Shown in pieces: positions 1-64,000 of a DNA stretch of 64,000 nt. The notes below the pieces were generated by a model that saw nothing but the letters and a program-made list of their open reading frames with translations, searched no databases and was not told the DNA's origin. Position numbers and translations under genes: made by a program. Numbering within the stretch: position 1 is the first letter of the stretch; every line of letters starts with the position of its first letter. The stretch spans positions 3,311-67,310 of the forward strand of contig CALVRA010000004.1 in the NCBI GenBank assembly GCA_944358415.1. The letters are read 5' to 3'. Source of the stretch: an uncultured Bacilli bacterium (GTDB lineage: Bacteria; Bacillota_I; Bacilli_A; RF39; UBA660).

Positions 1-8655: not shown

Positions 8656-11199
8656 TTAATTTTCAGTATTTAAATCATCTAAAAAGTCATCAATAGTTAG
8701 AATTTGTTTATCTATTTGATCTAAAGAAATATTTTGTTTTGTTTCTTCTTTATGGACTAGCTCTATGTTATTTTGATTTGCACTTTCTAAGTCTTTAGAG
8801 GTTAGAAGTTTTGTTTTGATAAACGTTTTTTTAATTTTATCTTTAGTTATATTTGAACCTGTTTGATATCTATCACAAATTGGAAATTCAGAATATTTAT
8901 GGTAAGTTATTTCGTTCGTTAAAATACCAATTTCACTTTTATTATTAATAATTAAACTACTTATCAATTTATAAGGGTTAGTTTTGACATCTCTAATGGC
9001 TAAAAGACCTTTCCTAGCTCTAGTCATTTGATCAAATTCTTCTAATTTAACTCTTTTAGCTGTTCCTTTATCGGTTATGAATAAGGCATATTCATCTTTA
9101 GGGTTATTGAAAGATTCACCATTTATAACATAGTCATCTTTGAGGTTGATAGCTTTTACTCCACTACCTCTTAAACCAGTTAATGGAATTTCATCTGCTT
9201 TATATCTTAGGGCAAGACCATTATGGGTAGTCACAAAGACTTCATTTTTTTCTTTAACTACTGACAATACTTTATCTTTTGGTTTGAGTTTCATTAAATT
9301 TATTGGTTTAGTATATCTTTGGACTTTTAAGTCTTGGATATTAGTCTTTTTTACCATACCATTTTTAGTAAAGGAAATGAAATTTATATTTTCTTTAAAG
9401 TTTTTAGTTAGGTAAGAAGCGATTATGTCTTCATCACTACTTATTTTAATAATATTACTGATGTGTTTACCTAAATCTTTCCATTTTTGATCAGGTAATT
9501 CATATACTGGGACATAAAGGAAGTTTCCTAAAGATGTGAATAAAAGTAAAGTGTCCATGGTGTTTGCTTCATATACAGCTGTTTTATAATCTTTATCTTT
9601 TAAGCCAGTTTCATCACTATTAGAAGCTGAATAACTTCTTAGAGATACTCTTTTGACATATCCTTCATTTGTGATTACTACTATACATTCCTCTTTGGGA
9701 ATTAATGAAGTTGTGTCAATTTTTATTTCTGTTACTTCATCTTTTATTTGGGTTTTTCTTGGAGTGGCATATTCTTTTTTTATCATTTTAAGTTCGGTTT
9801 TCATAACATGTTTTAAGGCTTCTTCATTTTCTAGAATACTTGTCCAAATATTTATTTCTTTTTGTTTTTCTTCCATCTCGTTTTTTAATTCAGTAACATC
9901 AGTATTGGTTAATTTATATAGCTGTAAATTAACGATAGCTTCAGCTTGAGGTTTGGTGAAATCAAATTCTGTTTGCAAGTTTTCAACGGCATTTGCTTTA
10001 TTTTTTGATGCTCTAATGACTTTAATGACTTCGTCTAAGATTGATAAGGCTTTGATTAGGCCTTCTAAGATATGCATTCTTGCTTTAGCTACTTTTAAAT
10101 CAAATTCGGTTCTTCTTGTGATGACTTCTTTTTGGTGAGCTATATAAGCGTCTAATATCTCTAATATACCTAAAACCATTGGTCTACGGTTAACGATAGC
10201 TACCATATTATAGTTATAAGAAATCATCATATCAGTATTTTTAAGTAAGTAATTTATTATTAATTCTTCGTTAGCATCTTTTTTTAAATCAATGGCTATT
10301 TGAAGTCCATTTCTATCGGTTTCATCTCTAATTTCTTGGATACCATCTATTTTCTTTTCAATTCTAATTTCATCGATTTTTTTAACTAGGTTTGCTTTAT
10401 TTACTTCGTAAGGTATTTCCGAGATTATTATTTGTCTTTTTGATTTGGGACCAGTTATTTCATATTTACATCTAACGTTTATTTTGCCTTTGCCAGTAGT
10501 AAATGCTTCTTTTATACCTTTTAGGCCTTCGGCTATACCACCAGTTGGAAAATCTGGTCCTTTAACGATATCTAATATGGTATCTAATTTACAGTTAGGA
10601 CTATCAATTCTTTTTATTGTGGCATCAATGATTTCTCCTAAGTTATGTGGTGGGATATTTGTGGCATATCCAGCTGATATACCTGTAGCACCATTAACTA
10701 AAAGATTTGGGAAACGAGCTGGTAAGACGGTGGGTTCTAGTAGAGTGTCATCATAGTTTAAACTCATTAAAACAGTATCTTTATTAATGTCTTTTAAAAG
10801 TTCACCGGCAACTTTCGTTAGTCTTGCTTCAGTATAACGCATGGCAGCTGCGCCATCACCATCCATAGAACCGTTGTTTCCTTGCATTTCAACATAGCAC
10901 AAATTATTTTTCCACCACTGACTCATTCTAACTAGGGCATCATAAATACTAGAGTCTCCATGGGGGTGATAATAACCCATGATGTTTCCAACTGCTTTGG
11001 CAGATTTTTTTGTTGGTTTATCATAGGTGTTTCCATCTTTATACATACCGTAAAGAATTCTTCTTTGTACTGGCTTTAGTCCATCTCTAACATCTGGGAG
11101 AGCTCTATCTTGAATGATGGCTTTAGCATATCTACTAAAGCTATCGCCCATGATATACTCTAAGGAATAATCATATATTCTTTTTACTGCTTCTTCCAA
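8656..11199 (-). CDS. parC: DNA topoisomerase IV subunit A
   Basis: Type IIA topoisomerase A subunit ('DGLKPVQRRILY', 'AAMRYTEARL'). Called ParC rather than GyrA because no QRRGGKG GyrA-box was seen in the C-terminal domain and the gene follows a parE-like gene. Confidence 0.75.
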   Translation of the reverse strand: MEEAVKRIYDYSLEYIMGDSFSRYAKAIIQDRALPDVRDGLKPVQRRILYGMYKDGNTYDKPTKKSAKAVGNIMGYYHPHGDSSIYDALVRMSQWWKNNLCYVEMQGNNGSMDGDGAAAMRYTEARLTKVAGELLKDINKDTVLMSLNYDDTLLEPTVLPARFPNLLVNGATGISAGYATNIPPHNLGEIIDATIKRIDSPNCKLDTILDIVKGPDFPTGGIAEGLKGIKEAFTTGKGKINVRCKYEITGPKSKRQIIISEIPYEVNKANLVKKIDEIRIEKKIDGIQEIRDETDRNGLQIAIDLKKDANEELIINYLLKNTDMMISYNYNMVAIVNRRPMVLGILEILDAYIAHQKEVITRRTEFDLKVAKARMHILEGLIKALSILDEVIKVIRASKNKANAVENLQTEFDFTKPQAEAIVNLQLYKLTNTDVTELKNEMEEKQKEINIWTSILENEEALKHVMKTELKMIKKEYATPRKTQIKDEVTEIKIDTTSLIPKEECIVVITNEGYVKRVSLRSYSASNSDETGLKDKDYKTAVYEANTMDTLLLFTSLGNFLYVPVYELPDQKWKDLGKHISNIIKISSDEDIIASYLTKNFKENINFISFTKNGMVKKTNIQDLKVQRYTKPINLMKLKPKDKVLSVVKEKNEVFVTTHNGLALRYKADEIPLTGLRGSGVKAINLKDDYVINGESFNNPKDEYALFITDKGTAKRVKLEEFDQMTRARKGLLAIRDVKTNPYKLISSLIINNKSEIGILTNEITYHKYSEFPICDRYQTGSNITKDKIKKTFIKTKLLTSKDLESANQNNIELVHKEETKQNISLDQIDKQILTIDDFLDDLNTEN

Positions 11200-11209
11200 T
11201 TTATATCAC

Positions 11210-13117
11210 CTACTTCGCATAATTATCTTCTAAAGTAAATTCGACGTTTTCTTCAATCCATTTTTTTCTAGGTTCAACGTTATCGCCCATAAGAACGCTT
11301 ACTCTTCTTTCAGCTAATGAGGCGTCAGTTAGATTTACTTTGATTAAACTTCGTTTGTTTGGATCCATAGTGGTCTCCCAAAGTTGTTCGGCGTTCATTT
11401 CACCTAGTCCTTTATATCTTTGTTTTTCAAGTTTTATTTTATTTTGTTTTCTGATTTCTTCGGCTCCTTCATCGTCCCAGGCATATCCATAGACTTTATT
11501 ACCATTTTTTAAGGCATAAAGTGGTGGCATAGCGATATATAAATGACCATTTTCGATTAATGGTTTCATGAAACGATAGAAAAAGGTTAAAAGTAATATG
11601 GCAATGTGTGCGCCGTCATCGTCAGCATCGGTCATGATAATTACTTTATCATAGTTACAGTCTTCGATTTTGAAGTCACTACCGATTCCAGCTCCAATTG
11701 TTTGTATCATGGTGTTTATTTCATTATTTGATAAGACGTCGGTTAATGAGGCTTTTTCAGTGTTTATGACTTTGCCTCTTAAAGGTAAGATGGCTTGGAA
11801 TTTTCGATCTCTACCTTGTTTAGCTGAGCCACCAGCTGAGTCTCCTTCGACTAAGAAAAGCTCATTTATTTTTGGATTTTTGGTTTGAGCTGGGGTAAAT
11901 TTATCACTGATTGATTTTTCTTTTCTATTTTTTCCTTTACCATTTCGAGCTTCATCTCTAGCTTTTCTAGCGGCCTCTCTTACTTGTTTTGATTTAACCA
12001 TTTTTTCTAAGATTTTAGTGGCTATTTCTTTATTTTCTTCTAGGAAAAATTGAAGGTTTTCGGTTGTAATACTATCAGTAGCAGTTCTGGCAACTGGAGA
12101 ACCTAATTTGCCTTTGGTTTGGCCTTCAAATTGAAGAAGCTTCTCAGGTATTTGAAGACTTATAATAGCAGTTAGCCCTTCTCTAGTGTCTGGGCCTTCA
12201 AAGTTTTTATCTTTAGCTTTTAAATATCCATTATTTCTAGCATAATCATTGAAAACTCTTGTAATAGCGGTTTTAAATCCAACTTCATGGGTACCACCAT
12301 CTGATGTTTTGACATTATTGACAAAGGATATTATGTTATCTGAATAACTTTCGGTATATTGAAAAGCTATTTCAACATTTATACCATCTTTGGTACCATG
12401 AAAGTCATAAGGTTTATGAAGCGGTTTTTTATCGGTGTTTAAGTATTCAGCAAAGGCATTTAACCCTTTTTCATAGTGATATGATTCTTTTCTATCGGTA
12501 TTTTCATCATAAATCTCTATAGTAATATTTTTTAATAAGAAGGCACTTTCTTGCATTCTTTCACAGATTGTAGAGAATGAAAAGTTTGTGTTTTGAAAGA
12601 TTTCATCATCAGGCATAAATCTTACTTTGACACCGGTTTTATTTGTTTTACCTATTTGTTTTAATGGTTTATCTAAGTGTCCACCATTTTTAAAACTTAT
12701 TTGATATTCTTTACCGTCTCTTTTGATATTTACTTCCATCCATTTACTTAATGCATTTACAACAGAAGCTCCAACACCATGAAGTCCACCAGATACTTTA
12801 TAACCTGATGTTTCAAATTTTCCACCAGCGTGCAGTACAGTATATATTACTTCTGGAGTCGATTTACCACTTTCGTGCATACCGGTCGGTATTCCTCTAC
12901 CAAAGTCTTCAACACTTATACTTCCATCTTTATGAATAGTAATATTTATTTTATCACCATATCCATTTATGGCTTCATCGATACTATTATCAACAATTTC
13001 CCATACTAGGTGGTGAAGTCCTCTTTTATCGGTTGAACCAATATACATGCCGGGTCTTTTTCTAACGGCTTCTAATCCTTCTAATATTTTTATTGAATGT
13101 TCATCATATTTTGCCAT
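11210..13117 (-). CDS. parE: DNA topoisomerase IV subunit B
   Basis: GHKL ATPase plus TOPRIM motifs ('LEGLEAVRKRPGMYIGST', 'EIVDNSIDEA', 'LVEGDSAGGSAKQGRDR', 'PLRGKVINTEKA'). Paired with the parC-like gene. Confidence 0.75.
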   Translation of the reverse strand: MAKYDEHSIKILEGLEAVRKRPGMYIGSTDKRGLHHLVWEIVDNSIDEAINGYGDKINITIHKDGSISVEDFGRGIPTGMHESGKSTPEVIYTVLHAGGKFETSGYKVSGGLHGVGASVVNALSKWMEVNIKRDGKEYQISFKNGGHLDKPLKQIGKTNKTGVKVRFMPDDEIFQNTNFSFSTICERMQESAFLLKNITIEIYDENTDRKESYHYEKGLNAFAEYLNTDKKPLHKPYDFHGTKDGINVEIAFQYTESYSDNIISFVNNVKTSDGGTHEVGFKTAITRVFNDYARNNGYLKAKDKNFEGPDTREGLTAIISLQIPEKLLQFEGQTKGKLGSPVARTATDSITTENLQFFLEENKEIATKILEKMVKSKQVREAARKARDEARNGKGKNRKEKSISDKFTPAQTKNPKINELFLVEGDSAGGSAKQGRDRKFQAILPLRGKVINTEKASLTDVLSNNEINTMIQTIGAGIGSDFKIEDCNYDKVIIMTDADDDGAHIAILLLTFFYRFMKPLIENGHLYIAMPPLYALKNGNKVYGYAWDDEGAEEIRKQNKIKLEKQRYKGLGEMNAEQLWETTMDPNKRSLIKVNLTDASLAERRVSVLMGDNVEPRKKWIEENVEFTLEDNYAK

Positions 13118-13185
13118 ATCATCACCATTAGAATTATAACAGAAAAAGCGTTAAAAAACAAATGTAAACGTCAAATTATGTATAG

Positions 13186-13208
13186 AAAAAGAAGGGATTT
13201 TTCCCTCC
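13186..13208 (-). terminator. Putative rho-independent terminator after the 734-aa gene
   Basis: Minus strand reads GGAGGGA-aaaa-TCCCTTC followed by TTTTT, immediately after the TAG stop. Confidence 0.5.
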
Positions 13209-15412
13209 TAATTTAATAGTTTTTTTATTTCATCTAAGGCACACTGGGCGTCTTCACATTTTAAACCTGTTTTTGAATTATCATATTCTAAGTCAATGGC
13301 TCTTAATTTTATTTGAACTTGATAAGTACTACTTAGTGTATTGGTACCATCAGTCACGGTAGCAACTACAGAGCCATGATAATAAAATATGACAGTAGCT
13401 GTTTTTTCTTTTACTTCGGTGGCTGGTTCGTTATCTTTTTGATAGTAACAAGTGATTGAGCTTCCACAGCCATCTGGATATGTGATAGTTACAGTTCTTG
13501 GATATATGCCTTCATCTTTAAAGGTTGGAACAGTGAAGACTGAAGTTGTGACGTTTTTATTACTTGTTTGTTGAACATTTTTTTCATTGGTTACTCTAAC
13601 CATGATATTATAGGTTGTTCCTTGATTTAAATTATTAAAGGTATAAGTGTTTTTAGTTCCACCATTTACCCAATTTTTACCACCATCTAAAGAGTATTCA
13701 TATTTAGTTATGTCGAAGTTAGATGAAGCATTTGCGACAACGGTTATACTATGAGAGGTGGCAGATGTAGATATATTTAAGGTTATGCTATCATTGATTG
13801 GTTCAATGTTGACATCATAACTATTACTCAACATACTTTCACCATCAGAAACAGTAGCAAGGATGGTTCCACTTTCAGTAAATTGAACTTGGGCTTCAGT
13901 ACTTTTAACAGTGACTGGTGCTTGACCATTCATTTGATAGGTACATGACAAAGTATCTTTACATTCTTCTTGGAAATGAATAGTTATGGTTTTTGGATTA
14001 ATACCTTCTTCAGTAAAGGTAGGTTCAATTAATTCTATTTTAACGCTTTCCATATCAATTAAGTATGGATCTTCTTTAGTTCCTGTTCCACCTGTAATAA
14101 CTGTTTGTTCTGAAAGATATAATGATGGAGCGACAAAAGATGTATTTATTGAGGCATTAGTATAATTTATACTTCCAGGTTTTTGGTCTTTACTAATTAT
14201 AAAGACTTGATTATTATTATCTAAAGTTGGTGTAATAGTCCACATATTACTATTTTCAGGAATGATGCTATAAATCCAGTTAGTGTTTATACATGAAGAA
14301 GTATTATTATTATTTAAACTTAAAGATCCACACTGGTTATTATTTGAATTAGCTCTTATAAATTCTGAGACAGTGATTAGACCAATTTTACCATTCCACT
14401 GAGATGTTTTTTCATCGGTCATTTGATTTTTGATGTCACCGTTGTTGGCATTAATGGCTCCAACATACCAAGCATGGTTAATAATATTAGCTTTATTAGT
14501 AGTGATTTTATTTAAATATGTATTATTCAAGTAAGTGTTTAGTGAGGCATCTTTTAAGACGGTTCCTGAAATATAGCCATTTATATAGTTATTATTAATG
14601 CCCCAGGCATTACATCCGTTATTTCCACTGGCACAGTAAGTTCCTCCTGCACCATTACTAGCTTGGTCTCTTTGACCGGCGGTATCGAAAGCATTAGCGC
14701 TTTCTGCCGATGATCTAATGATTTTGATTGTACCATCTTTTTCTAATGATATGATACGCCATAATTCATCGTTAAATCTAATATAGTTATTAGGGTTGGC
14801 ACCTTTAAAGATACATTTACCGTCTTCTGTATCATCGAAATACATGCCAGAACCTGAGGTTACAACATTATCTGGGGTACATTCTAATGATGATGATGCA
14901 CTATTTTGATTATCTGAGTCAAAAGCAATGGTTGAAAATGTTCCATTATTAAATTCGGCAAAAAGTCTACCTTTGTTTTGAATTGGTTTTGCATCTATTT
15001 TTGAAATAAATTCACGAAGTTTTTGGCCAATATTATTATCTTCATTATTGTTAACATAATACTGGATAGCTTTAACATCAGAGTTTGTATATATGACTGT
15101 TTTAGCCCCCATTTGTTTCATAATTGTTTGACAAAAATTATCGGTTAAATTGATATTACATTCATTATCCTTATAGACTAGCACATAAGGTTTTTCGACT
15201 GTTAGATACTCCGATAAATCATAACGATTAGTGGTTAGATAATTAGCTACAGAGGATAAATCATAAATTGATTCAACGTTATTATGACTATAGCTATTTT
15301 TATAGTTATTTGTTAAATTACTGAACTGAATGAATAGTATGATTAATATTGTTAAGACAAAGGTTGAAACTATTAGGGCTTCAGCTAGTAAAAATCCTTT
15401 TTCGTTTTTCAT
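13208..15412 (-). CDS. Giant prepilin-type (type IV pilin-like N-terminus) surface protein with a non-variable copy of the DGR-target scaffold
   Basis: N-terminal 'KGFLLAEALIVSTFVL' prepilin cleavage/methylation-like motif. Residues ~186-452 ('GANPNNYIRFNDELWRIISLEKDGTIKII...MWTITP...FVAPSLYLSEQTVITGGTGTKEDPYLI') are paralogous to the 310-aa target. Two Ig/FN3-like modules are shared with the 802-aa protein. The C-terminus carries 'EYDNSKTGLKCEDAQCALDEI'. Confidence 0.8.
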   Translation of the reverse strand: MKNEKGFLLAEALIVSTFVLTILIILFIQFSNLTNNYKNSYSHNNVESIYDLSSVANYLTTNRYDLSEYLTVEKPYVLVYKDNECNINLTDNFCQTIMKQMGAKTVIYTNSDVKAIQYYVNNNEDNNIGQKLREFISKIDAKPIQNKGRLFAEFNNGTFSTIAFDSDNQNSASSSLECTPDNVVTSGSGMYFDDTEDGKCIFKGANPNNYIRFNDELWRIISLEKDGTIKIIRSSAESANAFDTAGQRDQASNGAGGTYCASGNNGCNAWGINNNYINGYISGTVLKDASLNTYLNNTYLNKITTNKANIINHAWYVGAINANNGDIKNQMTDEKTSQWNGKIGLITVSEFIRANSNNNQCGSLSLNNNNTSSCINTNWIYSIIPENSNMWTITPTLDNNNQVFIISKDQKPGSINYTNASINTSFVAPSLYLSEQTVITGGTGTKEDPYLIDMESVKIELIEPTFTEEGINPKTITIHFQEECKDTLSCTYQMNGQAPVTVKSTEAQVQFTESGTILATVSDGESMLSNSYDVNIEPINDSITLNISTSATSHSITVVANASSNFDITKYEYSLDGGKNWVNGGTKNTYTFNNLNQGTTYNIMVRVTNEKNVQQTSNKNVTTSVFTVPTFKDEGIYPRTVTITYPDGCGSSITCYYQKDNEPATEVKEKTATVIFYYHGSVVATVTDGTNTLSSTYQVQIKLRAIDLEYDNSKTGLKCEDAQCALDEIKKLLN

Positions 15413-15493
15413 GTTTATCCTCCTTTTATTTTTTATTTACAATTTACCAAATATAAGTCTAATATTTATAGATATTTTTAAGTTGTTTCTAAT

Positions 15494-17542
15494 TTAATAT
15501 GGATAACATAGGCTACCTACTAAATCATATCCTGATGGACAAGTATAATAAGGTTCACTATATGAAGCAGAAATAGTAGTTGTTTTTTGACATTTCATAC
15601 TACTTCCTGAACCTATTTCAGTATAACCTGATGGACAATAATAGTAACTGCTATGATATGTTGCACTTGTAGAATTGCGGCAATAAGCTGTAGGATGATA
15701 TGTGTATGAACCTGGGCTTGCACAATGGTCACCATTTTCAGAATATCTGGAATCATCACATTCATCATAGGACGATTGATTATCAGTATGTGATAAGTTT
15801 CCATTATTACAAATTACAGTTCCAGTAACTCTTGTCCAGTTAGTATAACAGGTTGTTCCAGATTTATTAGGATAACCTGATGGACATGAGTAATATGATG
15901 AGCTATAGGATGCATTTGTTGTGGTTGTTTTTTGACATTTCATACTACTTCCTGAACCTATTTCAGTATAACCTGATGTGCAGTAATAGTAGCCTTCATG
16001 ATATGTGGCATTGATTACCATGGTTACAGTATAGCTACTACTAGTTTTATTGATACCATCTGAAACATTAGCAACTAGTTCCCCATCGTCTGTAAAATTA
16101 ACATCGACAGTAGTTGTAGTTACGTTTATAGTATTGCCATTATTTTTTTGATATGAGCATGTGAGTGTGGTTCCACACCCTTCTGGGAAGGTAATTGTAA
16201 CGGTTTTGTTTTTAGCTCCTGTTTCTTTATAAGTTGGAGCAGCTAAGGTTTTAGTTATAGCATTTTTATTGGCAGTGACAATTTTACCACTTTCAGAGGT
16301 GACTCTTACTTGAACATTATAAGTAGTTGTTTGAGTTAAAGAGGTAAATCTATAAGTATTTGATGTTCCTCCATTAATCCACGTTTTTCCATCTAATGAA
16401 TATTCATATAAGGTTACATTATTACTTATATTATAGTTTTCTTCTGAATCACCGACTTTAGTAGCTGCATTATACCAACCATCCGGAATATATCCTGTGT
16501 TTGCAATGATACGTGGAAGGGTTATTTGACAACTAGTATTTCCAGCTAATATGGTACAACTTTTTGACAAGCTATTTATTGACGATACGTTTGCACCTTT
16601 GACAAAAGTTGCCGTGGCAGTTTTATTTTGTAAAGTTATACTACTTCCTCCACCGCTTGAGCCATTTTGCGATGATATATTTCCTGCTTTGTCTTTGACT
16701 CATATATAATATGTTCCTTGCCCTTTGGGAATAATAATACTTCCTTCTTCTTTAGCTTTTATATCAACTTGATTCCATCCTTCAGCATTTTCGTCTGGAG
16801 TTTTGTTTTCTTCACTGATATAATAAGCTGCGATTCCACTGACGTTGTCAATGGCTTTAATATGTATTTTTGAATTTGGATCAATGGTTATACTATTTAT
16901 TTTGGGAATTTCATTATCAATATTAATAATGTCTATATTGTTAGTGATTATACTGGCGCCAGTTACTCTAGCTTCTAAGGTTGATATTTTTTTAAATACA
17001 GGCAATTCAAAATTACCTTCATGGGCTGTTTGCCATGAACCATTATCTATTTTATATTGGTAAGTATATCCACTACCTAATTTTGGATATTTTATTATAA
17101 CACTTCTTTCGTGAACCCATTTATTATTATTTGGATTGATAACAAAGTCTATTTGATGAACTGTTGATGTCGCACTACATTTATCATTATCAACTATTTC
17201 ATAATTAATATTTTTATCATTATCGATGGTGACATAGATTGTTTTATTAGTGATATCTTCACCGGTTTCAACATCAATGACTGGACTTACAAGTGTGCCA
17301 TTATCTACTAAGTCTTGAACTGGGATACAATATGATCCTGGTTTATTGGTACCAATTGTTTCTTCAATATATATTTTTATAGCATCTGAAATTAATCCTT
17401 CGCTTACTTTATTAGCTTCATTGCCGTTTTGAGCTATTTTATTAATGATTGTTGGCATAATCAATAATAAAAGCAAAGATATTATAACTATTACCCCTAA
17501 AATTTCAGTTAGTGTAAATCCTTTTTTATTCATTTTTATCAC
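15494..17542 (-). pseudogene. Pilin-like adhesin paralog interrupted by one in-frame TGA
   Basis: ORFs 16700-17542 and 15494-16570 are in the same frame. The only stop between them is TGA (16700-16702) in 'GTYYI*VKDKAGN', where the tandem paralog reads 'GTYYVWVKDRAGN' with TGG. Translation between the ORFs continues the homology (VKDKAGNISS...SKSCTILAGNTSCQITLP). Confidence 0.7.
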
Positions 17543-17708
17543 CTATATTTATTATAGTTTTTTTATGAGCTAAAAATTGTCAAATAATTTTTACTATTAT
17601 CTATTTTCTATAATAATTATAAACTATTCAAGGAGGTAATGCAAGTACATTATGAAATAAGGTTTTATTTAAATGAAAGAGAAAAAAGTAAATATTATTA
17701 ATATCTAC

Positions 17709-20117
17709 TTAATTTGGGAAACACAAATTACCAGAAAGCGTATAACCTGATGGGCAGGTGTAATAATCCTCATAATATGTTGGAGTTATTGATGTGGTTT
17801 TTCGACAAGTCATGGAACTGCCACTACCAATTTGGGTGGAGCCACTTGGACAACTATAGCTATATGAAGTGTTAGGATTAGTATACGTTTTGGTTTCTTT
17901 TGTACATTTTGTTGAGCTACCTGAGCCTGTTTTTTTATATCCTGATGGACAGGTATAACTGGTGGAACTAGTTGGTGTTTCAGTCCAAGCTTTATGGCAA
18001 AGATTAGCCGCACTATAACTACTATATTGATTACTGCAGGCACCGGTGTTTTTATAACATTCTGCTCCTGAACCTGAGTATCCTTGTGAAGTTATGGCTA
18101 GGACATTACATTCACAGCTATAGCCTTGGTTAATATAGTTATTACGATAATCACGCCATTTTTGTTTTGACCCTTCTTGGTCATTACATTTAATAGTATA
18201 ATATAGGCTTGGTGAGTGACTACACTGGCATACATCATTATGATCAAGATGACAACCACCAGTACATTTTTTGGTAATTGATTCAGTGGCATTGATGGTT
18301 TCTGTTTTTGTTTTATAGCATTGTGTGGAACTGCCTGAACCTGTTTTTGTATATCCTGGTGGACATGAGTATGTTGTTACTCTATTAGCACTTGTTGTGG
18401 TTGTTTTAGTACATCTTGTGTTACTGCCAGATCCTGATGTTGTGTATCCACTTGGGCAGACATATCTTTCTGGATGATAGGTTGCATATATATACATGGT
18501 AACGTTATAGGTACTACTGACTTGGTTTGTCCCATCACTTACTTTAGCAACTAAGGTACCATCATCTGTGTACTGAACATCGGCTGTTTTAGTGTTTACA
18601 GTGACTTCTGATGAGTTATTTTTTTGATATGTACAAGTATATATATCACCACAGCCATCTGGATAAGTTATGGTTACTGTTTTAGTGGTAGTTCCACTTT
18701 CTTTAAATGTTGGTAAAGGTATGGTGGCCGTTTTTGTGTCTTTATAAGCTATTTTTTGCTGGGTGGTTTGACTTGTGACACGAACGGCAATATTATAGGT
18801 TGTTCCTTGGGTTAATTTACTAAAGGTATAAGTATTATTATTATTTCCATTTTCCCAAGTTTTTCCACCATCTTTAGAATATTCATATTTGACAATATCA
18901 CTTAAAGCAGTAGCTGAAGCAACAACAGTTATTTTATTGGTTGTAGATGTTGTTGAGAGATTAATAGTAATTACGTCTTCTATGACTTTTGAATTTAAAG
19001 TAATATTATTACTAATAGAATATTTAGCATTTGGTTTTCCAACGTTTACATTTCCATTATACCAGCCATCGGTTATATATTTAGGATTTGCTGTAATATT
19101 TGGCAAGGTTATTTGACAACTAGTATTTCCAGCTAATATGGTACAGCTTTTGGAAGTGCTATCTATTGAAGCAACATTTGCTCCTTTTGTAAAGGATGCT
19201 GTAACTATTTTATTTGTTAGGGTGATACTATTATTATTATTTGATGAGATATTTCCAGCACGATCTTTAACCCATACATAGTAAGTTCCCTCTCCTTTAG
19301 GAACTGTAAATGAAGCTTCGATGTTAGCATCAATATCGGTATTTATCCATCCTTCGTCATTAATATCTGGAGTTTTACTATTTTCACTTATATAATATCC
19401 GACTATGCCACTTACTTGATCAATAGCTTTAATGTTTATGTTTGAATTTGGAGCGATAGTTAGGCTATTGATTGTAGGATTTTCATTATCAATATTAATG
19501 ATATCGGCTGTATTATTTATATTTTGTTTGCCTCTTACTCTAGCATACAAGGTTGATATTTTTTTAAATGGATTAGTTATTTCAAAGTTACCTTCATGGG
19601 CTGTTTGCCATGTACCATCATCTATTTTATATTCGTATGTGTTTTGGTCACCTAGTTTAGGATATGCAATAATGACTTTTCTTTCATGGACCCACTTATT
19701 ACCACTTGGATTAATGATAAAATCAATTTTATAAATGGTGGAATCGGCTTTACATTCGTCTTTTTCAACTATTTTATGGGTAATTTGTCCTTTTCCATTT
19801 ATTGTCACATATACTGATTTATTTGATATGTCTTCGCCAGTGGTTATGTCGATGACAGGACTGACTAATTTACCATCATCTATTAGTTCTTGAATCTGAA
19901 CACAGTATGTACCTGGTTTAGTGATATCGGTATTTTCTTCTAGATAATTATCAGTAGAGGCAAAAATAAGATTATCACCTGTGTTACCAGCTTTATCACT
20001 ATTATTAGCAATTTGATTAAGAATGGATGGCATGATTAATAATAATAGCAAAGATATTATAACTATTACTCCTAAAATTTCTGCTAACGTAAAACCTTTT
20101 TTATTCATTTTTATCAC
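17709..20117 (-). CDS. Giant prepilin-type adhesin-like protein (802 aa) with a Cys-rich repeat C-terminus
   Basis: N-terminal 'KKGFTLAEILGVIVIISLLLLLI' type IV pilin-like signal. Ig/FN3-like modules ('KYEYSKDGGKTWENG...GTTYNIAVRVT'). At least six 'CPSGY..(T/S)GSGS..C.K' repeats. Confidence 0.85.
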   Translation of the reverse strand: MIKMNKKGFTLAEILGVIVIISLLLLLIMPSILNQIANNSDKAGNTGDNLIFASTDNYLEENTDITKPGTYCVQIQELIDDGKLVSPVIDITTGEDISNKSVYVTINGKGQITHKIVEKDECKADSTIYKIDFIINPSGNKWVHERKVIIAYPKLGDQNTYEYKIDDGTWQTAHEGNFEITNPFKKISTLYARVRGKQNINNTADIINIDNENPTINSLTIAPNSNINIKAIDQVSGIVGYYISENSKTPDINDEGWINTDIDANIEASFTVPKGEGTYYVWVKDRAGNISSNNNNSITLTNKIVTASFTKGANVASIDSTSKSCTILAGNTSCQITLPNITANPKYITDGWYNGNVNVGKPNAKYSISNNITLNSKVIEDVITINLSTTSTTNKITVVASATALSDIVKYEYSKDGGKTWENGNNNNTYTFSKLTQGTTYNIAVRVTSQTTQQKIAYKDTKTATIPLPTFKESGTTTKTVTITYPDGCGDIYTCTYQKNNSSEVTVNTKTADVQYTDDGTLVAKVSDGTNQVSSTYNVTMYIYATYHPERYVCPSGYTTSGSGSNTRCTKTTTTSANRVTTYSCPPGYTKTGSGSSTQCYKTKTETINATESITKKCTGGCHLDHNDVCQCSHSPSLYYTIKCNDQEGSKQKWRDYRNNYINQGYSCECNVLAITSQGYSGSGAECYKNTGACSNQYSSYSAANLCHKAWTETPTSSTSYTCPSGYKKTGSGSSTKCTKETKTYTNPNTSYSYSCPSGSTQIGSGSSMTCRKTTSITPTYYEDYYTCPSGYTLSGNLCFPN

Positions 20118-20167
20118 CTACTATTTATATTATAACTTATTTTGGTTAAAAATTTAAGATATGAGTA

Positions 20168-21013
20168 TTACTCTTTTAATAAGTTTTCTAGGGGGATTAT
20201 ATTATAGCCTTTAGAAGTTATGTAATTTAGTATGGCATTTAATTCATTATTTAACGTTTGATTTACATCCAAGGATATAATAGCTCCTGGTAATAATGTT
20301 TTTTTAATACTTATTAATGGCCTTTTTTTGATAATGATTTGTGGCATGATAGTAATAGAGTTTTGAATGTTACATGTTTTTAATAAAGATTTATTAGGTT
20401 TTTCGGTATAGCAATAGTTATACAATTGTGGTCCAATATTAGTGATGATAGTTTTCATCCAAACAAAATCACTATCGTTATAGTTTTCATTATTACTTAA
20501 GTTTCCAATTGTATGACCATTTTGAATTAGGTTTATTATTTGATTATGGTGCTTTTCTAAATATTTACTTTCAATAAAAAAGGTGGCTTTGATTTTTTTT
20601 TGGTTTAAAGTATTTATGATATTTGTTAAATCATCTTGAGGGGTTGCTTTAAACATTAAAGTTACATCCATTTTTGTATTATTGCCACTAATTACGTACT
20701 TATCTTTATTTTTATCTAAGGTATTTTGGACTTTTAATGGTTTATAGATTAGTAATTTATCATCAAAGTAACCTATTTTACTCATAGCTTCATAACTTTT
20801 TTGGGTATCGACTTCCTTACCATTAATTCCTGGTATGATAGTATCTTCTTTAATTATAGGTTCTATGGCATTTTCTTTATAACCATCTTTTTTACTTTTT
20901 ATTTCACTTAGTAAGGTGTCACTTAATTTAGCTGTGGTGCTGACTTTTTCTGTGTATATGAAACTGGATATCATTAGTGTTAGTAAACCTATTATTTGAA
21001 AAAATTTTTTCAT
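20168..21013 (-). CDS. Polysaccharide deacetylase-like protein (divergent NodB fold), membrane/secreted
   Basis: 'KATFFIESKYLEKHHNQIINLIQNGHTIGN' resembles the NodB homology domain. Has an N-terminal signal/anchor. Start at the ATG at 21013, after AGGTGAGG. Confidence 0.5.
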   Translation of the reverse strand: MKKFFQIIGLLTLMISSFIYTEKVSTTAKLSDTLLSEIKSKKDGYKENAIEPIIKEDTIIPGINGKEVDTQKSYEAMSKIGYFDDKLLIYKPLKVQNTLDKNKDKYVISGNNTKMDVTLMFKATPQDDLTNIINTLNQKKIKATFFIESKYLEKHHNQIINLIQNGHTIGNLSNNENYNDSDFVWMKTIITNIGPQLYNYCYTEKPNKSLLKTCNIQNSITIMPQIIIKKRPLISIKKTLLPGAIISLDVNQTLNNELNAILNYITSKGYNIIPLENLLKE

Positions 21014-21103
21014 ATCCTCACCTATGAAATTATATGAATATGTTTGGATATTTTTCACTTTTTATTTTGATGGTCATATTATATTATGAAGGGGGCTTAT
21101 TAT

Positions 21104-21298
21104 ATGAATGGACAGTATTATAATTATACAAGAAGACCTATGGGTCCTCCTCCTGGTAGACCACCAATGAATAATCAAGGAGGATTTTTAGGACCTTTCA
21201 TTTTAGGCGGAATTACTGGTGGACTTATTTCACCGTTATTTTGGAATAACCGTCCTATTTATTATCCTTATTATCCATATTATCCATTTTATCGTTAA
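21104..21298 (+). CDS. Small Pro/Gly/Tyr-rich protein
   Basis: ORF with an AAGGGGG RBS. Low-complexity 'PMGPPPGRPP...YYPYYPYYPFY' around a Gly-rich hydrophobic core. Function unknown. Confidence 0.4.
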   Translation: MNGQYYNYTRRPMGPPPGRPPMNNQGGFLGPFILGGITGGLISPLFWNNRPIYYPYYPYYPFYR

Positions 21299-21306
21299 AA
21301 AAGTCT

Positions 21307-22275
21307 CTAATTTGAGACTTTTTCTATGTATGTTTTGGCAGCTTGATCTAAATCTTGGATGAGGTTATATATTTCTTCTTTGCTTTTTAATCTAGTACCA
21401 CTGGCAAATTTATGACCTCCACCACCATGATTGGCAGCTACTTCATTGATTATTGGTCCTCTTGATCTAATGGATATGCGATAGGATCCTAGTTCTTTAT
21501 CTTCGGTGGCAGTGACCCATACAAGCATTTCATTGATATGATTAAAGCTATTAATCATATTACCTGGTGTAGCGGCATCGACATTATGGTTTTTTAACGT
21601 TTCATCATTGATAATTAAGTAACCTACTTTATTTTCAGTTATTTGGTAGTTTTGGGCCATATATCCTTGGAATTTAATTTCTTTAAATGGTCTTAAGTAT
21701 AATTCATTATATATTTTATTTATATCTATATCTGTTAGTTTTAATAGTTTACTTACAATAGCAAATGTTTTATCATTTGTATATGAAAACATGAATCTAT
21801 TTGTATCAGCAACTAGTCCTATGTAAAGTTTTTCAGCAGATGCTTTAGTTAGTTTTAGTTTGGTATTAAGGGCTAGTTCTATTATCATTTGTGAAGCACT
21901 TGATGATTTATCGTCAATCCATTCTAATTCACACATGGTTTCAACATATGGATGATGGTCTATTTTTATGGAGTTTTTTATTCTTCTTGGGTCAATACCG
22001 TCTACTCTTCTATGATCTGGGGTGTCGGTGACGATTAATAGGGCATCATTTATGTTTTCTGGAAGTTTATCTAATTCACCAATATATTTGAATTTAGAAG
22101 CCGGAGCACCTATGGCATATACTTTTTTATCTGGAAAATTATCATTTATTATTTGTTTTAAGCCAAGTGAGCTACCTAAAGCGTCTGGGTCTGGACCAAC
22201 GTGTCTAGCTATTATTATAGTGTCAGCTTTTTTTATTTTTTTATAGATTTGTTTATATATATTTAATTTAAACAT
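21307..22275 (-). CDS. nrnA: DHH/DHHA1 phosphoesterase (oligoribonuclease / pAp phosphatase NrnA-like)
   Basis: 'IIIARHVGPDPDALGSSLGL', 'DHH' and a 'GGGHKFASG' DHHA1 motif. Confidence 0.8.
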   Translation of the reverse strand: MFKLNIYKQIYKKIKKADTIIIARHVGPDPDALGSSLGLKQIINDNFPDKKVYAIGAPASKFKYIGELDKLPENINDALLIVTDTPDHRRVDGIDPRRIKNSIKIDHHPYVETMCELEWIDDKSSSASQMIIELALNTKLKLTKASAEKLYIGLVADTNRFMFSYTNDKTFAIVSKLLKLTDIDINKIYNELYLRPFKEIKFQGYMAQNYQITENKVGYLIINDETLKNHNVDAATPGNMINSFNHINEMLVWVTATEDKELGSYRISIRSRGPIINEVAANHGGGGHKFASGTRLKSKEEIYNLIQDLDQAAKTYIEKVSN

Positions 22276-22418
22276 AATATCACTCTTCTCTTTTTTGATT
22301 ATATCATTTTTTTGCTTTAAAAACTATAGAAATTATTTTGAAAGGTTAAGATTGTAAGAAAAGATGGTTTTTATTTTAATTTTACTTATATGATGTGGTA
22401 ATAATCGTATGAAAAGTA

Positions 22419-22447
22419 TTGACTTTACTTAGATTTACATATATAAT
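22419..22447 (+). promoter_or_regulatory. Sigma-A-type promoter for rpsD
   Basis: TTGACT (22419-22424), 17-nt spacer, TATAAT (22442-22447). Confidence 0.6.
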
Positions 22448-22600
22448 TAATGACAGCGTGTTAAGCAGCGTTATTTTGAAAGTTATAATGTGGATATTCC
22501 CTATAGGGGTTACTTGGTTTGCTGCGACTTAAGTATTGATATATTCCACCCTATAATTAAAGCAAAATAACCTTTCGCGCTTGTGGAAGGAGGAAAAATT
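22448..22600 (+). promoter_or_regulatory. Long structured rpsD 5' leader (candidate S4 autoregulatory leader)
   Basis: A ~150-nt untranslated leader, relatively GC-rich and self-complementary (e.g. GCAGCG...GCTGCG, CCCTATAGGGG), lies between the promoter and the GGAAGGAGG RBS. S4 autoregulation through such a leader is known in Bacillus. Confidence 0.4.
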
Positions 22601-23206
22601 ATGGCAAGATATCTTGGCCCAACTTACAAAAAGTCTAGACGTTTTGGATTTTCTATTTTAGAAAATGGAAAAGAATTAGCTAAAAGACCTTATGCACCTG
22701 GTGAACATGGACAAGACCGCAGAAAGAAATTATCTGATTATGGTGTACAATTACAAGAAAAACAAAAGGTTAAGTTCATGTATGGTATTAGTGAAAAACA
22801 AATGAAAAAAGCATTTGAAAAAGCAGTTAAAATGAAAGGTGTAAATGGTGAGAACTTACTTAAGTTATTAGAAAGTCGTTTAGATAATTTAGTGTACAGA
22901 ATTGGTTTTGCAACTACAAGAAAAGGTGCGAGACAATTAGTTAACCATGGACATGTAACTGTTAATGGCAGAAGAGTTGATATTCCATCTTATCAAGTTA
23001 AACCTGGTGATGTTATCAGTTTAATGGAAAATGATAAAGAAATGGCTATTGTTAAAGCTTCTTTAGAGGCTTTAAATAATAGAGCTGAATTTATTTCTTA
23101 TGACGATAAGAAAATGGAAGCTACTTATGTTAGAATGCCAGAACGTAGTGAACTTAGTGCGGATATTGATGAAGCATTAATTATTGAATACTACAACAGA
23201 AATTAG
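22601..23206 (+). CDS. rpsD: 30S ribosomal protein S4
   Basis: 'MARYLGPTYKKSRRFG...' plus an S4 RNA-binding domain ('RLDNLVYRIGFATTRKGARQLVNHGHV'). Start at 22601, after GGAGG. Confidence 0.95.
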   Translation: MARYLGPTYKKSRRFGFSILENGKELAKRPYAPGEHGQDRRKKLSDYGVQLQEKQKVKFMYGISEKQMKKAFEKAVKMKGVNGENLLKLLESRLDNLVYRIGFATTRKGARQLVNHGHVTVNGRRVDIPSYQVKPGDVISLMENDKEMAIVKASLEALNNRAEFISYDDKKMEATYVRMPERSELSADIDEALIIEYYNRN

Positions 23207-23229
23207 AGAACTTTGTTTCTCTTTTTTTA
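23205..23229 (+). terminator. Rho-independent terminator of rpsD
   Basis: AGAGAA-cttt(g)t-TTCTCT stem-loop followed by TTTTTTT. Confidence 0.6.
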
Positions 23230-23253
23230 TGTTTAAAAAACATTAGGTTTCAT

Positions 23254-23904
23254 CTAATGTTTCATATTGGTTACAATATCTACGCTATGACTTGTGCCTA
23301 TTCTAGTGGCGCCAGCTTCAATTAGTTCATTCATTTGTTTAAAAGTAGTTATGCCACCACTAGCTTTTATTTCTAGGATATCATTTTTATGTTTATTTAT
23401 TAATTTAACATCTTCTACTGATACTCCCCTTTTACCAAATCCGGTATTTGTTTTTATAAAGTTTACAAATGTTTCGTTACAAATTTCAGTCATTTTGATT
23501 ATTTCTTCTTTTGTTAGTAAAGAAGTTTCGATGATTACTTTTAGGGTTTTACCATCTATTTGGTCTCTTATTTCCTCGATTTCATTTTTTACATAGTCAT
23601 AGTCTTTATCTTTTAAGGCACCGACATTAATGACCATATCTATCTCATCAGCGCCGTTTTCTATGGCTTCAATAGCTTCGTAGGCTTTTACTTTTGGGGT
23701 ATTCATACCTAGTGGGAATCCAACAACTGTGCATATACCAATATTGGTATCTTTTAGTAAATCTTTAGCTAATGTTACATAATATGGGTGAACGCAGACG
23801 TTTTCGAAGTTATATTCTATGGCTTCATGACATAGTTTGGCAATGTCTTCTTCTTTGGCATCCATTTTTAAGTTAGTATGATCAATATATTTTCCTATTT
23901 CCAT
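23254..23904 (-). CDS. deoC: Deoxyribose-phosphate aldolase
   Basis: 'IDHTNLK', 'VCVHPYYV', 'VVGFPLG', 'IKASGGI' DeoC motifs; 216 aa. Confidence 0.88.
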   Translation of the reverse strand: MEIGKYIDHTNLKMDAKEEDIAKLCHEAIEYNFENVCVHPYYVTLAKDLLKDTNIGICTVVGFPLGMNTPKVKAYEAIEAIENGADEIDMVINVGALKDKDYDYVKNEIEEIRDQIDGKTLKVIIETSLLTKEEIIKMTEICNETFVNFIKTNTGFGKRGVSVEDVKLINKHKNDILEIKASGGITTFKQMNELIEAGATRIGTSHSVDIVTNMKH

Positions 23905-24595
23905 GTTTTTTCTCCTTTTGTAGTGTTTTATTTTTGGTTATAAAATTTTTAATATCGTCATCTTGTGAAAAGTTAGTTTCATAGCTATGAATTACAGTGC
24001 TTTCAACGTCTTGCTTTCCAAAGATTTGATTTTCTCTATCTATGGCTTTTTGTAATGGAAGTTTACAGCTAATAGGAAGACCTAATATGTCTTCTATTAA
24101 ATCTATAGTTTGATTATCAACAACGTTATTATTTAGATATAGAAAATCAGATATTGTCATATATGGATGGGTTTTTACAAATTTATTTAAAAGTATTTTT
24201 TCATCTGGATGATAATCTTTTTGAAACAAGACTTGATGAAGAAAGTAAAGAGGTTTGATAATTTCTAGTGAATCAGAATATCTTAAATGTTCTATTTGGT
24301 TATCTTGATGATGATTTTCTTTTAATAGTTTTTGATATTCATTAAAATGAAATTTTATTAGTCTAATTTTTAAATTTATATTTTCGTTTAAGTTTATTTC
24401 AGAGATAAAATTTAAATTTTTTTCTATTAAGCTATTTTGAATGTTTTTTATTTGTTTATCGTCAAAACAATTTGTGTATAAAAGTTCTGGATAAGAGGCC
24501 GTAATAAGATGGCCTATTTTAGTATATCCTAGTTTATCTAGTGTAAAGATAGTAAATGGATTTATCTTTAATGAATAGATGCTTTTATTTATCAT
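23882..24595 (-). CDS. Hypothetical protein
   Basis: 237-aa ORF overlapping leuS by 4 nt and deoC by 23 nt. The N-terminus faintly resembles a helix-hairpin-helix region. No confident family. Confidence 0.5.
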   Translation of the reverse strand: MINKSIYSLKINPFTIFTLDKLGYTKIGHLITASYPELLYTNCFDDKQIKNIQNSLIEKNLNFISEINLNENINLKIRLIKFHFNEYQKLLKENHHQDNQIEHLRYSDSLEIIKPLYFLHQVLFQKDYHPDEKILLNKFVKTHPYMTISDFLYLNNNVVDNQTIDLIEDILGLPISCKLPLQKAIDRENQIFGKQDVESTVIHSYETNFSQDDDIKNFITKNKTLQKEKKHGNRKIY

Positions 24596-26979
24596 TTGAC
24601 AACTATGTTTACTAAACGTCCAGGAACTATAATTATTTTGACAATTTCTTTATCTTGAATAAATTTTTTTACATTTTCATTTTCTTTGGCTATTTTTTCC
24701 ATTTCTTCTTTGGAAATATTTATGTTTACAGTTTCTTTGCCTCTTAATTTTCCGTTTACTTGGAAGATTATTTCACATGTTTCATCTATGGTTTTTTCTT
24801 CATCATATTTTGGCCATAGTGATTCGCATAATGGCTTACCTAAGTTATACTTTTTATTTATTTCTTCGGTAATATGCGGAGCGAATGGATTTAATAGATG
24901 AACAATTAATCTTAAATCATCTTTAGTTATTGTTTTTTGTTCATCATATTCATTTAACATAATCATGAGTGCGGATATGGCAGTATTAAATTTCATTGAT
25001 TTGATATCATTGGTTACTTTTTTAATTGTTTTATGAGCTAGAGATTCTTTGGTATAACCTTTTTGATCATTTAGTTTATCGCCTATTTTCCAAAGTCTAT
25101 CTAAAAATCTTTTACATCCTTTTAGGCTATTTGTACTCCAAGCGGCATCTTTTTCATAGTCACCAATGAACATTTCATATAATCTTAAAGCGTCGGCCCC
25201 ATATTCTTCTATCATATCATGAGGATTGATGACATTACCTTTTGATTTACTCATTTTTTCACCATCTGGTCCTAGAATCATACCGTGTGAAGTTCTTATG
25301 TCAATTGGTTCTTTATTTGGAACAAGTCCAATATTATATAGGAACTGGTTCCAGAATCTTGCATATAGTAAGTGGCGTGCGGTGTGCTCCATACCACCAT
25401 CATACCAATCAACTTTACCCCAATAATTTAGAGCATCTTTTGAGACAAATTCTTTATCATTTTTAGGATCCATATATCTTAGAAAATACCAAGATGATCC
25501 AGCCCAGTTAGGCATGGTGTCTGTTTCTCTTTTTGCTTTGGCTCCACATTTTGGACATACTGTATTAACCCAAGTATCAATTCCAGCAAGTGGACTTTCA
25601 CCGTTTTCAGTTGGTTCATAGTTAGCTACATCTGGCAATAAAACTGGAAGGTCTTCTTCGTTTACAGGCTGCCATCCACATTTTTCACAGTATACTAGTG
25701 GTATTGGTTCACCCCAAAATCTTTGTCTTGAGAATACCCAATCTTGAAGTCTATAGTTGATTTTTTTATCACCTATTTTTCTTTTTTTGATTTCTTCAAT
25801 CATTTTATTTATGGCTTCTGTTTTATTGGTTAAACCATTTAAAATATCTGAGTTAATATATTTACCTTCTCCAATATATGGTGTGGTATCTCCTTCAATT
25901 ACTTTTATAACTTTGATATTGAATTTTGTGGCAAATTCATAATCTCTATTATCATGAGCTGGTACAGCCATAATGGCACCAGTACCATAATTCATCATGA
26001 CATAATCAGATATCCAAATTTCTATAGACTTATTTGTGAATGGGTTTATAGCATTTATGCCTTCTAGTTTAACACCGGTTTTTTCTTTAGAAAGTTCGGT
26101 TCTTTCAAATTCGGTTTTTGTTTTAGCAAATTCTTGATATTCTTTGACTTTGTCCATGTTTTTGATTTTATTTTCTAATTTATTTATGATTGGGTGTTCT
26201 GGGGCAATAACCATGAATGTGGCACCATAAATGGTATCTGGTCTAGTTGTATAGACTTTGATTTTTTCTTTTTCATTTTCTATTTCAAAGTTTATTTCGG
26301 CTCCTTCTGATTTACCAATCCAATTGATTTGACCAAGTTTTACTCTTTTACTGAAGTTAGTGTCTTTTAATCCTTCGATTAAATCTTCGGCATAGTCACT
26401 CATTTTAAGCATCCACTGCTCTTTTTCTTTTTGAACTACTTTGGTTCCACATCTTTCACATACACCGCCAGCAGCGTCTTCGTTAGAAAGGCCGCTTTTA
26501 CATTTTGGGCACCAATTGATGTTTTTTTTGGCTTTATAGGCCATGCCATGTTTATAGAACTGTAAGAATTGCCACTGAGTCCATTTATAGTATTCTGGGT
26601 CAGTTGTTGAAAATTCTCTATTCCAATCAAAAGATATACCTAATTCTTCAATTTGGGCTTTAAATGTTTTGATATTTTCTTTGACAGCATCTTTTGGATG
26701 GATGTGATTTTTTATGGCATATTGTTCGGCTGGGGCTCCAAAGGCATCCCATCCCATTGGAAATAGTACATTATATCCTTCCATTCTTTTTTGTCTAGCG
26801 ACAGTGTCTAGGGCGGTATAGCTTCTAGCATGACCGACATGAAGTCCAGCACCTGATGGATATGGGAATTCTACTAAAAGATAATATTTTTCTTTTTCAC
26901 TTCCATTTTTAGCGGCAAATGTTTGATTTTTATTCCAATAATTTTGCCAATATTTTTCTATTTTTTTAAAGTCGTACAT
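24592..26979 (-). CDS. leuS: Leucyl-tRNA synthetase
   Basis: 'PYPSGAGLHVGHARSY' (HIGH) and 'KMSKSKGN' (KMSKS), with LeuRS length and architecture. Start moved to the ATG at 26979. Confidence 0.95.
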   Translation of the reverse strand: MYDFKKIEKYWQNYWNKNQTFAAKNGSEKEKYYLLVEFPYPSGAGLHVGHARSYTALDTVARQKRMEGYNVLFPMGWDAFGAPAEQYAIKNHIHPKDAVKENIKTFKAQIEELGISFDWNREFSTTDPEYYKWTQWQFLQFYKHGMAYKAKKNINWCPKCKSGLSNEDAAGGVCERCGTKVVQKEKEQWMLKMSDYAEDLIEGLKDTNFSKRVKLGQINWIGKSEGAEINFEIENEKEKIKVYTTRPDTIYGATFMVIAPEHPIINKLENKIKNMDKVKEYQEFAKTKTEFERTELSKEKTGVKLEGINAINPFTNKSIEIWISDYVMMNYGTGAIMAVPAHDNRDYEFATKFNIKVIKVIEGDTTPYIGEGKYINSDILNGLTNKTEAINKMIEEIKKRKIGDKKINYRLQDWVFSRQRFWGEPIPLVYCEKCGWQPVNEEDLPVLLPDVANYEPTENGESPLAGIDTWVNTVCPKCGAKAKRETDTMPNWAGSSWYFLRYMDPKNDKEFVSKDALNYWGKVDWYDGGMEHTARHLLYARFWNQFLYNIGLVPNKEPIDIRTSHGMILGPDGEKMSKSKGNVINPHDMIEEYGADALRLYEMFIGDYEKDAAWSTNSLKGCKRFLDRLWKIGDKLNDQKGYTKESLAHKTIKKVTNDIKSMKFNTAISALMIMLNEYDEQKTITKDDLRLIVHLLNPFAPHITEEINKKYNLGKPLCESLWPKYDEEKTIDETCEIIFQVNGKLRGKETVNINISKEEMEKIAKENENVKKFIQDKEIVKIIIVPGRLVNIVVK

Positions 26980-26980
26980 G

Positions 26981-27325
26981 TTATTTTCCTTCTTTCTTTT
27001 TATAAATTGTTCCAAGTATTTTATACATTAAAAGCATGAGAGGCACCAATATGACAAAGCCAACCATTAATTTTAAAATTAAATTATCAAATATTTCAAT
27101 AATAGTGCATGTTATGGCAATGATAAAGGCATTAGTTAAGGCCAGTGACTGGGCAAAATGTTTTAAGTTTATTTTATTTTTATTTATTTTATATGCTTTT
27201 TCAAAGTACATTAATTGTTTACTGGTTTTAAATTTTTCGAATCCTTTTTTTCTAAAAATAACGACTATACTATAACACAGATAAACAATGATAAAGCAAA
27301 ATAAAAATGTAGCTATGTATTCCAT
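26981..27325 (-). CDS. Small membrane protein between the Leu T-box and leuS
   Basis: 114-aa ORF with about three hydrophobic segments and an AAAGGAGGAAAA RBS. Abuts the leuS start. Confidence 0.5.
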   Translation of the reverse strand: MEYIATFLFCFIIVYLCYSIVVIFRKKGFEKFKTSKQLMYFEKAYKINKNKINLKHFAQSLALTNAFIIAITCTIIEIFDNLILKLMVGFVILVPLMLLMYKILGTIYKKKEGK

Positions 27326-27334
27326 TTTTTCCTC

Positions 27335-27565
27335 CTTTTAATTAAAAAAGTATTATGAATATAAGGGCGTTTTGAACGCGGTACCACCTTATTTTATAAT
27401 ACTTTTATTATCTTTAATTGCTTTAACGGGCATGTCCGTCTTATACTTTTCATATAAGAAGCTCCTAAGTAAGTTCATAATTATGGTTAAAAAGTTTTCA
27501 CCAACCACTTTTTCTCTAAGTAACCTAATAATTATTACTGCTCTTATTCCTTGCTTTTAACTTTA
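27335..27565 (-). promoter_or_regulatory. T-box riboswitch leader, Leu specifier
   Basis: Minus strand carries the T-box core AAGGTGGTACCGCG (plus 27377-27390). This core is enclosed by a long terminator helix (AAGTATTATAAAATAAGG / CCTTATATTCATAATACTT) followed by a T-run. The candidate specifier region ...GAACUUACUUAGG... contains Leu codons CUU and UUA. Confidence 0.85.
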
Positions 27566-27568
27566 ATT

Positions 27569-27597
27569 ATTATAATATATTTTTAATTATGGTTCAA
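27569..27597 (-). promoter_or_regulatory. Sigma-A-type promoter of the Leu T-box operon
   Basis: Minus strand: TTGAAC, 17 nt, TATAAT. Confidence 0.6.
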
Positions 27598-27623
27598 TAA
27601 TTTTAAAATAATTTTATTAACTT

Positions 27624-28274
27624 TTAGTCATCGCTACTACGGCCAAATAATTGAAGCAATCTTAAGAATAGGTTAATAAAATCTAGATATAGTTCTAGGG
27701 CGCCATAAATGGCTAAATTATCTTCTGGAATAACACCTAATTGATTTAATTTAATGATTTGTTGAACATCATAAGCTGTGTATATGACAAAGATGGCAAT
27801 TGCAATTATTGTAATAATTAAATCAAAACCTGAATTATTTAAGAAGATATTTATAATAGAACATACTATTATAGCTATTAAACCTATGAGTAAGTATGGA
27901 CCTACTTTTGTGAAATCTGTTTTTGTTGTAGCTCCTATAAGTGCGAATACGGCAAAGATAATTGCGGCTAATAAGAATACATACATAATTGAACCTAGTT
28001 CATAGGTTACAAATATTGTTGAAAATGTAAGCCCACTTATAGCTGAGTAAATTATAAAGCTAACTATGGCGGTTGCAGGTTTCATTTTAGTAATTCTAGC
28101 TGATAAGAAAATTACTAAAGCAAATTCAAGGATAATTACTAATATGATTGTCCAACTACCCAATAATTTAAACATTGTCTCTGGATGAAGTGATACATAA
28201 TAACCGGTAAAAAATGTTACTAGTAAGCCTATAAACATCCAACCAAATACTTTTGGCATTATTTTATTTGTCAT
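27624..28274 (-). CDS. BAX inhibitor-1/YccA family membrane protein
   Basis: 216 aa with about seven TM segments and a C-terminal 'LELYLDFINLFLRLLQLFG' block typical of the BI-1/YccA family. Confidence 0.8.
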   Translation of the reverse strand: MTNKIMPKVFGWMFIGLLVTFFTGYYVSLHPETMFKLLGSWTIILVIILEFALVIFLSARITKMKPATAIVSFIIYSAISGLTFSTIFVTYELGSIMYVFLLAAIIFAVFALIGATTKTDFTKVGPYLLIGLIAIIVCSIINIFLNNSGFDLIITIIAIAIFVIYTAYDVQQIIKLNQLGVIPEDNLAIYGALELYLDFINLFLRLLQLFGRSSDD

Positions 28275-28343
28275 TTAATTTTTTCCTCCTTTGTATAAGT
28301 ATATCATTTTTAATGATTTTTATAAAGATGTTTTGAATAGTAA

Positions 28344-28373
28344 TAGAAAAACTCGGTATTTTTTCCGAGTTTA
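28344..28373 (-). terminator. Rho-independent terminator immediately 3' of the template repeat
   Basis: Minus strand: ACTCGG-aaaaaata-CCGAGT followed by TTTTT, starting right after the TAA of the TR pseudo-ORF. Confidence 0.65.
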
Positions 28374-28382
28374 TTTGATGAG

Positions 28383-28547
28383 GTATGGATTTGACTGGGT
28401 TCCAGTTCCTCCTGTAATTTGGACATCAGAGGAAAGAGTTATGGCAGGGCGGACCGCGTTGTTCGTATTGTTCGCGTTGTTGTTGTTGACGTTGCCGTTG
28501 TTGTTCACATTGAACACGTTGTTAGAGTTACTAGAATTAGGCGACAA
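28383..28547 (-). repeat. DGR template repeat (TR)
   Basis: 165-nt copy of the 3' end of the adjacent gene. The core is dominated by AAC/AAT codons (pseudo-ORF '...NSSNSNNVFNVNNNGNVNNNNANNTNNAVRPAITL...'). Differences from the VR fall almost exclusively at TR adenines. Confidence 0.88.
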
Positions 28548-28681
28548 GCAAAACAGTCCAAACATATTAGTATTGCCCCATATATTGTGCCAAAAATATT
28601 TTTTCGGCCATGGCGAGGCATTCGCCCCGCTACCAAACTCCTATCGGAGTTTGCGAAATCATTCTATCCACTGTTTTATTC

Positions 28682-29614
28682 TTAACTCAAAGTGTATGGA
28701 TTTGACTGGGTTCCATCTCCACCAGTGATTTGGACATCAGAGGAAAGAGTTATGGCAGGGCGGACCGCATAGAACGCATAGCTCGCGTCGTAGTCGTTGA
28801 CGTAGCCGTTGTTGTTCACAACGAACACGTTGCGAGAGCTACCAGAAGCAGGCGACAATGTCCACCAATGACTATTTGAATCAAACATCCAATCACTATT
28901 CTTACATGTACGATAATTACTATTATATGTACTTAATGTTTTACAGCTTGTATTTGAACATGCTCTTATATATTCACTTACTGTTGGTAAGGCTACTTTT
29001 ACTTTAGATGTTGTTCCTTTTTCATCATTTATTTGATCTTGCATATCATTATTATTCCATGTTACTGCACCTGCATAATATGTAGCTTCTACTATTTGAC
29101 TTTTGGCAACACTTGTTAGACTATAATAATATGTACCATTTAAATATATATTAAGGGTTGCTGGTTGATTCCACTTGTTTGAATTTGATGTGTCCCAAGC
29201 TAAATTATCAGATGTATTTATCTCTTCATCCCTCATTATCTTTATTGTTCCATCTGAATTTATAGATATGATTCTCCAGCCGGCTTTCTCATTATTAAAC
29301 GTTACATAATTATTGGGATTGGCTCCTTTATAAGTGTATTTTCCATCTTCATATTCATCTTTATATAATCCATCTCCTGATGTTACTATATCTACATTAT
29401 CTAATATTGTATCTCCGGTTGTTGGTGGGAAACAGACATTATAAAGTTCATCTATGGCTCCTTGGACGTTATTTGAATTAAGGCCACTTGAAGTATTTGA
29501 ATATGATACTTCATTTGATGGGAAAGTGACTGCTGCACACACCACTACTCCACTTACTATAATTCCGGCAATTATAAATCCTATTAGATTGGTTTTTATA
29601 TATTCTTTTTTCAT
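28682..29614 (-). CDS. DGR target protein (310 aa), membrane-anchored with C-terminal variable region
   Basis: N-terminal TM anchor plus 'FPSNEVSYSNTSSGLNSNNVQGAIDELYNVC'. Scaffold 'GANPNNYVTFNNEKAGWRIISINSDGTIKIM'. The C-terminus 'WWTLSPASGSSRNVFVVNNNGYVNDYDASYAFYAVRPAITL...' corresponds to the VR that matches the TR. Confidence 0.88.
   Translation of the reverse strand: MKKEYIKTNLIGFIIAGIIVSGVVVCAAVTFPSNEVSYSNTSSGLNSNNVQGAIDELYNVCFPPTTGDTILDNVDIVTSGDGLYKDEYEDGKYTYKGANPNNYVTFNNEKAGWRIISINSDGTIKIMRDEEINTSDNLAWDTSNSNKWNQPATLNIYLNGTYYYSLTSVAKSQIVEATYYAGAVTWNNNDMQDQINDEKGTTSKVKVALPTVSEYIRACSNTSCKTLSTYNSNYRTCKNSDWMFDSNSHWWTLSPASGSSRNVFVVNNNGYVNDYDASYAFYAVRPAITLSSDVQITGGDGTQSNPYTLS
28694..28858 (-). 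repeat. DGR variable repeat (VR) cognate to the TR at 28383-28547
   Basis: Collinear 165-nt match to the TR at a 311-nt offset. The variable core is 28769-28849. About 18 of 19 core mismatches are at TR adenines. Confidence 0.88.
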
Positions 29615-29742
29615 ATTTTATTTCCTTTCGCTTTACTATAATAAATATACTACATTTCAATTTATTTGTCTATATTTTCTTTCGTTTTAATAGTAAAGAC
29701 TTTACTTTCGTTAAAATATAAAATAATTTTGGAGGTAAAGGT

Positions 29743-30018
29743 ATGAAATTGTGTGAAAGTTTGGCAATTAACTTAAAATATTTTTGTAAGAAATATGGAT
29801 TTTCTCAAGAAAAGTTTGCAGAAATTTTAGGAACGACATTATCTTATTTAAATCAAATTGAAAATGGTAAAATTGATGTTAAGTGTTCGACAATTGACAA
29901 GTTTACTAATAATATTAACAATTATGACAAAAAAGCCAAGCTTAAGGCTTGGGATTTAGTTATTTTTGACAAGTCACATATTACTCATTTTTCAAGAATT
30001 GATGAGCGTAATAAATAA
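29743..30018 (+). CDS. XRE-family HTH transcriptional regulator
   Basis: 'FSQEKFAEILGTTLSYLNQIENGK' Cro/C1 HTH. Transcribed divergently from the DGR target. Confidence 0.75.
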   Translation: MKLCESLAINLKYFCKKYGFSQEKFAEILGTTLSYLNQIENGKIDVKCSTIDKFTNNINNYDKKAKLKAWDLVIFDKSHITHFSRIDERNK

Positions 30019-30080
30019 TTATGCTTTTTTTTGACATATTTATGAATTATTTGATGTATATAATAAATGAGGTGATTTTA

Positions 30081-31460
30081 ATGAATAAGAAAAATATATT
30101 AATGGCTTTGCTTGTGATATTTATTACTATTTTATCTAGTGGTGTTTTACTTATTTTAAAAGCTAATAATGTTTTAAAGGAAGATGAAAGTCACAATAAT
30201 AATCTTGTGGCGACGGTTATAATGGCTAGTGATGATTCAGTTACAGTTAGAGATAGTGACAATATTATTTATACTTTTGGTATGAATGAAGGGGCGGAGG
30301 TTGGTGATGTTATTAAAATTGAATATAAGGGTGATTTAAACAAAAATTTTGATTTACAAGACAATGAGGTTATTAGTTTGGTGAGTGCGGATTTAAGTGA
30401 GGATGAAAATGGAATACCGATTTCTTTTTTAGATAACGGAATATTTAAGGATTATTATAAACAGGCATATAAGAAGTTACAAGAAATGAGTTTAGATGAA
30501 AAAATTTCACAAATTTTATTAGTGAGATATCCAGATGATGGAGTTTCAGTTTTAAAAAATAAACAGTTTGGAGGATATGTATTTTTTGCGAAAGATTTTC
30601 AAAATAAAAATAAAAGTGAAGTAAAAAATATGATGGATAGTTTACAATCTGTTGCAAAGATTCCAATTCTAACTGCTGTTGATGAGGAAGGTGGGAAAGT
30701 TGTTAGAATTAGTAGTAATCCATTATTAGCATCTTCTCCTTTTAAATCGTCTAGGGAGTTATATTCATCTGGTGGGCTTGAAGCTATTAAGGAAGATACT
30801 ATTAATAAGAGTAATTTACTTTATGATTTAGGTCTTAATGTTAATTTAGCGCCTGTAGTTGATGTTTCTTTAGATCCTGATGATTATATGTATAGCAGAA
30901 GTTTAGGAGAAAATACAGAGATTACTTCTGAGTATGCAAGAACAGTTATTGAGGCTAGTAAAGGTCATGGGGTTTCATATACTTTAAAACATTTCCCTGG
31001 TTATGGTAATAATAAGGATACACACAGTGGCAGTGTGACTGATAATAGAAGTTATGAGGAATTACTTAAAAATGATATTCCGCCTTTTAAATCAGGAATT
31101 AATGAAGGAGCGGAGGCTGTTTTAATTAGTCATAATATTGTTACGAGTATTGATAAAGAAAATCCTGCTTCTCTTTCTTCAAGTGTTCATAATTTACTTA
31201 GAAATGAACTTGATTTTACTGGTATTATTATTACTGATGATTTAGCAATGGGAGCGACGAGTAATATTCCTGATGCGACGGTTAAAGCTGTATTAGCTGG
31301 AAATGATTTGATAATTACTACAGATTATGATGCTAGTATTAATTCAATAAAGTCTGCTATTAATAATAAAACTATTGATGAAAATTTAATTGATAAGTTA
31401 GCTTTTAGAGTTATTGCTTGGAAATATTATAAAGGTCTTAGTTTTGAAAATCAAAAATAA
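30081..31460 (+). CDS. Membrane-anchored glycoside hydrolase family 3 (NagZ-like beta-N-acetylhexosaminidase)
   Basis: 'AVDEEGGKVVR', 'KHFPGYGNNKDTHSG' and 'ITDDLAMGA' GH3 N-terminal domain motifs. N-terminal TM helix. Start at 30081, after GAGGTGA. Confidence 0.8.
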   Translation: MNKKNILMALLVIFITILSSGVLLILKANNVLKEDESHNNNLVATVIMASDDSVTVRDSDNIIYTFGMNEGAEVGDVIKIEYKGDLNKNFDLQDNEVISLVSADLSEDENGIPISFLDNGIFKDYYKQAYKKLQEMSLDEKISQILLVRYPDDGVSVLKNKQFGGYVFFAKDFQNKNKSEVKNMMDSLQSVAKIPILTAVDEEGGKVVRISSNPLLASSPFKSSRELYSSGGLEAIKEDTINKSNLLYDLGLNVNLAPVVDVSLDPDDYMYSRSLGENTEITSEYARTVIEASKGHGVSYTLKHFPGYGNNKDTHSGSVTDNRSYEELLKNDIPPFKSGINEGAEAVLISHNIVTSIDKENPASLSSSVHNLLRNELDFTGIIITDDLAMGATSNIPDATVKAVLAGNDLIITTDYDASINSIKSAINNKTIDENLIDKLAFRVIAWKYYKGLSFENQK

Positions 31461-31495
31461 CAGTTATAGTTTTCAGTTCTATAACTGTTATTTTA
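31459..31495 (+). terminator. Hairpin terminator after the GH3 gene
   Basis: Perfect 11-bp stem AACAGTTATAG / CTATAACTGTT followed by ATTTTAA. Confidence 0.55.
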
Positions 31496-31609
31496 ATGCT
31501 TCTATTTGTTTTTTATATAAGCCTATAGTATTCATGATTATATCTATAATCAAGTTTTAAGCTAATAATAATTTTGTCACTTTTATAGAATTTAATGACC
31601 TTTAAGTCA

Positions 31610-34018
31610 TTAAATTTCCCCAATATATTCAAGTAATTTTAAGAACATTCTAACGAATTTTTTATCTAAGCCAACTTTAGATAATTTACGAATAGATATT
31701 CGTTTTTTCTTTATTGGTTCTTTACTAAATAAAATAGCATCTATTTTTTCTTTCATTTCAGTAGAGATTTTTAAGTCACTAATGATTCGCTCAATATCTT
31801 CGTTGATTAATCTTAAAGCGTCAATTTCAATGTCTTTACCTTTACAGCTGATTGTTAATTGTCCAATGGTTGGGACATCTTTTATTTCGATAACAAAGTT
31901 TGGTCCGTCAACATATGTTTTTAAAGATAATGATGTTTCATTAATATAAGCTGTAACATCCTCAGTTCTTTTGGTATTTCTAAAGATTATTTTATAATTA
32001 CGTTTTTCTGGAATTATGCCGCTTTTACCTTGAACTGCTCTAATGACAACACTATAATTATTTTTCATATATGTATAGTCTATTTGAGTTAAGAGATAAT
32101 AATCTTTACGATATAAGTCACTTTCTCCATCATCTTCAAATAAGGTATATGAATTACTTTGGCCTGGGAAAATATTTATTTCCATATTAGTAGGTGGTGT
32201 GGTATCATTGAGGTCTTCGTTATTACTTAATGGAATGATAGAACCAGATTTTGCGAATACTGGATAATCTTCATCTCTAAAGAAGCTGATATAACTTTTA
32301 TTTCCTGGAAATTTTTTACCAGTGACATAATCATACCAAGTTCCTTCTGGCAAATAGAAATTATGAACAACACGATTCATGACTTCATCTTTTTGTGTTA
32401 TAATTGGAGCTATTAATAAAGATGAGCCAAAGAAATATTCATTACGGTATAATACATCATCATAGAAACTTGGTTTTAAATAGTATAGTGGTTTAATTAG
32501 TTGATCACCAAATTTATGATATTTATAGGCTTCACTATATATATATGGGATTAGTTTATGTCTTAACTGTAAATATTCTTTAGCAATTGTATGGGTTTTA
32601 ATATCCCATCTCCAAGGTTCTCTTTTATAATACTGACCTTTATCCACACCGAATTTTAAGATTGGTGAGAAAACACCTAATTGAATAGATCTTAAATATA
32701 GTTCATTGTCTTCAGTTCCTTTGAAGTAACCACTAACATCATGAGCAACAAAAGGCGCGCCATTATTAAAGGTATTGTTATTATAAAATGGTATTTTTCT
32801 AAGTGTACTCCAACTTACTTCTGTTTTGCCTGAATACAAAACTGGATAGCGGTGTGGGGCAATAGTGGTACCGTCTGATAATAGTAAAGGTCTTCTTTTA
32901 TAATTTCTTTCCATGTCGTGGAAGTGATAATGTTTTAGAAGCATAAGTTCATTTATGTTTTGTTTATTTTCTAAATCAAGCCAATAAAAGTCTACACCTA
33001 ATGTATCTAATGGATGAATAAATAATTTGAAGTATACATCGACAAATTTTGGGTCTAAGACATTATATGGAATTTTCCCAGTAGAATCATTTTGAATGTA
33101 TTTTAAAGCATCATTATAGTATTTATCTATATTATAGATACCAGATGTTGGGTCAATGCTTAAGCCAATACGAATATTTTTACTGTGGAGATAGTCTATC
33201 ATAGCTTTTGGGTTTGTAAAATATTTATCATTAAAAGTAAAACCTGTTCTTAAATGTTTATCTTTTAGTTTGATTCGTTTGTGCCAATCCTTATCTAAAA
33301 CAAGGATAGAAAGTGGTATATCATTTCTTTCAAAGTTGTCAATTAAAGTTTTTAACCTTAAATCGTCATAGTTATCGTTACTACTCCACCAGTTACCTAA
33401 GGCATATCTTGGAGGAAGTGCAGGAAATCCAGTTATTTGATAGTAATCTTTTAAGGCTAATTCGAAGTCTTTATTATACATGAATAAGTAAGTATCTATT
33501 CTAAGTTCGTTATTTTGAGATACTGTACCATCTTCGTTAAATATAAGTGAGGTTGTATCATCAATACTGGCCATTCCTTCGGCGGAATACAATCCTTTTC
33601 CTTTTAAACCGCCTTCGGCTAAAGAAATATTTGGAAGGCCAAAGTTTCTAACTTCTGGATGACCATAATACCAATAGCGATCTGTATTTAACAGGTCAAC
33701 TTTTAAATTAGCAGATGGATTGGCTTTACCTCCTAAGAAAGATTTTCCTTTGATGTAGGTTAACTTAAAATATTTAGTAGTTATAATTATAAAATTATGG
33801 TCTTCTTTAAGATTAAATTCAGGGGTTTTCAAATCTCTATATAATACTAATTCTGTAGGATCATCTACAAAATGACCATTATCATTATATTCTAGTCTAA
33901 TTAATCTTTCAGTTAAAACTGTAAAACGATAATTAGGACCGACAATAATATTATTTTTATTAGCTATGGCTCTTTTTTTATCTATTTTAAATTGCTCGCC
34001 TAGGTTATACATGAGCAT
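31610..34018 (-). CDS. Glycoside hydrolase family 31 (alpha-glucosidase/alpha-xylosidase-like)
   Basis: 802 aa with 'LPPRYALGNWWS', 'DFYWLDLEN' and 'HDVSGYFKG' resembling GH31 catalytic-region motifs. Confidence 0.75.
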   Translation of the reverse strand: MLMYNLGEQFKIDKKRAIANKNNIIVGPNYRFTVLTERLIRLEYNDNGHFVDDPTELVLYRDLKTPEFNLKEDHNFIIITTKYFKLTYIKGKSFLGGKANPSANLKVDLLNTDRYWYYGHPEVRNFGLPNISLAEGGLKGKGLYSAEGMASIDDTTSLIFNEDGTVSQNNELRIDTYLFMYNKDFELALKDYYQITGFPALPPRYALGNWWSSNDNYDDLRLKTLIDNFERNDIPLSILVLDKDWHKRIKLKDKHLRTGFTFNDKYFTNPKAMIDYLHSKNIRIGLSIDPTSGIYNIDKYYNDALKYIQNDSTGKIPYNVLDPKFVDVYFKLFIHPLDTLGVDFYWLDLENKQNINELMLLKHYHFHDMERNYKRRPLLLSDGTTIAPHRYPVLYSGKTEVSWSTLRKIPFYNNNTFNNGAPFVAHDVSGYFKGTEDNELYLRSIQLGVFSPILKFGVDKGQYYKREPWRWDIKTHTIAKEYLQLRHKLIPYIYSEAYKYHKFGDQLIKPLYYLKPSFYDDVLYRNEYFFGSSLLIAPIITQKDEVMNRVVHNFYLPEGTWYDYVTGKKFPGNKSYISFFRDEDYPVFAKSGSIIPLSNNEDLNDTTPPTNMEINIFPGQSNSYTLFEDDGESDLYRKDYYLLTQIDYTYMKNNYSVVIRAVQGKSGIIPEKRNYKIIFRNTKRTEDVTAYINETSLSLKTYVDGPNFVIEIKDVPTIGQLTISCKGKDIEIDALRLINEDIERIISDLKISTEMKEKIDAILFSKEPIKKKRISIRKLSKVGLDKKFVRMFLKLLEYIGEI

Positions 34019-34032
34019 CTCTCCTTATTCTT

Positions 34033-35445
34033 TTATATTTCATCTATTTGCATGAAATTGGTATGTTTTACTTTTTTAAATGGGTAGCCCCCAGTTATGA
34101 TAATTTTATCACCTTTATTTAGTTTATATGTGGTTTCTAATTTTTGTTTAACATTTTCTGTTAATTCATCAATAGTATTTCCTTCAGCTTGGACTGGAAG
34201 TACTCCAAAATATAGTTGCAGGCTTTTAACGACGCTTGGGTTAGAAGCAGCTGCTATTATTGGGCATGGAGGTTTTAATCCGCTTATTCTTCTAGCAGTT
34301 TTACCAAAGTTTGTAGCTACTAAAATGGCTTTACAATCTAATTCATTAGCACCCAAGACTACACTTGAGGAAACTGTGGCGGTGATGCTTTTTTGTTTTT
34401 CATTTAAAGAATTTTTAAAAAAGTATTTATAGTCTATACTATCTTCAGATTCTTTGATTATTTTACTAACAACTCTAACTGTATCAACTGGATGAGCACC
34501 AATAGTGGTTTCACTTGTGAGCATAATGGCATCAATGGCTTCAGAAACTAGTGTTGATAAATCTGATACTTCTGCTCTATTTGGAACTGATTTTTTAGTG
34601 ATGAAGCTATTGAATTCAGCTGTTATAACCATTAGACATCCTTCTTTATAACATTTATGAATTATTTTCTTTTGAATTATTGGCACTACTTCAATAGGAA
34701 GCTCAATACCTAAGTCTCCCCTATCTAATATGATTCCATCGGCAATATTGATAATGTTGTCAATGTCTTCGACTGCTCTTTTATTTTCTATTTTGGCTAA
34801 AAGAGCTATGTGTTCGTTTTTGAGTTCAATTAATAAATCATTGATTTCTAAGACGTCTTCAGCTGAGGAAATTGAAGATACAACTATAAAATCGACATTC
34901 ATTTCATGGGCAAATAAGATATCTTCATAATCTCTATTTGTTAAAAATTTTCGGCTCATTATTGTTTCTGGTAAGTATATTTTTGAATGATCAGTAACTT
35001 CTCCACCTTTTAAAACGTCACAAACAACATAGTCTAAGCCTTTTTCTATTACTTGTAGAATGACACTTCCTTTACTTAAAATTATTTTAGTATGGTATTT
35101 TAAATCATTTACTAAGTTAGGATAATTTACGGAAAAACCGGTCATATTTCCTTTGGTTTGGTTCATATATATTCTAATTTTATCACCAGTATTTAAATGA
35201 GTTTTCCCTCCTATAAAGGTTCCTGTTCTAATACAAGGTCCTTCTAAGTCTAACATAACAGCTGTATTGGTACCAAGTTTTTCATTTGTTTCATCAATTA
35301 TTTTTATTAGTCTACGGCAAACGTCATGTGAGGAGTAGCTCATATTGATTCTAATAACATCTATTCCACTTTTAATAAATTCTTCTATCTGTTTTTGTTC
35401 GTTTTTACTTTCACAAACGGTTGCGATTAATTTTGTTTTTTCCAT
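34033..35445 (-). CDS. pyk: Pyruvate kinase (divergent)
   Basis: 'KTKLIATV...IRINMSYSSHD', 'MLDLEGPCIRTG', 'AKIENKRAVEDIDNI...DGIILDRGDLGIELP' PK motifs. Start moved to the ATG at 35445. Confidence 0.8.
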   Translation of the reverse strand: MEKTKLIATVCESKNEQKQIEEFIKSGIDVIRINMSYSSHDVCRRLIKIIDETNEKLGTNTAVMLDLEGPCIRTGTFIGGKTHLNTGDKIRIYMNQTKGNMTGFSVNYPNLVNDLKYHTKIILSKGSVILQVIEKGLDYVVCDVLKGGEVTDHSKIYLPETIMSRKFLTNRDYEDILFAHEMNVDFIVVSSISSAEDVLEINDLLIELKNEHIALLAKIENKRAVEDIDNIINIADGIILDRGDLGIELPIEVVPIIQKKIIHKCYKEGCLMVITAEFNSFITKKSVPNRAEVSDLSTLVSEAIDAIMLTSETTIGAHPVDTVRVVSKIIKESEDSIDYKYFFKNSLNEKQKSITATVSSSVVLGANELDCKAILVATNFGKTARRISGLKPPCPIIAAASNPSVVKSLQLYFGVLPVQAEGNTIDELTENVKQKLETTYKLNKGDKIIITGGYPFKKVKHTNFMQIDEI

Positions 35446-35533
35446 GTTTACCGCCCTACTTTCTATATAAATTATAATGTATATGTTTTTTAAAGTCAAT
35501 GAAATTTAAAAGATGTAGCTTTTAGTCTACACC

Positions 35534-35860
35534 TTATTTTAAATCGTCAATATTTTTCTTTAATTGTTTAGCATCTTCACCAAAAATGATTTTTAATTGG
35601 TTATCTATTTCAACAATACCTTGGGCACCCATTTTTTGAATAGCTTCTTTATTAACAAGGTCAATGTTATGAAGATTAACAACAAATCTAGAACTATTTA
35701 CTTCATAATTTATTATGTTAGCAGTGCCACCTAAGTATTCAATTAATTTATTGGCTTCTAATTTAAAATCTTTACTTTTGGCTTTTAAAATAGCGAATGC
35801 TATTATTATTAATACTAAAACTATAATTGCATATTGCCATATCATGTCCATATTTATCAC
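35534..35860 (-). CDS. Membrane-anchored PTS EIIB-like domain protein lacking the phospho-Cys
   Basis: N-terminal TM helix, then 'LIEYLGGTANIINYEVNSSRFVVNL...QGIVEIDNQLKIIFG'. This resembles the glucose-type EIIB fold, but Asn/Ser replace the C-x-TRLR cysteine. Confidence 0.5.
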   Translation of the reverse strand: MINMDMIWQYAIIVLVLIIIAFAILKAKSKDFKLEANKLIEYLGGTANIINYEVNSSRFVVNLHNIDLVNKEAIQKMGAQGIVEIDNQLKIIFGEDAKQLKKNIDDLK

Positions 35861-35904
35861 CTGTTACCATTATACTATAAATTTTGTGAAATTTGAAAGA
35901 AATT

Positions 35905-36024
35905 TTAATTTATATCATCAAAAAGTAATTTGATGTCTATTTCTAAAGCATCAGCTATTCTTCCTAAGACTGTTATTGTAAATCCTCTTTGCATTTTTTT
36001 ACTTTCTATTTTAGCAATTTGTCG
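35905..36024 (-). pseudogene. 3' fragment of an XRE-family HTH gene (5' end deleted)
   Basis: The minus frame reads 'RQIAKIESKKMQRGFTITVLGRIADALEIDIKLLFDDIN*', the recognition-helix-to-C-terminus part of a Cro/C1 HTH. There is no start codon, and the fragment abuts the VR relic. Confidence 0.55.
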
Positions 36025-36198
36025 CCTTGTCCTGGTTCTTCTTACTTTGTGTTCGATGTGAATTTGGGTGGCGGCGTCAGCAACTACGGTGGCGTCAGCT
36101 TCAATACGGACGCAGTCCGGCCGCTCGTCTATCTCTCTTCATCGGTTCAAATCACAGGAGGAAATGGCAGTCAATCAAATCCATATGTTTTGGGATAA
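36019..36198 (+). pseudogene. Relic VR / C-terminal fragment of a DGR-target paralog
   Basis: GC-rich island encoding 'LSPCPGSSYFVFDVNLGGGVSNYGGVSFNTDAVRPLVYLSSSVQITGGNGSQSNPYVLG*'. Homology to the TR/VR starts at the same TTGTCGCCT boundary. There is no upstream gene body. Many differences lie at non-adenine positions, so the fragment is decayed. Confidence 0.7.
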
Positions 36199-36220
36199 GT
36201 ATTAAAAAATAGTGAAGGTT

Positions 36221-37228
36221 TTAATTACCAACACTATTTTTCTCTAATAGTTTTAACTCTTTTATAGATAATCCTGTTGCTTTAGAAATGTCATAGATAT
36301 TCATTTTCATATTAAATAAATTTTTAGCTGTTTCTCTTATACCCTCTCTTATCCCCTCTTTTATGCCTTCTTTTTTGCCTTCTTTTATGCCTTCTTTTTT
36401 GCCTTCTTTTATACCTTCTTTTTTTCCCACTTTTCTTCCTTCTATTCGTCCATGTTTGAAGCCATATTCTTTAATATTTTCTAAAACTAACGCATCTAAT
36501 TTTTCTTTCTCCCATGCATGAAGTACAAAGTTACTTTTACTCATATTTATCACATCCTTCATAAATTTTTGTAACTGTTTTTCATTTAATATTTGTTTTA
36601 AAAGTATATACATTTCAGTAAAGGTTTTCGCAGTTAAAGCTGCATTCCATATTACTTCTTTACTTCTTATACCATAAGTATAATATAACTTTTTGTAAGT
36701 TTCAAGACTTCTTATAATTGTTTTTTGTTTTATTGGGTATATTTTTTTATTTTCAATATCATAAAGTATTACTTTTTTACTAATATCTATATCTGATTTA
36801 TGGGCATTTATATTTATTTGATATAAAGAATAATGTTTTAATTTTTTGATATTTTCACCAGTTTCTAAAAGCATACTAGCTAATTTATTTAAATATAAAT
36901 TATTACGTTCCCTAACTATTTCAAATGGCATTTTATTTAATTCTATATCAATGAATATTTGATTATTTATTGATAAATACAAATCGACAATTTTATGATA
37001 TTCATCTTTATTTTCTTTATAAAGTTCGTTATTTAAAAAAGTTATTTTTGATTCTTTTTTGATATTTAAATTTAATAATGAATTTAAATAGTCTTTTAAA
37101 AGATTTTTATTTCTTTGAAAAACACTTTTGAAAACAATATCATATGTCAAATTAATTAGAGTTACTTTTTTATCCAACTCTTTTAAATAGTTTATATTTA
37201 TTTTTTCAATAGTTTGAATAACCATCAC
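36221..37228 (-). CDS. PD-(D/E)XK nuclease family 'transposase-like' protein (PDDEXK_2 / Rpn-like), second copy
   Basis: 'YDIVFKSVFQ', 'VDLYLSINNQIFIDIELNK' and a C-terminal (K/R)EGI repeat tail followed by 'NIYDISKATGLSIKELKLLE'. Paralog of 7660-8559. The two copies share a ~50-nt upstream block. Confidence 0.7.
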   Translation of the reverse strand: MMVIQTIEKININYLKELDKKVTLINLTYDIVFKSVFQRNKNLLKDYLNSLLNLNIKKESKITFLNNELYKENKDEYHKIVDLYLSINNQIFIDIELNKMPFEIVRERNNLYLNKLASMLLETGENIKKLKHYSLYQININAHKSDIDISKKVILYDIENKKIYPIKQKTIIRSLETYKKLYYTYGIRSKEVIWNAALTAKTFTEMYILLKQILNEKQLQKFMKDVINMSKSNFVLHAWEKEKLDALVLENIKEYGFKHGRIEGRKVGKKEGIKEGKKEGIKEGKKEGIKEGIREGIRETAKNLFNMKMNIYDISKATGLSIKELKLLEKNSVGN

Positions 37229-37347
37229 CTCCTATATATTAACATACGATTTTTTTGGAGGTTTTCCTTTTTGTTTTAAAAAATTTTTGGATTAAAAGTA
37301 ATTGTAAGTTTAACTTGTTTAGTGTATTATATTTATGGTGATACTTT

Positions 37348-38478
37348 ATGAAAAAGATTTCCAAGTATAAAATGGATAAATCAATTTTAATTCCAATATT
37401 AATTTTTGCAGTTATAAGTATTGTTACTTTATATGGAGCAAAAAGTATTTTACCAAGTACAATGGATCATTTAGTAACTAATCAGATTATTTGGTATATT
37501 GCTGGTTTTGTCATTATTTATTTGGTTATGACAGTTGGTAACAATTATATATACCGGATGAGCTGGCTTTTATATATAATTGGTATTATTGCTTTAATTG
37601 GTTTATTTTTCTTTGGTAAGACGATTAATGATGCGACGTGCTGGTATGAGATAAAAGGTGTTGGAACAATTCAACCTAGTGAGTTTATGAAAATTATTTT
37701 AATTATTGTTAATGCATCGATGATTTCTAAATTTAATGAGGATTTTCCTAACCCTAGTGTTAGAGAAGAATTTATGTTTTTAATTAAAATGGCAATTATT
37801 GTTTTAATTCCTAGCATTTTAACTTTTATGCAGCCAGATACTGGAGTTGTTTTAATTTATTTGCTTATTACGTTTGTGATGCTTTTTATTTCAGGAATTA
37901 GGTATAGATGGTTTATTATGATATTTGGAGTTTTGATATTTTTTGTGGTTTTAGTTTTAGGTATTTATTTTATTAGTCAAGATTTATTTATCAAAATATT
38001 TGGAACTAGTTTCTTTTTAAGGGTTGATAGACTACTTGATTGGTCTAATCAAAGCGGATATCAACTTGAAAATAGTTTGAGTGCGATTGGTTCGGCTGGT
38101 TTATTTGGGCATGGAATTACTTCTAATCCGATTTATTTTCCTGAGGCTCAAACAGATTTTATATTTGCGGTTTATGCGAGTCATTTTGGATTTATTGGTT
38201 CGGTTATTTTACTTTCACTTTTGGCGATGTTTGATATTAGATTAATTACTTTAGCTTTGAAAACTAATAAGGTTGTTAATAAATATATAATTGCTGGAGT
38301 TGTTGGGATGCTTTTATATCAGCAAATTCAAAATATTGGTATGACTTTTGGATTACTGCCAATTACAGGTATTACTTTACCTTTTATCAGCTATGGTGGT
38401 TCTAGTTTACTTAGTTATATGTTAGCTATGGGACTTATTTTTAATATTTCAAATGAGGAAATGAGATATACAAATTAA
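37348..38478 (+). CDS. FtsW/RodA/SpoVE family peptidoglycan glycosyltransferase
   Basis: 376 aa with about ten TM segments and 'IQPSEFMKI', 'QPDTG', 'TDFIFA', 'LPITGITLPFISYGGSS' SEDS motifs. Confidence 0.88.
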   Translation: MKKISKYKMDKSILIPILIFAVISIVTLYGAKSILPSTMDHLVTNQIIWYIAGFVIIYLVMTVGNNYIYRMSWLLYIIGIIALIGLFFFGKTINDATCWYEIKGVGTIQPSEFMKIILIIVNASMISKFNEDFPNPSVREEFMFLIKMAIIVLIPSILTFMQPDTGVVLIYLLITFVMLFISGIRYRWFIMIFGVLIFFVVLVLGIYFISQDLFIKIFGTSFFLRVDRLLDWSNQSGYQLENSLSAIGSAGLFGHGITSNPIYFPEAQTDFIFAVYASHFGFIGSVILLSLLAMFDIRLITLALKTNKVVNKYIIAGVVGMLLYQQIQNIGMTFGLLPITGITLPFISYGGSSLLSYMLAMGLIFNISNEEMRYTN

Positions 38479-38502
38479 AAAAATCAGGATTACCTGATTT
38501 TT

Positions 38503-38694
38503 TTACTCTTCATTATTTTCTTTTTTTGCGATAACTTCTTTACCTTTATAAGTTCCACAATTTTTACATACTCTATGTGGTTTTACAGGAGCTCCACATT
38601 TTGGGCATACTGTAACAGTTTTCGCACTTATTTTGTAATGAGTACGACGCATTCTTCCACTAGTTTTACTAACTTTTCTTGCTGGTACGGCCAT
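38503..38694 (-). CDS. rpmF: 50S ribosomal protein L32
   Basis: '[19 protein letters not shown]...[25 protein letters not shown]'. Confidence 0.93.
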
Positions 38695-38705
38695 GATAAC
38701 ACCTC

Positions 38706-39155
38706 CTATAATAAATCTTTTAACTTAGCTAGGCCATTATTTGCCTTTGACTTGCTATCGGTTATAAGTTCCCATCCCTCACCTTTTGTTTTCATATTTT
38801 TGGCTTTAGGGCTGACAATTTTCATGGGAATTTCCATTAATATATTTTCCCATATTATTGGTAAAATATCAATAGTTTTTTGTGTTTTTTTAGAGTTTTT
38901 GATTAATTCTGTTATATTTTCGTCTAAGGTAATATCAAATGGATAATCAACTGGCTCTAAAGTAAGATTACAAGGCAAAATCATTTTTCCTTGAATGTTT
39001 AAATGTAAGTTATATTCGTTATCTAAAATACCTTTTATATTGACTTCATTTAAGTCTAATATTCCGGCTTTATTTAAATCTTCTTTAGGAAAAGATATTT
39101 TTTCATTGATATCGATTTGATCTTTTACATTTAAAATATTTAAATCAAATTCCAT
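38706..39155 (-). CDS. YceD/DUF177 family protein
   Basis: 149 aa immediately upstream of rpmF, a conserved pairing. An acidic protein with a '[10 protein letters not shown]'-type motif. Confidence 0.65.
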
Positions 39156-39241
39156 TTAATCACCTTAAACATTATATATTATTTTCTATTTAATTGCAAG
39201 AGCCGCATATTTTTAAGATATTTGGTTAAAAATAATTTTAG

Positions 39242-39730
39242 GTGAATATTATGGTTTATTTAGCAATTTTTACTTTTAAGATTATTGAGGATGCACTAGC
39301 TACTTTAAGGTTAATTGTAGTTAGTAATGGTAAAAAGAAATTAGGGGCGATTTTACAGTTTGTGGTTACTTTGATTTGGATTGTACTTACTAGTAGTGTT
39401 TTAATTGGAATGAAGGATGATATTTTTAAAGCGGTGGCTTTAGCTTTTGGAGCACTTTTTGGTTCTTATTTAGGGAGTGTTTTAGAAGAAAAAATAGCAC
39501 TTGGAACAAATAGCTTTATTGTGGAGGTTTCTTTAGATAATTCTTTTGAGTTAATTAAAATGTTAGAAGATAAGGGTTTTTTAGTTTCACGGATAAAAAG
39601 TTATAATGATGGAATGGTTATTTTAATAGTTACTGGGGCAAGAAAGAAAAGTTCTTTGGTTGTTAAGATAATTAAGTCGTTTGATAAAAATGCTTTTATT
39701 TTAAGTGAAAAGGTTAAGGTTTCTTTATAG
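39242..39730 (+). CDS. UPF0316/DUF2179 family membrane protein
   Basis: Three N-terminal TM helices plus a C-terminal ~70-aa alpha/beta domain. The layout and several blocks match the UPF0316 family. Confidence 0.6.
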   Translation: MNIMVYLAIFTFKIIEDALATLRLIVVSNGKKKLGAILQFVVTLIWIVLTSSVLIGMKDDIFKAVALAFGALFGSYLGSVLEEKIALGTNSFIVEVSLDNSFELIKMLEDKGFLVSRIKSYNDGMVILIVTGARKKSSLVVKIIKSFDKNAFILSEKVKVSL

Positions 39731-40328
39731 CATTATATATTAATTTAGGATAGTCAGTGATGATGTTTTCGTTTTGCTTTATGTTTTCTTTTTTATTAAT
39801 GGTCCATCTAAAAGTTTCTTTGTTTGGTATTTTTTTATTATAAAGGTAGTTTATAGAATTAAAGTTAAAGTCATTATTTAGATATTTTTCATTTATTTTT
39901 AAACTAATGATTAGACCTATTTTATATTTTGTTTTTGATTTTAAATAGTTAATAAAATTATAGTTAAAACTACAAATATAGTAATTTAGTTTATATTTAT
40001 TAATGGTTTTAAGTAAAATTTTAGTTATTTTTTTTATTTGTTTATTATTTATTTTAATTTCAATCATGATTATTTTATTGGAATTTATCTGTTTTAAGAC
40101 TTCATCTAAGGTGTTTAGGCCTTGTTTTCTTAGTGTTAAAGAATTGGTATGGCTTATATAATTTCCCATATAAAATGGGTCATGGTTTAATATTAGTTTA
40201 TTATCTTTAGTTAGTCTAACATCTATTTCAATGCCATCTGTATATTTACTTTTTAGACTATTCAATATAGCTTCTAAGCTATTTTCTCTATGGATATTAT
40301 CGTTTGCTCTATGGGATATTATTTTCAT
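39714..40328 (-). CDS. Glycerophosphodiester phosphodiesterase family protein
   Basis: 'IISHRANDN..RENSLEA' and 'GIEIDVRLTKDNKLILNHD' GDPD motifs. Confidence 0.7.
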   Translation of the reverse strand: MKIISHRANDNIHRENSLEAILNSLKSKYTDGIEIDVRLTKDNKLILNHDPFYMGNYISHTNSLTLRKQGLNTLDEVLKQINSNKIIMIEIKINNKQIKKITKILLKTINKYKLNYYICSFNYNFINYLKSKTKYKIGLIISLKINEKYLNNDFNFNSINYLYNKKIPNKETFRWTINKKENIKQNENIITDYPKLIYNAIKKP

Positions 40329-40353
40329 AATTAATTATATGAAAAAAAGAACT

Positions 40354-41043
40354 TTACATTCTTTTATTCATATATGGTTTAACAGTTTGATATAAAACAT
40401 TATTGATACTTTCAATATCTTTTGGATTACCTTTTTTATCTGAACATTCGATTGTTACAAAGTTATATTTTTTAGCAAGTTCTAGATAGGCTTTTTCAGC
40501 TTGATGTAAATGGTGTTCATCTTTTTCATGACCATCAGCTTTTTCTTTACGTTTTTCTTTTAATTTGTGAGCAGCACTTACTGGCATATGAAGGAAAATT
40601 GTTAAATCTGGTTTTGGTAGTTTTAAAAGGCCAAATTCAAGCTTATCTAACCAATTATACATTTTTTCTCTTTTGTTTTTATCTATAATTTTACCACCTT
40701 GGTGAGCCATATTTGAGTAGATATATCTATCTAGAATAACATTATATCCTTGGTCTAAAAGAAAGATAATTTTATCTATATTATATTTTCTATCAGCGGC
40801 ATAATATAAGGATGCGACTTTGGGATCAACTTTTGATGATCCTTCTTCAAAGTAACATTTATCGAAGCCATCTTTTCCTAAATATGGTCCACCGATGATT
40901 TTTCCAGTTGGAGAGTTATAATTTGGGAATGAAAAGTTTTGAACTTGGTACCCTTCTTCCCTTAGCTTTTTTATTAAAAGATTGGTTTGGGTTTCTTTAC
41001 CAGAACAGTCGGTTCCCTCGATGGTTATTAATTTTCCTTTCAT
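40354..41043 (-). CDS. tmk: Thymidylate kinase
   Basis: P-loop 'ITIEGTDCSGKETQ' plus the 'LDRY' motif. Adjacent to thyA. Confidence 0.85.
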   Translation of the reverse strand: MKGKLITIEGTDCSGKETQTNLLIKKLREEGYQVQNFSFPNYNSPTGKIIGGPYLGKDGFDKCYFEEGSSKVDPKVASLYYAADRKYNIDKIIFLLDQGYNVILDRYIYSNMAHQGGKIIDKNKREKMYNWLDKLEFGLLKLPKPDLTIFLHMPVSAAHKLKEKRKEKADGHEKDEHHLHQAEKAYLELAKKYNFVTIECSDKKGNPKDIESINNVLYQTVKPYMNKRM

Positions 41044-41058
41044 CTTAACGCCTCCCTA

Positions 41059-42123
41059 TTATTGTGCGAGTGGGAATCTGATTTTACCATGATGTTTATA
41101 GTTTAAAAGTTTGACATCTTTACAGTCTTTTGAATTATCATAATCGAAGAAGTTAGTTACTTCCGGATTTAACCAAAGCTGTGGTGCTTCTAAGTCTTCT
41201 AATTCTTCACCTCTTTGAATTTGCTGTTTTATTCCTTCAATTTGGTTAACATATATATGGGCATCTTTGATAGACCAATCTAAGGTGCCTGGTTTTAGAT
41301 TGTTTGTTTTAGCAAGCATATTTAAGAGTACTGAATACTGGGTTACGTTAAATGGTAAGCCTAGTGGGACATCACAACTTCTTTGATGAACCCAGGCATT
41401 TAGTTTACCATCTGTGACATCCCATTCACTAGACCAAACACATGATGGTAAAACAGCAGTATTTACATAATCGTCTTGCCATAAGCTAATGACATTTCGT
41501 CTATCGTTTGGATTTTCATTTAAGTTATTAATTAGATTTTGAATCAACTGAAATTTTCCAACGATATATCCGTAAGCTGTTCCAATGGTATGGGCATACT
41601 GTGTACCATAAAATTTAGCTTGTTTGATGTTCTTTTTTACTGTTTCTCTATCTGGATACATTTTTAAGCTATTTTCTTCGCTTAAACTTTTGGCTGTCAT
41701 GATATTTCCATTTTCATCATATTTATATTTTAATTTACCATTATGATTATGTTTTGGAACGCTATAAGGGTTTAAAACAGGAACAGTTTTATCTTTGTCA
41801 TAAGGGGTTTGTTCATTTGGGGCTTCATAAATACGATAAATACCATCTTCATCGACTTCCCATTCATCCCAGATGTGGACATTTCTTTCCTGAAGCCATC
41901 TAACATCATTACTTTGTTTTTGATAAATCCAAAGCATTTCTAATACAGCTTGTCTGATGAATAACTGTTTAGTTGTAAGAATTGGAAATTCATCTTCTAA
42001 ATCAAAGTGAAAGTGGTGAGAAGGAACTTTGATAGTATTAACTCCAGTTCTATTTTCCACTTCTGTGCCCTCTTTTAATATTCTTTTACATAAGTCCAAA
42101 TATTGTTTATCCCATTTGGCCAT
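41059..42123 (-). CDS. thyA: Thymidylate synthase (ThyA type) with a large internal insertion
   Basis: 'NRTGVNT', 'LPSC', 'HQRSCDVPLGLPFNVTQYS' and 'DAHIYVNQ' motifs. About 350 aa, versus ~264-316 aa for typical ThyA. Start at the ATG at 42123, 8 nt after GAGGAG. Confidence 0.8.
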   Translation of the reverse strand: MAKWDKQYLDLCKRILKEGTEVENRTGVNTIKVPSHHFHFDLEDEFPILTTKQLFIRQAVLEMLWIYQKQSNDVRWLQERNVHIWDEWEVDEDGIYRIYEAPNEQTPYDKDKTVPVLNPYSVPKHNHNGKLKYKYDENGNIMTAKSLSEENSLKMYPDRETVKKNIKQAKFYGTQYAHTIGTAYGYIVGKFQLIQNLINNLNENPNDRRNVISLWQDDYVNTAVLPSCVWSSEWDVTDGKLNAWVHQRSCDVPLGLPFNVTQYSVLLNMLAKTNNLKPGTLDWSIKDAHIYVNQIEGIKQQIQRGEELEDLEAPQLWLNPEVTNFFDYDNSKDCKDVKLLNYKHHGKIRFPLAQ

Positions 42124-42128
42124 TTTCA

Positions 42129-42710
42129 TCACTCCTCTATTTCATTATTATTAAATTTGACATCTAAGAATTTACGACTAGCTAGATAATCACATAAATG
42201 AACAAATCTTTGATATTTGTTTTTAGGGACTGGAAGGACTATGTTACTATAAGGATTAGTATTCCAAGGTCCCATGTGGCTTTGAATAACGTTTGAGAGA
42301 AATTCTATTTCGTCATCATTTAGATTTGTTTTATCTTTATTTTCTTTGATGTAGTTAGCCATTAAAATCGGATGATCAAATTTAACATATTTATCTTTTA
42401 TTTTACCATGTTTTAAGCCGTCGTGCATGATTAAAGCAATTATCATAAGATCTTTTTCATTTTCAGTGAATGAATAACCAATAGCTTCATCTTCTAAAAG
42501 TTCATGGGCTATTTTGACGGCTACTTTGGTATGTCTTAAAAGTCCACCATCGCCTAAGGAAAATGATGGATGATATTTACCTGTGGAACTAGCGGCTACT
42601 TCATAGAAATAATCTGGAAGTAGTTTGATAAGTTCTTCGGCAGATTTTTTATATTTTGGATTTTTGATATATGTTAGTTCTTTGTTAAAGTTTTTTTCCA
42701 TTACTATCAC
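42129..42710 (-). CDS. HD-domain phosphohydrolase
   Basis: 'LRHTKVAVKIA...MHDGLKHG' HD motif. Overlaps thyA. Confidence 0.65.
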   Translation of the reverse strand: MIVMEKNFNKELTYIKNPKYKKSAEELIKLLPDYFYEVAASSTGKYHPSFSLGDGGLLRHTKVAVKIAHELLEDEAIGYSFTENEKDLMIIALIMHDGLKHGKIKDKYVKFDHPILMANYIKENKDKTNLNDDEIEFLSNVIQSHMGPWNTNPYSNIVLPVPKNKYQRFVHLCDYLASRKFLDVKFNNNEIEE

Positions 42711-42731
42711 CTACTTAAAGCTTATCACAAA

Positions 42732-43814
42732 CTAATGTTTGTGTAAAGAAAAATCGATAAAATTTAGTAAAATTTCGTTTGATGTGTATAAATATTTTGG
42801 AGCTATAAAAATATTTGTTTTATTTTGAAGTAATAGTTTTTGATTTAGGAGTTTTTTTACTACATCTAGTTTTGTAATATCGATTTTATATTTTTGTTTA
42901 AAATTTTCTTTATTAATACCTTCTATTTTTCTAAAGCCTAAGATAAATTCGTTTTGGATTTGTTCATCTACTGATAACATTTGTTTATCTTGGATATAAT
43001 TATTGTTTAAATATTTAGTTAAATTTTTAGTGTTTTCATATCTAGTGTTATTTATATAACCACTCGCACCTAGGCCAAAACCATAATAATTTTGATTATT
43101 CCAATATACAAGGTTATGTTTTGATTGATAATTTTTTTTAGCAAAGTTACTTAATTCATACTGGATATAGTTATGTTTTTTTAAAGTTTTTTGAATTAGT
43201 TCATAGAAGTTTCTTTCTTGGTCATCATTTACTGGTTCATAGTTTTGAATATACATTTTGGTGTTTGGTTCTAGTATCAAGCAATAAGTTGATATGTGTT
43301 TAGGGTTTAGTTTTAATATTTGATTTAAGTCTTTTAATAGGTCTTCTTTTGTTTGGTTTTGAAAGCCGTACATCAGGTCTATATTTATATTTTCAAAGGT
43401 ATTAAAAGCGTTTTTTAAATTATTTATATTTAATTTTCTATTTAAGGTTTTTAAAATATCTTTATTAAAGGTTTGAATTCCAATACTTAATCTATTAACT
43501 TTATTTTTTAGAAAATTTAGTTTTTCTTTTGTTAAATCTTCCATATTTGTTTCAATGGTTATTTCAGTATCTTTTTTTATATTAAATATTTTTATTATTT
43601 GAAAAAGTTTTTTTAACTGATTGATATTTAAGGAACTTGGGGTTCCTCCTCCAATATACAAGGTTTTTATTTTTTCGCCTCGATAGTTTTTCTTTATTTC
43701 ATTTTCTAAGGCTATTAAGTATTTATCGATCCATTCATCATTTTTTAGTAATTTAGGAAAATCACAGTATGAACATATATGAGTACAAAAGGGAATATGA
43801 ATATAGACACTCAT
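42732..43814 (-). CDS. hemW: Radical SAM heme chaperone HemW (HemN-like)
   Basis: 'YIHIPFCTHICSYCDF' CxxxCxxC radical-SAM motif. Lies downstream of lepA, a conserved Firmicute order. Confidence 0.85.
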   Translation of the reverse strand: MSVYIHIPFCTHICSYCDFPKLLKNDEWIDKYLIALENEIKKNYRGEKIKTLYIGGGTPSSLNINQLKKLFQIIKIFNIKKDTEITIETNMEDLTKEKLNFLKNKVNRLSIGIQTFNKDILKTLNRKLNINNLKNAFNTFENINIDLMYGFQNQTKEDLLKDLNQILKLNPKHISTYCLILEPNTKMYIQNYEPVNDDQERNFYELIQKTLKKHNYIQYELSNFAKKNYQSKHNLVYWNNQNYYGFGLGASGYINNTRYENTKNLTKYLNNNYIQDKQMLSVDEQIQNEFILGFRKIEGINKENFKQKYKIDITKLDVVKKLLNQKLLLQNKTNIFIAPKYLYTSNEILLNFIDFSLHKH

Positions 43815-44416
43815 TTTTTGATACTTCTTTTTAATTCGTTTAAAGTTTCATAAGGAGAATGGAAGTTAAATTCACTAGTTATTTTTTCCCTCAAGGCTAA
43901 TAATATCATACGTTTATCAATTTTTATGCCTATAGGTGGGACATGTGATAAATCATATATGTATAATTTACCAATAGGTAGTTTATCTTGGTTAAAATCT
44001 TTTATTCTAGATAAAGATGTATTTTCAATTTTTTCTTTATCCTCTTTAGATTTATCAGTTAATAATTTTTGGTGTGTGAAAGATTTAGAGGCTTTGATAT
44101 AAGCTTTAGCAATTTTTTTCATTTCTTGGTTATAATTTATAGTTATTTGGTTATTTTTTAAATCATTTTCATATATTTTTTGAATTTCTATGATTTGTTT
44201 TTCAAATTCTTGATATAGTTTTTGAATGTTTTGATTTGGGTGTGTGGATGGGGTTAAATTATTATATAATTTTTTTACTTCATCAAAATCAATTTCAAAG
44301 TTTAAAGCTTTTTGAACATAATCCGGATAGTTAAAATCATCTTCTAATATTTCTTCGGGTGTTGGTGGGAGTATTACTTTGCTTTTTAATTTGGATATTT
44401 TTCTTTGAATATACAT
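43811..44416 (-). CDS. Hypothetical protein
   Basis: 201-aa ORF between lepA and hemW, with a 4-nt overlap with hemW. No recognised family. Confidence 0.5.
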   Translation of the reverse strand: MYIQRKISKLKSKVILPPTPEEILEDDFNYPDYVQKALNFEIDFDEVKKLYNNLTPSTHPNQNIQKLYQEFEKQIIEIQKIYENDLKNNQITINYNQEMKKIAKAYIKASKSFTHQKLLTDKSKEDKEKIENTSLSRIKDFNQDKLPIGKLYIYDLSHVPPIGIKIDKRMILLALREKITSEFNFHSPYETLNELKRSIKK

Positions 44417-44423
44417 AATTCAC

Positions 44424-46226
44424 CTACTTTTCTTCATCAATATTTAAAACAGCTAAAAAGGCTTCAGAAGGTACTTCTACTTTTCCAACCATTTTCATAC
44501 GTTTTTTGCCTTCTTTTTGTTTTTCTAAAAGTTTTCTTTTTCTTGTAATATCTCCGCCATAACATTTAGCTAAAACATTTTTTCTTAAGGCTTTGATATC
44601 AGTTCTAGCTATTACTTTGGAACCTATTACTGATTGAATTGGTATTTCAAATAGCTGTCTTGGTATGATTTCTTTCAGTTTATAGACAATGGCTTTTCCA
44701 CGGTTATAGGCAAAATCTTTATGAACTATTATACTTAGGGCATCAATTGTTTCACCATTTAATAGGATATCCATTTTAACAAGGTCACTTGGTTTATAGC
44801 CAATTAATTCATAGTCAAATGAAGCATAACCTTTAGTTGAACCTTTTAGTTTATCGAAGAAGTTATAGACTATTTCAGATAATGGAATTTCATAGTGAAT
44901 GTTTACTCTACTTGGTGTAATATATTCCATATTTATATAGGTTCCTCTTTTGTTTTGACAGATTTCCATGACACTTCCGATATAATTACTTGGAACATAT
45001 ATATTGGTTTTTATATAGGGTTCTTCAATAATTTTTATATTTCCTCTATCTGGCATTTTAGCTGGACTATCAATATAGATAACTTCGCCATCTGTTTTAG
45101 TTATTTTATATATTACTGATGGAGATGTAGCAATATGATTTATATTAAATTCTCTTTCTAATCTTTCTTCTATTATTTCCATATGAAGCAATCCTAGAAA
45201 ACCGCATCTAAAACCAAAGCCTAATGCGGTGGATGTTTCTGGTTCAAATTCTAAAGCAGAGTCATTTAATTTTAGTTTTTCTAAAGCTTCCCTTAAATCT
45301 TTATATTTATTTGTTTCGGTTGGGTATAGTCCGCAAAAAACCATTGGTCTCATTGGTTTATATCCTGGCAAGCTTTCTTTAGCTGGGTTATTTTCTAAAG
45401 TGATTGTGTCACCCACTTTGATATCACTAATACTTTTGATACTAGCACATACATAACCAACTTCACCACAAGTTAAAATGTTTTTGTTTTGATGATGTGG
45501 GGTGCTTATGCCAAGTTCTGTTACTTCATAAGTTGCATTTGTAGCCATAAATTTTATTTTATCTTTGAGTTTTATTTGTCCATCTTTTATCCTTATTAAG
45601 GCAATTACTCCTTTATATGAGTCAAAGTAGCTATCGAATACTAAAGCTTTTAATGGAGCGTTTTCATCACCTTTTGGTGCGGGAATTTTAGTTATGATAG
45701 CTTGTAATAATTCATCTATTCCTTCACCTGTTTTGGCGCTTGTTAAAATTATTTCGTCTTCTTTAAAACCTAAGGTTTCAGTTAATTCTTTTTTTACTTT
45801 AGGAATATCGGCATTTGGAAGATCAATTTTATTGATGACAGGAATTATTGTTAGATCATTTTCTAAGGCAAGATAAACGTTAGCTAAAGTTTGAGCTTCA
45901 ATTCCTTGTGCGGCATCAACAACTAGTACAGCACCTTCACAGGCAGCGAGGCTTCTTGATACTTCATAGGAAAAATCAACGTGGCCTGGAGTATCTATGA
46001 GATGCATAATATAATCTTCGTTTTGATAATGATAATTTAGTTTTACAGCATTTAATTTAATTGTAATGCCTCTTTCTCTTTCTATGTCCATATTATCTAA
46101 TAATTGGTCCTGTTTTTCTCTTTCGGTTATGGCACCAGTTTTTTCTAATATACGATCAGCAAGAGTACTTTTACCATGATCGATATGAGCAATAATTGAA
46201 AAATTTCTAATGTTTGCTTGTTTCAT
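44424..46226 (-). CDS. lepA: Elongation factor 4
   Basis: '[20 protein letters not shown]' and 'DTPGHVDF' GTPase motifs plus the LepA C-terminal domain; 600 aa. Confidence 0.95.
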
Positions 46227-46292
46227 CTTGAATCACCTTTCTTTAATTATACCATAAAGTTTGGTAACAAAAAAATGGTAACGCTTTGGTTA

Positions 46293-46727
46293 TCATTTTT
46301 CACATATTAGTTCTTTATCTTTAATTTGATTACATTTGATATTTCCATATGTTAGGTCTTTGACAGTTACTGTTCCATCTTCAGTAATGGTAATGCTTCC
46401 TGATTTTGGCTTTTTTCCTTCAATTTTTATATTTACTGTAAGTTCATAATTTACTTTTTTCCCATTTTCATAAAAGGTATATCCATCTTTACTAAAAACT
46501 GCTTTAAATGGTAAGGCTACTTCGTTTTTAAGATTCATATTGGTATAAATTGTTTTTACTGTATCGATGGTATTTTTTGTACTTGTAACAGCTGAATCTT
46601 TAGACATGTTATAAATGATTTTATTAAGGGATGGCAAAATAATAATGAGTACGATTAATAAAACAATGATAACCATTGCATACTCTACGGTTCTTACTGT
46701 TTTATTGTTTTCATTTTCTTCTTTCAT
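46293..46727 (-). CDS. Minor pilin/pseudopilin-like protein
   Basis: 144 aa. An N-terminal 'VRTVEYAMVIIVLLIVLIIIL' hydrophobic helix with Glu at a pilin-like +5 position. Follows a major-pilin-like gene. Confidence 0.4.
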   Translation of the reverse strand: MKEENENNKTVRTVEYAMVIIVLLIVLIIILPSLNKIIYNMSKDSAVTSTKNTIDTVKTIYTNMNLKNEVALPFKAVFSKDGYTFYENGKKVNYELTVNIKIEGKKPKSGSITITEDGTVTVKDLTYGNIKCNQIKDKELICEK

Positions 46728-46798
46728 TTTAACCAGCCTCTATTATAATAATAGCATAATAACGTGATTTATACAAGAAAAAAAGAATGCATAGCATT

Positions 46799-47332
46799 CT
46801 ATTTGGTAACTCTATCTTCTGAAGTAATATTACTAACTGTGACATCACCTATTGTTCTTGAACAAATCATAGCATTATCATCAAAAGTTTTTGATTCAGT
46901 TATAGTAGAACAATAGTATTTTCCAAATTGTAATTGATGAGCAATGATACTACCATCAGCTTTAATGGTTACAAATCCTGATTGAGGCATTTCACCACTA
47001 GCTTGAACTGGTTGATTATTGACATAACCCTTTCCATATCCACCACCTGTGGCAGTATTAGTTCCCCAGTCAGTTCCTTGGGTTCCTTTATCATTGTCTT
47101 TTGGAAAATTAACTGTATATGGAATACCAACAGGGTCTACGTTAGTTTGAGCTTGAGCATATGCGAGTCTAACAGCGTCAATAGTTCCCCAAGCTTTATC
47201 AACTGCAGAATTTTTTCTTGCATCCTCTATAACATTTAAAATTACTGGAGTAGTAATTAAGGCGATAATAGCTAAGATAACGATTACAGCCAAGAGCTCA
47301 ATCAAAGTAAAACCTTTCGAATTATTTCTCAT
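46799..47332 (-). CDS. Type IV pilin-like protein (prepilin N-terminal cleavage/methylation domain)
   Basis: 'NSKGFTLIELLAVIVILAIIALI' is the canonical prepilin signal. Confidence 0.8.
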   Translation of the reverse strand: MRNNSKGFTLIELLAVIVILAIIALITTPVILNVIEDARKNSAVDKAWGTIDAVRLAYAQAQTNVDPVGIPYTVNFPKDNDKGTQGTDWGTNTATGGGYGKGYVNNQPVQASGEMPQSGFVTIKADGSIIAHQLQFGKYYCSTITESKTFDDNAMICSRTIGDVTVSNITSEDRVTK

Positions 47333-47400
47333 CTATTTCACCTCCTCGCCCCTTATTCTATTATCAATATACCACATTTTTTTATACAAATCAATCTTTT

Positions 47401-49926
47401 TTATTTCAATTTTTTATTAACTATGTCTAATTCTTGTTTTTCTTTTTCTAGGTTTTCTTTTTCTATTTGGACAATATTTTGAGGAGCTTTATTTAGATAG
47501 TTTTGGTTAGAAAGTAGTGTTTCTCTTCTTTTGATAGAATTTTCTAATCTTTCTTTTTCTTTATACAAGTTTTCAATTTCTTTGGTTTTATTTAAAGAAT
47601 TATCATAATATAGAGTTACTATATCTCCTAAAAAGTTAAAGTTAATATTATCCAATTTTTGATAATTATCTAGTTTTTTATTTTTTAAAAGTTTATTTAA
47701 AATATTTTCATTTTCTTTTAATATTTTGTTTGTAAAGTAAATGTAATTTTCTTTAATATTGTTTTCAAGTTTAGATTTTCTAATCTTTTTTATTAATTCA
47801 ATAATGATATCCATGTTTTTAGAACCTTCAAATATTTCTTCTTTGTTATATTCTGGATATTTACTAAGCATGATTGATGGCTTTGTGTTTGGAAGTTTGG
47901 TATATATTTCTTCAGTAACATAAGGCATGAATGGATGAAGCATTTTTAATATAGATTTTAATACTTTGACTAAAATTGTTTTAGTTGTATTATTCATGTT
48001 AATTTTAGAAAGTTCTATATACCAGTCACAGAAGTCATTCCAAATAAAGTTATATAATTCTGTTCCAACGATATTAAAATCATATTTTTCCATACTTGTT
48101 GTGACATTTTTTATAGTTTCATTTAGCTTAGTTAAAATCCATTGATCTGACAAAGTTAGATTTTCCATCGATTCTTGATAATCATCAATATTCATTAAAA
48201 CATATCTAGAGGCATTCCAAAGTTTATTGATAAAATTCCATGTTGATTTTACTTTTTCAGGGTCATATTTTACGTCCATTCCTGGAGCCGATGAGGTTGT
48301 TAGGAAAAATCTTAAACTGTCTGCACCATATTTTTCTATTTCATCCATTGGGTCAACGCCATTACCTAGTGATTTACTCATTTTCCTACCTAAGTTATCT
48401 CTGACTAACCCATGAATTAAACAATCTTTAAATGGCCTTGTTTGGGTAAATTCTAATCCTTGGAATATCATACGGCTAACCCAGAAGAAAATAATATCAA
48501 AGCCAGCTATTATTACATCGTTTGGATAATATCTTTTAAATAAGTCAGTATTATCTGGCCATCCCATGGTACTAAATGGCCATAAGGCTGATGAAAACCA
48601 AGTGTCAAGGGTATCTGGATCTCTAGTCCAGCCATCTTCTTTAGGCGGATTTATTCCAACATATATTTTATCTTCTTTATACCAAGCAGGTATTCTATGA
48701 CCCCACCATAGCTGTCTTGAGATACACCAATCATGAGATATTTCAAGCCAATGATTTAAGGTTTTTTCAAATCTTTCTGGGAAGAAGTTTACTTTGGTTT
48801 CAGAATTTTTTTGATTTTCTAAGGCTTGTTTGGCTAGAACATCCATTTTAACGAACCATTGTTTAGAAAGATATGGTTCAACTATGGCATCACTTCTTTC
48901 AGAATGTCCAACTGAATGGGTTATTTTTTCTATGCCAATTAATAAATTTTTTTCTTTTAGTTCTTCTACTAATTTTTCACGACATTCAAATCTATTTAGT
49001 CCCTTATATTTCCCAGTTTTTTCATTCATGGTTGCATCAGGGTTCATAATGACAACTTTTTCTAATCCATGTCTTTGGCCTACTTCAAAGTCATTTATAT
49101 CATGGGCAGGAGTTATTTTTACACACCCTGTGGCTTTGTCCATGTCTGCATGTTTGTCGCCAATGATAGGAATTTTGCGGCCTACAATTGGTAAGATTAC
49201 TTCTCTTCCAATTAAATGTTTATATCTTTTATCCTCTGGATTTACGGCAACAGCAGTATCACCGAATAATGTTTCTGGTCTGGTGGTAGCAACATCTAAG
49301 TATTCGTCAGTACCATCTATAATATATTTTAAATGATAAAATGCGCCTTCTTCATCTTTATAGATAACTTCTTCGTTTGATAAAGCTGTTAATTGTACTG
49401 GATCCCAATTGATAATTTTTTCTCCTCTATAAATTAATCCTTTATTATATAAATCTACGAAGACTTTTTTTACCGCTTTAGATAATCCCTCATCTAAAGT
49501 AAATCTTTCTTTGGTATAGTCTAAGGCTAAACCTAGTTTAGCCCACTGTTTATGAATATTTTCAGCATATTCATCTTTCCAAGCCCAAGCAGCTTTTAGC
49601 CATTCCTCGCGATCCATACTTCTTGGGTCTATACCTTCGTCTCTTAATCTTTTATCAACTTTGGCCTGTGTGGCAATACCAGCATGATCCATTCCTGGAA
49701 CCCATAAGGTATCAAATCCTTTTAATTTTTTATATCTAATTAATATATCTTGGAGGGCAGTATCCCAGGCATGTCCAATATGAAGTTTGCCTGTTACGTT
49801 TGGTGGTGGAATAACAATGGCATATGGTTTTTTACTCATATCACCAGCAGTAAAATATCCTTTTTGTTTCCAAGTTTCATATTTTCCTTCTTCAACTTTT
49901 TTATGGTCATATTTTTTATCTAACAT
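47401..49926 (-). CDS. valS: Valyl-tRNA synthetase
   Basis: '[14 protein letters not shown]' (HIGH), 'KMSKSLGN' (KMSKS) and a C-terminal coiled coil; 841 aa. Confidence 0.95.
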
Positions 49927-50636
49927 GTAATCATCCTTTCATTTATATAATCTAATACGATGTTATAAATTTTTTGAAAAATTTCTTTGTTTTCTAATTT
50001 TTCATATAATAATTTTAAGTTTTGTTTGAATTCTTTTAAACATACACTATTATTGATATCAAAGACAAAAGCAAAATAAGAAGCCAATTGATCGTTAGGA
50101 TTTTGACAATCATTTCTATTTACAATTTCGTGTTTTTTAATGCTTTGAATGACTTTATCTGATATTTTATCTTTGGTATCAAGATTTTTTACTTCAGATG
50201 CGAAGACATTTAAAATATCAATTTTATCGGTATCTCTAATTAGTCTAGCATGTTTTAATTTTTGGGCATCATCGGTTTGACTAATTTTTAATTTGTTATG
50301 ATTTTTAACAGCAAATTCTATTACTTTATAATATTTGGATGGAACATTAAAGTTTTGAATTTGGTTTTGATTGAATAGTATATCTACACTGTAATCGGCA
50401 TGGTCGATTGTATTTTTATCGTTATATATTTTAAATTTTTTATACTGTTCAAATCTTCCAATGTCATGTAATAATCCAATAATTTTAGCTATTTTTATGT
50501 TTTCTTCATTAAATTTTAATTTTTTAGCATACTTAACATTTAATTTCATAACTCTATATGAATGGTCATATTTTGATTTTATTTGGTTATTATTTAAGTT
50601 ATAGTTTTTTACATAATTATCAAATTCTTGTTCCAT
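49920..50636 (-). CDS. HD-domain protein between the Val T-box and valS
   Basis: 'HSYRVMK...[10 protein letters not shown]' HD motif. Overlaps the valS start by 7 nt. Confidence 0.65.
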
Positions 50637-50644
50637 ATTGCCTC

Positions 50645-50872
50645 CCTTTAGAAAAAAACTTATAAATTTAAGGACGTTTTGAACGTGGTACCACCTTAAT
50701 TTATAAGTTTTACTTACCTTGTTTAAGTTTAACGCACTTTTTACGTACTTCCCTACTATTATTTCAGGAAGTCGGCTTGTTCAAGCTACTTTCAATATTA
50801 TCTATTATTAGTTTACATCAACCACTAACTTTCTTTAAATAGATAAATATTTACTCCTCTTGGTCTTGGCTT
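50645..50872 (-). promoter_or_regulatory. T-box riboswitch leader, probable Val specifier
   Basis: The minus strand T-box core AAGGTGGTACCACG lies inside a long terminator helix (CTTATAAATTAAGG / CCTTAAATTTATAAG) followed by TTTTTTT. The upstream segment ...GGGAAGUACGUAAAAAG... contains GUA (Val). Confidence 0.8.
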
Positions 50873-50879
50873 TTACACA

Positions 50880-50908
50880 ATTATACATGTTTTTTTATAA
50901 AATTACAA
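50880..50908 (-). promoter_or_regulatory. Sigma-A-type promoter of the Val T-box operon
   Basis: Minus strand: TTGTAA, 17 nt, TATAAT. Confidence 0.55.
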
Positions 50909-51583
50909 TAATTTGGTGCCACAAAGGAAACATGTAGTGGCATCTGGAGATAATTTGGTTCCACAGTTAGGACATACTTTTGGTTTGCTTTTATCAATAA
51001 CAATTGGTTTTTCTTCTTTTTTTTCTTCTTTAGCTTTGGCTTCAATGAATGTTTCTTTTCTTTCATCTGGTTCTAGAGATTTATTAAAGTAAACTGTATT
51101 TTGTTCATCATTGGGATTATTTATTTGTGGTGTTTGGTTATAATTATTTGGATTTACTTGAATATTTTCTTTTTTATCTGAATCAAATAATGCATTTTGA
51201 TTAACTATAAATTCTTCTGTTTCATCATACATATGAAGCATAAATTTAGGGTGTTTAAATACTAATTCTGGAAATTTATACATCGGAATGATGATAAACC
51301 ATATTGCTTCGCTTGAATCAAGTTGGTAAGCTTTTAGTAGTTCAGCAATTATTATTTTATAATAATATAAATTTACAAAAGGAATTAATGATTTATAAAA
51401 TACACTTTTTTTTATATCTAAAATATCTACTAATATTAAAGTTCCATAAAACGGTACATAGGCTTTCCATGCCGGTATTTTCATCTGTTTAAATAAAGTC
51501 CCTAAACATATTTTGACCGTTAAATACACAATGAAAAGGACAAGAAAAAGCAATAAGAAATAGGTTCCGGTTCCTTCAAACAT
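50903..51583 (-). CDS. Membrane protein with C-terminal zinc ribbon
   Basis: Three or four TM segments ('AWKAYVPFYGTLIL'), then a low-complexity linker and 'CPNCGTKLSPDATTCFLCGTKL'. Confidence 0.6.
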   Translation of the reverse strand: MFEGTGTYFLLLFLVLFIVYLTVKICLGTLFKQMKIPAWKAYVPFYGTLILVDILDIKKSVFYKSLIPFVNLYYYKIIIAELLKAYQLDSSEAIWFIIIPMYKFPELVFKHPKFMLHMYDETEEFIVNQNALFDSDKKENIQVNPNNYNQTPQINNPNDEQNTVYFNKSLEPDERKETFIEAKAKEEKKEEKPIVIDKSKPKVCPNCGTKLSPDATTCFLCGTKLL

Positions 51584-51628
51584 TTTTTAGCCTCCTTTTT
51601 ATTAATTATATCATGGTATAAATTTTTT

Positions 51629-52138
51629 TTAAATATTTAAAAAGTAATTATTTTCTTTTTCAAATTTTAAAGTGGTTGGTAATCCATGCCCAGGATATAT
51701 TTTAGTGTTATCTGGGTATTTTTTTATTTCATTTAAACTTTGTTTCATTTCTTTTGTGTTTCCGGTTGGCATATCAGTTCTACCAATAGTTCCTTTAAAT
51801 AGAAAGTCACCGGTAAACATAGCATTTTCATTTTTAAAATAGTAGGTTAAACTATCATTAGTATGACCTTTAGTTTGAATTATTTCAAAGTTAAATGGAC
51901 CTATGGTATAGGTTTTATTATTTGTATTTAATATTAATTCTTGATTAAAGTGATTTAAAGCTCCTATATGATCTGGATGATGATGAGTGATTAATATTTT
52001 TAATATTTTTTTACCTTTAATATTTGGAAGAATTTTTTCAAAATCATCGCCTGGGTCAATGATTAAAATTTGGTTATCTTTTTCTAAGATATAACAGTTT
52101 GCTTTTAATGTACCAACAGGGATAGTGGTGATTTTCAT
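51629..52138 (-). CDS. MBL-fold metallo-hydrolase
   Basis: 'ITHHHPDHIGA' and downstream His/Asp ligands. Confidence 0.75.
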   Translation of the reverse strand: MKITTIPVGTLKANCYILEKDNQILIIDPGDDFEKILPNIKGKKILKILITHHHPDHIGALNHFNQELILNTNNKTYTIGPFNFEIIQTKGHTNDSLTYYFKNENAMFTGDFLFKGTIGRTDMPTGNTKEMKQSLNEIKKYPDNTKIYPGHGLPTTLKFEKENNYFLNI

Positions 52139-52332
52139 TTTAGATTCCTTAGTTTATTAAAGGTATCTCTAATGTTTTTTTGGATGTCTACAATTTTTTC
52201 TTTTTGTTTTTTTTCGTTATTTTGGTTATTCATTGTGTATAGTTTTTCTTTTAATTCGTTTGGGTCTTGGTTTAATCCTCTTTTGACCATACCTTTTAAA
52301 ACTGTGTTTTTATTATTTTCATTTATAAGCAT
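52135..52332 (-). CDS. Small basic hypothetical protein
   Basis: The track ORF 52135-52476 overlaps rnhB heavily. It is trimmed here to the internal ATG at 52332, which abuts the rnhB stop. Confidence 0.35.
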   Translation of the reverse strand: MLINENNKNTVLKGMVKRGLNQDPNELKEKLYTMNNQNNEKKQKEKIVDIQKNIRDTFNKLRNLK

Positions 52333-52333
52333 A

Positions 52334-52963
52334 TTAATTTCCTTTCTTACAATGGCCTGTCTCAAGATAATTTTTAATTGGGGCATATGTTTTTCTATAT
52401 CCGTCAATAAGGCCATATTTTTCGATTGTTTCAAAGTGTTTTTTAGTAGGATAACCTTTATGGTTTTTAAAGCCATATTCTGGATGTTTTTTATCTATTT
52501 CATATAAGATATTATCTCTGGTTACTTTGGCAATTACACTAGCAGCAGCAATAGAGAAGCTTTTGGCGTCACCTTTAATGATAGGCATAGTGGGAATTTC
52601 AATATCAATTGGCATAGCATCTGATAGAACATATTCTAATTTTATTTGTTTTTGAACTTCTCTTATAGCTTTAATCATTGCTTTTTTACTGGCTTCGTAA
52701 ATGTTTATTTTATCAATTTCTTCTGGAGAAATAATGCCTATACCATAGATGGTGTTTTTTATTAAATAATCGTAAAAAAGATTTCTCTTTTTTTCGCTTA
52801 GTTTTTTTGAATCGTTTAATCCTTCTAGTTTAAAATCTTTAGGTAAGACTACACAGGCAGCAACAACAGGTCCATAAAGAGGTCCTCTACCAGCTTCATC
52901 GGTACCACCAATGATGTTTATACCTTGTTTAAAAAGTTCTTTTTCATAGTACCAGAGGTCCAT
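52334..52963 (-). CDS. rnhB: Ribonuclease HII
   Basis: 'GTDEAGRGPLYGPVVAA' and 'DSKKLS' motifs. Confidence 0.92.
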   Translation of the reverse strand: MDLWYYEKELFKQGINIIGGTDEAGRGPLYGPVVAACVVLPKDFKLEGLNDSKKLSEKKRNLFYDYLIKNTIYGIGIISPEEIDKINIYEASKKAMIKAIREVQKQIKLEYVLSDAMPIDIEIPTMPIIKGDAKSFSIAAASVIAKVTRDNILYEIDKKHPEYGFKNHKGYPTKKHFETIEKYGLIDGYRKTYAPIKNYLETGHCKKGN

Positions 52964-53036
52964 ATTTTACCTACTTTCTTATAAGATTATAGCACATATT
53001 TAACTTATAAATCTATAATATTTATATAAATGCAGT

Positions 53037-53585
53037 TTATTTTGCTTTTGATTTTTTAGTATAAAAAGGGACTTTTTCTAAGTTCTCATTTTCTATATAT
53101 TGTTGAGCAAATAATTCTATTTCTGACAAAGAATACATTTTATCTTCATGTGAATGATTATCTAGATAAAAGATTTGGTCTTTAAGGTTAACAATATATT
53201 CAATTTTTTTAATTGGTTCATCACTAATAATACCATCAGTTTCAACAAATGGTTCATTAAGAATAATACGATTTCGATGAGTACAGATAATATTTGGATA
53301 ATCATCGTCGTATGGTATATTGGTATCAATAAGATTTTCAGAAATTTCATAGGTATGTGCGACAGGTGTGATTTTCAAAGTAAATCCATAAGCATGTTTG
53401 GCTTGGTGAACTCCAACAACTCTATATTCTTTGAAATTATCATTATAAGTAAATTTGGCTAGCCATAAATTTTCTAAAATTTCCTGGTATTTTTCTTCTT
53501 TGGAGTGCTGGCAACCAGTTAACGAAAATAAAGCTGTTCCTATAAGTGTGAGAAAGGCTTTTCTACTAATTGTATATTTTTCCAT
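53037..53585 (-). CDS. Lipoprotein, function unknown
   Basis: Signal peptide with lipobox 'LTGC'. Confidence 0.6.
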   Translation of the reverse strand: MEKYTISRKAFLTLIGTALFSLTGCQHSKEEKYQEILENLWLAKFTYNDNFKEYRVVGVHQAKHAYGFTLKITPVAHTYEISENLIDTNIPYDDDYPNIICTHRNRIILNEPFVETDGIISDEPIKKIEYIVNLKDQIFYLDNHSHEDKMYSLSEIELFAQQYIENENLEKVPFYTKKSKAK

Positions 53586-53636
53586 ACAATTCCTTCTTTC
53601 TAATGATGATTATAATACAAAATATTTTAGAGTATG

Positions 53637-54224
53637 TCAATTATAGTATTTTCCTTGTTTGAAAAGATTTTTTTTAGTTAATTTATTTTCTATATGGACT
53701 CCTAATTTTTGAGCCATACCAGTTTTTAAATTATTTTTTTTAGAAAGTTGGTCGACTAATATGGCTTTGACACCATATTTTTTAGCGCCTATGATATCAG
53801 ATAATATTTGATCACCAATAGCAACTGTGTTTTCTTTTTTTGAGTTTAGTATTGATAGAGCTTTTTGATAGGCAATTTTTCTTGGTTTATCAGCTTCATA
53901 TAAGGCTTCTATGTTTAATATACGTGCGACAGGGAGAACTCTTTTTTTATGATTATTAGAGAAAAGTAAAATTTTAAAGTTTTGTTTTTTTAGATTTTGA
54001 AATAGTTCTTTAGTTTTTGATGGAATGTTTAAATCATCTACATTTGCGATAGTATTATCAATATCGAATAATATGGCATTTATATTTTGTTTTTTTAATT
54101 TACTATAATCTATCTCATAAATATTTTTATAGTAACTATCAGGAAGAGCCGCTTTTATTTCTTTTTTAGAACCTAACATTATTTTTATGAAGGCTTTTAT
54201 CATTAAAAAATGTTTATATTTCAT
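53637..54224 (-). CDS. YqeG-family HAD phosphatase
   Basis: 'ILFDIDNTI', 'LFSNN', 'KPRK' and 'AIGDQILSDI' HAD-IIIA (YqeG) motifs. Confidence 0.7.
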   Translation of the reverse strand: MKYKHFLMIKAFIKIMLGSKKEIKAALPDSYYKNIYEIDYSKLKKQNINAILFDIDNTIANVDDLNIPSKTKELFQNLKKQNFKILLFSNNHKKRVLPVARILNIEALYEADKPRKIAYQKALSILNSKKENTVAIGDQILSDIIGAKKYGVKAILVDQLSKKNNLKTGMAQKLGVHIENKLTKKNLFKQGKYYN

Positions 54225-54249
54225 GATAAAAAAATAATCACCGAAGTGA

Positions 54250-54660
54250 CTATTTTGTTTCCTTTTCTAATTTTTCAGTTACGTTTTTAGAAACTTCGAT
54301 TACTTTGCTTTTGATGGCGTTAGCTGATTTTTCGATGGCTGGTGTACCTTTTTCAATGGCATAGTTAACTAGTTCTTCAGCGGCATCTTTAAGTTTTTTT
54401 GCTTGTTTTTTTGCTTCGGCTAGAACTGTTTCTTTATCTAAGTCTGCGATTCCTTGTTTGATTTCTTCAATTTTGAGTTCAACTGTTTCCCTAACATCAT
54501 CCATATCTAAGTTTTTCACTTTGTTTAATAAGTCATCAAACATTCTTTTTAAATCTTCTCTAGTTTCTGATCCTTTTTTAGGTGCGAATAATAATCCAAG
54601 GGCTGCACCTACTCCGGCACCTAAAACAAATTTACCAATTCCTTTACTCTTTTTCGTCAT
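54250..54660 (-). CDS. YtxH-domain protein
   Basis: 'GAGVGAALGLLFAPKKGSETREDLK' YtxH motif followed by a coiled coil. Start trimmed to the ATG at 54660. Confidence 0.7.
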   Translation of the reverse strand: MTKKSKGIGKFVLGAGVGAALGLLFAPKKGSETREDLKRMFDDLLNKVKNLDMDDVRETVELKIEEIKQGIADLDKETVLAEAKKQAKKLKDAAEELVNYAIEKGTPAIEKSANAIKSKVIEVSKNVTEKLEKETK

Positions 54661-54934
54661 GAACATTTTCCTTTCTATTAAATAATTTACCAATGGCACT
54701 AGATAAAAAATTAATAATGGTGTCACTAAAACCAACGACGGCATCAGTGGTGTTATCAATTATACTGAATAATCCGTTTAGTTTACTTGATTTTTGACTG
54801 ACATCATCTACTAATTTATCGATTTTATCTAAGGTTTTTATGGCATTGATAACTAAAATAATTAAAGCAACTACTAGTACAATTAATAATATGTAGAAAA
54901 ATACAGATAATACATCAGCTAAACTTATCATCAT
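54644..54934 (-). CDS. DUF948-like membrane protein
   Basis: 96 aa with an N-terminal TM helix followed by a helical region. Commonly paired with a YtxH gene. Confidence 0.6.
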   Translation of the reverse strand: MMISLADVLSVFFYILLIVLVVALIILVINAIKTLDKIDKLVDDVSQKSSKLNGLFSIIDNTTDAVVGFSDTIINFLSSAIGKLFNRKENVHDEKE

Positions 54935-55683
54935 TATTTATTCCCCTTTTCATATAGTGAGTCAATCATACTGAATAATTCTTGGTCACTTATTTTTCTT
55001 GGCTCTTTTTTTGGTTTTTCTTCATGTTTATCCATTTCTTCCTCTAGTAAGTCTGTTAAATCATCTTCTTTTTTTGAACTATGTCTTGGTTTTTCTTTTT
55101 TTGAAGGTTCATAGTCCAATGTTTCTTTTTTTTGTGTTTTTTCTTCATCAAATAGTACTCTATTACCACCAAATAAGGTTGTTTCAATATCAGCTTCTAA
55201 TCCGCCATAGGCCTTATTTCTAATGGCATCGACATTGGCTTCTTTTGAGCTATAGTAAGAAGATCTTCCTTCTGGCTTAGAAGTGTACTCATCTTTTTGA
55301 TATCCTTTATCTAAAATACCATAAACTGGTGAAATGATTGGTGATGGTCTAAAGACTCTTTTTTCTTCTTTTGGTGGATTATATACTTCTGTTTTTGTTT
55401 GTTGTCTTGTACGTTTTGGTTCTCTTGGCTCTGGTTTAACATCGACTACGTCAAATTCGTTGTCGTCAAAAAATGGAAATTTATATTCATTTTTTGGCTG
55501 TTCTATTGGTTCTTCTTTTTTTTCTTCGACAGGTTCTTCATATTTCTCTAAACGAGTTTTTTTAGGAGAAGGAATTTCTACTTGAATTACTTCTTTTTGA
55601 ACGCCTTCTTTTTTTTCTTGTTCTGGCTGTTCTACTTCGACTTCTTCGGTAAATAAGTTTTTAAATTTATCAATTAGTCCCAT
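54934..55683 (-). CDS. Glu/Lys-rich hypothetical protein
   Basis: 249-aa highly charged ORF. The N-terminal 'MGLIDKFKNLF' is reminiscent of division-associated proteins. No confident family. Confidence 0.5.
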   Translation of the reverse strand: MGLIDKFKNLFTEEVEVEQPEQEKKEGVQKEVIQVEIPSPKKTRLEKYEEPVEEKKEEPIEQPKNEYKFPFFDDNEFDVVDVKPEPREPKRTRQQTKTEVYNPPKEEKRVFRPSPIISPVYGILDKGYQKDEYTSKPEGRSSYYSSKEANVDAIRNKAYGGLEADIETTLFGGNRVLFDEEKTQKKETLDYEPSKKEKPRHSSKKEDDLTDLLEEEMDKHEEKPKKEPRKISDQELFSMIDSLYEKGNK

Positions 55684-55695
55684 TTAAATACACCT

Positions 55696-56295
55696 CTACT
55701 TTTCTTCATAACGTAAGAAGTTATCATCGTTATTTCCTTTTGAACTAAATACGTCATATTCTTCCTCTTTGTTTTTTAAAAAGTCGTCTTCTAATGATAA
55801 TTTTACTATATTACTACTATATTTTATTGTCGATAAAATGTATGAACAATTTAAAACTGTATCATTTATATCACTTTCAGGTACAAGAGCTTCAATTTTT
55901 GCATAATTATAGACAAACTCAATTAGATATAAATCGTTTTGTTTTGTTATTTCTAAATAACCTGTTTTTCCGTTATTTTTGATTTTTTTGGAATAATATT
56001 TACTATTATCGATCTTATAATTAGTCGTTTTTTTATAGTAATAACTAATTTCATCTAAATATAGATAGTAATACACTCCATTTGAATATAATTTATCATT
56101 AGTTCCACTACTATCGATATAAGTTACTCCTCTTGGTACATAATACTTATATCCTCTTCCCACACGGTTATACAAAGTATTTTCTTTGGACAGTATAACA
56201 CTAATAATATTATCAATATTTGTTGTATCAATTCTAACGATGGTACAGCCGGTTAGAATTAAAGTTAATAGTCCTAAAAAGAGTATTTTCTTCAT
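55696..56295 (-). CDS. Lipoprotein, function unknown
   Basis: Signal peptide with lipobox 'LTGC'. Confidence 0.6.
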   Translation of the reverse strand: MKKILFLGLLTLILTGCTIVRIDTTNIDNIISVILSKENTLYNRVGRGYKYYVPRGVTYIDSSGTNDKLYSNGVYYYLYLDEISYYYKKTTNYKIDNSKYYSKKIKNNGKTGYLEITKQNDLYLIEFVYNYAKIEALVPESDINDTVLNCSYILSTIKYSSNIVKLSLEDDFLKNKEEEYDVFSSKGNNDDNFLRYEEK

Positions 56296-56377
56296 ATATA
56301 CACCTGCTTACTATAGATTATATCAAATTTTGCTTAATTTTCCTAATAAAGGTCTTGGTTTACATGTCAAATTATGT

Positions 56378-64000: not shown

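Follow-up and report, generated by a model that had tools for sequence, protein, structure and literature searches.

The 64,000 nucleotides of DNA that we analyzed (the window) contain a TR/VR pair that was almost certainly produced by DGR retrohoming. The system is of the ordinary DGR kind in an unusual layout: the TR adjoins its target gene, and 25 kb separate it from the single reverse transcriptase (RT) of the window. Both the contig and the genome extend beyond the window. The VR encodes the tip of a surface protein, anchored in the membrane, of an uncultured gut Bacilli bacterium. Table 1 lists the features.

Table 1. Features of the distal TR/VR module, the RT-proximal locus and related elements in the window
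Feature	Position	Strand	Description
DGR-type RT, 367 aa	2266..3369	-	IGNETSQ and YMDD motifs; single match in a six-frame YxDD scan of the window
213-aa ORF	3366..4007	-	N-terminal transmembrane segment; between Avd and RT; position conserved in relatives
Avd accessory protein, 114 aa	3979..4323	-	PF22296 bAvd, 45.2 bits (cut-off 40)
Conserved non-coding domain	4393..4640	-	follows the RT-proximal TR in relatives
VR/TR hybrid	4614..4730	-	3′ end of a 773-aa paralogous target gene (6923-4602)
Intrinsic terminator	28349..28372	-	AAACTCGG-loop-CCGAGTTT, then a T run; directly after the TR; terminator scan
TR	28383..28547	-	A-rich, 56 A/165 nt, AAC/AAT codons; inside a 64-codon ORF (28565-28371)
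VR-TR spacer	28548..28693	-	three hairpins; DNA fold z = -3.6; H3 is followed by GGGGCAATACTAATATGTTTGG
Sigma-70-like promoter candidate	28564..28593	-	TTGGCA-18-TAATAT; 9/12 consensus matches (scan); consensus match only
Spacer hairpin H3	28608-28589	-	A5/T5 stem
Spacer hairpin H2	28630-28613	-	7-bp GC-rich stem, loop GAAT
Spacer hairpin H1	28653-28634	-	8-bp stem, loop GATA, fits GRNA; loop TATA in relatives
Target gene, 310 aa	28682..29614	-	N-terminal transmembrane helix; DUF6273 with the VR at the C-terminus (ORF list)
VR	28694..28858	-	mutagenized tract 28849-28769; 3′ remainder is non-mutagenized homology beginning GCGGTCCGCCC
HTH_3 (XRE-type) gene	29743..30018	+	divergent to the target; recurrent neighbor of target paralogues
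Third repeat copy	36018..36222	+	diverged, 5′-truncated; 69-codon ORF and terminator-like hairpin; nhmmer E = 9e-19

A repeat search of the window returned one 165-nt direct-repeat family, whose two members are 85% identical and start 311 nt apart, and self-BLAST ranked the pair as the top short repeat. The coordinates are those of the preliminary description, which had reported two collinear minus-strand repeats 146 nt apart; its hand-aligned codon and protein strings are also correct. Its central proposal was that the mismatches are adenine-specific with a single C>T exception, and the computed alignment bears this out. Tabulated base by base over 165 nt of the minus strand, the 24 mismatches, rather than being spread evenly over the four TR bases, fall at A in 21 cases, at C in two and at T in one. 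Within the core (TR 28538-28458, VR 28849-28769) 18 of 19 are at TR adenines, comprising nine A>G, seven A>T and two A>C changes (Fisher p = 3e-9 over the first 102 nt of the TR, and p = 6e-9 across all 165 nt). Because only 36 of those first 102 nt are A, the bias is not compositional. The C>T exception is found at 28458/28769, where the TRs of relatives carry T (AAT for AAC), so we regard it as a TR polymorphism and not as a counter-example. After the core the repeats are identical over 41 nt beginning GCGGTCCGCCCTGCC (about 40 in the earlier count); five mixed mismatches then fall within 12 nt (TR 28416-28405; T>C, A>T, A>T, A>G, C>A), as had also been noticed, the last 22 nt are identical, and homology stops sharply at either side.

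An ordinary duplication of the gene’s 3′ end, followed by divergence or by gene conversion among paralogues and with no retroelement involved, would be in keeping with the target family being multi-copy, with several paralogues in each genome, and with the presence of other intragenic repeats in the window. We consider it extremely improbable, as the mismatch spectrum effectively refutes it: the adenine specificity extends to all three substitution types, and an independent VR from another metagenome (locus L015, target 78% identical) differs from the window’s TR at 18 core positions, every one of them an adenine. An adenine-agnostic scan, run over both strands of the window at every offset, gave two further hits, at ~15.5 kb and ~17/19.6 kb, both of which lie within ordinary repeats by self-BLAST; the 15.5-kb pair, tabulated as a control, is without adenine bias (p at least 0.07).

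The preliminary description had also suggested that the mismatch patch, then given as 15 nt, could be the IMH/IMH* discriminator. This is not established: the diversified L015 VR has the TR version of the patch, the residue encoded there varies by ordinary divergence among homologues, and the sole recurrent TR-versus-VR difference is AAATT versus AAATC, the former being read in the TRs of the window, L022 and L033 and the latter in most VRs. To judge from the eroded copies at the TR position of L005 and L022, discrimination between TR and VR may be leaky. The window has three occurrences of the motif GTCCGCCC, against 0.09 expected in 64 kb, located at the 3′ edges of the distal TR, the distal VR and the hybrid repeat near the RT; in the distal modules of most relatives it is replaced by GTCAGGCC.

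The target protein has more than 1700 homologues, matches Pfam PF19789 (DUF6273, E = 1.3e-10) and carries the conserved motif FPSN..SGL..NVQGAIDELY. Its AF2 model, with a helix at residues 3-30, has a pLDDT of 93 when the input is a 70-sequence alignment of 50%-cluster representatives; 32 close homologues gave a pLDDT of 37. By fold, the model comes closest to phage DUF6273 proteins and the T. ramosa IgA peptidase, with C-type-lectin matches only weak, and IgA protease was the sole match in profile searches of PDB sequences. DUF6273 has been predicted to be C-type-lectin-like (PMC10743442, PMC11792537). Searching phages by tblastn returned no homologue of the target. Across 32 homologues, variability follows the adenines of the TR: among the 19 codons that contain A in the TR (residues 256-282), 17 have entropies of 2.35-3.5 bits and two single-A codons ~1.45 bits, and the interleaved non-A codons stay at or below 0.81 bits. 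Hypervariability ends at GCGGTCCGCCC, 3′ of which most A-containing codons are conserved.

A promoter-like site, a terminator and an invariant leader with three hairpins accompany the distal TR. Approximately 60 nt of the spacer are invariant at 6-7 loci, in genomes whose target proteins are only ~72% identical; covariation of the hairpins is uninformative because the sequences are invariant. The spacer is present only at loci where a TR or a TR remnant follows, and a genome scan found its invariant 23-mer in just two MAGs; a scan of JGI metagenome contigs and IMG/VR contigs found none. We rejected the hairpins as a universal VR-side recognition element, given that the diversified VRs of L015 and L016 are without them. 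A GC-rich hairpin or cruciform with a 4-nt GRNA loop reportedly follows shortly after the VR in the system that Guo et al. described in 2011. For the promoter candidate, the predicted start is ~10 nt upstream of the TR, and the -10 region is kept in all TR-bearing loci. TR units of L005, L022 and L033 also end in hairpin plus T-run terminators, with unrelated sequences. ORFs homologous to the TR ORF are found in other genomes. The TR RNA alone has no significant structure (z = -1.6), and Rfam gave two T-box leaders and no DGR-related match in the window. The third copy of the repeat is a relic whose homology begins at the same TTGTCGCCT boundary. In relatives, copies at the TR position are often truncated or eroded (L002/L007, L004, L005, L006 and L022); these modules decay readily.

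No RT adjoins the TR/VR pair, whose neighbors are a Bax1-I family membrane protein, leuS with its T-box, the HTH gene and glycosidases. By its motifs, profile matches and identity to phage enzymes, the ORF at 3369-2266 is a DGR-type RT: RVT_1 scores 61.8 bits, above threshold, phrog_1423 matches with E = 4e-80, scores are far under those that NCBIfam requires for reverse transcriptases of the group II intron and DRT families, and identity to phage DGR-type RTs is 30-35%, in a list that includes phage nd12 and Bordetella phage records. For the Avd ORF, the top match is NF033474 (DivGenRetAVD), with a score under its cut-off, and phrog_3206, annotated as “Avd protein of DGR”, matches with E = 3e-17. 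Profile searches found no known domain in the 213-aa ORF. The TR and RT are 25,013 nt apart, with the genes for topoisomerase subunits A and B, leuS and other housekeeping genes between them; the window has no compact cassette with a TR directly beside the RT and the accessory gene.

What does stand beside the RT is the remnant of an array. In sister strains the RT is flanked by a tandem array of 10-12 (about 11) TR-like cassettes, seen in the related loci L024, L025 and L029; the RT proteins are 100% identical and the surrounding locus DNA is 99.4-99.7% identical. In the window this array is deleted, having collapsed to one hybrid in which GGCTACGGCGTCCGCCC marks the junction between a VR-type tract and the 3′ flanking sequence of the last TR cassette. 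An assembly artefact is unlikely, considering that the VR and the last cassette share only ~17 nt of sequence and that the same junction is found in three assemblies (the window, L023 and L028). The RT’s own neighboring template is thus deleted in the window’s strain, and the distal TR is the sole intact template in the window. The non-coding domain that follows shares 75-99% identity with the region flanking the TR in L024, L010, L012 and L008, and it is a candidate for the 3′ part of the DGR RNA; nhmmer found it as a single copy, with no second one in the window, including near the distal TR.

The array also tells us how its repeats change. Compared with L024 cassette 4759, the hybrid tract has 13 changes, all 13 at adenines, and sister-strain VRs beside the identical RT differ from the TR cassettes by adenine/non-adenine mismatches of 10/0, 9/0 and 9/0. 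Because these sister-strain VRs differ only at adenines, the enzyme was recently active in this species. Faithful gene conversion from silent cassettes, of the vls or pilS type, does not describe the array: the four comparisons with the best cassette (13/0, 10/0, 9/0 and 9/0) show adenine-only differences, which points to error-prone reverse transcription and not to simple gene conversion. The same target gene has been templated by different cassettes in different strains, and the array suggests a second layer of variation, template choice on top of adenine mutagenesis.

We propose that the TR RNA (28547-28383), originating either at the promoter-like site just upstream or as a 3′ extension of the target mRNA and ending at the terminator after the TR, would be reverse-transcribed by the DGR RT with Avd. 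Template adenines would be copied unfaithfully, and the cDNA would replace the homologous tract at 28849-28769, with the GC-rich segment beginning GCGGTCCGCCC as the fixed 3′ boundary. The outcome would be an extracellular, membrane-anchored DUF6273 domain with 19 randomized codons. The most likely enzyme is the RT-Avd pair with the conserved 213-aa ORF at 2266-4323: it probably wrote the pair in trans over 25 kb, and we lean toward the view that the RT at 2266-3369 is not only responsible but still active. The adenine-specific relation between TR and VR, family-wide hypervariability at the TR codons that contain adenine, an intact RT and Avd, and collapse of the proximal template are directly visible parts of this explanation. 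We infer the use of this TR by the window’s RT, the transcript boundaries and a role for the spacer hairpins. Trans function of avd, TR and brt, and DGR action on remote targets, have been established experimentally, and the usual position of the TR directly beside the RT is typical rather than obligatory (PMC5758913). Against trans use, the distal TR may be missing cis elements that the window’s RT normally sees.

That last point is also the core of the argument that the pair is a fossil, written by a past DGR, with a module that is now inactive in the window’s strain either because the remaining RT recognizes only proximal-type RNA or because the system in its entirety has been breaking down since the proximal array was lost. 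The distal TR is without a nearby proximal-type 3′ domain, the exact target gene has one VR allele on record (a cluster of one sequence from four contigs), and the truncated or eroded copies in relatives and the degenerate relic at 36018-36222 fit the same picture. We nevertheless judge a fossil unlikely. The 102-nt core has one non-adenine TR/VR difference, and because this is the known TR polymorphism, the last homing was recent relative to neutral drift. The TR itself is pristine, with all of its AAC/AAT codons intact, and the RT, Avd and 213-aa ORFs are intact as well, the RT being that of strains whose templates are demonstrably used. A different origin of activity, from another RT encoded outside the 64-kb window (for example of the L019 type), strikes us as more doubtful still. 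Its appeal comes from L019, a canonical target-TR-Avd-RT cassette in another gut organism with a very similar TR (PNSANANNVFNVNRDGNVNNNNANNTNAVRP) and an RT only 42% identical to the window’s, and from the natural templates of the window’s RT, which belong to a different TR family (CGCCGTCG...GGCTACGGCGTCCGCCC). However, no RT was seen beside any small-target module examined, the GTCCGCCC boundary motif is common to the distal TR/VR and the proximal repeats of the window’s RT, and the genomes of this group that we saw are small (MAG chromosomes with homologues are ~1.4-1.5 Mb).

Within the preferred reading, in which the RT at 2266-3369 acts in trans, a broader arrangement can tentatively be imagined, although we would not yet bet on it: one RT-Avd would serve a distributed multi-template system, made up of the ~11-cassette array on the RT side and of free-standing “satellite” TR units placed directly 3′ of remote DUF6273 genes. 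Each satellite would possibly consist of a promoter-like site, the TR, a terminator and the invariant ~60-nt leader with its three hairpins, and the window’s strain might then be one that keeps only the satellite, its array having been deleted. If so, the strain would offer a natural experiment on whether a remote TR without the RT-proximal RNA domain can be used in trans.

Much of this resembles the prototype DGR of BPP-1 (mtd-avd-TR-brt): adenine-specific transfer from TR to VR, a VR that forms the C-terminal end of the target, a tract bounded by GC-rich non-mutagenized 3′ homology, an Avd protein together with an RT that bears the (I/L/V)GxxxSQ motif, components capable of acting in trans (PMC5758913) and, downstream of the VR, short hairpins whose loops are 4 nt long (PMC3240598). 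Unlike in BPP-1, the TR lies 25 kb away beside the target instead of between avd and the RT, with its own promoter-like site and terminator; the setting is chromosomal and not a phage; no clear IMH/IMH* difference is apparent; and the hairpins accompany TR-bearing modules rather than all VRs, with H1 and H2 at 40 and 63 nt past the repeat end versus the reported 4-34 bp. The DGRs of Treponema denticola and of “Lineage 4” (Wu et al., 2018) likewise combine one RT with scattered chromosomal targets, several paralogous surface proteins and no phage association (PMC5758913, PMC4891356), but in those the TR stays at the RT and the VRs alone are remote, whereas here a TR is present at the remote locus and the one next to the RT is lost. 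The DUF6273 target family is shared with the “tentaclin” DGRs of phages nd4/nd12 and with Faecalibacterium prophage DGRs (PMC10743442, PMC11792537), and the nd12 RT is among the best phage matches to the window’s RT (34% identity); those are compact phage cassettes that diversify receptor-binding proteins, in contrast to the cellular membrane-anchored family targeted here. Finally, more than one template per RT is known from 53 cases of DGRs with at least two TRs (PMC11661182), a group to which the sister strains, with 10-12 cassettes plus a distal TR, are comparable. In a limited literature search we found no tandem array of ~11 different cassettes and no account of strains that differ in the cassette they use.

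Surveys of DGRs seek repeats around the RT (PMC8144416, PMC5758913); in them a TR beside a remote target 25 kb off could stay unlinked to its RT, which could then be scored as template-less. Trans use of the distal TR would mean that the RT-Avd pair can recognize a template RNA without the conserved RT-side domain, which would constrain models of template recognition and be useful for DGR engineering. It would also mean that, in a gut bacterium with a small genome, a family of hypervariable surface proteins encoded at scattered loci is maintained by one retroelement.

Computational alignment reproduced two collinear 165-nt direct repeats on the minus strand, 146 nt apart, which the preliminary description had aligned by hand and taken for the template and variable repeats (TR and VR) of a diversity-generating retroelement (DGR). 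Tabulated base by base, 21 of their 24 mismatches fall at adenines of the downstream copy, and 18 of 19 do so within the core (TR 28538-28458), where adenine is replaced by each of the other bases (9 A>G, 7 A>T and 2 A>C). This concentration at adenines, rather than an even spread over the four bases (Fisher's exact p = 3e-9; 36 A in the first 102 nt), bears out the claimed DGR signature. The one other core mismatch, a C>T, lies in a codon for which relatives' TRs have AAT and is a TR polymorphism. The VR of L015, a locus from an unrelated metagenome encoding a 78%-identical target homologue, shows 18 core differences from the window TR, 18 at adenines and none elsewhere; because it differs at adenines only, it provides independent evidence that the window TR sequence is a working template in this lineage. 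A scan of the window at every offset and on both strands, with adenine and non-adenine mismatches scored apart, returned two further matches (15.5 kb and 17/19.6 kb), both within ordinary repeats by self-BLAST; the 15.5-kb pair was rejected as a DGR pair, as its tabulated mismatches hit all four bases.

Positions of the features discussed, in window coordinates unless a related locus (L) is named
Feature	Position	Strand	Remarks
Target gene	29614-28682	minus	310-codon ORF; N-terminal transmembrane helix; DUF6273 domain
VR	28858-28694	minus	mutated upstream copy
TR	28547-28383	minus	A-rich downstream copy
Promoter-like site, TTGGCA-18-TAATAT	28593-28564	minus	upstream of TR
Intrinsic terminator	28372-28349	minus	directly after TR
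VR/TR hybrid	4614-4730	minus	3′ end of ORF 6923-4602 (773-aa paralogue)
213-aa ORF	3366-4007	minus	between Avd and RT; N-terminal transmembrane segment
Cassette array	L024:3819-5741; L025:3600-5510; L029:929-2200; also L026, L027		between large target and Avd

The VR forms the 3′ end of the target gene, and the TR is non-coding in its context. Gut metagenomes, together with MAGs labelled 'uncultured Bacilli bacterium', contain >1700 homologues of the target at 65-80% identity, and a genome has several paralogues. Across 32 aligned homologues, conservation is high outside residues 256-282; within them, 17 of the 19 adenine-containing TR codons reach 2.35-3.5 bits of entropy; two single-A codons stand at ~1.45 bits, and the interleaved codons that lack adenine at 0.81 bits or less. 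Because adenine-containing codons 3′ of GCGGTCCGCCC are mostly conserved, the mutagenic tract stops at the GC-rich motif, like that of the prototype DGR. Beyond the tract, 41 nt are identical and five differences follow within a 15-nt patch, which had been proposed as the IMH/IMH* discriminator of retrohoming direction. The arrangement holds, but the discriminator role is possible and unproven. The patch reads AAATT in the TRs of three genomes versus AAATC in most VRs. In the L015 VR, however, the entire patch is of the TR type, and the patch-encoded residue varies by ordinary divergence.

The 146-nt spacer between VR and TR folds into three hairpins (H1-H3) and is nearly invariant in seven loci from genomes whose target proteins are only ~72% identical. 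Since the spacer is invariant while the terminators that follow TR units all differ in sequence, it is under strong sequence-specific constraint. A stretch of ~60 nt with H1 and H2 (28589-28653, minus) is 100% identical in the window and in L002, L004, L005, L006, L022 and L033, and the adjoining coding DNA is ~75% identical across those genomes. Every copy of the spacer is followed by a TR or the remnant of one, and the diversified VRs of L015 and L016 lack it. In our reading it therefore belongs to the TR unit, as a putative leader, regulatory site or site bound by RT-Avd, rather than being a general cruciform on the target side. H1 and H2 resemble the hairpins of Guo et al. (PMC3240598). 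In a fold of the long RNA, GCCCUGC at the GC-rich 3′ boundary of the TR is an alternative pairing partner for the H2 5′ arm, GCGGGGC.

An intact TR unit of the distal type is also present in L033, and those of L002/L007, L004 and L006 are truncated by insertions. The copies at the TR position of L005 (1051-1215) and L022 (615-797) are full length but look diversified, as VRs are, at adenine-templated sites, and no longer match their own VRs. TR self-homing or VR-to-TR conversion could account for this, and IMH/IMH* discrimination would then be leaky. L001 (7343 nt), whose target protein is the same as the window's, stops within the spacer, 43 nt past the target stop codon. The assembly broke there at the VR/TR repeat, as short-read assemblies often do in modules of this kind. 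A diverged third repeat copy (36018-36222, plus), a 69-codon ORF followed by a terminator-like hairpin and with no gene body upstream, begins its homology exactly at the TR/VR 5′ boundary TTGTCGCCT and is a relic, derived from either a copy in TR position or a truncated target. Around the pair lie genes for a Bax1-I membrane protein, pyruvate kinase and two glycosidases, together with an HTH gene and leuS, which has a T-box leader. T-box leaders lie on the minus strand at 27360-27560, upstream of leuS and between it and the DGR module neighbourhood, and at 50667-50876.

No RT lies near the pair. A six-frame YxDD scan of the 64 kb found one, at 3369-2266 (IGNETSQ and YMDD), 30-35% identical to phage DGR-type RTs and far under the thresholds for group II intron or DRT reverse transcriptases; a bAvd gene and the 213-aa ORF are upstream. 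This ORF keeps its position in relatives (213-218 aa) and matches nothing in PHROGs, Pfam or NCBIfam; it may be a lineage-specific accessory gene of the DGR. In one sister strain (L024 8211-9359), an IS605 OrfB/TnpB-type gene absent from the window is inserted between RT and sodA. The RT lies 25,013 nt from the TR, with topoisomerase A and B subunit genes, leuS and other chromosomal genes between. This interval also holds three large ORFs (734, 358 and 802 aa; 13208-20117, minus) that lack Pfam matches; they share internal and mutual repeats (16406-17578 vs 18993-20154, 71%), include CPSGY-type repeats (15527-16010) and form a paralogous family.

Upstream of Avd is a 773-aa target paralogue ending in ...GYGVRPISYYS. 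A 68-aa ORF just upstream of it (6914-7120, minus), kept in sister strains, has only the target family's N-terminal transmembrane segment and a FPSN..SG..NVQDAIEELY module. In L012/L013 (RT 67% identical) the cassette is canonical, running from a large target with VR through TR, Avd and a 217-aa ORF to RT, and the VRs of the two samples depart from one shared TR at 19 and 14 positions, every one an adenine. In L024, L025, L029, L026 and L027, where the RT is 100% identical to the window's, the 2.6-kb interval between target and Avd carries 10-12 TR-like cassettes in tandem. Their period is ~158-161 nt (CGCCGTCG...GGCTACGGCGTCCGCCC plus a ~45-nt linker), they differ from each other at scaffold positions, and some are A-rich (30-35 A), others VR-like (~19-20 A). 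Against its single best cassette, each VR shows adenine differences only (adenine/non-adenine 10/0 in L024, 9/0 in L025, 9/0 in L029), with different strains' VRs matching different cassettes. This may be a multi-template DGR.

The window lacks this array between large target and Avd. Its large-target VR differs from an internal L024 unit (cassette 4759) at 13 adenines and no other base, and is joined at GGCTACGGCGTCCGCCC to the last cassette's 3′ flank and a conserved non-coding domain (4640-4393). The cassettes and the protein's C-terminal tail have been deleted. Because three assemblies (the window, L023 and L028) share the junction and its flanks are 97-99% identical to L024, the deletion is real and recent, and the RT has lost its neighbouring templates.

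Whether the RT at 2.3 kb uses the TR at 28.4 kb in trans is a close question, on which we lean slightly towards yes. The RT is intact and the sole one in the window, which covers part of the genome; it was recently active in the species and naturally handles many templates, and DGR components are known to act in trans (PMC5758913). The window contains the octamer GTCCGCCC only three times, against 0.09 expected: the proximal hybrid, the distal TR and the distal VR each have it at their 3′ edge. Most relatives' distal modules have GTCAGGCC instead. Against trans use, nothing equivalent to the domain conserved after proximal TRs is present at the distal TR, the canonical cassette with the distal TR type has an RT only 42% identical to the window's, and a single VR allele is on record for the distal target. 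Service of the distal TR by another RT seems improbable. Slightly less improbable, though still unlikely, is that the distal module is now inactive.

By its defining features (adenine-specific TR/VR, DGR-type RT, Avd and C-terminal VR) the system is a DGR; it lacks only the compact cassette, typical of DGRs but not obligatory. Remote VRs are well known among DGRs. A limited literature search found no remote TR located next to its target, equipped with transcription signals of its own and coupled to loss of the RT-proximal template, and no cassette array of comparable size or alternate cassette use. At its core the system shows a standard DGR signature; what is unusual about it is drawn from inference and from related loci.

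An AF2 model of the target from a 70-sequence alignment is confident (pLDDT 93). Its fold significantly matches the Thomasclavelia ramosa IgA peptidase and phage DUF6273 proteins, some of which carry receptor-binding or tail annotations; matches to C-type-lectin domains are only weak. DUF6273 has been described as a C-lectin-like DGR target (PMC10743442). The IgA peptidase is the best solved-structure match (PDB 9qa6, Foldseek E = 5e-8) and also the sole PDB sequence-profile match. Because the best PDB match is this peptidase, the DGR-diversified domain is predicted to have a fold in common with part of a gut enzyme that cleaves IgA.

Follow-up and report, generated by a model that had tools for sequence, protein, structure and literature searches.

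The closest described counterparts of the sequence reported here are the variable repeats (VRs) of working DGRs, such as that of mtd in Bordetella phage BPP-1, and the remnant DGR target genes of Treponema denticola isolates, which were found in genomes lacking core DGR parts (PMC4891356). In BPP-1, removal of the first 20 bp of the VR led to cryptic integration of the 5' side of the cDNA; retrohoming was found to need at least 8 bp of 5' identity, with cryptic sites being used once that identity had been removed (Guo et al. 2011, PMC3240598). In one model, the DGR cDNA pairs with the 1–2 kb single-stranded gaps present at replication forks (PMC12875486).

We analysed a stretch of 64,000 nucleotides of bacterial DNA (the window) that carries a DGR and a VR-like sequence that we refer to as the relic (36019–36198, Table 1). 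The relic is a fossil of a DGR VR, and remnant DGR targets as such are already known (PMC4891356). Like the T. denticola remnants it is left-over target sequence that is no longer diversified; however, those remnants are whole genes in strains that have lost the reverse transcriptase (RT) and the template repeat (TR), whereas the relic amounts to 60 codons from the 3' end of a gene, and its genome keeps RT, bAvd and TR. It resembles a working VR, including that of the target gene at 28682–29614 in the window, in its homology to the C-terminal VR and tail, in being GC-rich and adenine-poor with changes focused on TR adenines, and in starting at the TR/VR boundary. It differs from a working VR in having no gene body, promoter or start codon, in being invariant between strains and in mismatching the available TR at 29% of non-adenine positions. 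No DGR target remnant comprising the 3' part alone, with its break on the template boundary, was found in the literature searched.

Table 1. Features of the window that bear on the relic, with the evidence for each.
Feature	Position	Strand	Basis or remark
DGR core: reverse transcriptase	2266–3369	-	Pfam RVT_1, E = 1e-16; YMDD motif
DGR core: 213-aa ORF	3366–4007	-	
DGR core: bAvd	3979–4323	-	Pfam bAvd, E = 1.5e-11
Template repeat TR	28383–28547	-	165-nt repeat, 85% identical to VR1
VR1	28694–28858	-	3' end of the 310-aa DUF6273 target gene 28682–29614
108-aa flanking gene	35534–35860	-	Weak PTS_EIIB Pfam match, E = 0.0014, below the curated cutoff
XRE-family HTH remnant	35905–36018	-	Codons 48–84 of 84 plus stop; translation, orthologue alignment
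Deletion junction	36018–36019		Ten-sequence alignment, BLAST end-points, TR/VR1 repeat coordinates
Relic variable-repeat cassette	36019–36144	+	VR-like, begins with TTGTCGCCT; TR/VR1 alignment, composition
Family-type C-terminal tail (..VQITGGNGSQSNPYVLG) and TAA stop	36145–36198	+	Native 3' position of the lost target
Hairpin (AAAAATAGTG ... CACTATTTTT)	36205–36241		Between the convergent relic and Rpn-like gene
Rpn-like PD-(D/E)XK nuclease gene	36221–37228	-	Pfam PDDEXK_2, E = 1e-12

The plus frame of the relic encodes LSPCPGSS...NPYVLG and a stop codon, which is a VR-type cassette with the tail of the target family, and the minus frame of 35905–36018 encodes ...QIAKIESKKMQRGFTITVLGRIADALEIDIKLLFDDIN and a stop codon. 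Both peptides had been quoted in an earlier note on this DNA and are encoded where it placed them, and translations and alignments agreed with its description of a GC-rich, VR-type relic of 180 nt standing head-to-head with the 3' part of an XRE HTH gene. The GC content of 80-nt segments reached 0.625 within 36002–36197, compared with an average of 0.29 for the 64 kb, and that of the cassette part was 0.54. The adenine fraction was 0.20 in the 180-nt relic, 0.23 in VR1 and 0.35 in the TR. Alignment with MAFFT showed similarity of the relic to TR and VR1 from TTGTCGCCT (36019), in register to the common stop position, with one codon extra relative to the TR and 63% identity to it. The relic peptide was 59% identical to the target C-terminus by BLASTP (E = 2e-16), every residue that is invariant or near-invariant in the C-terminus of the family was kept in the family alignment, and the frame was open. 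The 69-aa frame containing the relic is too short to reach the Pfam gathering threshold for DUF6273 (PF19789); based on similarity to the paralogue at 28682–29614, which matches DUF6273 (Pfam, E = 1.3e-10), we infer that the lost gene was of the DUF6273 type.

On the opposite strand, the HTH remnant lacks the 47 N-terminal codons, including most of the HTH motif, and has no start codon. In an alignment with six intact 84-aa orthologues, annotated as HTH_3/HTH_19, residues I48–D81 were almost invariant. The remnant thus corresponds to the C-terminal 37 residues of a divergently encoded regulator of the XRE family (Cro/C1-type, Pfam HTH_3), and differs from such regulators in ending within the motif: with residues 48–84 only it has neither a complete HTH_3 domain nor a start codon, so that a DNA-binding protein cannot be made from it. 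A promoter scan placed a promoter-like site at 35897–35869, just below the HTH stop codon.

The HTH-derived sequence ends with base 36018, and the cassette starts with base 36019. TR and VR1 begin to resemble each other at this same nucleotide (repeat edge 28547/28858, minus strand), the first one that they have in common. The ten-sequence alignment and the repeat coordinates thereby upheld the earlier note's observation that the junction lies on the first nucleotide of TR/VR homology. The window matched its relatives through ...TTTTAGCAAT (36018), after which the relatives continue with ATAAT... and the window, TR and VR1 with TTGTCGCCT. This motif constitutes the first 9 nt of the TR and is a native LSP motif in some paralogues. 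There was no overlap and no visible microhomology at the junction in the ten-sequence alignment. The 180 nt and the junction were found at 100% identity in L085, L086 and L092, assemblies from three other samples, which rules out misassembly.

To compare the locus with that of relatives, we used 13 loci from species-representative genomes, found via the nearby pyruvate kinase gene, eight of which were close (85–93% protein identity); strain-level contigs, including L085, L086 and L092, were retrieved by exact-protein look-ups with L32. Eight relatives (L001–L006, L087 and L088) have kept an intact HTH gene and do not have the deletion, and their match to the window ends exactly at 36018. In L001–L006, DNA similarity spans the 108-aa neighbour gene and the HTH remnant up to that base. 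By BLAST, similarity to the relatives restarts at 36205–36219, at the end of the Rpn-like gene. The 108-aa gene was kept in all relatives, and an exact look-up of its protein matched no record; besides L32, exact look-ups of RodA, Bax1-I, HTH-91 and RT did give records.

The state of the target at this locus differed among the relatives. L004 retains the target-family gene in full (371 aa), oriented divergently from the HTH gene. N-terminal fragments were found in L001 and L087, and an N-terminal fragment together with a 36-codon C-terminal remnant, beginning within the variable region, in L006. The target was almost completely lost in L088 and was replaced by a TnpB-like fragment in L002. The target locus has thus decayed independently in each lineage. 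The ancestral order was pyk, the 108-aa gene and the 84-aa HTH gene on one strand, the DUF6273-type target divergent from them, and then the hairpin and the convergent Rpn-like gene. This arrangement is kept in one of the relatives, L004, with the divergent HTH/target pair, an intact ancestral form of which the earlier note had suggested seeking in related strains. Intact divergent pairs also occur elsewhere in the window (29743–30018 with 28682–29614) and in relatives.

Since L004 retains the full pair, the window carries a deletion scar. With L004, or the intact pair elsewhere in the window, as the yardstick, approximately 1.0–1.2 kb has been lost, made up of 141 nt of the HTH gene, 89–128 nt of intergenic DNA and 750–940 nt of target body. 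As the earlier note proposed, a deletion is the simplest reading, here one that took out HTH codons 1–47, the promoter region between the two genes and the body of the target, and we are fairly confident that the stretch is an inert deletion scar in a former divergent gene pair. No strain was found with a full-length gene bearing the relic cassette at the HTH-84 locus, and the ancestral state was therefore reconstructed from more distant relatives, which have AT-rich C-termini. In addition, an HTH-alignment scan of metagenomes gave 71 loci, none of which had a target-family gene, the 108-aa neighbour or an Rpn-like gene beside the HTH gene.

Several observations place the relic at its native position. 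Its orientation and position are those of the target gene in L004, L001 and L006, and over the 42 nt that precede its final codons it shows about 90% identity to paralogous target tails in sister strains. The 3' flank AAAAATAGTGAAGGTTT and the terminal Gly codon are common to the relic and the L006 C-terminal remnant at the same locus, and this codon is absent from other paralogues. The hairpin downstream was present in both minimum-free-energy and centroid folds, although the fold as a whole scored no better than shuffled sequence (z = -1.33). Conservation of the hairpin is seen in L006 and partly in L001, L002 and L004; it is the native 3' end of the locus and probably a two-way terminator. 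Together, the orientation, position, shared flank and hairpin, terminal Gly codon and tail identity indicated that the relic is the locus's own 3' end. The GC-rich part of the relic has no counterpart at the locus in the relatives, as would be seen if a free cDNA or a transferred fragment had landed in the HTH gene. We consider such an ectopic insertion very improbable, however, as the relic agrees in tail, stop position, 3' flank and hairpin with the target native to this locus in L006, the orientation is that of L004, L001 and L006, and an insertion would not remove HTH codons 1–47, the promoter region and the whole target. The neighbouring Rpn-like gene has itself been hit by an IS3-type insertion in L085 and L086.

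The working TR of the window lies 146 nt downstream of VR1, from which it differs at 24 of 165 positions, 21 of these being TR adenines. VR1 was identical in three assemblies, which gives no evidence on current DGR activity at VR1. The relic mismatched the same TR at 32 of 62 adenine sites (52%) and at 33 of 115 non-adenine sites (29%; Fisher p = 0.003), a pattern that is the signature of a mutagenised copy plus further divergence. Both marks of a former VR were thus found: VR and tail homology with a mutagenised signature, and a DGR (RT, accessory protein and TR) in the genome. From its GC-richness, its paucity of adenine and the preference of its changes for TR-adenine positions, we infer that the cassette was written by a DGR before the gene was lost. 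In our judgement, 36019–36198 is very probably the last 60 codons of a surface-protein gene that was once rewritten by a DGR and is now dead and promoter-less.

The relatives of the window also differed in their template repeats. In the sister strains, the VR1 locus has the order target-A, HTH-89, target-B and no TR. The window TR carries the last codons and the terminator of target-B, its tail CTCATCAAATAA and terminator being identical to those of target-B; the working TR is therefore a body-less cassette too, seated where a lost paralogue had its 3' end. The possibility that its 146-nt upstream spacer is an HTH remnant, making the TR the same kind of scar as the relic, was rejected: local alignment scores of the spacer with the HTH remnant and with the L101 target-A/target-B interval did not exceed those of shuffled sequences. 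A weak likeness between CTATTTTAGC (HTH) and CTGTTTTGC (upstream of the TR) was not used, being 3 nt out of register with the junction and of a kind expected in T-rich DNA.

In three sister-strain contigs (L115, L117 and L121), a 2.4 kb array of approximately 11 tandem body-less cassettes was found between a large target gene, which corresponds to 4602–6923 in the window, and bAvd. Each cassette begins at ACGCCGTCG, the first base of the large target's VR. In every strain this VR matched one cassette with adenine-only differences, and the type of cassette matched differed by strain. The counts of identical positions, adenine mismatches and other mismatches were 91, 13 and 0 for the window's VR (VR2) against L115:4663; 97, 10 and 0 for the L115 VR against cassette 5459; 98, 9 and 0 for the L117 VR against cassette 5242; and 98, 9 and 0 for the L121 VR against cassette 2089. 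At least three cassettes of the array have thus templated the VR of the same gene with adenine-only changes. The window has no array. There, VR2 and the tail of the last cassette have been joined, which makes VR2 an orphan whose template survives only in the sister strains, within the array. Some of the body-less cassettes in the array are adenine-poor (for example, L115:3557 and 4021, A = 0.18–0.19). The inter-cassette spacer of the array was homologous neither to the 146-nt spacer of the TR (p = 0.14–0.96) nor to the sequence upstream of the relic. Among all fetched loci, no body-less cassettes of DUF6273 type were identified besides the relic, the TR and the array.

Template repeats are by design body-less copies that start at the TR/VR boundary, and the relic could on this account be a former or spare TR rather than a former VR. 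It shares with a TR its anatomy, a copy of the VR region with no gene body and an identical first base, and the working TR (28383–28547) is itself located at the 3' end of a lost paralogue, with the tail and terminator of target-B. In addition, the adenine-poor cassettes L115:3557 and 4021 show that a body-less cassette can be low in adenine. The relic differs from a TR, however, in its adenine content (0.20 compared with 0.35 in the TR), with few AAC/AAT codons left, and in having no recipient: no matching VR was found in the window or any fetched locus. The DNA upstream of it is native HTH coding sequence and not a TR-type spacer, and its last 12 nt match the VR1 tail at 8 of 12 positions and the TR tail at 6 of 12 (a hand count on the alignment). 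A former TR is accordingly improbable in our view, and we return to the relic as the former VR of a lost target.

As the earlier note had stated, there is no gene body upstream of the relic, the sole plus-strand ORF being a 69-codon TTG-started frame (35989–36198) that begins inside the HTH remnant. Together with an antisense frame, which is also open, it raised the idea that the relic is a live small gene making a functional peptide. VR DNA of high GC content commonly leaves several frames open, and so do TR and VR1. The promoter scan of 35806–36500 listed no plus-strand promoter-like site, no Shine-Dalgarno sequence was visible for the 69-codon frame, and the frame had no Pfam match and no homologue. 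None of the species-level relatives has this frame. On the antisense strand, no ATG, GTG or TTG start codon precedes Met-56 of the HTH protein. A search of 5.8 billion proteins with the 59-aa relic peptide identified no relative, no near-identical full-length gene and no called ORF. Rfam gave two T-box leaders as its only matches in the window, and none close to the relic. We find a live small gene scarcely credible.

The relic also had none of the three marks of a working VR, namely a cognate TR, an intact expressible target ORF and variation between strains. Neither a match to its GC-rich part nor a cognate TR was identified in the 64-kb window or the 124 fetched loci, and viral contigs yielded neither an RT relative nor a hit to a 24-nt pattern from the relic. 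Variation was seen only in the VR of the large target gene, where the window and L115, a contig from the sample that also gave L085, are not alike. With no promoter, ribosome-binding site, N-terminus or matching TR, and with no variation between strains, the relic appears to be inert now. As it is identical in a strain cluster that is polymorphic elsewhere in the DGR system, it is older than those differences and has remained unedited from then on.

The earlier note went further and took the many differences from the TR at non-adenine positions, together with a codon-level indel, as signs that the copy is old. Those differences (33 of 115 non-adenine sites) and the extra codon were confirmed, but the age drawn from them was not: the relic keeps the family residues, an open frame and a cassette GC content of 54%, and the deletion is absent from species-level relatives, so that the relic is not demonstrably old. 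The 29% non-adenine divergence more likely reflects a different template, since alternative TRs this divergent coexist in the lineage, and the relic's template was probably a TR other than 28383–28547.

Two origins are conceivable for a break placed so exactly at the start of the cassette. Under uniformly distributed breakpoints, the probability of an exact match to the boundary is approximately 1 in 1100, or 3 in 1100 within ±1 base. The break may have been made by an ordinary deletion that ended on this base by chance, or it may have been made during retrohoming or by another cassette-directed recombination; we rate the two origins about equally, each a realistic candidate that stops short of being probable. 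If retrohoming was involved, the cDNA tract would have resolved normally on its 3' side, in the tail of the gene, and its other end would have been joined illegitimately about 1.1 kb upstream. The earlier note had listed aberrant cDNA integration, a template switch and repeat-promoted recombination as possible origins. RT switching onto the HTH mRNA is excluded by polarity, as the cDNA strand enters the HTH gene in the sense direction and an antisense-HTH RNA would be needed as template; what stands of that proposal is the exactness of the boundary coincidence.

If chance is responsible, the scar would have arisen in two steps: a full-length target with a normally diversified VR came first, and an ordinary deletion, for example via replication error or illegitimate recombination, later hit the first base of the cassette. 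This needs no special mechanism, and at least 4–5 independent deletions or replacements with end-points unrelated to the cassette occurred at the locus in relatives (e.g., L006). The small probability of the exact match and the fact that the intermediate was not observed count against it, and we regard these two steps as quite possible without calling them probable.

A one-step origin made by the DGR itself, which would refine the best explanation, is put forward more tentatively. A mutagenised cDNA from an alternative TR would have homed into the native, AT-rich paralogue, and its 3' side would have been resolved in the conserved tail beside the hairpin. As the paralogue had no TTGTCGCCT anchor, the far end of the cDNA could not be resolved by homology and would have been joined within the HTH gene, at a cryptic site some 1.1 kb further upstream, with the intervening DNA looped out; the junction would then mark the physical end of the cDNA-derived tract. 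Consistent with this, the break is nucleotide-exact at the 5' boundary of TR and VR, with no bases from upstream of the TR or from a gene body flanking it. The TR-derived, GC-rich sequence of VR1 starts at the same base: similarity of the window's target gene to its L006 orthologue ends at 28857, the VR1 boundary, where GC-rich TR-type sequence begins. The native genes of relatives at the relic locus are AT-rich, and that of L004 lacks the TTGTCGCCT anchor motif (it has ..FWTLGIN..). The full-length intermediate was seen in no relative, and the lineage has alternative TRs, with differences at non-adenine sites, side by side.

Experimental precedent for such a step exists in BPP-1, in which the 5' side of the cDNA integrated cryptically without VR 5' homology, at least 8 bp of identity being normally needed; the 3' side was normal and the 5' side non-cognate, which is the event a DGR-linked origin requires (PMC3240598). 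In BPP-1, however, the cryptic sites lay inside the truncated VR, whereas the putative join of the relic would be about 1.1 kb away and would have deleted two genes' worth of DNA. The cDNA-pairing model with fork gaps of 1–2 kb would accommodate a loop-out of 1.1 kb (PMC12875486). Several points speak against the one-step origin: there is only one case, neither the 64-kb window nor the 124 loci yielded the template TR, the junction has no visible microhomology, this DGR is not known to make cDNAs that stop at the first base of the TR, and no such deletions in nature were found reported in the literature searched. With these points in mind, we suggest with reserve that the junction may be the natural footprint of a failed DGR retrohoming that destroyed both the target and its regulator.

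Taken alone, the relic is a pseudogene fragment, and its history is ordinary gene decay save for the break on the exact first base of a retroelement's copy unit. A scar at the template boundary is a concrete, testable clue to how DGR cDNA is integrated at its 5' side, though from one case. If the DGR-linked origin is true, the junction would be field evidence on three counts: that the 5' boundary of the TR is the physical end of the transferred tract, that paralogues without 5' homology are among those that DGRs try to capture, and that collateral deletions result from such attempts. Following the relic also exposed a fluid DGR system, with per-lineage target decay, a TR in the tail of a lost paralogue and an orphan VR2. 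The sister-strain array, if confirmed on long reads, is a more remarkable object than the relic and would add cassette switching to adenine mutagenesis. Lastly, a like event in a target-HTH-target row, if retrohoming can indeed end in this way, would leave a VR, a spacer and a body-less cassette, which is a conceivable route for the birth of a new TR.

Loci fetched from sister strains contained tandem VR-like cassettes without a gene body, ~11 in number, forming an array with the large DGR target gene on one side and bAvd on the other (L115:3500-5750, L117:3450-5520 and L121:800-2250), a position equivalent to 4603-4727 in the window. The period of the array was ~158-161 nt or multiples thereof, each cassette starting with ACGCCGTCG and ending with GGCTACGGCGTCCGCCC, with a conserved spacer (..GGGATTAATCTAATTAAAGAGG..TTTG) between cassettes. 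In four strains the VR of the large target differed from one of the array cassettes at 9-13 positions, all of which were adenine-only with zero other differences, and the cassettes matched in this way were of three different types. On these sequence comparisons, the array looks like part of a DGR with multiple alternative TRs. No description of such cassette arrays was found in the literature searched.

The 64-kb window holds no TR for VR2, the variable repeat near its DGR core (Table), and VR2 is therefore an orphan. VR2 is a derivative of the cassette at L115:4663, with 13 changes that are all adenine-only, and the gene that carries it shares its final codons (..PISYYS*) with the last array cassette. 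Based on these two matches, the window's strain probably lost the whole TR array when the VR recombined with the last cassette.

Table. Coordinates of features near the DGR core, Rpn-like genes and T-box leaders (window positions, or positions within L099, a locus from a sister strain)
Feature	Coordinates	Strand	Context
VR2	4603-4727	-	in 773-aa target gene 4602-6923, adjoining bAvd/RT
68-codon ORF	6914-7120	-	between 773-aa target and divergent double-HTH gene (7112-7663)
213-aa ORF	3366-4007	-	between bAvd and RT
Rpn-like PD-(D/E)XK "recombination-promoting nuclease" gene	36221-37228	-	adjoins target/HTH module
Rpn-like PD-(D/E)XK "recombination-promoting nuclease" gene	7660-8604	-	adjoins target/HTH module
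Rpn-like PD-(D/E)XK "recombination-promoting nuclease" gene	L099:3478-4305		adjoins target/HTH module
T-box leader	27360-27560	-	Rfam RF00230, 136 bits
T-box leader	50667-50876	-	Rfam RF00230, 119 bits

Two small ORFs lie close to the DGR core. The product of the 68-codon ORF covers nothing of the target family beyond its conserved N-terminal signal/anchor region (..SGMNSQNVQDAIEELYDVCS), and the ORF is probably a further target-gene fragment. A 65-aa gene was called directly upstream of target-A in L099 (6364-6561), target-A and target-B being the paralogous DGR target genes of the sister strains at the VR1 locus. The 213-aa ORF sits where the TR is usually located in DGRs and was kept in all strain-level contigs. 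It had no Pfam match, and a hydrophobic run near its N-terminus suggests a membrane anchor.

The two Rpn-like genes of the window have an upstream sequence in common (8591-8642 and 37232-37283, 79% identical), and genes of this type contain a tandem repeat of 12-nt units (36320-36460) that is variable and codes for E/K/G/I repeats; an IS3-type element was inserted in the Rpn-like gene in L085 and L086. Large repetitive surface-type proteins were found in L007 and L008 where the window has its module of HTH gene, relic VR cassette and Rpn-like gene. Elsewhere in the window, several large ORFs at 13200-20200 (-) have long diverged repeats in common (families D3-D9; 60-81% identity, spaced ~2.5-2.7 kb), and the 55-nt repeat at 27345-27399 and 50652-50706 is explained by the two T-box leaders.

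The sole TR of the window is ~25 kb away from the RT (region 28237-28693, -) and bears the terminator and last four codons (LIK*) of target-B. In sister strains L099, L101, L102 and L106 its place is occupied by target-B and an 89-aa HTH gene, and the GC-rich, 146-nt spacer between VR1 and TR has no counterpart in these four strains. Both VR1 (28694-28858) and TR were identical across three assemblies from different samples (the window, L109 and L110), so the description of them as an active pair in the earlier note draws its support only from the adenine-biased mismatch pattern and not from variation seen.

The C-termini of target-B were compared among L099, L101, L103, L104, L107 and L108, strains with 97-99% identity in the flanks. 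The last ~60 codons were different in every one of these strains and were moderately GC-enriched (0.35-0.43, versus 0.28-0.31 in the gene bodies measured), and the terminator and final ~14 codons were conserved. Taken together, these comparisons show very rapid turnover of C-terminal cassettes in the family, also where there is no TR nearby.
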